This document shows, one piece after another, positions 1 to 64,000 of a DNA stretch of 64,000 bases. Made by a program: the position numbers and the translations under genes. Source of the stretch: Candidatus Bathyarchaeota archaeon (lineage in GTDB: Archaea; Thermoproteota; Bathyarchaeia; Bathyarchaeales; Bathycorpusculaceae); NCBI GenBank assembly GCA_963717465.1, contig OY970340.1, positions 1,728,001-1,792,000 on the forward strand, written 5' to 3'. Positions within the stretch are counted from its first letter, which is position 1. Each line of letters begins with the position of its first letter. The notes beneath the pieces were generated by a model. It made no database searches. It worked only from the letters and a program-made list of their open reading frames with translations, and was not told the DNA's origin.

Positions 1-520
1 TGCGGGCGCTCAAATGTATGCAGCCGCGGTTCATCAGATGGACTCTAACATCACTTTGACACCTGTGTATGCACCGTTTTCATCCCAGATAGGTTGGCAA
101 ACAGAAGACGGCACGAATCCCATGCCAATATACTACTTAGGCTGGATCGCTGATTACCCATACCCAAGTGACTTCGTCAACGCGCTATACGAACAAGGCG
201 GCACCTACCCAACAGCCTCAGGCTTTGATTCCACATGGCTAAGCACAATAAATGCCACAGAGGGCTCGCAATACGCACAACTTAACAACCTAATAGGTGA
301 AGCAGACAGTGCAACAAACGCAACATTGGCAGCTCAATACTATAAACAGGCTGAGCAAACTGCAATTAACCTGTACATGTACGTGTACGTTATCCAACCA
401 AACGCTTTCTGGGTAGTTAAGCCATACATGGCAGGATACAACAGCCAAATTACCTACGAGGAAAACCCAATGATCGGCGGATCTTCTGACTCAATCTTCT
501 ATTGGTGGGTTAAAGGATAA
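1..520 (+). CDS. oppA: Peptide/oligopeptide ABC transporter substrate-binding protein, C-terminal part (truncated by window edge)
   Basis: Family 5 SBP C-terminal motifs (LGWIADYPYPSDFV; AQYYKQAEQTAI); first gene of a permease/ATPase operon. Confidence 0.85.
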   Translation, partial: AGAQMYAAAVHQMDSNITLTPVYAPFSSQIGWQTEDGTNPMPIYYLGWIADYPYPSDFVNALYEQGGTYPTASGFDSTWLSTINATEGSQYAQLNNLIGEADSATNATLAAQYYKQAEQTAINLYMYVYVIQPNAFWVVKPYMAGYNSQITYEENPMIGGSSDSIFYWWVKG

Positions 521-548
521 GCGCATTCTTGCGCCCATCTTTTTTTTG
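521..548 (+). terminator. Hairpin plus T-run between oppA and oppB (terminator/attenuator)
   Basis: GCGCA-TTCT-TGCGC stem-loop directly after the oppA stop, followed by a 9-T run. Confidence 0.55.
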
Positions 549-560
549 AGATGAGATTTC

Positions 561-1616
561 ATGCGCCTTTGGATTTACATAATAAGACGTTTACTTTTAC
601 TAATTCCAACTCTAATTGGACTTACTTTCATAGTATTTATCATATCACACGTAAGTGGGAATGGAATCATATTATCAGAATATCTTAGCCCCCGACTAAC
701 AGGGGCAGCTAGACAAGAAGTCATGCAAAACTTAATAATTCAATTTCACCTCAACCAACCGATATATGTACAATACTTTTACTGGCTCGCTCAAATAGTG
801 CAAGGCAACTGGGGTTTGACCAACACGCCAATATTTAGCGGCCCAGTTACGACAGCCATTGCACTTTATCTTCCAAACACTATAATGATCTCAGTGTTTG
901 CTTCCATCCTCATATGGGTGATAGGCGTCCCCTTGGGCGTATTTTCCGCAGTCAACAGGGACTCGCCTGCGGACCACACAATCCGTGTTGGATCCTTCAC
1001 CCTTTATGCCATGCCAATATACCTTATCGCCATAGTTCTTATCATCGTACTAGGAGTCTACACGCATATTCTTCCATTCTCTGGCGTAGTTGACCCAGTC
1101 TCAGTTGCCTCATTCTCATGGTATGTGAATGGAATATCCTATCCAACACACATACTTCTCTTAGATGCTCTTCTACACGGCGCTTGGGCAGTAGCTAGTG
1201 ACGCTTTCTTACATCTTATTCTACCTTCCGTCACGCTAGCACTCGCCATCGTAGCAGGCATGATAAGAATCCTTAGGTCCTCCATGCTTGAAGTTCTTGA
1301 TCAGGATTACATCAGATTAGCAAGATCAAAAGGCGTCTCCGAACGAACTGTAATTAACCTTCACGCCCGAAAGAATGCAATGCTGCCGGTAATTACGCTT
1401 TTTGGCTACACTGTAGCAGGTCTCCTAAGCGGGGCTGTAGTAGTCGAAACCATATTTAATTACCCAGGAATAGGATACTGGACAACCCAAGCTTTGCTCG
1501 CCAACGACGTGGGAGGCATCATGGCTGCTGCGTTGCTTTTCGGTTTAATGTTTTTGTTTGCAAACTTAGTGGTTGATATAGTTTACGCATTCATAGATCC
1601 GAGGATACGGTATTAG
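561..1616 (+). CDS. oppB: Peptide ABC transporter permease (OppB/DppB)
   Basis: YIIRRLLLLIPTL start, EAA-loop RSSMLEVLDQDYIRLARSKG, C-terminal DPRIRY. Confidence 0.95.
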   Translation: MRLWIYIIRRLLLLIPTLIGLTFIVFIISHVSGNGIILSEYLSPRLTGAARQEVMQNLIIQFHLNQPIYVQYFYWLAQIVQGNWGLTNTPIFSGPVTTAIALYLPNTIMISVFASILIWVIGVPLGVFSAVNRDSPADHTIRVGSFTLYAMPIYLIAIVLIIVLGVYTHILPFSGVVDPVSVASFSWYVNGISYPTHILLLDALLHGAWAVASDAFLHLILPSVTLALAIVAGMIRILRSSMLEVLDQDYIRLARSKGVSERTVINLHARKNAMLPVITLFGYTVAGLLSGAVVVETIFNYPGIGYWTTQALLANDVGGIMAAALLFGLMFLFANLVVDIVYAFIDPRIRY

Positions 1617-1654
1617 GAGGCGAAAAAGAGACGTCTGAAGTTGAAGATAAAAAA

Positions 1655-2536
1655 GTGCAACTAAAAAGCAGAAGATGGGAAAACACAAAGCTTTCACTCT
1701 CAGTTTTTTATGCAAATAAGGGAGCCGTCGTCGGTCTTGCCATAGTAATGGTATATGTCGTAATTGCAATCATAGATGAAGTTTGTCCACAACTAATTGG
1801 AGTTACCAGCCCTAACGTACTTGTTTCCAACTTTCTTAATCCCACGCCTTTACCGCCATCGTCAGCGCACTGGTTTGGAACAACCTTTCCAGGCATAGAT
1901 TTATTCACCAGCATGCTTGCAGCAATAAGAATTGACCTGTTCTATTCATTATTCGTTGTAGCGATAGGCGCCGCGGTTGGGTCCATCTTAGGGGTTATCT
2001 CTGCTCAAGTAGGTGGCATAATGGATGAAATTGTAATGAGAATAACTGATGTTTTCATGAGCATACCTTTCCTAATACTAGCCTTGGCAATAGGATTTGC
2101 TTTGGGCAGAACGCTGCTTGACATGTCAATTGCACTTGCGATTGGATGGTGGCCACTATACGCCAGGTATACAAGAAGTCAAACTCTTAGCACAAAAGAG
2201 TTCACATACGTAGAAGCGGCAAAGGCATCAGGCGTCGGCCGATTAAAAATCATGTTTAAGCACATTCTCCCAAATGCACTACCGCCAGTGTTCATACAGA
2301 TATCTCTGGATTTGGGCTCAATAATGGTAATTTTCTCTACTCTTGCTTTCATAGGCTTCATCCAAAACGCAACCGTGCCAGAGCTAGGTTACTTATCAAG
2401 TATAGGTCTTAATTACATGCAGACAGCTTGGTGGGCAGTTATTTTCCCTGGTGTTGCTATCACATTGTTTGCTTTAGCCGTCAACATGATGGGCGATGGC
2501 CTGAGAGACGTCTTAGACCCAAGGAGAAGGAGCTAA
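1655..2536 (+). CDS. oppC: Peptide ABC transporter permease (OppC/DppC)
   Basis: PPSSAHWFGT, YVEAAKASG, KHILPN, GDGLRDVLDPR. Confidence 0.95.
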   Translation: MQLKSRRWENTKLSLSVFYANKGAVVGLAIVMVYVVIAIIDEVCPQLIGVTSPNVLVSNFLNPTPLPPSSAHWFGTTFPGIDLFTSMLAAIRIDLFYSLFVVAIGAAVGSILGVISAQVGGIMDEIVMRITDVFMSIPFLILALAIGFALGRTLLDMSIALAIGWWPLYARYTRSQTLSTKEFTYVEAAKASGVGRLKIMFKHILPNALPPVFIQISLDLGSIMVIFSTLAFIGFIQNATVPELGYLSSIGLNYMQTAWWAVIFPGVAITLFALAVNMMGDGLRDVLDPRRRS

Positions 2537-2537
2537 A

Positions 2538-3900
2538 TTGGAATACACACTAAGAGTTTCAGATTTAAGGTTACAGTTCTATACTCAGGCGCGGCATATA
2601 CAAAGCTCTAAACGGTTTAGACATCAATCTTAACCAAGGCGAAATATTAGGCATAGCAGGAGAAAGCGGATGCGGCAAAACAACCCTAGGTTTAGCCATA
2701 ATGGGTCTTCTACCGCCTAACGCTGAAATAACATCTGGCAAAGTAATTTTGCTGGGCGAGAAAGACTTGCTAGCCGCCCGAAGAGCAGCCAATCCAAATC
2801 CGTCGAAGCGATTAAGCGCAAGGCAGCGTGAGGAAATCGTGAAAAAAGTGAACAAAGATTTGGATTCTGTTCGAGGCAGCAGGCTTTCCATGGTATTTCA
2901 AGATCCTATGACAAGTCTTAATCCTGTCCTTCAGATCGGTTTCCAAGTAGCAGAGACGATTATCGTGCATGACCCAGTATCTCTTGCAGAAAGAAAACTT
3001 GCCAGAGCAAAGACAACAAAATCAGATATTGAACAAATTCTTAATCTGCTCAGAGATGGAGCTAACGAAGCAACTATTAATCAATACGCTGAATCGAAAG
3101 GACTGCATGGCATTGAAGACCAAGTTTACAACATTTGGCGAAGGAACGACCTTGAAGAAATTAAGAAAGAGAAGATGATTCTCTCTCTTCACTCAGACAA
3201 GTTGGGTTCACTTGAAAAAACAGTTCTTGAACGAGTTAAAAGTGGAAAAGGCATTGGCGGATGGATGAAAATCCCAGGTATAAACAGAAGGGTTAAGAAA
3301 GTTCTGTTCAAGGAAGGATACATAAAAGCTATTGAACTTCTATCCATACTCGAAGTTCCTAATCCGGATAAAGTAGTTAAGATGTACCCTCATGAATTGT
3401 CAGGTGGCATGAGACAAAGAATAGTAATTGCTATCGCGCTTGCCAACAATCCTGAATTGATAATCTTAGATGAACCGACCAGCGCATTGGACGTTACGGT
3501 GCAAGCTCAAATTCTTGAACTTACAAGGCATCTTAAGCACAAATTCAACACTTCGTTCATATTCATATCCCACGACCTCTCGGTCTTAGCTGAAGTTTGT
3601 GATAGAATCGCAATAATGTACGCTGGCAGAATAGTCGAATTGGCACCCACTGATGCAATATTCAACAGGCCTGTTCACCCCTACACGAGGATGCTTATTA
3701 GAGCTATTCCAACAATCGATGGAACTGAAATCCAAGGCATAGGCGGCGCAGTTCCTGACATGAGAAACGTTCCGCTGGGTTGCTCGTTCCATCCTAGATG
3801 CCCAGATAAAAAGGAGCACTGCACGAACGTAACATCAGAAATGATAGAAGTTGGGTCGGACCATTTTGTCGCCTGCTTCCATAAAGGTGAATCATCATAA
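2538..3900 (+). CDS. oppD: Peptide ABC transporter ATPase (OppD), ~453 aa; one apparent +1 indel near 2586
   Basis: TTG at 2538 reads MEYTLRVSDLRLQFYT; after one extra base the frame of the 2701 ORF gives GIYKALNGLD...GESGCGKTT (Walker A), LSGGMRQR, ILDEPT and the C-terminal Cys motif. Confidence 0.9.
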
Positions 3901-5231
3901 TGTTAATCGCTACAAGAAAACTAGTAAAACATTATCCGATAAAAGGCAACAGTGTTTTCGGAAAGCCCCCAATGCTAAAAGCTGTCGACGGCGTCAATTT
4001 GCAGGTGAAAGATGGGGAAGTTGTAGGCATAGTCGGCGAAAGCGGCTCAGGCAAAACTACACTAGGGCGAATGCTTCTAGGTCTTCTAAAGCCAACCTCG
4101 GGTCACGTGCTCTTTGACATACCGGATGACGTCCTAGCACAATATGATGATTATGTTGCAAACAAGGAACTTAAAAAAGCTGAGTTAATCGAAAAAGAAT
4201 ATTCGATTTTAAGTAATAAAAGAGGCAAACAGAAAGAAATTCGGCGGAAGACCAACATTGTGTTTCAAGACCCCTATGCATCATTGGACCCGCGACTAAA
4301 CGTCCTGGATATAATAACCGAACCCATCAAAGCAACCACTCGTATGCGATCAGCTGAAGCTAACAAGAGATGCATGGAGCTTTTAGATGAGGTGAATCTT
4401 CCAAGAGATTTCGCATACAGGTATCCTCATGAACTTTCAGGCGGACAGAGACAAAGAGTTGCCCTCGCCAGGGGAATTGCCACGTTGCCAAAGTTCATCG
4501 TTTTAGATGAGCCGACTAGTGCACTGGATGTTTCTGTTCAAGCTCAAGTATTAGCTCTACTGCGCAGAATACGGCGAGATCACAAAATTGGCATGGTTCT
4601 CATTACCCATAACATAGCTGTAATCTCTTACATGGCAGACCAAGTGAACGTAATGTATGCAGGCAAGATAGTGGAAAGCGGGCTGAAAAAAGACGTAATT
4701 CTAAGCCCAGTTCACCCCTACAATACGGCGCTTATATCTGCGGTTCCAGGAAAAGGGATCAAAGAAAGAAAAGTAATTTTGAAGGGTGATACTCCGAACC
4801 TTGTGGACCCACCACCAGGATGCTCTTTCCACCCTAGGTGCCCACAAGCCTTCAACATGTGCGGCTGGACAGCTGAAGAAATCTCAATCGACCTTAAGCA
4901 TCTCATAGAAAACAAGTATCTTAACATCTTCGACCAAAATATCATCGTCCACCCAACTAATGATGGCAACGTACTAGTCAAAAACACAGCCATGTCTAAA
5001 CTGACGGAACTCATCAACTTGGAACAGCAGAAAACTAAAAGCTTCTCAGCGATAAAGAAAATAACGGAAAAACCTGAAGGCATCGAACTTGAACTTCAAC
5101 ATTTCCCATCGCCAACACTTTATCAGGTTGAAAATAGAGCAGTCGCCTGCCATCTTTACGCACCAACGGAAAAAATCCAAGACCTTATTCACGTACAGAA
5201 GAGCGCTCCAAAAACACCTGCTCCTCGGTAA
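3900..5231 (+). CDS. oppF: Peptide ABC transporter ATPase (OppF)
   Basis: GESGSGKTT, YPHELSGGQRQR, VLDEPT, CSFHPRC...VACHLY. Confidence 0.95.
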   Translation: MLIATRKLVKHYPIKGNSVFGKPPMLKAVDGVNLQVKDGEVVGIVGESGSGKTTLGRMLLGLLKPTSGHVLFDIPDDVLAQYDDYVANKELKKAELIEKEYSILSNKRGKQKEIRRKTNIVFQDPYASLDPRLNVLDIITEPIKATTRMRSAEANKRCMELLDEVNLPRDFAYRYPHELSGGQRQRVALARGIATLPKFIVLDEPTSALDVSVQAQVLALLRRIRRDHKIGMVLITHNIAVISYMADQVNVMYAGKIVESGLKKDVILSPVHPYNTALISAVPGKGIKERKVILKGDTPNLVDPPPGCSFHPRCPQAFNMCGWTAEEISIDLKHLIENKYLNIFDQNIIVHPTNDGNVLVKNTAMSKLTELINLEQQKTKSFSAIKKITEKPEGIELELQHFPSPTLYQVENRAVACHLYAPTEKIQDLIHVQKSAPKTPAPR

Positions 5232-5538
5232 AGCCGAACTTGCCGTACAACTTTTTGAGTCATCACTTTATGTATTCAGGCGGGAACTTGCAGTTCACTA
5301 GATTAAATTTAATCCTCGAACGATGTAATTGTTAAATTACTTTTTATTTTTATTGGACCAGCCGACAGCTCCCTTAACTTGTGGTTTCATAGCTATATTT
5401 TGCACCCAATTTTGATGCCCAAAATATTGGGGTAAGACAGCGCATGTACGTATGGTTATTTCTCTTTGCTTTCGACATGTTGTGATGACGGAATGAAGTT
5501 TATTAGCGGCTGTTCTTATATCGAATTGGAGAAGGCAA

Positions 5539-5709
5539 ATGGGTTTTAACGCTAAAGACTGGTTTAGCGTATTGAAGAGAGAGATTAAAAGGGAGATTTT
5601 GGAATATTACGACACTGTCTTTTCAAGAAAATCTGGTCCTCCCCTATGTATTGCATTGTGCGTCTTAACAATCATCTCATTTGTAGCTCACATGTTAGGG
5701 ATCGCTTAG
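5539..5709 (+). CDS. Small hypothetical membrane protein (56 aa, not in the ORF track)
   Basis: GGAGAAGG before ATG; MGFNAKDWFSVLKREIK...PLCIALCVLTIISFVAHMLGIA with a hydrophobic C-terminal helix. Confidence 0.4.
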   Translation: MGFNAKDWFSVLKREIKREILEYYDTVFSRKSGPPLCIALCVLTIISFVAHMLGIA

Positions 5710-5792
5710 CAGTGTTTTTGCAATTAAGAAAGGCGCATCAAAAGAACTCTTAAAAATAAAAATGGGTGATCGATGCATTTCTTGCTTAATTC

Positions 5793-6092
5793 TTAAGGGA
5801 TGCTTGTATGTTTTCTCTTTGTGACAAACAAGCCCACTGGTACGGCTGCTAGTACGATTACGGCTGCTATGACTGGAAGGTACTGGCCAATTGTAGCTAA
5901 GACTGGTGTCGACGTCGCGGTTGATATGGCAGATGGAATAGAGACTGGTTGCATCGTAACTGGCGTTGTTCCTCTGGGCGCAGGCGCGCTAGGATACATT
6001 GCTTTTGCTTCGTTTATCGCTAATGGCATGATAAAGCCTATCAGCAGAATTGCAAAGACAAGCATCGAAGATGTTTTAGTTCTGATTCTCAT
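5793..6092 (-). CDS. Small secreted, C-terminally anchored Pro/Ser/Thr-rich protein
   Basis: Signal-peptide-like N-terminus, P/S/T-rich middle, C-terminal TM followed by KRK; GAGGGTGA SD-like sequence upstream. Confidence 0.65.
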   Translation of the reverse strand: MRIRTKTSSMLVFAILLIGFIMPLAINEAKAMYPSAPAPRGTTPVTMQPVSIPSAISTATSTPVLATIGQYLPVIAAVIVLAAVPVGLFVTKRKHTSIP

Positions 6093-6416
6093 TGTTGTGT
6101 TTCACCCTCGTATATTTTATATTAATACACAATAAACAAGATAACTCGGTGCGGGTATATACACCCTTTGATTTTTAAATCATTATATTAAATCAATTTT
6201 GATGTTGACGCATTATATTGAAAGAATTCAAGTATCAATGCACGAACAAACACACGAGTTTAATACAGTCCTTAACTCACAACGTAAGCGTTCTCCTTTT
6301 TCTTTCGATTCCATTTTGTATTTTTCCGGTAGACACGTGCAGCTCAGCAACTTGCTTTGCATTAGCATTTTTAACCAGTGTTACGAGAGGTTTTGACTCA
6401 ACTCGTCTAAAGTGCA

Positions 6417-6863
6417 CTAGCGTTCTAATAACAACCTTTCAGTGGTAAAACCATACTTGCCGTAAAGTCGTCGTGCTTTCACGTTATTTTCTTGTGTGGA
6501 AACGTGCAACTCTACGATGCCTTTATTATCTGCATTTTTCGTTAATTCTTCGAGAAGCTTTGATCCTACTCCCTTATCTTGATAATTAACTGCAACAAAG
6601 AAGTCAAGTATCAAACCTTGCTTCTCATCTTCCCAAAGTGATGGAAAAACAACGCCGTCAATAAAGCCGACAATAACGGAGTTAATTTCCGCTACTAAAA
6701 GAATAAAATCTTTGTTATCCAAGATTTCTTTAAAAGTAGTTCTTACATGATCCTCATTTCCCTGCCACATTTCATCTCCAAGTTTCGTAGATTGCAACGT
6801 GTTAATTATGCCAACGATATCTTCCTTTGCCGCTTTACGAACAACAATTTTCCCTAATGACAT
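6417..6863 (-). CDS. GNAT family N-acetyltransferase
   Basis: VAVNYQDKGVGSKLL acetyl-CoA motif; NVKARRLYGKYGF. Confidence 0.9.
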   Translation of the reverse strand: MSLGKIVVRKAAKEDIVGIINTLQSTKLGDEMWQGNEDHVRTTFKEILDNKDFILLVAEINSVIVGFIDGVVFPSLWEDEKQGLILDFFVAVNYQDKGVGSKLLEELTKNADNKGIVELHVSTQENNVKARRLYGKYGFTTERLLLER

Positions 6864-7074
6864 GCAATCACTCTGTCTGCTTCGAAGTGTGCACTATCAA
6901 AATTTAAAAATTTGCACGAATACCAAAACGCTTCACGCATAAGTTTGGGTTTCAGATGCAAATTTTAATTCTTAAAATCCAAAAATTACGAACATACATT
7001 TCTTTTAAATACAATAGGCTTAACGAAACTTCCTTATAATTAATAGCTATAATTGGGCTTACGCGGTTAGGTCA

Positions 7075-7977
7075 ATGATAGGAGAACTCGCTGCTCTTGG
7101 TGCTGCTATCAGTTGGGCGGTAGCGCCGATCCTTTACAGGAAAGCATTGTTTAGCACTAAGCCTGTTTCTGCTAATATCGTACGATGTGCTACTAACGCA
7201 GCTGTATTGATAGCTTTCTTGCTAATTTTAGGTCAAGCAGAGGAATTGTTTGCTTTGCCTATTGACACAATTATTTTGGTCGTTGCTAGTGGCATAATCG
7301 GGTTAGGCATTGGTGACACGTTGTACATGCTTGGTATCAAATATGTTGGCGTTTCACGTGCGGTTCCTATTGCAGCCACTTATCCGCTATTCGGTATTGT
7401 GTGGGCAACTATCCTGTTAGGTCAACCGCTATCCATTACTGCTGTCATCGGAGCTGTCGTGATTATTTTGGGAATTTGGCTGCTAACCAGACAGAACAGC
7501 AATGATGAAAGCTTGAGTTTGGGTAAAACTAATAAAATAAAGTCAATAGGTGTACTTGTGAGCTTAGTAACCGCAGTTATTTGGTCAATAAGCATTGCGC
7601 TGATGGATGATGCAGTATCAAATGTCGTTGGGCTTGGTGCCAACTATGCAATAATAACTTTGAGGATAGCATCCGTCTCCATTTTCTTCATGATTCTTGC
7701 CCCCTTGATTGACAAAGAGCACGGGTTTATGAAGATGAAGAAATCTACGATAGTCAGCCTATGCGCTGGGGGGTTAATTGCGAATGGCGTTGGGTGGTTT
7801 TTGATGAATTACAGTTTCCAAAACCTTGCTTTAGCACAAGCAACCATCATTTCCTCAACATCACCGCTTTTTGCCACGATAGCCGGCTTCATGCTTTTCA
7901 AAGAAAAAATGTCAACAAAAACAATGCTGGGAGCAATAACAATTGTCGCTGGAATTATCCTGATTTTCATCGTGTGA
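7075..7977 (+). CDS. EamA/DMT family transporter
   Basis: About 10 TM helices in two repeats (GVSRAVPIAATYPLF; ATIISSTSPLFA...FKEK). Confidence 0.9.
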   Translation: MIGELAALGAAISWAVAPILYRKALFSTKPVSANIVRCATNAAVLIAFLLILGQAEELFALPIDTIILVVASGIIGLGIGDTLYMLGIKYVGVSRAVPIAATYPLFGIVWATILLGQPLSITAVIGAVVIILGIWLLTRQNSNDESLSLGKTNKIKSIGVLVSLVTAVIWSISIALMDDAVSNVVGLGANYAIITLRIASVSIFFMILAPLIDKEHGFMKMKKSTIVSLCAGGLIANGVGWFLMNYSFQNLALAQATIISSTSPLFATIAGFMLFKEKMSTKTMLGAITIVAGIILIFIV

Positions 7978-8213
7978 AAAAGTTTGTTGTAAAATGCTTC
8001 GAGATAAACTATCTGAACGAAACGACAAAACTTCTGAATTTCCGCGACAAAAGAAAAAAGATGAACCAGAGCATCGAATGACTTGAAACAGTTAATGCAT
8101 GACTCTTCATTTCCTCTATTAATAATCATTCTCTGTAGCTTGAATGCTGTATACACCCCAAATCAGCCTGTTTTCTACAGAAACATTAGACTTTTCCGTG
8201 ATTTTGGTTGGTT

Positions 8214-8247
8214 GGATTAAATTTTAATCCAAAAAAATTGAGCAAAA
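8214..8247. repeat. Dispersed intergenic palindromic repeat, copy C (related copies at 5301-5314, 6943-6969, 10451-10496)
   Basis: TTGGATTAAA-T-TTTAATCCAA is a perfect 10-bp inverted repeat (8212-8232); 30/34 identity to 10463-10496. Confidence 0.75.
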
Positions 8248-8416
8248 ATGGGAAACAAATCTCTCGGCGTAAACACGATTGATTGAGTTAATGTTGGATT
8301 TAAAAGCTGGAGCTGGAATTAAGCCTGCTTAGATTCAGTTTTAGATGCGTTTTAGCTTTTTTTGGTAAGCTTATTAGGCGCAATTAATCTTTACTTTCCT
8401 TCTGGGGATTGCCAGT

Positions 8417-8911
8417 ATGCAAGCTGCGTTACTCGTTATCGATGTTCAAAACAAGTTTTTCCATGTTAATCAGGTATGCACTGATTCTCTGAACTCTGCG
8501 GTTGAATATATTAATGCTGCAATAGCTCTTTTTCGGCGAAAGGGTTTGCCTGTTTTCGTAATTCAGCACAAAGATGAAGAAGCTAAGATTGTTCCAGGAA
8601 CTGCTGATTTTGAAGTAACCGAGAAACTAAACCTTGACCCTAAGGATCTGCGGGTTACCAAAACATATGGTAACTCTTTTAACAAAACGCCGCTTTTAGA
8701 CCGTTTAAAAGAGCTTAATGTGGGCACAGTTATCATCACAGGCTTTTGCGCGGAGTACTGCGTCATATCCACTTATATTGGGGCTAAAGACTTAGACTTA
8801 AAGCCTATAATTTTAAGAGGTGCAATTGCTTCCGACAACGCCGAACATATTAGATTTGTAGAAGAGATCACTGAAAACGTAACATACGGAGCACTTGAAA
8901 CACTTTTATAG
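8417..8911 (+). CDS. Isochorismatase-family cysteine hydrolase
   Basis: LLVIDVQ, KTYGNSF, GFCAEYCVIST (Asp-Lys-Cys triad). Confidence 0.9.
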   Translation: MQAALLVIDVQNKFFHVNQVCTDSLNSAVEYINAAIALFRRKGLPVFVIQHKDEEAKIVPGTADFEVTEKLNLDPKDLRVTKTYGNSFNKTPLLDRLKELNVGTVIITGFCAEYCVISTYIGAKDLDLKPIILRGAIASDNAEHIRFVEEITENVTYGALETLL

Positions 8912-9098
8912 ATTAATAAAAAATCGCTCGTCGTTTTTGTCATTTTCACTTGGTCTCAGAAATACTAGCAAAAGGCGGACGGCTTGGCCTTTTCTGATTT
9001 GTATGCGAGAAACTTAAATGCTCAAAAGTTGTGCAATACCAAAACAGGGATAAGAGCATGACAGAAAAATCGCATAAGACTTGGAATATTCTTGATGC

Positions 9099-10370
9099 AT
9101 GTTCCTTCGAGGGCGACAAAATTTGAACAGAAACATCAGGTTTTTGGGTTTTGGAGCGGCAGTGAGAGCCCTTGGAGTCTCCATGCTCTATCCCTTTATC
9201 AGCATATTCCTCAACAAGGTCTTGGAAGTCAGCTACATTGACATCGGCCTGCTATTAATACTCGTAGGAGTATTTCCGCTGTTGCTCTCCCCATTCGGAG
9301 GAATGGTGACCGACAGAATCGGGAGGCGAAGCGTCTTCCTACTCACATTAGGAATTGAAGCGGCTTGTGTTGCGCTCGTTGGAGCATCGATGTTGTTTAT
9401 GTTCATCCCAGGGATTATTGCTGCGGCCGCTGTCGCAAACATAGCTGGAAGCGCCCTTGCTGGTCCCGCTCTCTCAGCCTACACTGCAGATTTAACTACG
9501 GTTGAAGAGAGAACCACAGCCTACAGTTGGCAAAGAATTGGCTTCAATGGCGGATACACGATAGGCGTAGCTGCAGGAGGCTCCTTAATCTACTTCCTCG
9601 GCTACTCCACTTCAGGGTTCCTAGCAGCACTCTTCATGGGATGCTCCGTTGTTATGCTAGCCCTAGTACTGTCCCCGTCCCCATTCGATCTTGCGCATTC
9701 CAAAGGAGATACAAGCACAGATTCCCAGTCACTCCAGCGTCCCTTGTCGGTTCGCGAGAGCTTAGAAACCTTGGCCAGAGACAGATACTTCCTCCTGCTC
9801 TGCTTAGGATTCTTCTTGGCTAGTTTGGCCACTGGCCAATGGGCTAACACGCTTCCACTTTACCTAGGATCCGTGCTAAATCTCCCAACAGTGGTGGTGG
9901 GTGTGGCGCTTGCACTCAATGGTTTAGTAGTAGTGGTAGGGCAAAACCAAGTGACGAAGTGGGCAACTGGACACATGCACACGTCAGCCGCAAATGTGTC
10001 AGTCCTTTTGTACTTTGTTTCCTACGTGATGCTTGGCGCCATTGGATTGGGCGCATACGGAGGCATGTTAGTTGCAGCCGTTATGTTGGCAATTATAGTC
10101 CTTACCCTTGGAGAGAACTTTGGTGCCATACCGATGATGACGATGCCCTCCAATCTTGCTCCACCCACAGAGATAGGCTCATACAACGGCGCCTTCGGCT
10201 TGTTCTCTGGAGCCGGATGGGTATTAGCTCCCGCACTTGGAGGCTTCGCCCTATCAGTGACGAGCAACACGCTACTGGCTTGGTTGTTGATGATGATACC
10301 CGCAGCGCCTGCAGTTGTATTGTTCATCCTGCTGGGGAAACGCCTGCCCAAAAAGGCGAATACTGTCTGA
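9099..10370 (+). CDS. MFS transporter
   Basis: About 12 TM; motif A GMVTDRIGRR; true start may be the ATG at 9058 if there is an indel. Confidence 0.9.
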   Translation: MFLRGRQNLNRNIRFLGFGAAVRALGVSMLYPFISIFLNKVLEVSYIDIGLLLILVGVFPLLLSPFGGMVTDRIGRRSVFLLTLGIEAACVALVGASMLFMFIPGIIAAAAVANIAGSALAGPALSAYTADLTTVEERTTAYSWQRIGFNGGYTIGVAAGGSLIYFLGYSTSGFLAALFMGCSVVMLALVLSPSPFDLAHSKGDTSTDSQSLQRPLSVRESLETLARDRYFLLLCLGFFLASLATGQWANTLPLYLGSVLNLPTVVVGVALALNGLVVVVGQNQVTKWATGHMHTSAANVSVLLYFVSYVMLGAIGLGAYGGMLVAAVMLAIIVLTLGENFGAIPMMTMPSNLAPPTEIGSYNGAFGLFSGAGWVLAPALGGFALSVTSNTLLAWLLMMIPAAPAVVLFILLGKRLPKKANTV

Positions 10371-10450
10371 TTTACATTTGATTGTAGCTTCTCCATCCTG
10401 GCTGTAAATAACTTTCCATGCATTCACGCTAAGATAAAAATTAGTTTGGG

Positions 10451-10496
10451 GTTTGGGTTTGGGGATTAAATTTTAATGCAAAAAATTTGACCCAAA
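10451..10496. repeat. Dispersed intergenic palindromic repeat, copy D
   Basis: GTTTGGGTTT-N7-AAATTTTAAT shared with 6943-6969; GGATTAAATTTTAAT core and A-tract shared with 8214-8247. Confidence 0.7.
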
Positions 10497-10642
10497 GGTC
10501 TGAGAACTGGAGAGGCGACCCAACAAAGAGGCCTATGGGAACTGTAGCACACGCTAAAATGCAAGGTAATTAGTTTATTTGTTTTCTAATAAAATTATTT
10601 AAGCAATTATTTATAATTAATAATGATAGCAGGCTGGTTTGA

Positions 10643-11239
10643 ATGATTTTCTGCTCAAGATGTGGAAAACAGACTTTAGAAAAAAATAACTACTGTGAAT
10701 ACTGTGGAAGCGAATTACCGTCAGCAGCTAAGAAGAATCATTTGGTCAATGGCATAATTATCGGGTCAGGGATAGTTTTGGTCCTTTTAGGGTTATTTGG
10801 CTGGTTTGGAAATGTTGGCGTCTTTCATTGGGTCTACGGTATATGTGTGCAAGACAGTTTGGGAACTTACTTTTATGTTCTGAGGCAGCTTCTTTTTGAG
10901 TTGAGCTTTTTTAGTGTATTTTTTCTATTTGGTATTGTTTTTCTAGTTTTAGGTTTTCTTGGAGAAAAAGGCAAAATTAATAATGTTAGGAGAAAGAAGC
11001 TGACTGCGTTGGATCGTGTGGCAGGCGGCTTGGGTGGCGGAGGAGGAGCATTATTAGGGATAACGTGGCTTGACATAATTTCAAATTATTATCTTCAAAG
11101 CCAAGATGCCTACTTGCTTTACTATGTTTATGTACCATTCGCCGCTATAGGTTTTGTAATGGTTGGGCTGAGCATCTATTTTTATTGGCGTAGTATGAAC
11201 AGAAAATTATTGAAAAATCGAACCAATAAATATGCATAA
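10643..11239 (+). CDS. Zinc-ribbon domain membrane protein
   Basis: N-terminal CSRCG...CEYCG followed by about 4 hydrophobic helices. Confidence 0.75.
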   Translation: MIFCSRCGKQTLEKNNYCEYCGSELPSAAKKNHLVNGIIIGSGIVLVLLGLFGWFGNVGVFHWVYGICVQDSLGTYFYVLRQLLFELSFFSVFFLFGIVFLVLGFLGEKGKINNVRRKKLTALDRVAGGLGGGGGALLGITWLDIISNYYLQSQDAYLLYYVYVPFAAIGFVMVGLSIYFYWRSMNRKLLKNRTNKYA

Positions 11240-11461
11240 TTAAAGGTATTTTGATTCAATATTTTAGCTGCTATAGCATTTTTGTCGTGTTAGTTATTTA
11301 TGGATTTTTTTGTCTGCATGTTGTATTTCTTAACGCTTGCATGCTGCAAAAGTTCTTTTCCATTTAGGTTTTCTCCTTTACCTCTTGCACGCCTTTCAGC
11401 CATAAATATCAAAAGGAAAAAGATAGTATGCTGCTTAAATGTGCTTTTTAGTAAGTTTAAG

Positions 11462-14400
11462 CTAATGTATGTTTATGTATATTTTCTTTCCATCTAGTTC
11501 AGATTCATGCCATTCAACTTGAATTTCGCTTCGGTTGCCATGTAAATATACTTTGCGAGTTCTAACTAGTCCAGCCATCTGCTCAAGATACGGCCTTAGC
11601 AAGCTGACGTTTTCTTCTTCAAGCTCAGAAATATGCGCTGATTCAAGCACTTCAGTTGGCATGAAACCCAACTCTTTACGTAGCGCTTGAACTCGCCTGG
11701 CTAAGTCTCGCATTATGCCTTCGCCGAGCAACGAGTCGTCTCTTTGCTTGCTGACGAAGATTGTTGTTTCATTTTCATTGCTGGAAACCCAGTTTTCGCC
11801 GCCCACGTTATCTGGAGTTTTCACTGAATATTCTACGTTCTTCACGTTTGTAAGTTCCAGAAATAAGTCTTCCAAATGCTTCACACTATTAATCGTCTTC
11901 TCTGGTGCAATTATGATGGCTTTGCTTAGCGGCCACCGACGCTTAAGCTTGCCCTGCTGCCTAGCAGCGTTGGATACTGATACGCATTTCAATAAGACAT
12001 CAAAATCTTCTTCCAAGCTTTTGTTGACCATTTTCTGGTTGGGAACTGGCCAAGCCTCAAAATTCACGGATTCTGGCAGTTTCGGATCAAGATGTTTGTA
12101 GACTTTCTGGTATAATGCCTCGCTAAGGTAGGGTGTGATTGGGTTGAACAGTAACGTGACAGTTTTCAGCGTGTGGTGCAATAGTGCATAGATGGTTTGT
12201 CGCCTTTCCAGGGTCTCAGGATCATCAGTCCACAGTTCTTTGCGTATCATGGGAACGTAAAGGCGACTTAATGTTTCAATGACAAAATCATCCAGAACTG
12301 CCACAGCGGTGTTGAATTCGCTTCGTTCAAGCTTTTTTGTAAATTCTTCGATTCTGTTTTGCATTTTTGACAGGAGCCACTTGTCAGCCTCTTGGAGGTT
12401 GCCTTTTTTTAGTGCCCACTCTAAGCTGTACTTTTGTGGGTTGAACTCGTCAAATACTGCGTTTTGCAAGAAGAACCTGCTTAAATGATAAAGCGTTGAC
12501 AGTACCTGGTATGATCGCCTGTTAAGTTCTTGCATGTCAAAGTTCATGAAGTCGATGGGTGAACACTTCTTCATCATGTAAAACCTGCACAGGTCTGCTG
12601 AGTTCTTTTCCAGTAGTTTGCTTGTTTCAACGACGTTGCCAAGGCTTTTACTCATCTTTCTGCCCTTTGCGTCCTGAGTTAACCCTTGGAAAAGAAACGC
12701 TTTGTAGGGTCCTTCGGGCTTCCCTGTTAGAATAACGTATTCAAGCAGGAGCGAGTTAGCCCAACCGCGTGTTTGATCAATGCCCTCAGTTAAAAAGGCG
12801 GCTGGAACAAACTTTTCAAACTCTTCATCAGTAAACCTTGCGTACGCTGAAGCACCGCTGTTGTGCCAAGTGTCCAAAACAAAATCTTCGCGCTTCATTA
12901 CTCCACTGCATTTTTCGCACTTAAGAGTTACGCGATCAACCCATGGCTTATGCAACTCAAAATTCTCAGGAACCTTCACCAATGATTTTTCAATCAATTC
13001 TTTCTTGCTTGAAACTAAATATTTATGCCCGCATTTCTCGCAAGTCCAAATCGGCAAAGGTGTCCCCCAAATTCTTTCCCGGCTGATGCACCATGGCTTG
13101 CCTTCGCGGAGGAAAGAGAAGAAACGGTTTTTCGGTTCTTCGTAAAAGTACTCTATTTTCTGGGCGGCTTCCAAAACTTTGCTGTTAATTTTATCAGTCC
13201 GCAAAAAGTATTCTTTGCGTGCAAGCCAAACCAGCTTGTGATGTGAACGCCAGCAAGTAGGGTACTCATGCTTCACTTTTTTGACTTCAACGAAAGCGTT
13301 TCTTTCACGAAGTTCTTCAACGACTAGTAAATCTGTATCCCGAGCAAAAGCACCAGTGAATTTGCCTGCGTCATTGGTGAACTTTACTTCGTCGTCATAA
13401 GGAGCAAAAATGGGTACACCTCTTCGTTGTGCAGCCCAAAAGTCGTCTTCACCGTTTCCAGGCGATAAATGCACTACGCCCGTGGCAGTGTTGACGTCAA
13501 CGAAATCTTCGCCGATGACTTTATGCACCAGAGGATGCTTGTTTTCAAGTTCAGCCTGCTTTGGAATGATGTCTTTTAATGGGTAATCGTAGGCTTTTCC
13601 TTCAAGGCTTTGACCCAGCATGGATTCGATGATTTCAAATTTTGTTATTTTTAGTTCTTGCATGACGGGTTCAACGCGCTGCTTAACCATAATCCAAGTT
13701 TCAGAACCAACTTTAACTTTAACGTACTCTGCAGTGGGTTTAACGGCTAGCATAGTGTCCGTTATAATGGTGAAGGGCATGGTTGTCCAAACAAGGAAAA
13801 ACTCATTTTCAGTGCCACTGACTTTGAATTTAAAGTACAGTGAGGGGTCTTCAACTTCCTTGTAGGAGCCTTCATAGCCTACTTCTGCGCTGCTAAGTGA
13901 AGTTTGACAGCCCGGGCAGTAAGCAACAACATAATGCCCTTCCTCCAAGAGGCCTTGATCCCACGCGCGTTTAAGATAACGCCATTCTCTTTCAATGTAA
14001 TTGTCACGGTAAGTCCAGTAGGCTTTTTTCTGGTTGATAAAAACTCCCAAAAGCTCATCTGCTTCAAGCCAGTACAGCGTGATACTTCATGATGACTTTT
14101 TTGCATTCCTCAATAAACCGCTCCTGACCATACCGCTCAACAAGCTCCCGCTTGTTCTTTACTCCCAAGATTTTCTCTACTTCTAACTCCACTGGTAAAC
14201 CTTGGCAGTCCCATCCAGCCCAAAACGGCATGTAATAGCCTTCCATGGTTTTCCATCGGTACCGAATATCCTTCATCACGCGGCCTCTTGCATGACCGAT
14301 ATGAGGAATACCGTTAAGAGTAGGTGGTCCCTCAACGTAACCTAAATTGCCCTTGCTATCCTTTTCTCTCTGCTCCAGTTTTTCTCGAATCTGGTTTTTG

Positions 14401-14492
14401 CTCCAAAAAGCTCTAATTTCTTTTTCGATTTCAAGCGGAGCATAATTTGTTGTTAAGCCTAACTCGGAATTAGTTTCACCCGTAGCAGTCAC
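11462..14492 (-). CDS. ileS: Isoleucine--tRNA ligase (~1009 aa); apparent +1 indel near 14072 splits it into two ORFs
   Basis: GPPTLNGIPHIGH, GWDCQGLPVE, WCISRER.WG, EGIDQTRGW, KMSKS; removing one base gives MKYHAVWLEADELLGVFIN. Confidence 0.97.
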
Positions 14493-14610
14493 TTTTCATC
14501 CCGTACCGCAAAATAAGGTAAAATACTATATAAAACTGTACATACGCTAGCAATGGCTTATTAGATTTTTAATGCTGCAACTGGAAAATTAATTTTTACC
14601 TTTCAAGTGA

Positions 14611-14793
14611 TCATTCAGCACCATATATCCAGTCGCAGTATCCACAACAAGGTTGGTTGCTTTTAAGCGGTTGTTTAGTTAGAGGACAAACCTGAAGTTT
14701 AACTGGGTTCATTTTTCCACAATATGGACAGACACCTTCGTCTTCAAACACGAGTTTTTCACAATACTTGCAGGGCCGTTTGTCCTTAGGCAA
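14611..14793 (-). CDS. Small Cys-rich double zinc-ribbon protein
   Basis: CKYC...CPYCG...CPL...CCGYC; GGAGA SD-like sequence upstream of TTG. Confidence 0.65.
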   Translation of the reverse strand: MPKDKRPCKYCEKLVFEDEGVCPYCGKMNPVKLQVCPLTKQPLKSNQPCCGYCDWIYGAE

Positions 14794-14921
14794 TTATTTT
14801 TCTCCTTTTATTCCTCTCTGCCAATCTTATTGTAAAAGCCAAATCCTTTGTGCGCTTCCAACTTTTCTTTGTGTCCCCAAGCAATTTCAGATATTAGATT
14901 CGTAATTTGCATCAATGCGCC

Positions 14922-16121
14922 TTAATCTTCTTTCACTGGGCTTTTTGATAAGACTCTTTTAGCTAATGGAATAATTATTTTTGTTCGAGCGCCGCCTAAC
15001 GTGCTTTTGACCGACTTTAATTGTTTTGGAATGTCAATGTGTTGTGGGCAGCGTTTCACGCATTCCCCGCAACTCTTGCACAGTGAAGCATCAGCCGCTT
15101 TGCCGTTCATTAATCCCATTAGTGAACCTGCGTACATTGCGCGTGTCATAAGTCTGTTACCAAACATGTGATATTGATTGTAGCTTTGGAAGTTGCCGGG
15201 AATGTTGACGCCATGTTGGCAAGGCATGCAGTAAGCGCATCCCGTGCAGGGCACTTTCATCAACCGCCTATAGGTAGCAGCAACCTTACCTACTGTTGCC
15301 AGTTCATCATTGGTCATGGCGTTAGGCAAGGCAGTTTCAGCTGTTTTTATGTTTTCGGTAATCTGACTTTCCCTGTTCATTCCAGAGAGAACTACGGTTA
15401 CTTCAGGGTGATTCCAAACCCAACGTAAACTCCATTCAGCACCCGACCTTTCAAAGCCAGATTCCTTGTAAATTTGCGCTATTTCTTTTGGCAGTTCACC
15501 TGCAAGCATTCCGCCACGCAAAGGCTCCATAATCATTACAGCAAGGTTTTTTGAAGCAGCATACTTTAACCCAACAGTTCCTGCTTGAAGGATTTCATCC
15601 AGAAAATTGTATTGAATTTGGCACATTGCCCAATCATACGCGTCAACGATTTCGCTGAACGTCGCACGCATTCCGTGGAACGAGAATCCTGCGTTAACTA
15701 TTTTTCCATCAGCTTTCGCTTTGTCTAAGAATTTCACTACTTCAAAACCTTGTAGTTTTTTCCAGCTTTCCTCGTTAAGACCGTGAAGAAGGTAATAATC
15801 GATTTTGTCAAGCTGAAGCTCTTGAAGCTGGATATCTAACAATTTTGCCATATCCTCGGGCTTTCTTAGGAGGAAAGGCGTCAGTTTAGTGGCGACTTTA
15901 ACTTTTTGTCGGTACCCATCCATCAAGGCTTTTCCAAGTATTTTTTCACTTCGATAAGGTACAGCCGTATCAAGATAGTTTATTCCATTATCGATTGCAA
16001 GACGGATTTGGGCAATCGATCGTTTCTCATCAATAGCCAAACCCCTTTGGGGTAGCCGCATAGTTCCAAAACCGAGAACTGATAGTTTATCGCCGTTTTT
16101 TGGCACAGTTCTATATTGCAT
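14922..16121 (-). CDS. Aldo/keto reductase with C-terminal 4Fe-4S dicluster
   Basis: LSVLGFGTMRLP, GINYLDTA, YYLLHG, CTGCAYCMPC and CKSCGECVKRCP; start placed at MQYR (16121). Confidence 0.92.
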   Translation of the reverse strand: MQYRTVPKNGDKLSVLGFGTMRLPQRGLAIDEKRSIAQIRLAIDNGINYLDTAVPYRSEKILGKALMDGYRQKVKVATKLTPFLLRKPEDMAKLLDIQLQELQLDKIDYYLLHGLNEESWKKLQGFEVVKFLDKAKADGKIVNAGFSFHGMRATFSEIVDAYDWAMCQIQYNFLDEILQAGTVGLKYAASKNLAVMIMEPLRGGMLAGELPKEIAQIYKESGFERSGAEWSLRWVWNHPEVTVVLSGMNRESQITENIKTAETALPNAMTNDELATVGKVAATYRRLMKVPCTGCAYCMPCQHGVNIPGNFQSYNQYHMFGNRLMTRAMYAGSLMGLMNGKAADASLCKSCGECVKRCPQHIDIPKQLKSVKSTLGGARTKIIIPLAKRVLSKSPVKED

Positions 16122-16285
16122 TTTACATGCACTTCGATTGACTACTCGGTACAAGGCGGTCTCTTAAAGTTTGCTTAGAGAAATCCTACTAAAGCGTCGA
16201 ATTGGAATCGTGCATATTTTAACTTGAAGAATTGCTATTATTCGAAAACTGCCCACCACTAAAACCTTCGAGTCGAAAGGTTATT

Positions 16286-16858
16286 CTATAATCCTTTTGC
16301 GCAACCGAGTTTTGTGGAACCCTTACAGTTTTTTGGGCACATAATATCCACTGACTTCAGCAGTTTTTTATGGTCTTCTTTGCTTAGCCATTCGACTTTT
16401 AAGTACTCGCAAATTCTTTCCGTGCTCAAGCCTATGCGTCTTGCTTCTTTTACAACGTAATTGTAGGCTTCAATTTCTGTTGGACGATCAACATAATCAT
16501 ACTTTGGGTCAAAGAGTTCTCTGCCATCCATAAATTGCTTGACATGGCAAAGTTCATGAATTATATCCAAGTAAACGTCTGTCTTGTTGCCGTTGTTGTA
16601 GTAATTTTTGCTTATAACAAGGTGCCCATCTGAGCCGTCGACATACATGTAACCAGTAACCCATGTGAACTCAACTTTCAAGTTATCGAGGACACTTTTT
16701 GTTTTTTCTCCAAAAATCCCTCTAATTGGCTCGAGCCTGTCAAAGTTTTTAAATTGCGAGGAAAAAATCATGGTTGTGTTTCCGAAACCAAGTACATTAA
16801 CAGGAAGTTTCCTCAATAAACGAATGATCTTAAAGAGGAAATACTCTGTTGATGTCAA
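16286..16858 (-). CDS. Hypothetical protein with zincin-like HExxH motif
   Basis: IIHELCHVKQ followed by PTEIEAY (candidate third ligand Glu). Confidence 0.65.
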   Translation of the reverse strand: MTSTEYFLFKIIRLLRKLPVNVLGFGNTTMIFSSQFKNFDRLEPIRGIFGEKTKSVLDNLKVEFTWVTGYMYVDGSDGHLVISKNYYNNGNKTDVYLDIIHELCHVKQFMDGRELFDPKYDYVDRPTEIEAYNYVVKEARRIGLSTERICEYLKVEWLSKEDHKKLLKSVDIMCPKNCKGSTKLGCAKGL

Positions 16859-16939
16859 AAACGCCGACTTCTCCCTTTTGAAATTTGACGGGTATTCAAA
16901 GTTTTCATTTTTCTTTCCCTATAATAAACGAATTGTCTG

Positions 16940-18319
16940 TTATTTGAAATTTGAAAGGTGTTCAAGCCACATTCCCTTTTGTACCAAGTCTGAAAGATCA
17001 GCTACGCTGCCGATGCTTGCATCGATGTTTCGATGAATTGGGTGACTCCACATGCCTTGTGGAGCAAGGTTAAACTGCAATGGAATCTCCGCTTTTACGC
17101 TATATTTTTCCTTTAAGTTTTTGATGAGTCTTCCTTCCCTGCAAGAATTGCGTGCGGAGACATAGCTGTGCACGAGTTGAGGTGAGGCAAATACGCCTAT
17201 GCCGTGCCAAACTGCTGCATCCTCAGGCGAGCCTAGCGCATACAAGAAGAATTGAGGCGAAGAAGGAGTTTCTTTAAAACTGTAATTCGCGAATTTTTCC
17301 CCATCAACAGTGAAGTCATCATCAGCATCTGCGATGCATACGTCAGATGGGTCAACAGAGTTAGGGTAAAGCTTAGTAGACTTGTATTTAACGCTAACAT
17401 CCCGAAGCTTACTATCAACGAAGTGTATCTTTCCTCGTGCAGCACGCTTTGAGCCAAACCCCTTCTTTGAATGAGGAACCGTAAGCAGCGTTGTCCTTTT
17501 AGTTATGCTTCTGCCCATGCAAGAGTAAGCTTCGTTTATAGCTTCCGCGTCACGGTGAGCTTGACTAATTATGTAATGCAGTACATCATCTTTTGTTTCA
17601 TTCTGCAAAGTCGAAATAGGCATGCGCAAAGAGTAAAGCGACAGGTTCATATCGAAAATTTCTGATAGCTTCTCAAGCTGAGTGTATTTTACGGCATCCA
17701 CGAAATCCAAGTAAGATTCGCCTGAGCTTGAAAGACAAGCTTGGATCATCTCCGTTTCAGCATTAGAAATTAATGTTCCAGTGTACTTTTTCAAGAACTC
17801 CGCATCTATCTTTAGCTGGCTGGTTTTAACGTAGGCTGCTGGAAAAGCGCTTTGACCGCTTGAAACAAGAGATGCCCTAAGCGGATTCATCGAGTACCTA
17901 TCAGCTTCCACGTCATCAGTATTCAGCAAGTACGGAACAATCATGCCTTCTGGCGGCTTCTTAAGAGCTTCACATAAATGCAATAAATCTTCTTTTTTAG
18001 GCTCGTGTAAGCCATTTTTGTAAAAGTAGTTTCCGCACGCCTCAAGCAGACGGACGGCTAGGATTCCTTGAACTTCTTCAATAGTTAATTGAGGATTCGT
18101 GTATTCAACTGATCCCCTTAGGAAAAAGTTCACGCCTTCAAAAGGCACGTTAACTCTTTTATCGTTAACAAACCGGAAAAGGGACACCTTTCGGCTAAGT
18201 CCCTCCACTTTTATGAATTCAAGTCTTTCAACTATTGCTTTAACGCAGGGCCATGACTTCTTCAAAAAGTCCTCCAGTAGAATACCGCAATAATCTTCAC
18301 ACTTGGATAATTGAATCAC
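16940..18319 (-). CDS. Hypothetical protein (459 aa, no recognisable motif)
   Basis: Long ORF, start overlaps the upstream GNAT stop by 4 nt. Confidence 0.8.
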   Translation of the reverse strand: MIQLSKCEDYCGILLEDFLKKSWPCVKAIVERLEFIKVEGLSRKVSLFRFVNDKRVNVPFEGVNFFLRGSVEYTNPQLTIEEVQGILAVRLLEACGNYFYKNGLHEPKKEDLLHLCEALKKPPEGMIVPYLLNTDDVEADRYSMNPLRASLVSSGQSAFPAAYVKTSQLKIDAEFLKKYTGTLISNAETEMIQACLSSSGESYLDFVDAVKYTQLEKLSEIFDMNLSLYSLRMPISTLQNETKDDVLHYIISQAHRDAEAINEAYSCMGRSITKRTTLLTVPHSKKGFGSKRAARGKIHFVDSKLRDVSVKYKSTKLYPNSVDPSDVCIADADDDFTVDGEKFANYSFKETPSSPQFFLYALGSPEDAAVWHGIGVFASPQLVHSYVSARNSCREGRLIKNLKEKYSVKAEIPLQFNLAPQGMWSHPIHRNIDASIGSVADLSDLVQKGMWLEHLSNFK

Positions 18320-19155
18320 CCTCTTTCAACCGATTCTGCAACATATATGCAATCCTTAGTAGTGTAAGCGCCTAAAAACATTCTTAGCAAAGAAACGCTT
18401 TCAGAAAAATCATTTTCACGCAGAAAACTTGCTATCTCAGTTTCCTTGCTTTGCAGGCACAGTGAAACATTGTAACCCTTCAGTTGACTTAAAACAGTGC
18501 GAAGAAGCATTTTTGCAGTGCTTGCCTTGTTTGACTGGCAAATCAACGGGCCAATCTCAGCAGTCTCGCCGCAAATCTTAGCAGCAACATACCCATTGAT
18601 TTTGTCTTCATCAGAGGAGAAATAACACAAATTATTCTTGCCAGAAAATATTGCCTTTAACAGTTTCTCCCTACTTGCCCCGAAATATTCGCTGTCAAAC
18701 TTGATTAAGGCAGGAAAAAATTGTTTTTTAGTTTTAGGTGCTTTCTCGCTGAAGACTAAGGGAGATTTTTTTAGTTGAAGGAAAGTAAAATTGCTATCAA
18801 ACTTAAAACCTAACTTTTCATAGAAACGTTTCAAGTCTGAATAAGTGTAAAGCCCAATTGCTTCAACGCCTCTACTCTGCAAGTAATTCACCGCATGCTT
18901 AACTAGGAGACTACCTACTCCTTCACCGCGAAATTCTTCCTTCACGATTAAATTTCCAAACCAGCCTACTTTCCCGTGACTGATGCACGTAGCTATGCCG
19001 ACGGGTTTAGAATCTTTATACGCAACAAAACAACCATGAGGTTCAAGTGAGGAAATAAATTTGAAATCTTCCAAATCGTTATTCCAGTCCATGGTGTTGG
19101 AGAGTGTGACTGCAAAAGGAAAGTCTTCATTACGCATCGGCTTTACATGAAACAT
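18316..19155 (-). CDS. Two-domain GNAT acetyltransferase (YitH-like)
   Basis: LIVKEEFRGEGVGSLL, FYEKLGF, second domain EIGPLIC. Confidence 0.85.
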   Translation of the reverse strand: MFHVKPMRNEDFPFAVTLSNTMDWNNDLEDFKFISSLEPHGCFVAYKDSKPVGIATCISHGKVGWFGNLIVKEEFRGEGVGSLLVKHAVNYLQSRGVEAIGLYTYSDLKRFYEKLGFKFDSNFTFLQLKKSPLVFSEKAPKTKKQFFPALIKFDSEYFGASREKLLKAIFSGKNNLCYFSSDEDKINGYVAAKICGETAEIGPLICQSNKASTAKMLLRTVLSQLKGYNVSLCLQSKETEIASFLRENDFSESVSLLRMFLGAYTTKDCIYVAESVERG

Positions 19156-19222
19156 AATTATACTTTAAATTAAGAAGGACTTAAGTGTAATCATAATTTA
19201 GCTAAACCCTCGTTTGTAAAAC

Positions 19223-20287
19223 TTATTTTAATTTTTTAGCTTTTTCCCAAGCGTTAGCGATTCCAGCTTTCGTTAAGACTCCTGCGATTTTGGTTGGTTC
19301 TTCCTTTTTAAGGACAGGTAAAAGATCTATGTTTTCCTGGTTCATAATTTTGGATGCTTCAGTAACAGGTCCATCGTCAAATACGCTTATTCTTCTTAAC
19401 GGAGACTCTTCGACTTTTATGTATATTCTTTGTTCAGCTGATACCTTCATTACTTCACTCCAAGTTAAGATGCCTTGGAACTGTTGCTCTTTTTCAACTA
19501 TAACGTCATTGTAACGTAGCTGGAACATTACTTGCTGAGCTTCCGCAATATTTTGTTCAGAATTTATTATTCCAACCTTTGGCTGCATTACGTCGCTAAC
19601 TCGAATTTTCGCCATGTTGGCAGTAGCGATTGTTTGTTCGGATTCTTCTGATGCGCCTAAGTAAACGAAAATACCGATTAAGACAAGCCAAAAATTCCAA
19701 ATAAACCCAACAATTACGAAAACTACGCCGAAAATCTTTCCCACATATACGGAATATTTGGTTGCATCAGAGTAGTTGATTTTTTTTGAAAGTAAAGCCC
19801 GAAAAACTCTTCCTCCGTCCATAGGCAGTGCTGGAATCAGATTGAAGAAGCCAAGAAGCACGTTCAAGCTTGCCAAGTCGAATAGGAATCTTTCTACAAG
19901 CGACAGGTAGGGTGAAATTATGGTTGTTGACTGCAAAGTTACAAGTTGGCTTGCGGCGAAAAGTGCTGCTCCGAGTGCTAAGCTTGTTAATGGTCCAGAG
20001 AGAGCCAATCGCCATTCAATAGATGGATTTTCTGAAATTTCCTCAATTTCTGACACGCCGCCTATCGGGTACAAAACGATTTTGCGAACTTTTATGCTGT
20101 AATGTTTTGCAACGATTGAATGGGCGAGTTCATGAAAGAATACAAATACAAATAGAAATATGGTCAGAACTGGGTAATAGAAATTTGGATAAAAGATTAC
20201 GAAAAATGCGATAATTAATATGAGAAATGTTAAGTGTAGCTCGATTGGTATTCCTAAGATTGAGCCAATTTTAAAAGAATATTTCAT
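19223..20287 (-). CDS. Site-2 protease (M50) with C-terminal CBS pair
   Basis: FFHELAH, NLIPALPMDGGRVFRA, CBS domain from RVSDVM. Confidence 0.93.
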   Translation of the reverse strand: MKYSFKIGSILGIPIELHLTFLILIIAFFVIFYPNFYYPVLTIFLFVFVFFHELAHSIVAKHYSIKVRKIVLYPIGGVSEIEEISENPSIEWRLALSGPLTSLALGAALFAASQLVTLQSTTIISPYLSLVERFLFDLASLNVLLGFFNLIPALPMDGGRVFRALLSKKINYSDATKYSVYVGKIFGVVFVIVGFIWNFWLVLIGIFVYLGASEESEQTIATANMAKIRVSDVMQPKVGIINSEQNIAEAQQVMFQLRYNDVIVEKEQQFQGILTWSEVMKVSAEQRIYIKVEESPLRRISVFDDGPVTEASKIMNQENIDLLPVLKKEEPTKIAGVLTKAGIANAWEKAKKLK

Positions 20288-20353
20288 AAATTTTCTTCTT
20301 AAGTAAACTTAATTTGTTTAGAAGATATATTATTATTTATTGAGGGATATGTT

Positions 20354-20726
20354 TTGAAGGAGTTCGTGTGGAATAAGCCTGTTTTGGCTATATTTAAGGA
20401 AAGAGACGTTAACCCTGAAGTTGAACCTTTTGCAGTGGTAAAAGCGAAAAAACTGACCGTTGCCCGTTCTGATAGCTCTGAATTAACTGGCACTATTCAG
20501 GATTTCTTTAAAATCATGGGAGACCTTGACTACCTTTCCTCCGCCCAAGGCGCGAGCGATCATTATGTAATTTGCTGGTTTGATGATGCTGAGCAGGATA
20601 CGACTAAGGATGTCTAGGCGACTAAGCAGGGTGAGTTTCAAACAAAAGGTAAGCTGCGTTATTAGCCAAGATGGAAAGAGAACGTATAATGGCTCATTTA
20701 AAGCGGAACACGGGAAACTAGGGTAA
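20354..20726 (+). CDS. Hypothetical protein; apparent +1 indel near 20615
   Basis: GAGGGA SD; ORF stops at 20617 but the +1 frame continues RRLSRVSFKQKVSC...KRTYNGSFKAEHGKLG to TAA 20726. Confidence 0.6.
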
Positions 20727-20863
20727 TTTACGTTTTCTCTCGCATTTCATAATTTGTCTACTTGATTGTGCAATTCTAGTCTAATGCTAAAGTAATTTTA
20801 AATATGACAGCCTAAACTTATATGTTCCATATAAAATTTCTAACGAGAAGGTTAAGGTAGTCC

Positions 20864-21265
20864 ATGATGTGCCCAAAATTGAAGTTGACTTTCGTTTCAG
20901 GCAGGACTGTCGATCAGGGCGTAGGCAAAGAGCGAGGAAAAGCGTCCCAAGAATACTTTGACACGGCTTCAATCTGCTTCTTAGATTCAGTAGACCTAAA
21001 AAAGCTTGGCATTAAGAGCGGAACTAACGTTAAATTGACAACAAGATTCGGGTCAGTAATAGCTAAAACTGTGCAAAATCCTCGAGGTGCAATGCCTGGG
21101 ATAGTTTTCATGCCCTGTGGATCATGGGCTAATGCCATTTGCGGGGATGACACGTACAGCATGGGAATGCCCTTGTTTAAGGGGTTTCCAGTTGAAGTTG
21201 AACCAGCCCCAGATCAACCTGTCCTTAGCATTCGAGAACTCATGAAAAAAGAGTATGGAAGGTAA
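20864..21265 (+). CDS. fwdD: Formylmethanofuran dehydrogenase subunit D
   Basis: SGRTVDQGVGKE, GIVFMPCGSWAN, GMPLFKGFPVEVEPA; upstream of fwdB. Confidence 0.92.
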   Translation: MMCPKLKLTFVSGRTVDQGVGKERGKASQEYFDTASICFLDSVDLKKLGIKSGTNVKLTTRFGSVIAKTVQNPRGAMPGIVFMPCGSWANAICGDDTYSMGMPLFKGFPVEVEPAPDQPVLSIRELMKKEYGR

Positions 21266-22768
21266 AATATTGTCAGTTATTAAATCGGTAGTTTGCCCAA
21301 TTTGCGGTTGTCTATGTGACGATATTGAAGTAACAGTTGAAAACAACAAAATTGTAAAAATGAAAAATGGTTGCGCCGTCTGCGAATCCAAAATGGTTCA
21401 CGGGTACAATGACGAAGAGCGTCTCTTGACGCCGATGATTAGGAAAAACGGAGAATTAGTTCCCGTTTCAATGGATGAAGCCGTGCAAAAAGCCGCCCAG
21501 ATTCTAACCGATGCCAAGTACCCCTTGCTTTTCGGTTGGAGTTCATCAACCAGCGAAGCGCAACGAATAGGCGTAGAGTTAGCTGAAGAGCTTGGCAGCG
21601 CTCTTGATAACACCTGCAGTATCTGTCACGGTCCATCAGTTATGGCTATTCAAGAAATAGGCATCCCTGCATGTACGCTGGGACAAATCAGGCACCGTGC
21701 AGACTTAATTATTTATTGGGCTTGTGACCCTTGGAGTGCCCATCCACGGCATCTTGAACGTTACACTTCTTTCTCAGAAGGAAGATTCGAAAAAAGCGAA
21801 TTGAAAGGCTACATCCAAAAGATGAAAGCAGCATCGGCGGAAAAAAAGATAGATGCAATGATCAAGCGCTCAAAAATTAAGTATCAACCGCCGCCTCGTC
21901 CGCAAACATGCACTGTAGATGCTCCTCCTGAGAACTTTCCAAAAACTGGGGCGGAAAATGATTGTGTGTTGATGTTAGAAAAACAATGACTGCTGAAGCT
22001 GCAGACTACTTCATTCAAGTTGAGCCTAACCATGATTATGAAGTTTTAGAGGCATTGCGAGCTCTGGTTTTTGATCAAGAGCTTGATGTTGATAAAGTAG
22101 GCGGTGTCCCAGTTGAGTACTTAAAAGAAGTCGCAGATGCCATGGTGAACGCAGAATTCGGCGTAATCTTCTTCGGTCTTGGATTAACAGCAACTGCAGG
22201 CAGATTCCGAAACATCGAAAACGCCATCGCATTAACACGTGACCTAAACAGAAAAACAAAATTCATGATCTTGCCCATGCGAGGACACTTTAACGTAACA
22301 GGCGCAAACGTGGTTTTTGCTTGGCAAACAGGCTATCCTTTCGCGCTTGACTTCTCACTTGGCTTTCCACAATACAATCCAGGTGAATTCACAGCCATCG
22401 ACTTGCTGAAACGCAACGATAACGATGCAATGTTAGTCATATCCTCTGATCCCGGAGCGCATTTTCCTAAGCCTGCTGTTCAAAACATGGTTAAGCATCC
22501 GTTAATCGTAATTGATCCACACATGAATTGCACCTCTATGCTGGGCGATGTGGTTTTCCCAACACAATGGTGCGGAATAGAATATCAAGGCACCGCATAC
22601 CGAATGGATCATGTACCAATAATGCTTCGCAAAGTTGTTGAGCCACCACCAGGCATTCTATCAGACGAGGATATCCTAAAACTAATTCTTAACGAAGTAA
22701 GGTCAATCAAAGCCAAAAAGCTCGAAGAAGAATCAAAAAACCAACCGCTTAAAGAAGGAAGTTCATAA
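21255..22768 (+). CDS. fwdB: Formylmethanofuran dehydrogenase subunit B (~503 aa); two apparent +1 indels at about 21948-21968
   Basis: CPICGCLCDD, DNTCSICHGP (Cys metal ligand, not Sec), AHPRH, PMRGHFNVTG, GTAYRMD; repaired junction reads GRKMIVVDVRKT. Confidence 0.93.
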
Positions 22769-24463
22769 ATGACTGACTTACTTATAAAAAACGGCTTTGT
22801 CTTTGACCCCATAAACAAGATTAACGGCGAAAAAATGGATATCGCCATCAAAAACGGCAAAATCGTTGAAAAGATACCTGAACATAAGGGACATGTAATA
22901 GATGCTACTGGCTTAACAGTTATGCCTGGCGGAATCGATATTCATACACATGTCGCAGGCACTGAAGTTAATCTTGGCAGAATACTTCGTCCAGAAGACC
23001 ACGTTAAAGATGTGGAATGCAAAACCGCCATAACAAGATCAGGCGTTGGCTACTCAATTCCATCAACCTTCACAACAGGATACCGCTATTCAAGAATGGG
23101 TTACACAACAATAATGAATCCATCAATGCCTCCTCTGGAAGCAAAGCACACACATGAAGAATTAAACGACATACCACTGGTGGACAAAGCTTCTTATCCG
23201 CTTCTAGGCGACTGGTGGTTTGTACTAGAACTCTTGAGTCAAGGGAAAATTGAGGAATGCGCCAGGCACGTAGCATGGATGTTGCAGATAACAAAAGGAT
23301 ACGCTATAAAAATTGTTAATCCCGGCGGCTTAGAATCATGGGGTTTCGGACGAAACGTTAAAACTATCGATGATCCAGTTCCTCACTTCTGCATAACCCC
23401 TCGTGAAATAATACGTGGCTTAGCAAAAGTGAACAAGATGCTGAATCTGCCGCATACTATACACCTTCACACTAACAACCTTGGGATACCAGGCAACTAC
23501 ACAACAACTCTTGACACAATGAGAGCTTTTGAAGACTTGTGCACTGATGGAAAACCAGTAGCGCACATAACACATTTACAGTTCAGCAGTTTCGGAGGAG
23601 ACGGCTGGGGAAACATGAGATCAGCAGCGGAACCAATCTCAAAATACATTAACACTCATAGCCACATGACCTTTGACATGGGTCAAGTAATATTCACCGA
23701 TACAACAACAATGACTGCTGATGGACCTTTCGAATTTACACTCTACGAATTAAGCGGTCACAAATGGATCAACGGCGACGTGGAAACCGAAACAAGCGGC
23801 GGCATCATCCCGTTCCACTATAAGCGTAACAACGCTGTTAATGCAACCCAATGGTCAATTGCCCTAGAACTTGCATTAATGATTGAGGACCCATGGAAAA
23901 TCTTCCTAACAACAGATCACCCTAATGGCGGACCGTTTTTTGCTTATCCAAAAATCCTTGCGTGGTTGATGAGCAAAAAATGCAGATTGACACTGCTAAA
24001 GAAGTGCCACAAGAAAGCCCAAAAAATCAGCCTTCTCCCAACAATTAACCGAGAATTAACCCTGTACGAATTAGCGATAATGACCAGAGCAGGACAAGCC
24101 AAAGCCTTAGGGCTCAAAAATAAGGGTCACTTGGGCATAGGCGCGGATGCGGATATTTCAATTTACAACATTAATCCTGAAACAACTGACATAGCTAAGA
24201 AATATCAGGCGGCTCGCAAAGCCTTCCAGCATGCAGCTTACACGATAAAGGATGGAAAAATAGTGGTTAAGGACGGCGAAGTAGTCAGTCACGTTGATGG
24301 CAGAACCATGTGGCTGGATGTACAAACAGATAAACAACCTGAAATTAACGAGGAAATGAAAAGAAAATTCAGAGAATACTGGACAGTTGAATACGATAAT
24401 TATCCAGTTTTCGAGCATTACCTTAAAGTTCCTGAAAAATTAACCATAAGGGCAAGTGTCTAA
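22769..24463 (+). CDS. fwdA: Formylmethanofuran dehydrogenase subunit A
   Basis: MPGGIDIHTH, RPEDH, KIVNPGG, TTDHPNGGPF. Confidence 0.97.
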   Translation: MTDLLIKNGFVFDPINKINGEKMDIAIKNGKIVEKIPEHKGHVIDATGLTVMPGGIDIHTHVAGTEVNLGRILRPEDHVKDVECKTAITRSGVGYSIPSTFTTGYRYSRMGYTTIMNPSMPPLEAKHTHEELNDIPLVDKASYPLLGDWWFVLELLSQGKIEECARHVAWMLQITKGYAIKIVNPGGLESWGFGRNVKTIDDPVPHFCITPREIIRGLAKVNKMLNLPHTIHLHTNNLGIPGNYTTTLDTMRAFEDLCTDGKPVAHITHLQFSSFGGDGWGNMRSAAEPISKYINTHSHMTFDMGQVIFTDTTTMTADGPFEFTLYELSGHKWINGDVETETSGGIIPFHYKRNNAVNATQWSIALELALMIEDPWKIFLTTDHPNGGPFFAYPKILAWLMSKKCRLTLLKKCHKKAQKISLLPTINRELTLYELAIMTRAGQAKALGLKNKGHLGIGADADISIYNINPETTDIAKKYQAARKAFQHAAYTIKDGKIVVKDGEVVSHVDGRTMWLDVQTDKQPEINEEMKRKFREYWTVEYDNYPVFEHYLKVPEKLTIRASV

Positions 24464-24464
24464 A

Positions 24465-25276
24465 ATGATAACTTTAACACCACTCAAAACGTTTGATGTT
24501 CCAGTAGTTGCTGAAAAAATAACTCCATTTAATTTCAAGGGTAAAACCACCGTTGAAATAGGAACTTGGTCGTTTTCGAAGGAAACAGGCAATTGACACT
24601 GAAAGATCTCTTCAAGATAGAGGAAAGCAGTGCTGAAACACCATCAATCACGATTAACGGTAACGTGGAGAAAGTTAAACGAATAGGTCAAGGCATGAAA
24701 AGCGGCGAGATTGTCATCAACGGTGATGTTGGAATGCATACTGGCGAAAAAATGCTCGGCGGCAAAATAACAGTGAACGGGAATGCTGGAGGCTGGGCGG
24801 GCAGTGACATGAAAGGCGGAACAATCGAAATCCACGGGGACGGAGGCGACTACTTAGCCTCTCCGTACAGGGGAAGCAGTACTGGCATGAAAGGCGGCAC
24901 GATAATTGTGGATGGGAAAGTGGGAAGCGACGTAGGCTGCTATTTACACGGAGGCACCCTTAAAATTAAAGGCGGCGCGGGCAGGTTTCTTGGTTACCAC
25001 ATGTCCGATGGCACCATTTTGGTCGAAAACAAAACTGAATACCGCGTTGGCGCATGCATGACCGGTGGCAAAATCGTCGTTGCAGGACCACTAGAAGAAC
25101 TTCTGCCGACATTCACAGTCGACGGCACAAAACCAAAAGTCAAAATTGACGATACACTAACTGTACAAGGACCATTCTACGTGTTTCTAGGCGATTTAGC
25201 TGAACATGGAACAGGCAAATTATTCGTCAATAAACCAAATAATCCACAGCTAAAAATATACGACAAATACCTCTAA
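24465..25276 (+). CDS. fwdC: Formylmethanofuran dehydrogenase subunit C (~270 aa); apparent -1 indel near 24563
   Basis: ATG 24465 MITLTPLKTFDVPVVAEKITP joins VFEGNRQ...; Gly-rich beta-helix repeats GxxMxGGxIxVxG. Confidence 0.93.
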
Positions 25277-25314
25277 CCCAACTTTTTTAGATTTTAAGTC
25301 ATTTAGATTTCTTT

Positions 25315-25860
25315 TCATGCGTTTTGCTTTAAATAATGCTTAACTATCTCCAGCAGTTGTTGTCCTTCAGATGGAAATTTAATGAACGGTACACTTGCAG
25401 AAGTCGCTTTTGCTACTTCTTCAGTAATCATGCCCGTAATAGCTAATATTGGCTGAACGGCTACCTGAAAATTTTGCTCAAGATCAGCTCGGAAAACTGC
25501 CGTAATTATTTTTGCCACATCGCTCCTTTTAGCAACCAAACTATGAAAGCCTTCGATGAAAATCACGTCTAATTTCTCATCTTCCAATAAACCTATTATA
25601 TTATCGAAATTACGGAATTTTTCATCAAACTTCTTTATCACATCAGCCTCTTCAGGAGAAACAGCCGCAACCACTTCAGCCCCCGCCTTCGTATAACGAT
25701 AAGTGTTTGAACCTTCAGTATCCATCGACAAGCTCTTATGATGAGTATGCTTTATCGAGCCTACTCTGTAACCTTCAGCAGTTAAATTGGAAATCAAATA
25801 CTCTAAAATTGTTGTTTTTCCCGAACCACTAATTCCAACCGCAGCAACCACTGGCACCAT
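25315..25860 (-). CDS. mobB: Molybdopterin-guanine dinucleotide biosynthesis protein B
   Basis: GISGSGKTT, VGSIKHTHH, DVIFIEGF; start placed at MVPVV. Confidence 0.9.
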   Translation of the reverse strand: MVPVVAAVGISGSGKTTILEYLISNLTAEGYRVGSIKHTHHKSLSMDTEGSNTYRYTKAGAEVVAAVSPEEADVIKKFDEKFRNFDNIIGLLEDEKLDVIFIEGFHSLVAKRSDVAKIITAVFRADLEQNFQVAVQPILAITGMITEEVAKATSASVPFIKFPSEGQQLLEIVKHYLKQNA

Positions 25861-25983
25861 TATTTCACAATCTAGCTGGAAGTAAACAATTTGTTTTTTA
25901 TAAATCGTATGCATCTTTCAATTTTAGGCAGTTAATTTTTTTGTAGAATTTGAGCAATTTTGAGCGACATAAAATAATTCAGG

Positions 25984-27132
25984 TTATTCAAGTTTCTTTG
26001 CTTTGTTTACGATTAATATTGATGCTATTTCTATTTCCTGAGGCGTTGTCATTCGTCCAAGACTGAGGCGTAAAGCTCCCAGTGCTTGTTCTGTCGTAAG
26101 TCCCATCGCCATAAGCACAGGTGATGGTTTTGCTGAACCAGCATGGCAAGCAGAGCCAGTTGATGCCGCGATTTCAGGCAGCTTAGACAGAAGACTTTCA
26201 CCGACTATGCCTTTGATGCTTAAGTTGAGTGTATTTGGTAGTCGCAAAGTTGGATGCCCGTTGAGTTTGATTTTTTCTTTTCCTAAACCTGTAGTGATAT
26301 TTTCTTGAAGTTTATCTCTTAACTCTCTAACGGATCGGCTGAAAGAATCCATATTCTTAAACGCTATTTCGCAGGCTTTGCCGAGCCCAACAATATATGG
26401 AACATTTTCTGTTCCTGCTCGCTTGCCCTGCTCTTGGCTTGCGCCGTGAATAAACTTATCAAGTTTTGTTCCTTGTCTAATGAATAATGCACCTATGCCT
26501 TTTGGAGCGTACAATTTATGACCCGCCATTGTTAGCAAGTCCACGCTCATTTGGTCAGCGTTCACTGGTATTTTTCCGCAAGACTGCGCCGCGTCAGTGT
26601 GGAATATCACCTTTTTTTGGTGGGCAATTTTGCCTATCTCTTCAATTCGCTGGATTGTTCCAACTTCATTGTTGGCATGCATCAAAGTTATAAGAACAGT
26701 TTCGCTAGTTAATGCCTTTTCAACATCAGAAGGGTTCACCATTCCATACTGATCTACCGGTAAAAAAGTAATTTTGAACCCGAACCTTTCTTGTAAATAA
26801 AGTAGCGGTTCAATAATAGATGGATGCTCAATCTTGGAAGTAATAACGTGTTTTCCCCTTTTCATGTTCGCAAAACAAGTTCCAAAGAGTGCATTGTTGT
26901 TGCTTTCTGTTCCTCCACTAGTAAAAACTACTTCATTTGCTTCTGCTCCTATTAACTTAGCAACCTGCAATCGAGCCTTTGTCACTGCTTCTTTTGCAGT
27001 TTCTCCGTACGCATGGCTGCTTGATGGGTTTCCAAAATGTTCCATAAAGAAGGGTTGCATGGCTGAAAGAACTATTGGATCGATAGGTGTTGTTGCATTG
27101 TAGTCAAGATAGATAGGGCATCCTTTTTTCAT
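25984..27132 (-). CDS. iscS: Cysteine desulfurase (NifS/IscS, group I)
   Basis: IYLDYNATTP, HTDAAQS, AGHKLYAPKG, STGSACH. Confidence 0.95.
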   Translation of the reverse strand: MKKGCPIYLDYNATTPIDPIVLSAMQPFFMEHFGNPSSSHAYGETAKEAVTKARLQVAKLIGAEANEVVFTSGGTESNNNALFGTCFANMKRGKHVITSKIEHPSIIEPLLYLQERFGFKITFLPVDQYGMVNPSDVEKALTSETVLITLMHANNEVGTIQRIEEIGKIAHQKKVIFHTDAAQSCGKIPVNADQMSVDLLTMAGHKLYAPKGIGALFIRQGTKLDKFIHGASQEQGKRAGTENVPYIVGLGKACEIAFKNMDSFSRSVRELRDKLQENITTGLGKEKIKLNGHPTLRLPNTLNLSIKGIVGESLLSKLPEIAASTGSACHAGSAKPSPVLMAMGLTTEQALGALRLSLGRMTTPQEIEIASILIVNKAKKLE

Positions 27133-27255
27133 TTCAATCTACCTGTTGAAATAATAGGAATCAGTGCGTTTATATTATCCTCTATCTTAGGGGCTCGATA
27201 CGTAGAAGAATTGATTAAGCTGTAAAGTGGCGGCTGAAGAAAATTTTGAAAATCC

Positions 27256-27543
27256 TTACTGCGCTAAAATCTCTATAAATTCGTCTAATGGCTTTGCTGG
27301 CATGCTCATTATGTGCACCGTTCCACGCGAACCGAGTTCAATTGATACTTTGGTTATGACATCATTGCTGGGAGCTTCAACAATATTGACAAAGTCGTAT
27401 TTCCCAATCGTGGCAAATTGTTGGACAACTTTTGCGCCGAAGGCTTCGATTTCTTTGTTGACTTCTTTGATTCTTTCCGGGTTCTTTTTGATGGTTTTTC
27501 TTCCTTCAGAGGTGAGTGTGGATAAAAGAATGTAGGTTGGCAT
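27256..27543 (-). CDS. GYD domain protein
   Basis: MPTYILLSTLTSEG, GKYDFVNIVEAP. Confidence 0.85.
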   Translation of the reverse strand: MPTYILLSTLTSEGRKTIKKNPERIKEVNKEIEAFGAKVVQQFATIGKYDFVNIVEAPSNDVITKVSIELGSRGTVHIMSMPAKPLDEFIEILAQ

Positions 27544-27627
27544 AAAAATCCTCTATAATATTTTTCTCTTGCATAGATTTAAATTATTATGCAAAATAAG
27601 TCCTAGATTGTAGACTTACTGATTGTT

Positions 27628-30600
27628 TTAAGTTGATTTGCAGTAAACTTTAACTTCGACTTGAGGTTGGTTTTGTCCTGTGAACTCTGATAAAGTTCCC
27701 TCCCACTTGGGATTTGAATGAACTGTGAATCCAACTGTTTGGGCGATTCCTCTCCACAAGAGTGCTGCGTCGTAGTCTTTTGCGTTTTGTGGCATGAACT
27801 CAAATATTGATCGGCTGGCGATTACGATTATTTTCTTTTTCATTCTTGAAATTGCAACGTTAATGCGGTTTAAGTTTAGCAGGAAATCACTTTCTAATCG
27901 GACGTAGTCAGGGTCGCTAACAGTTGAAGAAATTATAATCACATCATTTTCTCCGCCTTGATAGCGCTCAACAGTATCAACGCGCAATCTGTCATAACCA
28001 TCCGTTAAAATGTTCTTTACAAGTCCTCTCTGCGCGTTATGCGGAGTTACAACACCCACATCCACGGATTGCAGGTTTCTAATCAACGCCTCAGTGATTC
28101 TGGCTTCAACAAGGTTAGATTGAAAACTCTCCATTTCATCGTGAACTATTAGCACAAAAATATTCTCAGGCTTCAATACAGCTTCCAAGCCTTGAGTTGC
28201 CGCTTTGATAGGCAACAATGTTCCAGTTTGATCCGAGCGAAAATCAATTCCATCCTTATAATAAACCCAATTCCTCAAAAACTCCGCAACAACAGTGTGA
28301 CATCTATGGGTCTCACAAAGCCGCTCCGCTGGGATCTCCACGTGGCATAGGCATTTAATTCGGTCGATGCCTACATCTTCTTGCCGCAGTAAACGTAAAA
28401 AATCCTGCGCTGACAAGAATGAAGCCATTTCCTCCAGAGTTCTTCTGTCCTCTTTTCTCCAATCATGCGCTTGAATAGGAGGCAGTTGTCGATGGTCACC
28501 AGCCACAAGGATCTGGGCACTGCTGTTTACGAATGCTCCTGAGAGAATCAGTTCAGGAAGGCGCATCATGCTTGCCTCGTCAACCGCTAACAAATCAAAA
28601 AATCCTTCTCCCCAGGGGGGTTCGCCACCGCCGATTTTTTTCATAAGCCCGTACATTCCTGGTGGAGTAATGCACAAAATCAGTGGACTTGTTTTGTCGC
28701 TATTATCCAGTTTTGCCTGATTGTTTAACTCGTTTTTTAACTCAATAATTACGTTCTGGTTTTCGTTATAGTTAATGTATTTTACTCCATCAATAGGTTT
28801 AGCTGAAGCGACATCATTACTTAGAACTCTAATAATTCTCAAATCACCAAGGTCCACGCCGCCTTGTTTACAGTAGTTTCGCCAAGAATCTGCTAACTTG
28901 CCAACAAACTCCTGAATCGCTTTATGCGTGGGTGCAACCATTAAAACGCGGCACCTGCTTTTTGCACTATGGGCTGCAACATGAGCTAAAACCGCTAGCT
29001 GTAGCGTGTCAGTTTTTCCTGTTCCAGGCGGACCTTGAAGCATTACAATTTGCTCGGAGCTGAAAATTCTTTCGATGAACTGTTTTTGTTCTGGTTTAGG
29101 CGGTAAACGTTTGCTCTCAACCCATTTCAGAAAGTTGTTTGCTTGCTCTTTCGGTAAACTGTCATGCTTACAGGTGTCTTTTTTGCCTGCCAAAAAATTC
29201 GATAGTAAACAGTATACGGTGTTGCTGCTTGTGTAATTGAGGCATTCAGCTGCTCTTTCAGAAATAATATCATCAGCTAATTCGTCTAAGAATGTAGGTT
29301 TTTCCAACTTCAAAAAGTTGAATGCCTTTCTTATTTGCTTTCTCCGCGTTAGATGTGGGGAGATTATGCCATGTGCTGTATTTTCTGCTTTTGCCACTAG
29401 GCCAACTAATCACGTTAATGGTTATCTCCATATTACGCAAGTCAACATGTTCAATTATAACACGGGCTGATTTTTCAGCTTGAGACGGAGACCTTTCTAT
29501 GACTTCCTCAAACAATCCTTGGCTGTTTCTGCGTACTTCGTTGATGATCATCCAGTCGCCTGAGCTTGAGCCATCAGACCCCTTAATCCTTAACGCATTA
29601 GCCAAACCACCATCCGTGATTTGCGAATTGGGGTTTTCAAGAACCAGTTTTCCTTTAATTAGGAATTTGCGTTCTGTCTCCTCGATGTGGGTGCATTTTA
29701 AAATTACAGATCGGCCAGACGCTATTCTTTGAAAAGGTAGCAAAGCATAATACTGGAGTAACTCTTGACGTTTAGCATAGTATTCAAGGTCTAAGAATTC
29801 CCTGCAGCTTCTCTCCAGTGTTGCTGGTCCAAGCGTGAACTCAGCAATTTTTGGTATAGCTATGGGTTTCTTGCCAAGGTGCCTATTCCTAATGCTTAGT
29901 GAACGTTCAATATGCTCAAGAGCCAAACAAAGCTTTGTACCCATTAACGTTAGTTCTTCGTCGCTTATGCGGCGCTTGTTTAAGGGGTAATCGCACCACA
30001 TTCTTTTTTCAACAAAGATTTTTGCAGATCCCTTTTCTTTGTGGTTGTCAAGTCTACCTTTGGCAGCCCAAATATACTCCAGAGGAATTTGATTTCCGAA
30101 TCTTGCTCTTGCAGGGTAAAATCCATCACGATCGCGACCATTGTAATCTAAAATAAACGATATCGCGCCGTCAGGTTTTGTTTTGAACGGGAGTTTGTAA
30201 TTAAAGAAGCCATCCCTGAAAACATGGCGAAGATCGACTGTTGAATTGTCACTGCGTTTAGCAGTCCATTTGTTGTTATCGAAATATCCGCATTGTTCAA
30301 GAACTGGTAGAAGCCCACTGCTATGGTAACCCAACGCTTTTCTAAGTAACACTTCGTTTTGAACAATCGAGAACATTGGTTGATCAATTGCTTGTCTTAA
30401 CCCAAGAAGGTCTCTAACGGCTTGAGCGCTCATTAAAGATGACTGTCGACGCACCGCTTCCATGAGTACGTCCCGTTCGTGTTGAGTGTAAAAATACAGG
30501 TGAATTAAACCTTCGTCTTGGCTGCCTGATTCTTTAGCTACATGCTTAATTGCCTGAATCAGGTCAGCAAAAAACGCTTCAAGCATTTGTTTTTCTTCAT

Positions 30601-31985
30601 TAAGGCTTCCTTCACGGTCGTCAATAAGGTGACTAACAATTCTAGATACGCTGATTGGTTCTCCACGATAGCATGTGCAATTTACTCTGGCGCTTGCCAT
30701 GCAAACAATATCCAGCATGTAATCCCACTGAACATGCAAGTACACTCGGATCATGCCATCAGGTTTACATGAAAGTGATGAATTAGTTCCACTTTGTGCG
30801 CTGTCTTCAGGAAGATTACCATAACCTGTTCCCGTAAGCCAGGGCATTTTGCCAGTCTTATTCACAAATGGGCTGGTTGGCTTTATTCCGAAAAGCATGA
30901 ATTGAGCACGCTGGATTATGCGGTCAATTTTTGCCCCCTAATGCTGGGTCAGTTGATAACTCGTGCACTTTTTTTGTGTCTCTGGAAGGAATTTCCCTGA
31001 AATTGTAGGGCAACTGGTCTTCAGGTTTGGGCACAAATTTTAACTTGGCAAGGTCTTCCAATGTTTTGATTCCATGGTGCCTAAGAGCGTTCTGTTCACC
31101 CCTGCTTAGGTTAAGAAGGGCGATGCTTTGGTTTTCCACGGCGCGCACGATGCAGCACTCATTAAATCCGCAGTTATCGCATCTCTGACAAAGCTGAAAT
31201 TCGACTTCAGACAATGGGGTTTGATGTATGCGAAAGAATTCGCCTTCGCTGCTTAATAACCGTTCAACATCCTGAATTAAGGGGTCAAGCCGGAAAAGCA
31301 GGCTCTCAGAATTCAAATTCTCTATATCTGACTCTTTATTGATTACTCCTCCTTCAAACTCTACGCTGGAAACTTTGTTTCCTAAACCCTGCGAAAGGAG
31401 AAGGGCGTAAATTGCAACCTGGATCCTGTGAGCTGTTTGCTCTTTCCAGGACGCTTTAATTTCAAAAATTTTAAGTTTAGCCTTACCATTTTTTGCAGGC
31501 CAAATTGCAATTAAGTCAGCAATTCCCTTGAGTTCCCAGACGCCAACCTGCCCATTCATAGGCACTTGGTAGAGCAGAACTGGCATGGCATTATCCAATT
31601 CGTTATTTGCTAGTTGACTTTCGATAATATCCTGTAGGAGCTTCAAAGAATTGCTCCAAGCTTGTTCCCAGCCAACGTGTTTTGGATCAACATCTATAGT
31701 TAAGTCATAATAGGCTGCCGCTTTCTTCTTGAGTTCCTCAACTTTGGCTTTTTCAAGTTCTTTTCCTCCACCGTAAAGCAGGGGACTAATAGGCTTGAAA
31801 GCTTCTTGCCAATGAAAGCTGCTTTCTTGCTTGTCTTCAAATTTTAATTTAAAGTAACGTGGGCAGCAGTCAAAACGAATATACTCTGCTATTCCTGAGG
31901 CATCAAGAGAAGGCAGAATAGAAATAGAATCCGTCATCATTTCTGTTTTATTTTTAACTGTAGAATTGCCGTCTTGCTTGCTCAA
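27628..31985 (-). CDS. Cas4/RecB-like Fe-S nuclease - RNase H-like domain - SF1 (DNA2/UPF1-like) helicase fusion, ~1450 aa; two apparent +1 indels (30934-30938 and about 29291)
   Basis: CCPRY...GIADLI...FEIKASW...HRIQVAIY...CQRCDNCGFNECC; QGPPGTGKT, VDEASM, GDHRQLPP, TPHNAQ, TVERYQGGE, RINVAISR; repaired junctions LGAKIDRIIQRAQFML and KTYILDELADD. Confidence 0.85.
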
Positions 31986-32196
31986 GTTATCTGTTTCGCC
32001 TCATCACCAAAGATTGCCCACCAATTAACCTACCAATTGCGAACTCGACTTTAAAACAATTTTCTAAAAAATGCTTGATGGTCTTCTAAGTAAAGATTTG
32101 ATATTTCAATTCACTTAACATTTTTAACTATATAGATTATTATTAGAATATAGATTATGGCCAGAATCTCTATATCCAGAAAAGCGCTATTTTTAG

Positions 32197-32406
32197 TTGA
32201 GGAAAAGGAAAATGACAAAACACATTTGCAAATCATGTTCAGCTTGGTTTCTATCTGATATAGAAACTGAAAATGAATTGGTGATGTGCCCGTCCTGCAA
32301 ATCCAGCTTCAAAAGCGTACTAAACAGGCAGGGAATATTAACAATCGAACCATTCAAATGCGTGGACTTGATTGTCGAGCTTAGACAAGACATAAAAGGT
32401 TTTTAA
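32197..32406 (+). CDS. Small zinc-ribbon protein
   Basis: CKSC...CPSC; divergent from the nuclease-helicase. Confidence 0.55.
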   Translation: MRKRKMTKHICKSCSAWFLSDIETENELVMCPSCKSSFKSVLNRQGILTIEPFKCVDLIVELRQDIKGF

Positions 32407-32469
32407 TAAATGACTTTTTTTAAAATCTTTATCCCAAAACTAAGAATCTTTTGCTCAGCAACCCCTTGT

Positions 32470-32504
32470 GTAATATATAGACTTTGTAATTCTCTATATA
32501 TTAC
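32470..32504. repeat. Perfect 12-bp inverted repeat with 11-nt spacer
   Basis: GTAATATATAGA (32470-32481) / TCTATATATTAC (32493-32504). Confidence 0.7.
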
Positions 32505-32555
32505 GTGCAGAGACATTAAATCTTATTAGAGGCAATTTTACAAGTAAGGGAGAGC

Positions 32556-32855
32556 ATGCGACCTAATCTTATCATAGTGCTCCTTCTAATTGTTATAGCA
32601 AGCGTTTGCATAATAAAATTAAGTAGCGTTTCCAGCCATTCAATAATTACAGAAATCACTTGTAAATCACAAGCATTTTCAGCTGCTGATAATAAAAATA
32701 TAGTAACGCTAAGTAATTTAACTTTCAATAATTTTGAGTATAATTCGACTACTGACAGCTCATATTTGCCAGTTTTGATATTTTTGCCTTTAGTTGTGGG
32801 TTCTTTGGGCACCGTATTCATAGGAATCCGCCGAAAGAGCAAACGCCGAAATTAG
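32556..32855 (+). CDS. Small secreted/membrane-anchored protein
   Basis: GGGGAG SD; hydrophobic N-terminus; C-terminal TM followed by RRKSKRR. Confidence 0.55.
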   Translation: MRPNLIIVLLLIVIASVCIIKLSSVSSHSIITEITCKSQAFSAADNKNIVTLSNLTFNNFEYNSTTDSSYLPVLIFLPLVVGSLGTVFIGIRRKSKRRN

Positions 32856-33238
32856 CAATCCATTTTCTATCCGCTTTCAATCTTCTTCTGCTTGTGTGCT
32901 CTGAAAATTATTTTAGACTGAATTACTATGCTATAGGTTTTCTTATTGCCACTATAGATTATAAATGAAACCTTTATGAACGCAACAGGCAATCAATGTA
33001 TTGAAATCCCAAAAGGAAATCAAGCGAATAAAAAACTTAGCGGACCATCGTTTAACAAGCAGAAAAACCCCCACGATTAGACCCTCTAATCGCCATCCGA
33101 ATCCTCTCCTTGTTAAACATGATCCGTTTAAACGATTCGATTATTAATTTCATCATGCATGAAATTTTCCTTTAACTATGATTATTTAGAGAATTTTTTA
33201 AAATAACCTTTTTTGCTCTTGGCAAACGGGTTATTTAT

Positions 33239-33270
33239 TTTAGTTTATTTTGCATTTAGTTTATTTTGCA
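33239..33270. repeat. Perfect 16-bp tandem duplication
   Basis: TTTAGTTTATTTTGCA x2. Confidence 0.8.
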
Positions 33271-33344
33271 CTACACATTATTGGACTAACTGATTTAAAC
33301 AGAATTCAAAGCAATACTTGTACTAGTGAGAGGAAAGAATTAGC

Positions 33345-33995
33345 ATGGAGCGAAATGAGTTAGGACAAAACGAATGGCAATCGGTTGATCATGTCTTAGC
33401 TTACTTGGCTAGAGCTGACAGGCTGCCTCACAGGATTGAAGGCGAAAAGATACTCTTGAATCAAATCCCAAAAAATATCCATAGAATTCTCGACTTAGGA
33501 ACAGGCAACGGAAGACTACTTGGGCTTGTGAAGCTCACTCAGCCAGCTGCTGAGGGGATTGCATTAGACTTTTCTGATGCGATGTTAATGCACGCTCGGA
33601 AACGATTTTCAGATGATCCAAAAATTCAAATTGTTAAGCATGACTTTGGCCAACCCCTTCTCTTGTCTGAATTCGGTCGTTTCGATGCTATCGTCTCAAG
33701 TTTAGCAATTCACCATTTGACCCATGAGAGAAAACGTCAACTCTACCGAGAGGTTTTCGATTTACTAAATTCCAAAGGAGTATTTTGCAACTTGGAGCAT
33801 GTTTCTTCACCTACTGAAAACCTGCATCGAAAGTTTTTGGAGGCAGTGGGACAAACGCCTCAAACAGAGGACCCATCAAACAAGCTACTTGATGTTGAAA
33901 CTCAGCTTTGTTGGCTTCGAGAAATAGGTTTTCAAGATGTAGATTGCTACTGGAAGTGGCTTGAGCTGGCACTCTTAGTCGGTTTCAAACCTTAA
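33345..33995 (+). CDS. Class I SAM-dependent methyltransferase
   Basis: ILDLGTGNG, LDFSDAML, FDAIVSSLAIHHL. Confidence 0.92.
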   Translation: MERNELGQNEWQSVDHVLAYLARADRLPHRIEGEKILLNQIPKNIHRILDLGTGNGRLLGLVKLTQPAAEGIALDFSDAMLMHARKRFSDDPKIQIVKHDFGQPLLLSEFGRFDAIVSSLAIHHLTHERKRQLYREVFDLLNSKGVFCNLEHVSSPTENLHRKFLEAVGQTPQTEDPSNKLLDVETQLCWLREIGFQDVDCYWKWLELALLVGFKP

Positions 33996-34156
33996 TTAAA
34001 AAATTTCAATGGCATCCTGCAAACGCGTTAGCACCTTTAAGTTTTTTAGTCAATCAATTACAAGCCAACATAAACAAAAAGTTAAAAGCAATGGCTTATT
34101 CCAAAAAACTCAAAAGAATAGAAACGTAAAATAATGCTAAAATAATCTACCGAATT

Positions 34157-35758
34157 TTATGTATTATTATGATTATTATTATGACTATTTTTTACTATAC
34201 AGTGAGCGTTGAGGTCTTCTTTAAACGACTCGTAAAAAGCTTGTTTATTCTGAAGTATGCTCCATTCTTCCAGGTTGCAGTCTGTCTCAGCATAGAAGAC
34301 AAGAGTGATTTTGCCCTTGCCTGATCTTTCAAATTCTGCTGTTTTAACCACACCAGCGTGACTTCGATCCAGTTTTTCAGCCAAACGGACAAACGCAGAA
34401 AGCGCAATTATTACATTTTTAGACTTTTCGTCCAAGTCTGTACTTTTTAAGGTTTTTCTGTGGGGAATTTTTTTTCTATGAAATCTAGCAATGTTAGCAA
34501 TTATGGTTTTTTCCTTGTGAGTAAAACCGTACAAATCCGCATTGTTAATAATGTAGTATGAATGCAAATGATGATTTGCAAAAGAAATAAAATCTCCTAC
34601 GTCATGAAGCATTGCAGCGTGCATCAGTAGTTCACGTTCATAATCGCCATAGTTATGAAGCCCAAGTTTCTTTGCGCTATCAAAAAGTTGAAGCGATAAA
34701 TTCGCAACTTTTTCTGAATGTTTCTCATCAAAGTGGCTTGACCTTCCCAAATGTAATACGCTTCTTGTGCGAACAGGTCTTCTTTGCAGTTGTTGGAAAC
34801 CCTCAAAATTTGATAAATAATCTATCAGTAGGCCGTCGCGTAAATCTCGATGGCTTATGTTTATTTCTTCAAGCCCAAATTCATCCATTAAAGTTTCCAT
34901 AATTGACTGCGCCGGCAACAATCAAGTCAGCTCTATCGGGATTAATTCCGGGGAGGCTTTTTCTTTCCTCAAGCGACAGGGAACGGAGAATGGGCACTAA
35001 TTTCTTAATGTTCTTTCTAGTTAAGCAATCAGTTGAATTATTATCTCCCTTCTTAAACAGTCTTGAAATTATTTCTGTTAAGTTAACAATGGTTCCAGAT
35101 GTTCCGTAGGCGTTGCGTACGCCGTATTCTAAGACAGAAGATTTTATGTTTTGAATATCTTCGACGATTTGTTTTTTCAGTTTTTTATAAACGTCGTCTG
35201 GAACAGGTCCTATCCAGCCTTCGCCGATGAATTGAGTGGTAAGTCTTATTGCGCCCAGTTTTAGGCTCTCTAAATAGTATATTCTACGTTGGTCTCCAAT
35301 TGCAATTTCAGTGCTTCCGCCACCTAAATCTATAAAGATAGTTTTTTTGTCGCCAATATCTACGGAGCTTGAAACCCCGAGGTAAATTAATCGGGCTTCT
35401 TCCTCACCGAGGATAATTTGAACTTTAAGTTTCACTTCTTTTTCAAGTCTTTCTAAAATTTGTTCTTTGTTTTTTGCTTCACGAATAGCGGATGTTCCCA
35501 CTGCTATTATTTTTCTTGCTCCGTAGGTGTGGGCTAATCCAACGAATTTTTTACAAACTATTATTGTTCGTTCTATCGCTTCCTGCTTTAGAATGTTATC
35601 TTTGAATTCTTGTTCCCTAGTCTGACTACTTCTTTTTCTTGTGTTAAAATATTGTAGGAGAAATTTGGGTTTATCTTAACTACCAATAAACGCACAGCGT
35701 TAGTGCCTATGTCTATGAAACCGACAACTTTGCCTGCGGGTTTTATTGACGTTCGCAT
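34157..35758 (-). CDS. ppx: Exopolyphosphatase Ppx/GppA with C-terminal HD domain (~533 aa); apparent indels at about 35616 and 34904
   Basis: ATG 35758 gives VGFIDIGTNAVRLL...EVVRLG; then GTSAIREAKN, GEEEARLIYLG, IDLGGGSTE, RADLIVAG; HD domain AAMLHDVG. Confidence 0.9.
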
Positions 35759-38068
35759 TTCAGCTCCATTTTTCGTTTCAAGATTGCTTCTAACAAATCT
35801 TTTTTCTTACTGAACGCTTGCTCCTCCAAAAAAGATTCACTGTTTGTTAAGCATGTAACAGCTATTTTTTTTGAGCTGACCTTTAAACTTAAGTCTTCAA
35901 CCACACTCGTATGCGTATAATCTAAACTGTCAGCAACACGAAGAATGCCTGACAAAACCTTTATCTTGTGAATTTCTTTAGGGCTGAGTGATTGTAAGTT
36001 AAAGTGTTTTTTCTTTGGAAAGCCCTTGCGATGATATCTGGCTATGCTCGCAACAATTCTTCTTTGTTCTGAAGGCAACAAAAGCTGGGTACTGTTAAGA
36101 ATTAACTCCATTGATTTCTTGTTATGACCTTTTGTCCCTTCTGTGAGCCCAATATCATGAAGGATAGCTGAGCATTCAAGCAAATGCTTGTCTGAATCGC
36201 TTAATTTGTGAATATTTTGTAGTTTGTCGAAAAATGAGACTGCGAGTTTAGAAACTTGCATGCTATGCTCATTATCTTGCAAATACTGATTTGCAACTGC
36301 AGAACAATTATTAGCAATTTCGTTGAAATTCCGAGTGAGATTCTTCTTTCTTGTTTTATCTTCTTCAATGAATTTTTTCTAAAGAAACCCCGTAAAGAAG
36401 CATTTGCGAAAAACTTTCGGGCAAGCCTTTTTTTCTCATTGCATCAGCTGCAGCTTCAAGATCATAATTTAGCCGAATCAATTCAACTGAAAAAGGATTC
36501 AATTCAATTATGGCGTAGCCTGTTTGAGGATTTCCATCATTAGGTCTCCCTACGCTTCCTGGATTAAGAAAAGTAACAACGTTGATATCTCGCTTGTATT
36601 GTTCATGGGAGTGTCCAGTAATGATAAGATCCACTTTTGCTTCTGAGGCTATTTTTTTCAGTCTCTCCTCTGGAGTGTTAGAGTAGAGATGTTCGTTAAT
36701 TGAATCTGGACTTCCATGGGTCATTAAAACGCTTTTGTCTCCAATTCTTAAGTTGGAAACAGCAGGCAAAGTGGAAAGATATTCTTTGCATGAATTTACA
36801 ATTTGATTACCAGCAAATTGCAATGCAACTCGTTTTTCTTCGCTTTCTCCCTTGGCATTTTCAAGGACTTCGAGGTCGAAATTGCCCATTACACTAATGA
36901 CTCTTCTTGATTGCAATAACTCAATAACTTCATTTGGGTTTGCGCCGAATCCAATCAAATCGCCTGCATTTAAGAACAGATTAATGCCTAAATTTTCTGC
37001 ATTTTCAACTACGGCTTGCAGAGCTTGCAGGTTACCGTGAACATCGGATAAAACAGCTATTTTCTTGTCAGTGATGATTTGTGATTCTCCTTGGTTTTCC
37101 TCAGACTTTGTGGGAGCAGCAATAGTTTGCTTTAGTCTAATGAAGAAATTCGTTTTCTGGCTCTTTTCCCACAAAGCAATGAAGTTCTTGTAACTATTTT
37201 TCCTCAGTTCTTTTACGTATTCTAAAAATCGTAGAAGCTGCTTGTCTTGTAATAGGCCTTTTTTTTGCTTGGAGTTTTCAGATATGGCTTGACTAGTCTT
37301 AAATTTTGGTATGTTTTCTATCCACACGTCGTAGTCGTGCATTTCGCCAAGTACGTCTTGAAATCCTTTAATTGTCTCAATCTCATTCGTAAACTCGTTT
37401 GGGTATAATGAGGAAAATGCTTCCATAGTGTAGCGAAGCCATTTCGCCTTTATTCTCATTTCATGATGCTTAAGAACTTCGTTTTCTAAATAGACATAAG
37501 GCTCAAAAGCAAGGAAATCGTTTAATTTGCTGGAAATTTTCCATTCTGCGCTCATAAATACAAAAGGCGAAAAAAAGGTGAATTCCTTAAGTTCTTTGCT
37601 TTCGTCTTCACAAAACTGTTTTATTTCCAAAAGTATTTTTGAATCATTAAGTTCTTCTAAGCCTTTTCTGATGGTTTTTTGACAATTGTTCCTCTTGGCT
37701 TGAAGGTTTTTTATTATGAAATCAATGATTTGAACTTTTGATGAAGTATTCTTTAATCGGTAAGTTTTTATGAATTCGATTTGAACGTCTAAGTCTCTTG
37801 CTTCCCCTAGTAGTCTGGTAATTTGTTTAATTTCTTTGATCCAACGCTTAAACCTCTTTTGGGAAAAGCATGCGCTGAACAGAGGCATTATTGCTCGAAT
37901 TCTACGTGAGGCAACACGCATGCGGTGAACATATTCGATATCGTCGCTTTCCATGACGCCGTCGATTTGCTTTTCAAACGTGTCTATGACTTTAAGAAGT
38001 CTGTCTACGCCTAATTTGCAGTAACAAGCATCAACTTCATTTTCTGATCTATTAAATTCGGCGTTCAT
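35743..38068 (-). CDS. CHAD - YfcE-type metallophosphoesterase - HD domain fusion (~774 aa); apparent +1 indel near 36370
   Basis: CHAD: VHRMRVASRRIR, LGEARDLDV, HEMRIKAKWLRY, LGEMHD; MPE: SDVHGN, AGDLIG, GNFD, THGSP, GHSH, NPGSVG; HD: AILHDIG, ADSLD; repaired junction LEKIIEEDKTRKN is open through to the HD ORF. Confidence 0.85.
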
Positions 38069-40148
38069 GCCATACGCCTCGATTCTGTATCAGCCAAGTC
38101 TGAGAATTAAGGCTTTCACCTTCCGGCGTTACACGTTGGTATGAACCATCTGGCAGTAATTTTCTTGCTTTAACATTATCTTTGAGGTGAATCTTTAGTA
38201 TATCTTCAACTAATGCTTCTCTAATTTGAGGATTAGGAACAGATAATAAGACTTCAATTCTTTCAAGTAGGTTTCTAATCATTAGGTCTGAGCTTCCGAT
38301 AAGAACTTCTCCTTTTCCTCCATTTTCGAAATAGTAAATTCTAGTGTGCTCTAAAAATCGTCCTACTATCGATATTACTGAGATGTTATCGCTGATGCCT
38401 TTTATTCCTGGTCTAAGGCAGCATAATCCTCGGACGTTAAGATCAATTTTTATGCCTTCCATTGATGCTCTATAGAGCGCTTGAATAACCTCCTTTTCTT
38501 CAAGATGATTAAGTTTGAATGCAATGTAACCTTTGCCCGTTTTACGATGAATTTCGATTTCCCTGTCAATCCCTTTCAAAATCTCTGGCTTAAGTGATTT
38601 CGGAGCTACAAGCAGATGCTTAAATTCTTTTTCTTGTTTTCCAGTTGCTAACAAATTGAAGAGTGTTTCTAATTCTTCACCAATTTCTGGGTTAGCCGTC
38701 AGATAACCTATGTCAGCGTATATTCTTGCTGTTGCAGCGTTGTAGTTTCCTGAACCTATGTGTGAAAATCTTGTTATTCCCTTTTCGTCTTTTCGTTTGA
38801 TTAAGCAAAGCTTTGCATGGACTTTGATTTTGGGATAATTGTATACTACGCTAACTCCATTTGCTGCAAGTTTTGAAATTAAATGGATATTGTGTTCCTC
38901 ATCAAATTTAGCTTTTAGTTCCACGGAAGCAGTGACTTTTTTGCCTTGTTTTGCTGCCTCGATCAATGTTCCTATGACTGGCGAGCCATGTTCTATTCTG
39001 TAGATTGTGATGAAGATTTCAGCTACTTTTGGGTCAAATGCTGCTTCTTTTAAGTAATCAAGGAATATGTCAAAGCTATCGTACGGGTGATAGAGTAAGA
39101 AATCATGCTGGACTACACTTGCCATCATACTGTTGTTTACCAAAGTTGATTTAGGCAATACGAACGGCGTGAATGGTTGGTCCTTCAGGTCCGGTCTATC
39201 TATTTTTAGGAGCTGAAAGAAATCTGCCAATCCCAAGGGTTCATCCGATTCGTAGACAAGGTATTCTGGCAGATTGAGGGATGCACAAATAGTGGATCGA
39301 ATTGATTGGGGCGTCTTATTGTCAAATTCTAATCGAGTTGGAAAGCCAGTTTTTCGGTCAATCAGACCTTTCTGAATAGCCTCTAAGAAATTGGAGGATA
39401 CATTCATTGCTATTTCAATTTCAGCGTTTCGGGTTAACCTGAAAGGATATGCGACAAGATCTTTTTCATTTGGAAAAATTAAGTCAAGATTGCTAGCGAT
39501 TAGATCCTCTAATAGCACAAAACTTAATTGCCCTTCGTTTTCATTTGGCATTTTTATTAATCTGCCATATTTTTCAACCGGAATTCTTAGCACGCAGTAC
39601 GAATTAGTTTGAGCTTTCTGGATGATGAGGTAAATGTGGAGATTCTCAATTTCATTCGGTTTGAAGCCTTCTTCAAAGCGCATAGGTGCAAAAATGTCTT
39701 GAAGATATTTCCGTAAATCTTTTATCTGCTCAATATCTAGTTCTTCGACTTTCTTAATGTAAATTCTTTCTCTGGCTAAGGTTGGTATAAGTTCTCGGAC
39801 CCAGCAGTTATTGTGTTTTTTAATTAAGGGAATTATTTCTTGCCTTGTGGCTTGAATTTGTTCCATTGCAGTTTTTCCATCTAAAGATTTTTCTTGGGAG
39901 TCTTTCTTTATTTTTTTAAGCAATCTAGGGATTCTTGTCATGAAAAACTCATCTAAATTGCTTCCGCTTATTGCTATGAATTTGACTCTTTCCAAAAGAG
40001 GATGCTGAGTGTCACGCGCTTCTTCCAATACATGCGAATTGAATCTTAACCAGCTAAGTTCTCGATTTAGAAAAAAGCTTGGGTTTTCAAGCAAATCCCT
40101 CTTAACTGAATCCAAATCGTACCTAGTGGTGCTTTCAGTAACTGTCAC
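38052..40148 (-). CDS. ppk1: Polyphosphate kinase 1
   Basis: FLNRELSWLRFN, SNLDEFFM, YHPYDSF, ELKAKFDEE, KVHAK, GSGNYN, GRFLEH. Confidence 0.97.
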   Translation of the reverse strand: MTVTESTTRYDLDSVKRDLLENPSFFLNRELSWLRFNSHVLEEARDTQHPLLERVKFIAISGSNLDEFFMTRIPRLLKKIKKDSQEKSLDGKTAMEQIQATRQEIIPLIKKHNNCWVRELIPTLARERIYIKKVEELDIEQIKDLRKYLQDIFAPMRFEEGFKPNEIENLHIYLIIQKAQTNSYCVLRIPVEKYGRLIKMPNENEGQLSFVLLEDLIASNLDLIFPNEKDLVAYPFRLTRNAEIEIAMNVSSNFLEAIQKGLIDRKTGFPTRLEFDNKTPQSIRSTICASLNLPEYLVYESDEPLGLADFFQLLKIDRPDLKDQPFTPFVLPKSTLVNNSMMASVVQHDFLLYHPYDSFDIFLDYLKEAAFDPKVAEIFITIYRIEHGSPVIGTLIEAAKQGKKVTASVELKAKFDEEHNIHLISKLAANGVSVVYNYPKIKVHAKLCLIKRKDEKGITRFSHIGSGNYNAATARIYADIGYLTANPEIGEELETLFNLLATGKQEKEFKHLLVAPKSLKPEILKGIDREIEIHRKTGKGYIAFKLNHLEEKEVIQALYRASMEGIKIDLNVRGLCCLRPGIKGISDNISVISIVGRFLEHTRIYYFENGGKGEVLIGSSDLMIRNLLERIEVLLSVPNPQIREALVEDILKIHLKDNVKARKLLPDGSYQRVTPEGESLNSQTWLIQNRGVWHERRI

Positions 40149-40394
40149 TCTTTCTCACAATCACACTAATTTGTTTTATCTGCAATGTTTCTTGGGTGCA
40201 TCTATACTAGTAACCTTTGATTTACCTTTAAAAGGCACATCATATTCAAAGAGAGGTATCTTCTTATCCATAAATTTTTCCCTTTAGACATATTCACACA
40301 GGGAGTAGTCATTAAGCACTTTGAAAATAGACAATATAGTTCAACATAGTCTATATATAGCAAGGGTTAAATCCTTAAAAAATAATACAAACTT

Positions 40395-40847
40395 ATGAAT
40401 TCTAAGACATTAAAAGAAAACGGATTCTCCGAATTCTTCCCTTTGAAAGAACTCTCCATATTAAACATGCCAAATAATTCAGGCCAAATATTTATCTTAA
40501 TCGACAATACACTTTCTGGAAAACCAACTTCAGACGTGTTGTATATTGGTCGAGCAAAAAAACCAGTTAAAAAAATCTTTGGCGGATATCTTGGCGGCTC
40601 AGGCGGAAAAACAGTGACGAAAATTCATGAAGCGCTTTTTGACGAGAATTACATTGAAAAGGTTGCAATTAGCTGGATGAGCAGCGATGACCCTAAGGCC
40701 GCCCAAACAAATCTTTTGGGCAAATTCAAAAAAGAACACGGCGATTATCCAGCTTGGAACTTATTGAACGCTCCTAAAAAGGCGGCTCCGAAGACAAGCA
40801 TAAAGCCAAAACAGGTCGCATCCAAGGCTAAAAAATCAAAGCCTTAA
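40395..40847 (+). CDS. Hypothetical protein, degenerate GIY-YIG-like fold with Lys-rich tail
   Basis: GQIFIL...VLYIGRA...KEHGDYPAWN; tail KKAAPKTSIKPKQVASKAKKSKP. Confidence 0.6.
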   Translation: MNSKTLKENGFSEFFPLKELSILNMPNNSGQIFILIDNTLSGKPTSDVLYIGRAKKPVKKIFGGYLGGSGGKTVTKIHEALFDENYIEKVAISWMSSDDPKAAQTNLLGKFKKEHGDYPAWNLLNAPKKAAPKTSIKPKQVASKAKKSKP

Positions 40848-41377
40848 CTTTTTTTGCTAGAAAAATAGTGTTCAATTACTTGCGCAGTAGACCATGGTAT
40901 ACAGTCTTTTGCGTTGTAGCCTAATGCTTTGGCATAACTGTGAATTGATTCAACCGACTTAGCTTCGATTTCCATAAGGTCAGGAATGAAACTGTACTTA
41001 CCCAAATAATGGTCTATGTCAAAGTGTGCGTCTGCTTTTTCATAGCTGATTCTGTGTTTTTGCATGCTATCTATGACTTTTAGTCCTAAGAATTCAAGGA
41101 TGCGCGTAGTAGCCTGAAAATCAGAAACTTCTGTTGAATATTCTTCAGCAATTTTCGCGACAGCTGTTGCTTTCACATTCTTAAAAGTCAACACGACCTT
41201 TTTGCCTTCTTTTCTAAGGCGCATCACGTTCTTTGCCTTTATAATTGACCCATCTTTAAAATCATAGAATAATGTTTCAATAGTATCATCAAAAACTTTT
41301 TTTGCGCTTATCTTTTTGAGTTTTTCTTCAAGAACTTTCTTGTTTACTTCTAAGATTTTTGCTTCAATTTCTTGCAT
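40844..41377 (-). CDS. CYTH/triphosphate tunnel metalloenzyme (CyaB-like)
   Basis: N-terminal EIEAK, MRLRK, LTFK, KHRISY, MEIEA. Confidence 0.9.
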   Translation of the reverse strand: MQEIEAKILEVNKKVLEEKLKKISAKKVFDDTIETLFYDFKDGSIIKAKNVMRLRKEGKKVVLTFKNVKATAVAKIAEEYSTEVSDFQATTRILEFLGLKVIDSMQKHRISYEKADAHFDIDHYLGKYSFIPDLMEIEAKSVESIHSYAKALGYNAKDCIPWSTAQVIEHYFSSKKS

Positions 41378-41498
41378 GCAATTTATAAGGTTCCGTCAAT
41401 GCTATAAATTCAACGGTTTATAAAATACTGTTCGAGTTTAAGGGATCGCAGTACAACTAATGTACAAAATTGCAAATTAAAAATAGGCGGATGCTTCG

Positions 41499-42062
41499 TT
41501 AGTCCTGTAGAAGCGGAATCTTGTCTGCTGTTTCCTGAATTTTTTTTTCGATTTTGGTGCTTAGCCCAAGATTCTTGTTTAATCTTTGAGTTGCAGTATG
41601 ATTCGTAAACGGACCAGCAGATAGTGTTGAATTGCTTACTATCGTAATTTCACCGTTATCTGTTCTAATCCAAGCTGTCCTATAGGTTAATCTTATAACT
41701 TCGCCTTTTATGCCACCATACGTTATTATGTCGCCTAATCTGAGAACATTTTCTTGTATAAGTAAAAAACCGCTTAGAATATTCGAAAGTGTTGATTGCA
41801 AAGCTAGTGTTATGGCTAAACCGATAATCCCTGAAAGCGTTAGAGTTGAAAAAGCCGAGGTTATAGCCGTTATTTCAGAAACCCAAACGGCGATCCAGAT
41901 AACCCAAACTACACCAACTAAGCCAAATATTGTTTTGATAATCGTTCTAGGAATTTGCTGTTTTATGCTCTTGGAAATTTTTCTATAGATATAAACTGCT
42001 ACTGCTAGTAGAATAATGTTGACGATCGCAGTTGTAATTACGTCTAATTGTATACTAGCCAT
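41499..42062 (-). CDS. mscS: Small MscS-family mechanosensitive channel
   Basis: GLAITLALQSTLSNILSG, LRLGDII...GEV; lacks the large C-terminal domain. Confidence 0.85.
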   Translation of the reverse strand: MASIQLDVITTAIVNIILLAVAVYIYRKISKSIKQQIPRTIIKTIFGLVGVVWVIWIAVWVSEITAITSAFSTLTLSGIIGLAITLALQSTLSNILSGFLLIQENVLRLGDIITYGGIKGEVIRLTYRTAWIRTDNGEITIVSNSTLSAGPFTNHTATQRLNKNLGLSTKIEKKIQETADKIPLLQD

Positions 42063-42108
42063 GGATAAGGTTAAACTGTCATGTTATTTAAATTTAAAGG
42101 CAAGAAAA

Positions 42109-42831
42109 TTATTTTTCTATTTTTGATTTGCAGTGAAAAACCTTTCCTGTGTGAATATTTTTGGCATTAGCTACTGTTTTTTCTCCTGTTATTATGGACC
42201 CCATCATGGTTTTCTTCACTTTAGAAGATTTCAAATTCGTATTCGATAATATTTCTTCGATTTCTGGGACAGTGTACGATGCATTAATGGATGAAACTAG
42301 ACCTGGTTTTATTTCCTTTGGCTTAGTTATCAGTTTTAAGAATGATTTTATTAAGGGATTCATGTCTCGACGCATATCACTGATCATGTATTTCCCGCCA
42401 GGCTTTAGGCAACGGTGCTCTTCATTGAAAACCGAAGCAGGTTGTGACCATTCATGAAGCGATCCGTTTGTGAAAGCAGCATCAAACGTATCATCGTCAA
42501 ATGGTATTCTCTGAGCATCTCCTTTCACATACTTCACGCGATTTTGAAGACCATATTCTTTAGCGTTCTTCTCAGCCAACTTTATCATGTTAGGGCTAAT
42601 TTCTACGCCTCGAAGACTAGTTTCATTGGTTTTCTTGAGCCATTCTAAACCTAAGTATCCTGGTCCTGGTCCTACCTCTAAAGCCAATCCCTGATCTATT
42701 CCCACCTTCATAATTAGGTCAGTTTCAATCCATCCTCTGTCCCTGAGGTTCCTCATCATCTTATCATAAACTTCAACTGTAAACTCTCCCTGAATTCCTT
42801 CACTTGTTTCAACAACCCGAGGTCTAACCAA
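42109..42831 (-). CDS. Class I SAM-dependent methyltransferase
   Basis: LEVGPGPG, GDAQRIPFDDDTFD, SLHEW, LKPGG. Confidence 0.92.
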   Translation of the reverse strand: MVRPRVVETSEGIQGEFTVEVYDKMMRNLRDRGWIETDLIMKVGIDQGLALEVGPGPGYLGLEWLKKTNETSLRGVEISPNMIKLAEKNAKEYGLQNRVKYVKGDAQRIPFDDDTFDAAFTNGSLHEWSQPASVFNEEHRCLKPGGKYMISDMRRDMNPLIKSFLKLITKPKEIKPGLVSSINASYTVPEIEEILSNTNLKSSKVKKTMMGSIITGEKTVANAKNIHTGKVFHCKSKIEK

Positions 42832-43107
42832 ACAAATTTCCTCCGAAGCATCATTTGAATATCAATACGGTTGATCACTTTAGATATGTTTTATGATCCT
42901 TGTGATCAAACCAGCCAAACTAACTTTTCCATTTGCGGCTATATCAGATTCTAAGGTCAAAGAATTGTTCAATAAAGGAGTTATTATAGATAATTTCTTA
43001 TCCCTGACAATAAGATGTATTACAAGTTTGTTTAGTAATAGCGCTTGTATTTTGATTGGTTTTTAATTGAGGTGTACCAGGTTCTTAATTGGTTTGTTCA
43101 TTAAACT

Positions 43108-44829
43108 TTAAAAAAAGGATGTGAGTTTTGTCTGCTTCTTTTTTTCGTAAGGAAGCTTTTTGCGCATTTTGTTTTTCTTCCAGATGAATGCAAAGGCTGT
43201 GCCGACAAAGAGCGCGCTTAATCCAAAGCCAACAATTAAGGTGATGGTGCTGTTTCTGGTTAGGATATTTAGCAATTCTCTAGTTCCTGCGATAATGGAA
43301 TTGTTATTGGTATTGGCGCTAGCGCTATTATCACTGCTGTTTGTTGCTCCATTATTTCCGCTATTACTATCGCTTGAATTGTTGTTGTTAGTGTTGTTGT
43401 TAGAATTGTTGTTGTTAGTGTTGTTGTTAGAATTGTTGTTGTTAGTGTTGTTGTTAGAATTGTTGTTGTTAGTGCGGTTATTAGCTATAGTGCCGTATTC
43501 TCCTGTAAGGTTGCTTGAGAAAGCGTTTATGAATACTTGACCGCCTTGTGTTGGGTTTAAGCTTGAATCGCACATGGCGAATATTCCGATGTCTCTGAAC
43601 CAGTGTTGACCAACTGAAATGTGGTTTGCAATGGCTATGCTAAAGAGGTTCTGTTCGGCTGTTACTTCGTTTGCTACGTCTGAATCCAGGTTTACGCCTG
43701 TTTCGCTCAAGTACACTGGGTGTTCTTGTGCTACTTGAATTATGCCTTCGGTCACCATTGAATTATAAACGTCACTGTAACTGTAGCATTGTGGTGATAC
43801 TCCAAAAGCGGAGTATGTTCTGTACAAGTGCGTGCCATAGATTATATTTGTGTCATTTAATCCAAGCGCGTTTACCCATAAACTCAGGTTAGTGTGATCG
43901 TCAGTTGTGTCTGTCGGTGCTGTACACCATGAATCAACTTCACACTGAACAACTATTGGTTGACTGTAGCCGACTGCTCGCATGGCCGGGATTGATTCCT
44001 GTATGGCTTGATACCAGTCTGCCTGTGCGCTGCTGCTTAAATCAGTGTTCGGCTCGTTCCACAGTTCTATCATGACGTTAGGATAGGCTTTTAGAATGTA
44101 TGCTTCATTCTGGACGAATGCCACAAAATCGGCAATCGTGTAAATGTAGCTGGTATAGCTTAAGCTATAGGGCGAAAATGGTAACGGGTCTTGTATTGAC
44201 TCTTCGTTGTTTGTCCAATAATCGCTTAACCGGTAATTGCAGACATCAACGTACATTCCTAAACTTTGGGCATCCTGACAAACAATTTCTACTGCTGTCT
44301 GGTAAGGTACTGGTTCAGTGTTTGGATCGCCGCTAATTGATGCTGATGTGGCGTTATTTATCCAGTCCTCGGCATTTACAAGTAATCTGACAGTGTTGAT
44401 TCCCCAACTCTGCATGATTTCAAGTTGAGCTAATACACTTGAATTAAATTGTGCTTCCGAAGTGAAGCTGGAAACTCCATCCCATACACCATCAGGCTCA
44501 TCTGCCATTTCAACTACGTTTACGCTGTGGAGTATTATTTCTTCACCACTGCTGGTTACAATTTCGTTTCCCTGAATATTTAGTGTTGAATTTGCTGTTG
44601 AATTATCAGTGTACATGCTTCCAAAATTTAACGTGCCCCCACTAGTAGTGGCTACTGTTGCAGATGCACTGACGGTCGCGCTTGCTACATTGAAGTTTCC
44701 ACTGCCTAATAATAATGCGTTTGGTAATAGGCTTATCAAGAATACGGCGATTACACAAACTGCAATTATTTTTGCGAATTTACGAGTTGCCATCAACGTA
44801 ATTCGCATTCTTGAATCTTTGATGTTCAA
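43108..44829 (-). CDS. Secreted, membrane-anchored GH5-like (clan GH-A) glycoside hydrolase
   Basis: Signal peptide; WGINTVRL, ELWNEP (acid/base), THLY, YLSETG (nucleophile); Asn-rich linker; C-terminal TM and basic tail. Confidence 0.85.
   Translation of the reverse strand: MNIKDSRMRITLMATRKFAKIIAVCVIAVFLISLLPNALLLGSGNFNVASATVSASATVATTSGGTLNFGSMYTDNSTANSTLNIQGNEIVTSSGEEIILHSVNVVEMADEPDGVWDGVSSFTSEAQFNSSVLAQLEIMQSWGINTVRLLVNAEDWINNATSASISGDPNTEPVPYQTAVEIVCQDAQSLGMYVDVCNYRLSDYWTNNEESIQDPLPFSPYSLSYTSYIYTIADFVAFVQNEAYILKAYPNVMIELWNEPNTDLSSSAQADWYQAIQESIPAMRAVGYSQPIVVQCEVDSWCTAPTDTTDDHTNLSLWVNALGLNDTNIIYGTHLYRTYSAFGVSPQCYSYSDVYNSMVTEGIIQVAQEHPVYLSETGVNLDSDVANEVTAEQNLFSIAIANHISVGQHWFRDIGIFAMCDSSLNPTQGGQVFINAFSSNLTGEYGTIANNRTNNNNSNNNTNNNNSNNNTNNNNSNNNTNNNNSSDSNSGNNGATNSSDNSASANTNNNSIIAGTRELLNILTRNSTITLIVGFGLSALFVGTAFAFIWKKNKMRKKLPYEKKKQTKLTSFF
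43376..43474. repeat. 27-bp tandem repeat x3.7 within the GH5 linker
   Basis: Unit GAATTGTTGTTGTTAGTGTTGTTGTTA, encoding TNNNNSNNN on the minus strand. Confidence 0.95.
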
Positions 44830-45133
44830 TCTTTCTTCCCCCTTTAGGGCTTGGTCTTGTCCTTGACGATATATTATGTTTTTTGAAAAATTGTTTTTTC
44901 AAATCTGCCAAGTTGATGTTTGAAGTTTGTCAACTGGCGTTAACAAAGTTACATAAATTATTATAACAAGCAGTTCAACCTAAATTCAAAGCAATGGACC
45001 AAACTAAACCTAAACATTCGCTAAAATTCCAGATTCATCGGGTTCACATACCATATAGTCCTACTAGTATAGTCCTAATAGTTAGCAAAAACTCAAGCAC
45101 AAGCAAAAAAACACCAGAAAACCCTTAAATTGC

Positions 45134-45187
45134 TGGTGTTGCGGGCAGGATTCGAACCTGCGAACCCCCTACGGGAAAGGATGTCCC
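45134..45187 (-). repeat. Duplicated 3' half of tRNA-Leu (att site)
   Basis: Matches 46921-46973 with one substitution and one extra C; includes CCA, T-arm, variable arm and the last 5 nt of the 37/38 intron. Confidence 0.95.
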
Positions 45188-45282
45188 TTCAAGGACCCTG
45201 CCAGCCAAATGTTTGTCTAGAGCCTTCATTTCATTCAACTAAAACAAAGTCTTTTAAATTAATGAGCCTATAAGGGGAAGCC

Positions 45283-46143
45283 ATGGGACCATTTGCACAA
45301 AGGCCGCTCTTGCCCATAGCGAGGCATGCAAAAGAATTAATTGAACATTCATCCGAGCACTTACAAGGTGGCTCTGAAAAGGACCTAATTATTGCTCTGG
45401 TGCACATCGATAACGCTGTCGAAATACTCTTAAAAGAGCACCTACGATTCGATAAAAATGTTTCATGGCGGAAAATCGAGGATAAATTTTTTCCTCAGTT
45501 GCTTGATGATTGCGTCAGTGATTTAGATGCATTGGAAAACAACAAGAGTCAGTTTATTGCTTTCCACGATATTAGAAACGCTCTTTATCACGCTGGAACA
45601 TTTGCGCCGCGAAAAGATGACGTTGAATCCGCAATTTATTTCACTAAACTGCTTTTTAACGAGTTACACCCGGAATTCGCATTCAAAGAATTGAAGGTGA
45701 AGGCAACCCCGAAAGACACAATCCGTTTTTTGGCAAAAGAATTTGGGCGGGACAAGCCATATGCGACTGAAGTGGGTCTCACAAATAAGATTGCTTCATT
45801 AATGCGCAGGCATGGGTATGTAGTGGCGCTAAATCCGATGCTTGGAGGAACTTCTCGGATGGCCGATATGTTGCTTACCAAAGGAAACAAGATCATTGTT
45901 GTTGAAGTAAAGGCTAGGACGACAGGTAAGCGAGTGCTCAACAGTTCAGTTTATCAATTGGCGGGTTACGTCGCCGCTGTGAAACAAGAGAAGAACTCAG
46001 AAGTTGAGGGCTGGCTTGTAACAAATGAAAATTTTAGTTCAGTTGCACGGAAGGCTGCTGAGAAGCTTGAAATTAGGCTTATCTCGGGTAGTGAACTTAA
46101 GAGGCTTTTGTCAGGTGAGTCTATTAGACCTTACTTTTTCTGA
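45283..46143 (+). CDS. HEPN-like domain fused to Mrr-type PD-(D/E)xK restriction endonuclease
   Basis: N-terminus: DNAVEILLK...DIRNALYH (RxxxxH); C-terminus: ADML...VVEVK...VYQLAGY...LVTNENFSSVARKAA. Confidence 0.75.
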   Translation: MGPFAQRPLLPIARHAKELIEHSSEHLQGGSEKDLIIALVHIDNAVEILLKEHLRFDKNVSWRKIEDKFFPQLLDDCVSDLDALENNKSQFIAFHDIRNALYHAGTFAPRKDDVESAIYFTKLLFNELHPEFAFKELKVKATPKDTIRFLAKEFGRDKPYATEVGLTNKIASLMRRHGYVVALNPMLGGTSRMADMLLTKGNKIIVVEVKARTTGKRVLNSSVYQLAGYVAAVKQEKNSEVEGWLVTNENFSSVARKAAEKLEIRLISGSELKRLLSGESIRPYFF

Positions 46144-46863
46144 TTTTCTAGCGGTTTCGGGAACTTCTTTTGATTTTAGTCTCTTCAGCTCTTTTCGTAG
46201 CCTGCTTGCCTGTTGGCAGAGATAGGCTTTCTGCTTTTTGTATTTGACATACGCTTGTTTCTGATCCGAGGACAGAGGTTTATCGTTTTCAAAGACCTCA
46301 AGCAGCTTGTTATATTCTCCTATTGCCCACTGGGCATGTCTTAACTCCTGTTCAATTTCTTGTATTCTTAGGTGAGTCTTTCTCTTTTGTATCCACGCAT
46401 CGGCGTTTTTCCGGTGAGTGGCTGCGGCTTTCTGAAGTATTGCGAGTATCTCATCCTTAGAAAAATCGCCTGATATCCTCACGATTTTCGAACCTTGTTT
46501 AACGAGCACTTGATTCTCAGGCGGCTTGAATACAACTTCACTTGCGTTTGGAGGAGGGTTCTTTCCCCAATAGATTCCTACAATCGGACGCGCTTCATTT
46601 TTCCTCTTTCTTTGCTCTAAAATATCAAAAATAAGTTGAGCAATCGCTGCTACGCCTCCAGCAGTTGAAACTACCATAACGACTGTGTTGACAATTAAAT
46701 CAAATGAGCGCGCATGACTGTAAACCCACTTTTCCGCCTCAGTTGGATCTGTATATATAAGAAAATCTGAATCTTCGAATGTGCTCAACTTGTCTGAAAA
46801 TAGTAAGCGGTCATCATTGCCAGCTTCAAATTGGAATTCAAATTTATACGCTTTCGAAGCCAT
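46111..46863 (-). CDS. Hypothetical protein: EACC1-like hydrophobic hairpin plus C-terminal coiled coil
   Basis: VVMVVSTAGGVAAIAQLIFDILEQRKRK...VLVKQGSKIVRISGDFSKDEILAIL, then a charged helical tail; family resemblance judged by eye only. Confidence 0.55.
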   Translation of the reverse strand: MASKAYKFEFQFEAGNDDRLLFSDKLSTFEDSDFLIYTDPTEAEKWVYSHARSFDLIVNTVVMVVSTAGGVAAIAQLIFDILEQRKRKNEARPIVGIYWGKNPPPNASEVVFKPPENQVLVKQGSKIVRISGDFSKDEILAILQKAAATHRKNADAWIQKRKTHLRIQEIEQELRHAQWAIGEYNKLLEVFENDKPLSSDQKQAYVKYKKQKAYLCQQASRLRKELKRLKSKEVPETARKSEKVRSNRLT

Positions 46864-46920
46864 TTTTCAGCTTCCTTGACAATCTTATCTGATGTTTTTT
46901 TATTTTCGCTTTGATTTGTT

Positions 46921-47071
46921 TGGTGCTGCGGGCAGGATTCGAACCTGCGAACCCCTACGGGAAAGGATGTCCCATTGCGGGGCCATGACAGGCCAAAACG
47001 CGATCTTGAGTCCTTAGCGGAACGCAACATGTTGCGCTCTTTCACCTTTGACCTGGCTTGGTTACCGCAGC
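46921..47071 (-). tRNA. tRNA-Leu(CAA) with two introns (47014-47040 at about 28/29; 46969-47004 at 37/38) and encoded CCA
   Basis: Acceptor GCTGCGG/CCGCAGC-ACCA; spliced anticodon arm AAGGA-CTCAAGA-TCCTT; long variable arm; GCAGG-TTCGAAT-CCTGC; mature length 88 nt; both introns form BHB-type motifs. Confidence 0.93.
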
Positions 47072-47104
47072 AAATCCAAGGTTATAAAATTGTTAGAATA
47101 CTAT

Positions 47105-47120
47105 CTTATTAATCGTTTCC
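47105..47120 (-). promoter_or_regulatory. Putative BRE/TATA promoter of tRNA-Leu
   Basis: GGAAACGATTAATAAG on the minus strand, about 35-50 nt upstream of the mature 5' end. Confidence 0.45.
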
Positions 47121-47307
47121 TGTTTTAAACGCGTTCCCTCGTCTCGCCTTCTTCCCAGAAGACCGCTTTAGCTATTATGAGGGGAATGCACGCAAATAAC
47201 AGCATATAAAAGCCAATAATCTAGTCAAATGCTAGATTTTTATCATCACTATCTAGCCCTACGCGACTTAGAAAGATTTATTTCTAGGCAATTGCATAAT
47301 AGCAATT

Positions 47308-48195
47308 ATGCTAAGCTATTCAGCGCAAACTATACCTCTTTATGAAAGTACCACTCACAGAATTTACTATAAAAACTCTCAAAGGATGAAAGAGATTAAT
47401 GATAACTCAGTTCACCTTATCGTTACATCACCACCTTACTGGAACATAAAGGATTATGGAAACTCTGAGCAAATAGGTTATCCAGACAGTCTTCCAGATT
47501 ATTTTAGAAAACTTGGAAAAGTATGGTCGGAGTGCGTCAGAGTTCTCACTTGCGGTTGCAGGTTTTGTGTCAATATTGGCGACCAATATCTAAGAGCAAC
47601 AGAAGAAACGCCATACCAAATAATTCCATTACATGCCATGTTGGTAAACAGCATTATGGATAAGCACTCAAAAGACATGCTGTATCTTGGAAGCATAATC
47701 TGGAATAAAATTCCAACTACAAAAACAAGTGGTGGAGCGAGCGTAATGGGATCATACGGTCGCCCAAGAAATGGCTACGTAAGCTATAACTATGAATATA
47801 TTGCAATTTTTAAGAAAAAAGGCAAAGACCCAAAACCCGACAAAGAGTTCAAGGAGCGAGCCATAATAGACTTACAAGAATGGCGAGAACTTTTCAACGG
47901 GATATGGACATTTAATGGAGTTAGACAACTAGGGCACATCGCCACATTCCCAGACGAGTTGCCTAGGCGATTAATGCGCATGTTTACTTTTCAGTCTGAT
48001 ACTGTTCTTGACCCTTTCCTTGGAAGTGGCACAACGTCACGAGTAGCATGGGAATTAGGTCGTAATAGTGTTGGTTATGAAATTGGATTCAATACACAAA
48101 CTGACATGGATATGAAAGAGCTTATCAAACAGAAGATTCACTATTATGATACCCCTGTTGATCAGAGGCCCAAAGTTTTTCCAACCTTGACTTAA
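47308..48195 (+). CDS. Beta-class amino DNA methyltransferase (probably N4-cytosine), orphan
   Basis: TSPPY precedes HIATFP and VLDPFLGSGTT; no cognate endonuclease adjacent. Confidence 0.92.
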   Translation: MLSYSAQTIPLYESTTHRIYYKNSQRMKEINDNSVHLIVTSPPYWNIKDYGNSEQIGYPDSLPDYFRKLGKVWSECVRVLTCGCRFCVNIGDQYLRATEETPYQIIPLHAMLVNSIMDKHSKDMLYLGSIIWNKIPTTKTSGGASVMGSYGRPRNGYVSYNYEYIAIFKKKGKDPKPDKEFKERAIIDLQEWRELFNGIWTFNGVRQLGHIATFPDELPRRLMRMFTFQSDTVLDPFLGSGTTSRVAWELGRNSVGYEIGFNTQTDMDMKELIKQKIHYYDTPVDQRPKVFPTLT

Positions 48196-48308
48196 GAAGC
48201 AAGAAAGCCTTTTCTCAAACAGGCATTCAATTATACAAAAGTCTGGGTTGAATGAACATCCTATTTTCTTCTTAACCCAACAAGATCTAGCAAAGATAAC
48301 CTATTTCT

Positions 48309-48668
48309 TTATAGGTCTTCATCTTTTGGTTCCATCCGTTTTATAAATGTCCCGTTATACTGGTTAAAATTGTCAGTTAGTTTATTGATTCTATCATAAA
48401 TCCCATAAATTCGACCGTTTAAATCTCTTGTGACCTCATTCAGCTCATCTTCAGTTTGCATAATGTAATAGCCACGCTCACAAGAACCTATGGGCAACTT
48501 GGTTCTTTTTATTAATTTAGTTATTAGGCTTCTCGTAGTTGATACTGTATCATCTTCATGCACACCAATCATTTCAGCAATTTTGTTGGATGCTATTGCT
48601 TTTTGTTTGCCTTTATGTTCAATTATTATTTCTTCAATTGCGCTGAGTCTTTGTTCTTCAAGCGACAT
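48309..48668 (-). CDS. Winged helix-turn-helix protein of mobile-element type
   Basis: AIASNKIAEMIGV...TRSLITKL...LPIGSCERGYYI. Confidence 0.65.
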   Translation of the reverse strand: MSLEEQRLSAIEEIIIEHKGKQKAIASNKIAEMIGVHEDDTVSTTRSLITKLIKRTKLPIGSCERGYYIMQTEDELNEVTRDLNGRIYGIYDRINKLTDNFNQYNGTFIKRMEPKDEDL

Positions 48669-49013
48669 TTTTCATCTCTAGACTCATAGTTTCTATAAAG
48701 TTTTAAGCGTTTGCACTAGAAGTAAGCGATTGATGCCTAGTGATATATAAAAAAATGAAAGTGTAGCCAATAGTTTTGCGATAGTGAAGATAATTGAACG
48801 ATAGTTTCTTTTTTAGGGTACTGAGGCGTTAGTTGTTTTTGTGGCTGTATACCCTGCTTAGAAGACAAAGCAGTAAGAAAAAAGACTTGTTTTTCCCACA
48901 TGGGTGCAAACGCTATCCAAAAGAATTATTTTTGTGTAACTGCCCCAGAGAGGTAAATATTTTGCATTTTGAACCCAAAACCACAATTTTTAATTGCTTG
49001 AGGGGTGATAGCC

Positions 49014-49184
49014 TTGTCTAAGATGACCCCTGAGTTATTGAATTGGATTATGCAATTCGAAAGCGGGAAGGCATGGTTTAATAAATTAAATTCGCAAGCG
49101 ACAAAAGACGTCTATCTGACAAACCTAAAAAAGTATTGTGAAGCGGTTAATAAGAATCCTGACGAATTGATTATGGGCTTGTAG
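49014..49184 (+). pseudogene. Truncated N-terminus of a tyrosine integrase-like gene
   Basis: GAGGGGTGA SD; (LSK)MTPELLNWIMQFESGKAWFNKLNSQATKDVYLTNLKKYCEAVNKNPDELI then a stop; resembles the S-T-Y-L-PdeLi pattern of archaeal integrase core-binding domains. Confidence 0.6.
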
Positions 49185-49368
49185 AAAAAATTGGGCTAAA
49201 AAAATTAAATTCATGCCTTTTAGGTATTGGTTTTTATTAGGAATTTATTCAGGTTTTTAATTGGTTTTTTGTACGGCTTTCAATTTGGGTTTTAAAACAG
49301 GTTTTAATGATGCTCTGTTTTTTTGGCAAATTTACAAAAAGTCGATTATATCCATGTGGCAGGGGATT

Positions 49369-49710
49369 TTAAATTTCATCTAACGGTGGTAACTCTTTTC
49401 CTTCTTTTACCATTTCCATCAGTTTAGATATTTCCTTGTAGTTTCTCCCATAATCCCGTGAAACATCGTACATTATAACAGCACTAATAATTATAAAGGT
49501 AAACACTAAAAGCATGAAACCTATGAAACTCAATGAGAAGAGGCTTTCATAAAGAATTGTAAAAGAAAATATTAAACCGCCAACTAAGAAGGCAATTGCA
49601 TATGACATAACGGTTGTGTAACTTGCGTGAATGCGTTCAGAATAAATTTGAATTTTAACTAAATCAATATCTCGATTATTCGTTTTCTTTGTTTCTTTCT
49701 CTGTTGTCAT
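49369..49710 (-). CDS. Small two-TM hypothetical protein
   Basis: Two hydrophobic helices flanked by charged termini. Confidence 0.6.
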   Translation of the reverse strand: MTTEKETKKTNNRDIDLVKIQIYSERIHASYTTVMSYAIAFLVGGLIFSFTILYESLFSLSFIGFMLLVFTFIIISAVIMYDVSRDYGRNYKEISKLMEMVKEGKELPPLDEI

Positions 49711-49956
49711 GTCTTAGGCTATTTCTACGCTATGACGATTTAACGCTTTGCCATCACTAATAATGAGTAATGAAAAAATTGACTGAGCTTTTAACAAGTT
49801 TATGTTAAAATTGTATAGGGTTTCTTGAGATTTGTAAAATAGTTTGCTCAAAGTTTTTTAGACCATAAAAAGTTTAGTTTTTGTCACTTTTTTGTCACGT
49901 TTTCTCCCAAAAAAATTCAAGGAAAGGGTTAAATTTAGAAAGAACATTAACAGCTA

Positions 49957-50082
49957 TTGGCTTAAGCCAACTGAGGATTAATCAAGTTAACGGAATGGTT
50001 AGTTGCTAACCAAGCCGTGAAGCCATGCCGTAACTTGTCCTCGGTCAATTTCTGAAGTTCTTGGGTTCAAATTCCCGCGAAG
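49957..50082 (+). ncRNA. Candidate structured RNA or degenerate tRNA relic
   Basis: About 24-bp interrupted hairpin (49970-50045) plus T-arm-like GGG-TTCAAAT-TCCC; BRE/TATA-like GAAAGGGTTAAAT about 25 nt upstream. Confidence 0.35.
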
Positions 50083-50376
50083 TTACATTTACCTATAGGT
50101 AAATTTTACAATATATATTTTACGTTAACGCTTAAAAAAAATTGCTTAAGTGTATACACGAAAAGCTCAGCATCTTAAATATAATAACTTTGATTTTGGT
50201 AAAAGAGGTTTTTGAATCCTTTGCAGGTTCAGGTACTGTAATAATGGGAATTAATTAATCCAAAGAAGCTTGATTTCGTATTTACTTGTCCACCATGCGT
50301 TTTTGCTCTCTTCCGCTAACTTGCATAAAGTGTTAAGTGCTAAACTGCAATAATTAGACTGACTAGGCAAAAGCTC

Positions 50377-51292
50377 TTGAAACAAGTAATAGCACTCTTG
50401 GTTATCAGCTCAATGCTTATTTTTCCTTTATTGATAAGCGGATGTTCTGCCCAAATCGAAGTAATTCCAGAAGAACCTCAATTTGTTATAATCTCCTTTC
50501 AATTTGCTTTTGTTGACCTTAATGGAATCAATACAACGCCTGATTTATACTCGGGCGGTTGGTTTTCTTACAATATTACCATTACTAATGTGGGTAGTTC
50601 TGACCTCAATGCTACTTATACTGTTTCAGTCTATAATCCCGATGATACTCCTAATGGCATCTCAAGGAACTTTACTCTCGACCTAAAGCCGAATCAAAGC
50701 GGCTTGTTATATCCTAACAATACTTTTAGTGCGCCAGATAATATTCAGATAAATACTTCAAATAATGTCAATGCCTATTTTGCCGATACCGCGGGGGCAT
50801 ACAAAGTAAACGTAACCTGTGACACTCAAATTACTTTCCTATACCTTTCGAGCGATAATAGCACTTACAATTATATGCCCAATTATTATCAGATAAGCTT
50901 CGATGCCATGCCGAGTTATCAAGAACAGTTAAATCAAGAACAACAAGAGTTTTATGATAATTATGCTTGGTACGTTCAGCAATTTCAGCAATACAGCCAA
51001 CAAGCAAGCGCAGATGCCGCTAATGCTCAACAGCTTACATATTTTGCAATTGGTTTAAGCATTTTAGCAGCAGTGATTAGTTATTACGCAATATTAAAAG
51101 ATGAAGGGTTGAATAAAAAATCACTAATGTTTTTTTACCATTGTGAGTTGTTATGTTACTCTAATGATTGTCATAATTTTTCCTTACCTTGCCTATTTAG
51201 CTATTACTGCATTTTATATAATCGGAATATTAGTGATTTACCAAGCGGTAAGGATTAGAAGGAAGCAAAAGCGTGAATCCAATGTGGTATAG
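50377..51292 (+). CDS. Secreted Ig-like/CARDB-like membrane-anchored protein; apparent +1 indel in T7 at 51130-51136
   Basis: Signal peptide; YNITITNVG...AGAYKVNV beta-sandwich pattern; repairing T7 to T6 adds two more TM helices ending RRKQKRESNVV. Confidence 0.65.
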
Positions 51293-51710
51293 TAAACTCC
51301 CAATTGATGAATTTGCCGATGTATTTAATAATCGCTCAACAGTGCGATTAGAGGCAGAGACCTTTTTAACGACTTTCAATGAAAGCAGAAATTTTTCAGA
51401 GGCATTCTATATTTGCAGTCAACGCGAAAACTTTTGTAGTAAAACTTTGAGAGTTAAGCAAATTTTGGCATACGGTAAAATTCCAGAATCCGATAAGACA
51501 CCTTATCATAGAAGACTTGAAAGACAGTTTAAGATTAATTTAAGCAACATGCAACCGCGAGCATGGCTGATTGAAGGCAAAAAAATAATTAGCCCCGAGT
51601 GGAAGCGACAGGGAAAACCGTATATCATAAACCGATTAGTCAGAAAGAACTTTAACAAACAGCAACCCGATGGCGCAAGCGCAAAAATGGCAGAGTTACA
51701 ACCCAATTAA
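51273..51710 (+). CDS. Hypothetical protein or decayed gene fragment
   Basis: 145-codon ORF without motifs, followed by further short broken frames to about 51870. Confidence 0.3.
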   Translation: MNPMWYSKLPIDEFADVFNNRSTVRLEAETFLTTFNESRNFSEAFYICSQRENFCSKTLRVKQILAYGKIPESDKTPYHRRLERQFKINLSNMQPRAWLIEGKKIISPEWKRQGKPYIINRLVRKNFNKQQPDGASAKMAELQPN

Positions 51711-52031
51711 AAAAGCCGTGTTACTTGGCAACCATAATTGGCGCGTACAAACCACAGCCAATGCAAACAGAAACCGACAGCAACCGAGACAGCGAAGAAT
51801 CAGATTTAGACGAATTTATGACGAATAGCTGCGATGTGATGTTTCCCAGCGATGAACCAACGGAGATTTAATCGAAAGTTTTTTGAGTGAATAAGAGAAT
51901 ATAGAAGTGGATAAGAAAATGAGAACCAGAAAATCAAAAAATCGGAAATAGTTACCGCTCTGGATTTAGCTATTTTTGTGTATTTACTCTATGAATGTCT
52001 AGCTAATCCTCGATTTAAGGGTCTTTCGAAT

Positions 52032-52046
52032 AAAAACCTTTATTAG
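52032..52046 (+). promoter_or_regulatory. Putative BRE/TATA promoter of the rpo operon
   Basis: AAAAACCTTTATTAG about 150 nt upstream of rpoB. Confidence 0.45.
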
Positions 52047-52198
52047 AAAGCTGTGTAGCAATTGTTTGTGCCCTTGGGAAATATAGGAGATCCTTTTTCA
52101 TTTGAATGATCCTTTATCGGAGGAATTTGAAGATTGAAAGAAATGATATTTACTAAAAATTATCAAATTATAAGAACGTTTATTGGAGAATTGATTAA

Positions 52199-55100
52199 TT
52201 GACTGAAATACAAAAAGAAGATATTCATTCACTTCTTAAAGCGTTTTTCAACGATAAAGGATTGGTAAGGCAACATTTAGACAGCTACAACGAATTCATC
52301 GATCATGGACTTCAAGAAGTCGTCGATGAAGTAGCAGAGATTCCAATTGAAGTGCCAGAAAATCCCTACAAAGTGAAACTTGGTCAAATCTGGGTTATAG
52401 ATCCTCAATCAAGGATTACTGGGCCGTACGTCACGGAAGTTGACGGAACAAAGCATGAAATCTACCCAACAGAAGCAAGATTGAGAAACTTGGCTTATTC
52501 AGCTCCAGTCGCGTTAGAAATGACGCCGATAATTGATGGGCGAGAACAAGATACAGAACTTGTTTACATTGGAAACATACCTGTCATGCTTAAATCAAAA
52601 CTTTGTTTCCTGTCACAATTATCAAAAGAAGAACTAATCACTGCCGGTGAAGACCCTGATGATCCAGGTGGTTACTTCGTTGTTAACGGTTCTGAAAGAG
52701 TTATAGTTGCGATGGAAGACTTAGCTCCAAACCGTGTAATTGTTGACATTGACGAAAAAGGTACATCACCCGTTTATCAAGCAAAAATATTCTCAACAAC
52801 CGTGGGCTTCAGAGCAAGAATTGAGCTTAAACTCAAATCAGACGACGCAATCTACGTTACAATGCCAGGAGTGCCTACTGAAATTCCATTCGTCGTAATC
52901 ATGCGAGCGCTCAACCTTGAAAAAGACAAGGAAATCGCAGAGGCAGTCTCACTTGACAAGGAACTTCAAGCTCAACTTGCCGCTTCCTTCGAAAAAGCCA
53001 TCGGTGTAGAAACCCCCTCAGATGCAATTCTCTTTATTGGAAACCGAGTAGCACACGGCCAAGTGGAAGAGTATCGTCTTCAAAAGGCGGAGACTGCTCT
53101 TGACAAGAACTTTTTGCCTCACCTTGGACGGAGCGATAAAAACCGTAAAGAAAAAGCAATCTTTCTGGGTGAAATGGCCTACCGAGTTCTGCAATTAAAA
53201 ACAGGCAGGCGTCAACCAGACGACAAAGATCACTTCAAGAACAAACGTTTACGTCTCGGTGGACCATTGCTCGCTGACCTTTTCCGAGTATCGTTCAGAA
53301 ATCTTACACGGGACATAAAATATCAACTTGAACGCATTGGCGTTAAAGGACCGATAATCACCGTTTCTGCAGCAGTGCGACCTGGAATTATTACTGAACG
53401 ATTCCAACATGCACTGGCAACTGGTAACTGGGGAAGAGGTAGAGTCGGCATCACACAACTTTTAGACCGAACAAATTACATTTCAACATTAAGTCACCTG
53501 CGAAGATTACAGTCACCCTTAAGTCGAAGCCAACCTAACTTTGAAGCTCGAGACCTACACCCTACACACTGGGGTCGATTATGTCCAAACGAAACTCCAG
53601 AAGGCTCAAACTGTGGTCTAGTTAAAAACTTGGCTTTATCAGCCTCAATTGCTGTAGGCGTAAATCCTGATAAAGTGAAGCAACTACTTTTCGAAATGGG
53701 TACAACTCCAGTAGGCGAGGCAAGTATAGATTTACGAATGTCAGGAGCAAAAGTCTTCGTTGACGGCAACATAATTGGCTACTGTAATTCACCTGCCGAA
53801 ATGGTCAAAATTATCCGTGAAAAAAGACGCACAGGTGAAGTCTCAACTGAAGTTAACGTGACACACTTCTCAAAAGCACTAACCGAAACTGAAGAGCTAC
53901 ATGCTAACTGCGACGAAGGCAGAGTACGACGCCCACTCATTATCGTCGACAAAGGCGTTCCTAAACTTCAACCTAACCACCTAGAAAAAATAAGTCTAGG
54001 CGAGTGGACATGGGAAGATCTAGTTAAAAGCGGTTTAATCGAGTACTTAGATGCGGAAGAAGAGGAAAACGCTTACGTAGCCATGAACGTAAACTCTATC
54101 ACCCCTAAAACGACCCATCTGGAGATAGCGCCTTACACAATTCTAGGCATATGCGCATCAACGATACCCTATCCAGAACACAATCAGTCACCACGTAACT
54201 CTTATCAAGCCGCTATGGCCAAACAAGCTCTCGGAATCTACGGAACCAATTTCCATCACAGAGTAGATTCCAGATCACACATACTACACTACCCACAAGT
54301 GCCGCTAGTGGAAACCGAACTCATGGAAGTCATGGGATACAAGCAACGCCCAACCGGACAAAACTGCATCGTAGCAGTGCTCAGCTTCGAAGGCTACAAC
54401 ATGGAGGACGCCATAATCTTCAACAAAGCCTCAATCGAACGAGGACTAGCGCGCTCAACATTCTACAGAATATACGAAGCTGAATGTCGCCAATATCTTG
54501 GTGGATTAAAAGACAGATTCACCGTTCCTGAAGCAGGAACAAGAGGTTTCAGAGGAGAACAATACTATCGCCTCTTAGAACCCGATGGTATCATAAGCCT
54601 GGAGTCAGCTGTAGTAGGCGGAGACGTTCTCATCGGTAGAATCAGCCCTCCAAGATTCCTTGAAGAATACAAGGAATTCGAAGTCAGAGGTCCGTCAATG
54701 CGTGACACTTCAATAGACATGAGACCTTCAGAAACCGGAATAGTTGACGGAATTTTCATAACAGCTTCCGGCGAAGGCAGCCAACTTGTTAAAGTAAGAG
54801 TTCGTGATCAGCGAGTTCCCGAGCTAGGCGACAAGTTTGCATCACGCCACGGACAAAAAGGAGTAATTGGCTTAATCGTTCCACAGGAAGATATGCCCTT
54901 CACAGGTGAAGGCATAACTCCAGATTTAATAATTAATCCTCACGCTATACCCTCAAGAATGACTGTCGGTCAATTCATCGAATCTCTAGCAGGAAAAGCA
55001 GCAGCGGCAAGAGGCAGACCTGTTGATGGCACACCTTTCGCTAATGAAGGCCCAATCGAAGTCCGGAATAACCTCGTGAAGCTTGGTTTCAGTCACACTG

Positions 55101-55564
55101 GAAGCGAAGTCTTCTACAATGGTGCAACTGGAGAAAAATTCGTCGCAGACATTTTTGTCGGCATTGTATATTATCAAAAACTGCATCATATGGTTGCTGA
55201 CAAGATTCATGCAAGAGCCCGTGGGCAAGTCCAAATGTTAACAAGGCAACCAACAGAAGGTCGCGCTAGAGGTGGTGGTCTGAGGTTCGGAGAAATGGAG
55301 CGAGACTGCCTAATTGGGCATGGTGCTGCTATGCTGCTTAGAGATAGGTTGCTTGAAGAATCTGACAAATACACTCTTTACATCTGCGAAAACTGTGGTC
55401 AGATTTCATATTATGATATGAAGCAAAGGCGTTACGTATGCAAGATTTGCGATGAGAAAGCAAAGATTTCGCCAGTAATTGTCTCTTACGCATTCAAGCT
55501 TTTGCTGCAAGAACTTCAAAGCTTGTGTATCACGCCAAAGTTAAGACTTAAGGAGAAGGCTTAG
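52199..55564 (+). CDS. rpoB: DNA-directed RNA polymerase subunit B (Rpo2, undivided)
   Basis: GGYFVVNGSERV, ETPEGSNCGLVKN, GYNMEDA, GDKFASRHGQKG, GGLRFGEMERD. Confidence 0.99.
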   Translation: MTEIQKEDIHSLLKAFFNDKGLVRQHLDSYNEFIDHGLQEVVDEVAEIPIEVPENPYKVKLGQIWVIDPQSRITGPYVTEVDGTKHEIYPTEARLRNLAYSAPVALEMTPIIDGREQDTELVYIGNIPVMLKSKLCFLSQLSKEELITAGEDPDDPGGYFVVNGSERVIVAMEDLAPNRVIVDIDEKGTSPVYQAKIFSTTVGFRARIELKLKSDDAIYVTMPGVPTEIPFVVIMRALNLEKDKEIAEAVSLDKELQAQLAASFEKAIGVETPSDAILFIGNRVAHGQVEEYRLQKAETALDKNFLPHLGRSDKNRKEKAIFLGEMAYRVLQLKTGRRQPDDKDHFKNKRLRLGGPLLADLFRVSFRNLTRDIKYQLERIGVKGPIITVSAAVRPGIITERFQHALATGNWGRGRVGITQLLDRTNYISTLSHLRRLQSPLSRSQPNFEARDLHPTHWGRLCPNETPEGSNCGLVKNLALSASIAVGVNPDKVKQLLFEMGTTPVGEASIDLRMSGAKVFVDGNIIGYCNSPAEMVKIIREKRRTGEVSTEVNVTHFSKALTETEELHANCDEGRVRRPLIIVDKGVPKLQPNHLEKISLGEWTWEDLVKSGLIEYLDAEEEENAYVAMNVNSITPKTTHLEIAPYTILGICASTIPYPEHNQSPRNSYQAAMAKQALGIYGTNFHHRVDSRSHILHYPQVPLVETELMEVMGYKQRPTGQNCIVAVLSFEGYNMEDAIIFNKASIERGLARSTFYRIYEAECRQYLGGLKDRFTVPEAGTRGFRGEQYYRLLEPDGIISLESAVVGGDVLIGRISPPRFLEEYKEFEVRGPSMRDTSIDMRPSETGIVDGIFITASGEGSQLVKVRVRDQRVPELGDKFASRHGQKGVIGLIVPQEDMPFTGEGITPDLIINPHAIPSRMTVGQFIESLAGKAAAARGRPVDGTPFANEGPIEVRNNLVKLGFSHTGSEVFYNGATGEKFVADIFVGIVYYQKLHHMVADKIHARARGQVQMLTRQPTEGRARGGGLRFGEMERDCLIGHGAAMLLRDRLLEESDKYTLYICENCGQISYYDMKQRRYVCKICDEKAKISPVIVSYAFKLLLQELQSLCITPKLRLKEKA

Positions 55565-55565
55565 A

Positions 55566-58500
55566 ATGTCGAACGAGGAATTAATACATAAAGTAGTTGA
55601 TGAAATTTCATTTGGCTTAATTTCACCTAAAGATTTGCGTAAGCAATCAGTCGTCGAAATTCAGACACCAGACACTTATGATGAAGATGGCACGCCTATC
55701 ACTGCAGGCTTAATGGACGGCAGGCTTGGCACACTTGAGCCAAGGCAAAGATGTAAAACATGCGGCAACACTGCTATCCGATGCCCGGGGCACTTTGGAC
55801 ATATAGAATTAGCAGTTCCAATTGTGCATATTGAATTTACGAAAATTATTTTCGATCTCTTAAAATGCACTTGCCGTAGTTGCGGGCGCATACTCTTATC
55901 AGAAGAAGCCTCAAAGAAAGCTCAAGGTAGAATTGAAAGATTCAACGAGCTTTTAGGCACAATTCCAGACGAAGTTTACAAGGAGATAACGAGTGAAATC
56001 AAAACTAAACAGTGCCCATATTGCGCTTCCGTTCAGTACAAAATAACTTTTGAGAAACCAACCAAGTTTATTGAGCAAACTGAAGCAGGTTCTGAGCCTT
56101 TAACTCCAAGCATGATTCGTGAAAGGCTCGAAAGAATTTCTGACGAAGACTTGGAAATATTAGGTTTTAATCCAAAGGTTGCGCGGCCTGAATGGATGGT
56201 TCTCCAAGTTTTGCCTGTGCCGCCAGTCTACGTTCGCCCATCAATTACGCTAGAGTCAGGCATTCGCTCTGAAGATGACTTAACCCACAAACTTGTGGAT
56301 ATCATTAGAATTAACCAGCGCTTGAAAGAAAACATGGAGGCAGGAGCTCCAACACTTATTATTCAAGACTTATCCGAATTATTACAGTACCATGTCACCA
56401 CATACTTTAACAATGAAGCTTCAGGTATTCCACCCGCAAGGCATCGTTCAGGAAGAGCACTAAAAACTATCTCACAAAGATTAAAAGGAAAAGAAGGCCG
56501 CTTTAGAAGCAACCTTTCAGGCAAAAGAGTTGACTTTTCAGCTCGCACAGTAATTTCTCCAGACCCGAACCTTGACATAAACGAAGTTGGTGTACCCCAA
56601 GACATTGCAATGCGTCTATCTGTTCCGGAAAAAGTCACCGCTTGGAACATTGAAGAAATGAAGAAATTTGTAATTAACGGTCCCGAAAATTATCCTGGTG
56701 CCTTGTACATTATTAGGCCAGATGGGAAACGTATCCGATTGGAATTTGTCGTTGACCGAACAAAAATTGCTGATGCAGTAGAATTGGGCTTTGTGGTCGA
56801 GCGACACCTTAAAAACGGCGATATAGCTATCTTTAATCGGCAGCCTTCGCTTCACCGCATGTCTATAATGGCCCATTATGTAAGAGTTCTACCTTACAAA
56901 ACTTTTAGACTTCACCTTTGTGTTTGTCCACCATACAACGCAGATTTTGATGGAGATGAAATGAACCTTCACGTTCCACAAAGCGAAGAAGCCCGAACTG
57001 AATCATTATTGTTAATGCAAGTCCAAGATCAGATACTCTCACCAAGATTTGGTGGACCCATTATAGGTGCTATCAGAGATTTCATAACAAGCGCTTATTA
57101 CTTCACCAGAAAATCAAATTATTTGACAAGTGCTCAAGTAAATAGGCTTCTAACAGCTACTGGTTATTATGGTCCGCTACCTGAGCCTGCGATTAATGAT
57201 CCAGCGCCCATGTGGTCAGGTAAACAAATCTTCAGTCTGTTTTTGCCAAAGACCCTGAACTATGTCTTGAAAGCAAATATTTGCCAAGGATGCACGAAAT
57301 GCGAAGAAGAAGACTGCAAACATGACGCTTACGTGGTTGTTAAAAACGGTCAATTAGTTTCAGGAATTATCGATAGACGATCTATCGGTTCCGAACAATC
57401 AGAAAGTCTGCTTCATCGAATAATCAAAGACTACGGAACTCAAGCAGGAAGGCAGTTCCTTAACAATATTACCCGTTTGCTAAAACTTTTCATTTCAATG
57501 CGTGGCTTCAGTTACACTTATGACCAACTAGTTTTGTCGCCAAGGGCAGAAAACAGAATCAAGAAGACGATGGAGCGAATACAAAAGAAGATTGATGAGC
57601 ACATACAGAATTACCGTGATGGAACGTTGCCGCGGTTGCCTGGTCAAACACTCGAAGAATCCTTTGAAATCTATGTAATGCATGAACTTGCAACAGCAAG
57701 AGATGAAGCAGGTAAAATAGCAGACGACGACTTTACATTGGAGAACGCTGGCATCGTCATGACGAGAACTGGCGCCAGAGGTTCAAGCTTAAATATTGGT
57801 CAGATAGCTGCTTGTGTTGGTCAGCAATCAGTGCGAGGTAAACGTATTCTGCGAGGTTATGCTGGACGTGCATTGCCACATTTTGTTGAAGGTGACCCTA
57901 GTCCAAGGGCAAGGGGCTTTGTTTATAATTCTTACCAGTCAGGCTTGGACGCTATTGAATTCTTCTTCCATGCTATGGGTGGCCGCGAAGGTCTAGTAGA
58001 CACTGCGGTGCGAACTCAACAGAGTGGCTACATGCAAAGACGATTAATTAATGCTCTGGAACATATTCGTCTTGAATATGACGAGACAGTTCGTGATTCA
58101 GCTGGTGACATTATCCAATTCCGGTACGGTGAAGATGGCGTAGACCCAGCAAAAAGTGATCATGGTAAAGCAGTAAACGTTAGTAGATTGATTGACCAAA
58201 TCAAAATCGGCGAAGAGAAAGGTGGTACGCCAGCAACTCCTGAGTTCATTAAGGAGCAATTAAAGGACGTCCAGGAACAGTTAACGCCTATTCTAATGGA
58301 TCAACTTAAAACTAACTTGAGTAAAAATAAGCTTAGCAAGAAAGGTGTTGAAAAAGCAACAACGCAAACAGCTGAGCAGTATAAGCGAGCTTTGATGGAG
58401 CCTGGTGAAGCAGTCGGTATAGTTGCGGCTCAATCAATCGGTGAACCTGGAACTCAGATGACTCTCAGAACTTTCCACTATGCAGGAGTCAAAGAACAAA

Positions 58501-59408
58501 ACGTCACCTTAGGTTTGCCTCGTTTAATCGAGATTGTAGACGCCCGCAGAATTCCTTCTACTCCCATTATGACTATTTACTTGATTGGTGAACACGCGAA
58601 AAGCAAGGAAGGTGCAGTTAAAGTCGCACGTGATCTGATTTATACTTCTCTTGAAAATTTAGCTTCAATAATTTACGAGGACCCAGTTAAAGAGGAAATC
58701 GTTGTTGAACTAACTAAGTCGATGATGGATGACCGCGCAATTACGATGGATGATTTGAAAGAGCGTCTTGAAGCACAATTGCAGAATGCTACCGTAAATG
58801 TGTTAGATGACAGAGTTGAAATTAAGCCAAAGAAAGCTGAAGCTTTAAAGAGGATGCTTGGCAAGATTCCAGGTCTCCACGTCAAAGGTGTACCTGATAT
58901 TAAAAGAGTATTGGTTACAGAAGAAAGCGGTGAATGGGTTATTCGGACTGATGGCTCAAACTTATCTAAAGTGCTTGAGATAACTGGTGTTGACACTTCA
59001 CGAACATCCACTAATAACATTCATGAAATCGCCAAAACTTTAGGTATAGAAGCTTCAAGAAATGCGTTAGTTAATGAGGCAAAAGGCGTCTTGGAAGATC
59101 AAGGCTTAGACGTCGATGTCCGCCACGTTATGCTTGTAGCAGATATGATGACCACAACTGGAGATGTTCAACAAATCGGCAGACATGGCATCAGTGGCAA
59201 GAAAGCCAGTGTTTTGGCTCGTGCAGCATTCGAAATCACTGTTCCAAACATTGTGGAAGCGGCAGTTAAGGGTGAAAGTGACCCATTAGCAGGCGTAACT
59301 GAAAACGTAATAGTTGGGCAGTCCATTCCAATCGGCACAGGCTTAGTTGAATTATACATGTCAACTTTTGAAAAACAAGAAAAAGAAGGAGGAAAAACTG
59401 AAACATGA
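55566..59408 (+). CDS. rpoA1: DNA-directed RNA polymerase subunit A, fused A'/A'' (Rpo1)
   Basis: CPGHFGHIEL, YNADFDGDEMN, GYMQRRL, then in the same frame AAQSIGEPGTQMTLRTFH and ARAAFE. Confidence 0.99.
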   Translation: MSNEELIHKVVDEISFGLISPKDLRKQSVVEIQTPDTYDEDGTPITAGLMDGRLGTLEPRQRCKTCGNTAIRCPGHFGHIELAVPIVHIEFTKIIFDLLKCTCRSCGRILLSEEASKKAQGRIERFNELLGTIPDEVYKEITSEIKTKQCPYCASVQYKITFEKPTKFIEQTEAGSEPLTPSMIRERLERISDEDLEILGFNPKVARPEWMVLQVLPVPPVYVRPSITLESGIRSEDDLTHKLVDIIRINQRLKENMEAGAPTLIIQDLSELLQYHVTTYFNNEASGIPPARHRSGRALKTISQRLKGKEGRFRSNLSGKRVDFSARTVISPDPNLDINEVGVPQDIAMRLSVPEKVTAWNIEEMKKFVINGPENYPGALYIIRPDGKRIRLEFVVDRTKIADAVELGFVVERHLKNGDIAIFNRQPSLHRMSIMAHYVRVLPYKTFRLHLCVCPPYNADFDGDEMNLHVPQSEEARTESLLLMQVQDQILSPRFGGPIIGAIRDFITSAYYFTRKSNYLTSAQVNRLLTATGYYGPLPEPAINDPAPMWSGKQIFSLFLPKTLNYVLKANICQGCTKCEEEDCKHDAYVVVKNGQLVSGIIDRRSIGSEQSESLLHRIIKDYGTQAGRQFLNNITRLLKLFISMRGFSYTYDQLVLSPRAENRIKKTMERIQKKIDEHIQNYRDGTLPRLPGQTLEESFEIYVMHELATARDEAGKIADDDFTLENAGIVMTRTGARGSSLNIGQIAACVGQQSVRGKRILRGYAGRALPHFVEGDPSPRARGFVYNSYQSGLDAIEFFFHAMGGREGLVDTAVRTQQSGYMQRRLINALEHIRLEYDETVRDSAGDIIQFRYGEDGVDPAKSDHGKAVNVSRLIDQIKIGEEKGGTPATPEFIKEQLKDVQEQLTPILMDQLKTNLSKNKLSKKGVEKATTQTAEQYKRALMEPGEAVGIVAAQSIGEPGTQMTLRTFHYAGVKEQNVTLGLPRLIEIVDARRIPSTPIMTIYLIGEHAKSKEGAVKVARDLIYTSLENLASIIYEDPVKEEIVVELTKSMMDDRAITMDDLKERLEAQLQNATVNVLDDRVEIKPKKAEALKRMLGKIPGLHVKGVPDIKRVLVTEESGEWVIRTDGSNLSKVLEITGVDTSRTSTNNIHEIAKTLGIEASRNALVNEAKGVLEDQGLDVDVRHVMLVADMMTTTGDVQQIGRHGISGKKASVLARAAFEITVPNIVEAAVKGESDPLAGVTENVIVGQSIPIGTGLVELYMSTFEKQEKEGGKTET

Positions 59409-59740
59409 TAGATATAGACAAAGCGTTAGCTTCAGCCGTGAAAACTGGTAAAGTATCTTTCGGAGCCAACTCGGCGCTGCAAAACGCCAAAACAGGCAAG
59501 GCTAAGATGATTGTTTTAGCCTCAAATTGTCCAAAAAACATAAAAGAGGATATAGAATATTATGCTAAAATCTCCAAGGTTCCAGTATTGTCTTATAGAG
59601 GTACATCGATGGATTTAGCTGAAACATGCAGTAAAATGTTCATCATTTCAGCCTTGATAATAAGGGAAACTGGGGATTCAGAGATTCTTAAGGTAACCGA
59701 AATTAAAGAGTTACAAGAAAACCTTGGAGGAAATGAATGA
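59405..59740 (+). CDS. rpl30e: 50S ribosomal protein L30e
   Basis: AVKTGKVSFG...KAKMIVLASNCP; canonical position after rpoA. Confidence 0.96.
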   Translation: MIDIDKALASAVKTGKVSFGANSALQNAKTGKAKMIVLASNCPKNIKEDIEYYAKISKVPVLSYRGTSMDLAETCSKMFIISALIIRETGDSEILKVTEIKELQENLGGNE

Positions 59741-60174
59741 CAACCGGCATAAAAATCACAGCTGACGAAATGCGTTATATTGCATTGTTTGAAAGCATAA
59801 GCGGCGCCAGCGTGAAGGACTGCATAATTGATGAGGAGCAAGAACGCGCCATATTTATCGTAAACCCTGGACAAGTGGGCGTAGCTATTGGCAAAGGCGG
59901 CAGAAACATCCACACTCTTGAAAGAATGACCGGGAAAAAACATGAAATAATAGAGTACTCAGAAGACCCAGTTCAATTCATGAAAAACGCACTAAAACCC
60001 GCAGCAGTCCGAGAAATCCGCGTCACAGAACGAACCGATGGAAAAAAAATGGCAGTCATCACAGTAAATCCGAAAGACAAAGGCGTCGCCATAGGCAAAA
60101 ACGGCAAAAACGCTGAACGTCTTCGCTTCTTAGCAAAACGGTATTTTGACATTCAAAACGTGAGCATCACCTAA
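59737..60174 (+). CDS. nusA: Archaeal NusA (two KH domains)
   Basis: GVAIGKGGRNI and GVAIGKNGKN; follows L30e. Confidence 0.96.
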   Translation: MTTGIKITADEMRYIALFESISGASVKDCIIDEEQERAIFIVNPGQVGVAIGKGGRNIHTLERMTGKKHEIIEYSEDPVQFMKNALKPAAVREIRVTERTDGKKMAVITVNPKDKGVAIGKNGKNAERLRFLAKRYFDIQNVSIT

Positions 60175-60351
60175 GCCAACTTTTTACGGCTTGGCTCATA
60201 ATCTTTTAATCTTGTCTAATTAAAGCATCATTAGAGACGTTGCATAACAATTTTTTGAAATGAGTCCAAAGGAGTTTAGATTGCTACTAAGACTAAGAGA
60301 TCAGCCATTTGCAGCACAACAGCCAGAAAATTAGAGGATAAAAAGACCTAA

Positions 60352-61425
60352 TCAATCTCTTGATAGGAAAATAAAATGTTCTCCCTTGGCCATGGCTTCA
60401 AGTTTAGCTAATCCTTTAAAGCTAAACTCTTCACTCAGAAGCCGCCTGTCTGATGCAACACGTCTAAATCTTTTTAAAAAAAGCATGTTCATTTTTAGGA
60501 AGTCTTCAAGGACATAAACCAGATTAGTTCCTTTCTTAATCAATGACCACTCATATAAAACGAGATCTACCATGTAGCAGAATAAAATCTTAGGCCAAAC
60601 TGAAAGCCTAGCTACCTTTAAGCATGCAGCATTTTGATTAAGAACCGCACCACGAAGTGTTTTTTGGGAAATTAACAAACGATTAGTAGTTTCACCGCCT
60701 TTATGAAGCGCCCTAATTGAAGGAACAAATAACATTTTGAATCCAGCCGTGATCATTCGCCACCCAAAATCAACATCTTCATAAACATAATAAAAAGTCC
60801 CATCAAAACCATTTAAAGCTAAAAAACTCTGCTTTTGCACAAGCATAAAAGCACCACGCATTGAAGGTAGTTCCTCAGCTTGAAGTTTGCCGCTGACATT
60901 TGCAAGTGGCCTGTCAAGACTTCTCACGTATGCATTATAACGACCACCACTGTATTTTTCGATGAAGTCGCCGGCAGAATCTACAATTTCTCCACCAAAG
61001 CGTAAAATCAAAGGTTGTACACCTTGGCAGATGTTTTTATTTAAATATTCAACAAGTGGTGAAATATCGTCTAGAACTGCTGCATCATCATCAACGAAAA
61101 GAAGATTAGGCGATTGAGACAGAGAAACGCCAACATTTCTTCCATAAGCAGGCCCTCTGTCCGAACCCGAGTAAGCCAACTTAATGGTTATCAAATTAGG
61201 ACTGAAGTCCAAAAAAGCAGCTAAGTATTTTTCAGTATCTTTTAAATTTTCTACTAAGTCAGCAACCAGAATTATTTCATGAATATTGGACAAGTTACAA
61301 GTTGAATCAAGCAATGTATAAATATTTTCATTAGGAAACTTTTTTAAAACTACAATCACGCTCAACTCGCACGGACGTGAAAAATATTTACAGGTTTTAA
61401 TGTTTTTGATGATCTTGCTCATCAA
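60352..61425 (-). CDS. Glycosyltransferase family 2
   Basis: GPAYGRNVG, LFVDDD, GAFMLV, GFDGTFYYVYEDVDFGWR. Confidence 0.9.
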   Translation of the reverse strand: MMSKIIKNIKTCKYFSRPCELSVIVVLKKFPNENIYTLLDSTCNLSNIHEIILVADLVENLKDTEKYLAAFLDFSPNLITIKLAYSGSDRGPAYGRNVGVSLSQSPNLLFVDDDAAVLDDISPLVEYLNKNICQGVQPLILRFGGEIVDSAGDFIEKYSGGRYNAYVRSLDRPLANVSGKLQAEELPSMRGAFMLVQKQSFLALNGFDGTFYYVYEDVDFGWRMITAGFKMLFVPSIRALHKGGETTNRLLISQKTLRGAVLNQNAACLKVARLSVWPKILFCYMVDLVLYEWSLIKKGTNLVYVLEDFLKMNMLFLKRFRRVASDRRLLSEEFSFKGLAKLEAMAKGEHFIFLSRD

Positions 61426-61519
61426 GTATTCACTTGTTGGATTTTGCTTACAAAGTAAGAAAAAACTGAAATAATCTTAAATTCGATTTGATTATTTCAA
61501 TATAATACTTGGAAACTTT

Positions 61520-61771
61520 TTAGAATCGATGATTCTTTCTGCTATGGAGATTCAAATCTTCTTCTGTATTGAAAATTCTGCCGCATTTTTGGCAAGTCAA
61601 GATGCTAGAGTTTACGCCAAGTATTGGTATCGAAGGTTTATCCGAGACAAGTGCCGGAATTTCCTTTGGCTCAGGCAGCATCTTTTCCGCTCTCGAAGGC
61701 ACGTCTCTTGGTCTTTTATCGTAGGGAAAGTCGGGTTCACTCAAGTGTGTTGTCGACCTCAAGATGACCAT
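61520..61771 (-). CDS. Small C2H2 zinc-finger protein
   Basis: CQKCGRIFNTEEDLNLHSRKNH. Confidence 0.7.
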   Translation of the reverse strand: MVILRSTTHLSEPDFPYDKRPRDVPSRAEKMLPEPKEIPALVSDKPSIPILGVNSSILTCQKCGRIFNTEEDLNLHSRKNHRF

Positions 61772-61824
61772 CGTCTTTATGTTTTCATAAGTGTTTGTGA
61801 TTGCTTAAAGACGATAACAATTTT

Positions 61825-62511
61825 TTATTCGTCGATTTCTTGATTTTCTTCTGCTGTTTCTTCGATTTCTTGGTCTTCTTCTGCTTCTTCCTTATTTCCA
61901 TGCGTTACTGATTGGTTTGCGTCTGTTCTTTCTGCAGCCAGTAGCATGTCAATAAGCGCTTTTTCATCCACTTCAGCTCTTGTTCTCCAATCTAAGAACA
62001 ACTGTTGCTTTTCATCCTGCGTGAGGTAACCATATCGTATGTATCTTTCAATGTTCAAACCTACTTTCCACTCTGGCAACTTTTCGCCAAGCAATTTCTC
62101 AACATCAGTTCGTGACGCTTGTCCCTTCTTGCTAATAATGTATGAGATTGTGATGGCTAAGCCCGCAAGGTCATCAACGCGCCAACCAATCATTTTTGGT
62201 TCTTTTGAAGCTGTGTCGCTTCGTAGTGTTATATAAAAGCGTGCTTTATCCAACTCGTCTAGAGTAGGCTTTTCTGCAGGCGCCTTTTGCTCTTCAAAAA
62301 CTATTTTGACCTCTAAATCCAAATTTTTTAAATGGTCGTCTAAAATGTCGAGCACTTTTGGGTAATCTGAACCTAATGCCTTGTGTAGCTCCCACCCTTT
62401 AACGCCGGGTTTTTGGTGGCGCTTGTAGAGGAGTATCTGAGTTGCACGTTTGATTTTGCCAGCATAGGTGCCTTTTTTTTTGATGCTCAAGTTAATTCTC
62501 CTCGTTTCCAT
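61825..62511 (-). CDS. Kite (tandem winged-helix) subunit, Nse3/MAGE-like
   Basis: KIKRATQILLYKRHQKPG; LAGLAITISYIISKKGQASRTDVEKLL; YIRYGYL...DWRTRAEVDEKALIDML; acidic tail; overlaps the kleisin stop. Confidence 0.7.
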   Translation of the reverse strand: METRRINLSIKKKGTYAGKIKRATQILLYKRHQKPGVKGWELHKALGSDYPKVLDILDDHLKNLDLEVKIVFEEQKAPAEKPTLDELDKARFYITLRSDTASKEPKMIGWRVDDLAGLAITISYIISKKGQASRTDVEKLLGEKLPEWKVGLNIERYIRYGYLTQDEKQQLFLDWRTRAEVDEKALIDMLLAAERTDANQSVTHGNKEEAEEDQEIEETAEENQEIDE

Positions 62512-63314
62512 TTCTGCCAGTTTTCACAGCTAACCGCGATTGGAACGGATGTGGATTGCTTGCTCAACAGTTTAGTCTGCTGCTGGTCGTATGCTTTAAT
62601 GTGAATAGTTTCTTCTAACTTATCAATCTCCAACGATGCATAACCATAGGTAACCAAGAAACTAGTCAAGAATGCTCGCTGCACAGTCTCTTCATACGTG
62701 TCGTCTCCGATGAAATCCCAGTAGTTTATTTTGCCCTCTGATCCTTTCTCTTCTATTTTGCTTTTTAATTCCTGCCAGTAGCTTTCAAGCTCATTCGAAA
62801 ATTCTATGTCACTTAAAACTCGCTGTGCAATTAATTCATCTCTGCTTGCAGCACCCATAGCAACTTGTGGGGCATCAAAACCTTTCCATCTTTGATTAAT
62901 AGGCGTTAATGCTTCCCAATAAAGCAGTCCATCTGCGATGCTGCGAAGGTTAAGCTGCTCCATCTCAATTATTGGATGCCACGCTTTAAGGAAAATGCTT
63001 GTTATTTGTTGTTTTGGTGTATGCATTATTTTTTCTTCTAAAAGAAACGGGTCAGTATAGAGTGAGGTTGAACGATGCTTAACCCATTCGCTCTGAAGTT
63101 TAATTACTGATGCTAAATGGTGGATTGCTTCTGAATCCAAGTTTAATTCTTCTGGTTGTTTCCAGTCAGGAAAATACTCTCTCACTAGTGCAATTATTTC
63201 ATCCACGTCCAGCGTAAAAGGGTCAACTGCATGATTCTCAATACCAACACATCTTTCTATAACTAATTGTAGTTTCTCTTTGCCCATTTTTTTACGTGAT
63301 TCATTTGAAGACAT
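62487..63314 (-). CDS. Kleisin subunit (ScpA-like N-terminus, Nse4-like C-terminal winged helix)
   Basis: VDPFTLDVDEII...ASVIKLQS; KINYWDFIGDDTYEETVQRAFLTSFLVTYG; start overlaps the SMC stop. Confidence 0.75.
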   Translation of the reverse strand: MSSNESRKKMGKEKLQLVIERCVGIENHAVDPFTLDVDEIIALVREYFPDWKQPEELNLDSEAIHHLASVIKLQSEWVKHRSTSLYTDPFLLEEKIMHTPKQQITSIFLKAWHPIIEMEQLNLRSIADGLLYWEALTPINQRWKGFDAPQVAMGAASRDELIAQRVLSDIEFSNELESYWQELKSKIEEKGSEGKINYWDFIGDDTYEETVQRAFLTSFLVTYGYASLEIDKLEETIHIKAYDQQQTKLLSKQSTSVPIAVSCENWQKWKRGELT

Positions 63315-64000
63315 TAAGCCATCTCCCGCACTACTGATTTTCCTTCAACACTTTGCACCGTGATTACGTTTGCGTCTTGTTGGGCAAATGTGATTTGACT
63401 GGGGGTTATAACAATATACTGTGAGGTATTTTCTTTAATTATTGAAACTAGGATTTTCGCGATCATTTCTCTGTTCTTTGGATCCATGTGAATGTCGTAT
63501 TCATCTACCGCTCTAAAAGGTGAACGAACATGTTGTTGTAACGCTAAGAGAAAGCTCATGGTGGCTGTTGTTCGCTCGCCACCGCTTTGTGTGTATGCAT
63601 CCAAAGCCACGGGTTTTCCACCTTTAAACCCGACTAAAATTTCCAAGCCAGCGGTCTCAATTTCTTGAGCGTTAGCCAATCGCACTTCCCCCGTTGCCAG
63701 GGTCTGCTCCATAATCCTTTTGTATTCAACGTTAACGCGGTCCAGTAAATTCTGCATGACTGATTGCCAAGTTTGCATTCTAACGTTAAGTTCTTCAAGG
63801 GTTTTTTGCCTATTTTCAGTTACGATTTCCGCTTTTTCTTTGAGCTCCAAGTAAAGTTTTGAGTACGACTCGTACATGCGTTCAATATCTTCTGAAACAT
63901 CAGCCAAAGAAGCTAAATGCCCGTCTGTAACTCGAATTTCATCAAGGACATCTGAAAAAGGCTTTAAAACAGCTATGCGTTCCCCAAACTGTTCAGCCTT
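63314..64000 (-). CDS. SMC-family ATPase, C-terminal head (Smc5/6-related); truncated by window edge
   Basis: Coiled coil, then LDAYTQSGGERTTATMSFLLALQ...SPFRAVDEYDIHMDPKNR...QYIVITP; frame open to position 64000. Confidence 0.9.
   Translation of the reverse strand, partial: KAEQFGERIAVLKPFSDVLDEIRVTDGHLASLADVSEDIERMYESYSKLYLELKEKAEIVTENRQKTLEELNVRMQTWQSVMQNLLDRVNVEYKRIMEQTLATGEVRLANAQEIETAGLEILVGFKGGKPVALDAYTQSGGERTTATMSFLLALQQHVRSPFRAVDEYDIHMDPKNREMIAKILVSIIKENTSQYIVITPSQITFAQQDANVITVQSVEGKSVVREMA

Follow-up and report, generated by a model that had tools for sequence, protein, structure and literature searches.

It is virtually beyond doubt that three genes at the end of the window, a 64,000-nucleotide stretch of a Candidatus Bathyarchaeota genome, encode an archaeal SMC5/6-related complex, and with scarcely less confidence we can say that its SMC subunit is built without a hinge. 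Complexes of this type have been published. In their main texts, Yoshinaga and Inagaki (2021, PMC8665677) report SMC5/6-related aSMC from archaea, Bathyarchaeota included, and van Hooff et al. (bioRxiv 10.1101/2024.01.07.573240) describe "SMC5/6-related" operons from Asgard and TACK lineages, comprising an Nse4-related kleisin and an Nse1/3-like kite. The three-gene complex that an earlier note on this DNA had put forward is therefore not new. The interest would lie in the build: the hinge is missing from a three-protein set of about 1,140 residues, which is conserved in most Bathyarchaeia and in about half of the sampled phylum. The features of the locus are as follows.

Up to window-equivalent 65232, minus strand: SMC5/6-related ATPase, part beyond the window, with N-terminal head half including Walker A, outgoing strand and hairpin apex without hinge.
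63314..64000, minus strand: SMC5/6-related ATPase, C-terminal part, with returning coiled-coil strand, joint and C-terminal head half; Pfam SMC_N.
63557..63589, minus strand: SMC ABC signature region of QSGGER type, near-invariant in 110 homologues.
63470..63523, minus strand: SMC Walker B and D-loop of Smc5/6 type (SPFRAVDEYDIHMD...NR), aligned to the human SMC6 motif.
62487..63314, minus strand: Nse4-like kleisin, 275 aa; C-terminal winged helix resembling Nse4_C, N-terminal helical part weakly resembling the ScpA N-terminus.
61825..62511, minus strand: Nse1/Nse3(MAGE)-like kite, 228 aa; tandem winged helices at about residues 10-195, followed by an acidic, poorly conserved tail.

An ORF check of the window found the three genes on the minus strand, where the earlier note had placed them. 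The SMC frame stops at 63314 and its 5' part continues past the window end; the gene starts at window-equivalent 65232 (genome C1 1793232). One base is common to the kleisin start and the SMC stop, and the kite and kleisin genes overlap by 25 bases. The order SMC-kleisin-kite was found again in all 29 relative loci examined, and both partners lay near the SMC gene in 49 of 50 loci, one of these being inverted. All motifs quoted earlier for the signature, the Walker B/D-loop, the kleisin C-terminus and the kite are present in the translations. Their likeness to eukaryotic counterparts exceeds chance, as PDB profile matches, the Nse4_C score and the recurrent gene order show. The earlier description of an Smc5/6-like three-gene operon holds.

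The SMC subunit resembles Smc5 and Smc6 most closely. Intact relatives have about 640 aa. When a profile of 14 of them was compared with the PDB, the ten best matches were Smc5/Smc6 chains (E 2e-49 to 5e-33), and the first canonical Smc came behind them at 3e-32. The ATPase motifs of the head are intact in the sequence, and the D, E, H and D of the Walker B/D-loop are invariant among 110 SMC homologues. In the phylum-wide alignment, conservation of the head reaches 0.7-0.8 and the neck is better conserved than the apex. Other identities were considered and rejected: canonical Smc by family model (TIGR02169, 173 vs 729), tree position and differing head motifs; ASRP (the ClsN/Sph type) by the 74.7 bits that an intact relative obtains with NF045487, vs a cut-off of 300; and arcadin-4 and Rad50 by family-model comparison. 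ClsN and Sph, which had been cited as known Smc5/6-related archaeal SMCs, belong to the zinc-hook ASRPs, a separate family (PMC9389158).

A tree of SMC heads agrees with this ranking, so that the proposed head of Smc5/6 type, unlike that of canonical Smc, is borne out. It comprises 79 rows out of 216 candidates plus the sequences of the genome itself, holds no Rad50, ASRP, MukB or JetC rows, and has no AU test behind its groupings. Short forms and CxxC paralogs form a 41-row clade (support 99/90) nested in a larger one that also includes Smc5 and Smc6 of eukaryotes (97/92), and canonical SMC stands apart (100/100). Branches around the eukaryotic Smc5/6 sister are weakly supported (86/57 and 83/59). 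One candidate, P0293, and three Asgard proteins (L137, L139, L148) are absent from the tree because the motif pattern missed them. Two rows are labelled "hinged" (P0197) and "canonical" (L146), and the hinge profile described below detects a hinge in neither; the labels checked were one Smc5 and one Smc6.

The kleisin, judged by its sequence, is Nse4-type rather than ScpA-type. It scores 28.9 bits against Pfam Nse4_C (cut-off 26), a family matched by 54 of its 67 homologues, ScpA being matched by none of the 67, and a PDB search puts Nse4 on top (E 2.4e-4) with ScpA at 0.079. The claimed likeness of its C-terminus to Nse4 thus receives support from profile, homologues and PDB search.

The kite is harder to place. 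The protein of this strain has no Pfam match, and its profile found nothing significant among PDB sequences. Among 64 homologues (E up to 0.05), MAGE was matched in six, SMC_Nse1 in three and ScpB in none. The predicted fold is more telling, Nse1/Nse3 chains coming first by both Foldseek and VIA-align (Z of 11.5, compared with 8.8 for ScpB and 8.1 for JetB) and two chains from 7dg2, an entry for Nse1-Nse3-Nse4, standing near the top; the gaps in Foldseek E are narrow (Nse1/3 2.8e-5, JetB 7.4e-5, ScpB 2.2e-4). Language-model features in the Atlas place the kite near MAGE clusters. Many of its conserved positions are basic, and it carries no RING domain. By its modelled fold, the kite appears nearest to the Nse1/3-like archetype and not ScpB-like or MukE-like, with modest margins over JetB and ScpB. 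The parallel drawn earlier with MAGE winged helices therefore stands as an Nse1/Nse3-type assignment by relatives, fold and language-model features; sequence-level likeness is weaker than was claimed, and the choice of Nse3 over Nse1 does not follow from counts of six and three. Neither SMC, kleisin nor kite groups with canonical Smc/ScpA/ScpB.

What sets this complex apart lies in the SMC arm. The monomer model of an intact relative (not of this strain's own protein) consists of a head and a bare helical hairpin. Its arm runs for about 150 residues and turns back via a 7-residue loop, predicted at pLDDT below 50; hinge and zinc hook are both absent. Taking 0.15 nm for each residue, the arm length is computed as about 23 nm. 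Canonical SMC arms measure about 50 nm. A hinge profile detected no hinge in any of 137 short homologues. The same profile recognised a hinge in 26 of the 28 eukaryote-type forms, in 8 of the 9 canonical-type ones and in 29 of the 30 remaining long ones. It was started from 8 archaeal hinges and put through three iterations, so that its positives are partly so by construction. Pfam SMC_hinge alone is unfit for this purpose, since it also fails to match Smc5/6 sequences of eukaryote type. A central CxxC is likewise absent from all 137 short homologues. Half length and hinge loss escaped the earlier note because the SMC gene runs out of the window. A literature search found no report of a missing hinge in archaeal SMC5/6-related SMCs. 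The main texts of PMC8665677 and bioRxiv 10.1101/2024.01.07.573240 present dimerisation through the hinge as a common trait of SMC proteins and do not mention that the bulk of TACK members measure 550-700 aa and lack a hinge, and the supplement or journal version may mention length.

In the assembly studied here, the SMC gene is divided by a single frame change into two ORFs of 265 and 339 aa. It might be argued that the gene is a true pseudogene in a decaying operon: among 29 relative loci, the SMC gene is split in one and the kleisin gene in another one, and a strong match is absent in 6 of 40 relatives. We consider this hardly probable at all. The lost base falls at a run of A near window-equivalent 64455, both halves are still 73-87% identical to an intact relative, and canonical smc, scpB and rad50 are also split in the same assembly. 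Four frame changes were counted in 3 of 15 test proteins over 15 kb, a set in which the SMC and some ORFs of the opposite strand are counted. Among sequencing runs, none of RNA was listed as a carrier; in a DNA run with a 0.10 share, the contigs listed cover scattered pieces, none across the SMC frame change. The split is probably an assembly error.

The hinge seems to have been lost. The Asgard members tested are 830-1,145 aa long, mostly with a hinge, and the majority of eukaryotic and Asgard relatives retain one; the head tree favours secondary loss in the short forms. The many TACK sequences are thus likely a reduced offshoot, and the hinged archaeal forms make the better model for the ancestor of the eukaryotic complex. 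One Bathyarchaeia family carries an extra stand-alone SMC paralog of about 1,040 aa with an invariant central CxxC. The CxxC region has no significant match in the PDB, and no zinc-hook family was found among 25 of the 28 Pfam families listed for ten members, so the term "zinc hook" refers here to motif, position and invariance only. The paralog suggests that joining at the apex can be useful within the family.

The complex is widespread, a match being found in 346 of the 401 genomes from the class and in 105 of the 201 from the phylum. Several whole families of the phylum have none (e.g. 0/28, 0/16), and it therefore seems dispensable there. Among 44 loci, the neighbours include an ATP-dependent DEXH helicase (13), NucS (8), a CdvB-like gene (7) and Orc1/Cdc6 (5), and in the genome studied a divergent DNA ligase is among them. 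Wide presence and DNA-processing neighbours together make a housekeeping pattern likely, even though neighbours common to kin may reflect synteny only. The check for a separate canonical system was positive: the same genome contains a smc-scpA-scpB operon, which holds its sole Pfam SMC_hinge match.

Could the complex instead be a defence or silencing factor, restricting small circular or foreign DNA in the manner of eukaryotic Smc5/6 or Wadjet/Lamassu? Van Hooff et al. (bioRxiv 10.1101/2024.01.07.573240, main text) implicate eukaryotic Smc5/6 against viral DNA, and in excerpts of PMC12663957 the short Lamassu LmuB illustrates that shortening and apex loss can go with a shift to defence. Near-universal presence in the class, among core genes, is nevertheless unlike a mobile defence system. 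As had been noted, no JetD-type nuclease accompanies the operon: JetD_C (PF09983) has no match in the genome (88% complete by markers), on which ground Wadjet identity was rejected, and neither a JetD-like gene nor any other effector is conserved across the 44 loci. The C-terminal SMC piece, the kleisin and the kite match no Wadjet model in PADLOC; for the N-terminal SMC piece, 25 of 93 matches were listed. Silencing of extrachromosomal DNA, which the earlier note had entertained, is not indicated by the gene neighbourhood. We therefore regard a role in defence as very unlikely.

Our best guess, which we favour slightly over its being otherwise, is an ATP-gated DNA clamp and not an extruder. 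By analogy, the complex would consist of an SMC homodimer, one Nse4-like kleisin and a kite homodimer, kept alongside canonical Smc-ScpAB. Lacking a dimerisation domain at the apex, the two SMC chains would be joined at the head end only, through ATP-driven head engagement and a kleisin that connects one chain's neck with the other chain's cap. Such a complex would correspond to the head-proximal module of Smc5/6: engaged heads on one side and kleisin plus kite on the other would clamp double-stranded DNA, and hydrolysis would release it. Yeast Smc5/6 is reported to use several subunits in clamping DNA (PMC9191643). The likely job would be housekeeping genome maintenance, i.e. holding or tethering replication and repair intermediates, and long-range loop extrusion would be left to the canonical complex.

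Alternatively, hairpin tips or distal arms might pack against each other and replace the hinge, producing a small SMC-kleisin ring. Like other SMC-kleisin-kite complexes, it would then trap DNA and either extrude loops or compact chromatin. None of head motifs, neck, joint, kleisin and kite has been lost. Within lineages the arms vary little in length (most of the genus has 638-641 aa), and the CxxC paralog exists in the family. According to excerpts of PMC5344682, Bacillus Smc works with a Rad50 zinc hook in place of its hinge; the hinge fold itself is therefore not required. On the other hand, Bacillus Smc accepts only certain arm lengths (same excerpts), whereas short forms range over 548-756 aa across the phylum, where the apex is also the least conserved and most indel-rich stretch of the SMC (0.21-0.22, up to 41% gaps) and carries no cysteine pair motif. 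A complex prediction for two copies of the apex, which used residues 225-420 from an intact relative and an alignment of 114 rows, scored 0.12, the mark being 0.42, and so tips the balance neither way. In the narrower family alignment, residues 321-340 at the apex are conserved at 0.66 vs 0.49-0.55 in the flanks, so that the apices may touch in a manner particular to this lineage. Altogether this small ring is possible, although we see it as clearly less probable than the clamp.

A bolder proposal, which we think unlikely, is that the TACK branch works without any apex dimerisation domain and still entraps or translocates DNA. The apex would then be a swappable module. Asgard archaea and eukaryotes would have a hinge there, two or more losses would have occurred, and in the stand-alone paralog of one Bathyarchaeia family a zinc-hook-like CxxC on longer arms would have taken its place. 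If this were true, the hinge would fall outside the minimal SMC motor. Models of loop extrusion assign a role to the hinge or to a closed arm lumen. The short forms amount to a deletion experiment done by nature and offer a small prokaryotic system for studying the Smc5/6 head module, whose role is an open question according to the main text of van Hooff et al. (bioRxiv 10.1101/2024.01.07.573240).

Compared with known systems, the complex shares its three subunits, operon, taxa and co-occurring canonical smc-scpA-scpB with the published archaeal SMC5/6-related complex, within which the longer, mostly hinged Asgard members differ from the hingeless TACK short forms. With canonical Smc-ScpAB and Wadjet JetABCD it has the SMC-kleisin-kite gene set in common, and the kite fold recurs in ScpB, JetB and MukE; the canonical SMC, however, is a protein of about 1,180 aa with SMC_hinge, accompanied by ScpA and ScpB. 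The Wadjet SMC has a hinge as well. To our knowledge, the arms of the SMC-kleisin-kite complexes Smc-ScpAB, MukBEF, Wadjet and Smc5/6 are all closed by a hinge. ASRPs (ClsN/coalescin, Sph1/2) are likewise short archaeal SMC-superfamily ATPases (about 600 aa) without the SMC hinge domain, but most have a zinc hook and their flanking genes are not consistent (PMC9389158), whereas the SMC described here is devoid of a central CxxC and resides in a kleisin-kite operon. A precedent for the build is the short Lamassu LmuB, an SMC-like ATPase of about 600 aa, some members of which have no zinc-hook motif; as excerpts of PMC12663957 have it, LmuB is SbcC/Rad50-derived and paired with the effector LmuA, with no Nse4-type kleisin or kite. 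Eukaryotic Smc5/6 has two SMC genes, whose products form a heterodimer joined at the hinge, and two kites, of which Nse1 bears a RING, where here there is one of each, and compared with it our operon has no Nse2/5/6-like gene, its SMC has arms about half as long and no hinge, and its kite has no RING. Head motifs, the Nse4-type C-terminal winged helix and the tandem winged-helix fold of the kite are the same in both.

Three minus-strand open reading frames make up the operon, and their translations bear out both the positions and the motifs given in the earlier note (window-equivalent numbering is carried on past the window end):

63314 (stop) to window-equivalent 65232 (start, outside the window), minus strand: SMC gene from ORF reading, its C-terminal end in the window
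63314-62487, minus strand: kleisin gene, 275 aa, one base common with the SMC stop
62511-61825, minus strand: kite gene, 228 aa, overlapping the kleisin gene by 25 bases

The divergent gene upstream of the operon is a DNA ligase. Just 3´ of the kite gene, on the same strand, an 83-aa ORF (61520-61771) encodes a finger of C2H2-like type, which at 21.9 bits stays below the Pfam zf-C2H2 cut-off; since a relative occurs in only 2 of 44 wider loci, we place it outside the operon.

Identity of the subunits was examined by profile searches. With an SMC profile built from 14 intact relatives, the ten best PDB matches were Smc5 or Smc6 chains (E 2e-49 to 5e-33), canonical Smc coming next (3e-32), and the Walker B/D-loop aligns with human SMC6; the ATPase motifs are intact. 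Together with the head tree, this agrees with the Smc5/6 type proposed earlier. Other identities were ruled out, an intact relative scoring 173 against a cut-off of 729 for canonical SMC, 74.7 against 300 for ASRP, and far below both cut-offs for arcadin-4 and Rad50. The kleisin gene scores above the Pfam Nse4_C cut-off, and 54 of 67 kleisin homologues match Nse4_C (E <=0.05) while none matches ScpA. In PDB its profile matches Nse4 best (E 2.4e-4) and has weak ScpA matches towards its two ends; when the protein is compared with the ScpA-like protein of this genome, the C-terminal winged helix alone aligns. The suggested Nse4-type kleisin thus holds. The third gene is a kite of Nse1/3 type. Structure prediction gives two winged helices in tandem (pLDDT 84). 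For this model Foldseek ranks Nse1/Nse3 chains first, with a Wadjet chain in third and ScpB in sixth place, and VIA-align likewise puts Nse1/Nse3 first (Z 11.5, rmsd 3.3, 161 aligned; ScpB 8.8, Wadjet chain 8.1). The matched Wadjet chains are presumably JetB, judging by chain length. As for the MAGE likeness claimed in the earlier note, it is supported by the fold, by Atlas features pointing to MAGE clusters (0.93) and by 6 of 64 homologues matching MAGE (three match SMC_Nse1), but the protein itself has neither a Pfam match nor a PDB sequence match.

The three genes are coupled. Their order is kept in all 29 relative loci. Throughout Thermoproteota, 49 of 50 loci (sharing four genomes with the former set) have both partners, one pair being separated and inverted (L073, genome G131), and one locus (L085, genome G161) has a short SMC with neither kleisin nor kite nearby. 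Matches are present in 346 of 401 Bathyarchaeia genomes and in 105 of 201 Thermoproteota genomes, several families of the phylum being entirely blank. The genes that recur nearby in the 44 wider loci are a DEXH helicase (13), a ~230-aa protein without NCBIfam match (11; near the SMC gene start and usually divergent, as in L070:3904-4590), RNA polymerase genes (10), NucS (8), CdvB-like (7) and Orc1/Cdc6 (5). The polymerase linkage resembles that in our window, where plus-strand genes at 52199-60174, which from their translations we take to be RNA polymerase large-subunit, L30e-like and NusA-like genes, converge on the operon. A family 2 glycosyltransferase (60352-61425, minus strand) is absent from the other 43 loci. 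The neighbourhood hints at a housekeeping role, a hint weakened by the fact that kin share neighbours.

It is quite unlikely that the complex restricts foreign DNA: the hook-less short Lamassu provides a precedent (PMC12663957), but none of the 44 wider loci holds an effector gene tied to the operon. JetD_C has no match in this genome (a single 3.05-Mb contig, marker completeness 88%), extending the earlier observation that no JetD-type nuclease follows the operon. A separate canonical smc-scpA-scpB operon, a point raised by the earlier note, is present at G000:C1:321258-326014 (321-326 kb of this genome's contig, on which our window spans 1728001-1792000) and holds the only Pfam hinge of the genome. 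There is also a rad50 with CxxC, in two ORFs (G000:C1:1581596-1584895), adjoined by what we assume to be an mre11-like gene.

In this assembly the SMC gene is read as two ORFs (265 + 339 aa). An assembly error probably accounts for this, since alignment with five relatives reveals one base missing at an A-run near window-equivalent 64455, further genes are split as well (canonical smc into four pieces, rad50 and scpB into two each), and 4 frame changes occur in 15 kb, within 3 of 15 test proteins, a set including this SMC and some opposite-strand ORFs. A presumed ribosomal protein L1-like gene in two ORFs beyond the window (G000:C1:1798292-1798959) is a further sign of assembly indels. That the split marks a pseudogene in this strain is very improbable. 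A look for sequencing reads from the strain turned up none. Strong SMC matches were found in 34 of 40 relatives: 32 are uninterrupted frames of 640-762 codons, a contig end truncates another, and the last is broken. Near its intact operon, relative G010 carries a broken second copy of the SMC C-terminal half (G010:C16:1408-2416).

This SMC is short and, by profile and model, has no hinge. Most members of the genus have 638-641 residues; among 137 partly redundant homologues the length is 548-756 aa (median 639). Close homologues are labelled Candidatus Bathyarchaeia in their source records, some others Methanomethylicia, Gagatemarchaeaceae or MSBL1. A hinge profile built in this analysis matched none of these 137 short forms (best E 0.45). 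It did match 26 of 28 eukaryote-type Smc5/6, 8 of 9 proteins of canonical type and 29 of 30 among the remaining long forms. A central CxxC is likewise absent from all 137 short forms. The AlphaFold2 model of an intact relative (pLDDT 87, pTM 0.62, 110-row alignment) resembles SMC heads with coiled coil by Foldseek. In it the head leads into a helix (165-318), 7 loop residues of low confidence link this to a second helix (326-417), and a joint-like break precedes the C-terminal half of the head. The arm is thus predicted to be a bare hairpin, whose apex is the least conserved stretch of the SMC across the phylum. Should the hairpin tips associate, the complex might be a mini loop extruder, a reading we consider less likely. 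The hinge-less build is widespread among the TACK members sampled, is directly testable and is apparently undescribed: literature searches, covering van Hooff et al. by the main preprint text, yielded no statement of it.

Asgard SMCs belong to the same kind of operon and are longer. Those of Freyarchaeia/Jordarchaeia and close relatives have 823-841 aa and a Pfam hinge; further genomes of the phylum encode SMCs of 965-1,145 aa. Loci L086 (5001-8629, Freyarchaeia) and L087-L091 hold an intermediate form: the ~835-aa SMC5/6-related protein has short arms and a true hinge, and genes resembling kleisin and kite follow its own. One Asgard SMC whose head is of canonical type (L146:644-5098, genome G726) is very long, being one of several frames of ~1,485 codons, and shows a hinge neither in its best five Pfam matches nor with our profile.

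A third apex type was found in a paralog:

L092:1444-4644 (genome G312), also in genomes G309, G277, G263, G291 and G306: CxxC paralog, proteins P0134, P0136, P0138 and P0271-P0280

It is about 1,040 aa long (range about 990-1,070) and hinge-less, with mid-chain CxxC cysteines invariant in 10 of 10. Among matches listed for the 401 Bathyarchaeia genomes, it occurs in six, all of one family; three carry both types, the short one in its operon. No kleisin or kite lies within about 1.5 kb of it in the three of six loci with a visible 3´ side. Motif and position suggest a zinc hook, though the CxxC region has no significant PDB match and no zinc-hook family stands among the 25 of 28 Pfam families listed for ten members. 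Bacillus Smc with an engineered hook replacing its hinge is functional (PMC5344682).

To follow the history of these forms, a tree was built from the heads alone (79 rows, 353 columns, LG+C20+F+G4), with canonical-type SMC as the root and no Rad50, ASRP, MukB or JetC rows. This SMC falls into a clade of 35 short and 6 CxxC forms (99/90), the latter nested within short forms of the same family (100/98), and the whole nests in a larger clade with eukaryotic Smc5, Smc6 and long archaeal rows (97/92). Since hinged rows branch both beside and outside the short clade, and two ~630-aa hinge-less SMC5/6-related proteins (P0204, P0214) form a separate branch, the simpler reading is that the hinge was lost secondarily, probably twice.

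The operon is real and typical of an archaeal family that has been published. The three-gene Smc5/6-like complex inferred in the earlier note is already in print: Yoshinaga and Inagaki (2021) defined the "SMC5/6-related" archaeal SMC (80 homologues, 66 from TACK including Bathyarchaeota; 44 co-occurring with canonical SMC; PMC8665677), and van Hooff et al. added the Nse4-related kleisin, the Nse1/3-like kite and three-gene operons (bioRxiv 10.1101/2024.01.07.573240). The parts of PMC11344861 and PMC7055376 at hand hold nothing on this clade. ClsN and Sph were mistakenly cited as established Smc5/6-related archaeal SMCs, because PMC9389158 places both in a separate zinc-hook family. By analogy, we lean slightly towards a complex that holds DNA locally during replication and repair, as a clamp or a tether, since there would be no closed arm lumen. 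ATP and kleisin would hold an SMC homodimer together at the heads, onto which, once engaged, the kleisin and a pair of kites would clamp DNA, much as yeast Smc5/6 does (PMC9191643).
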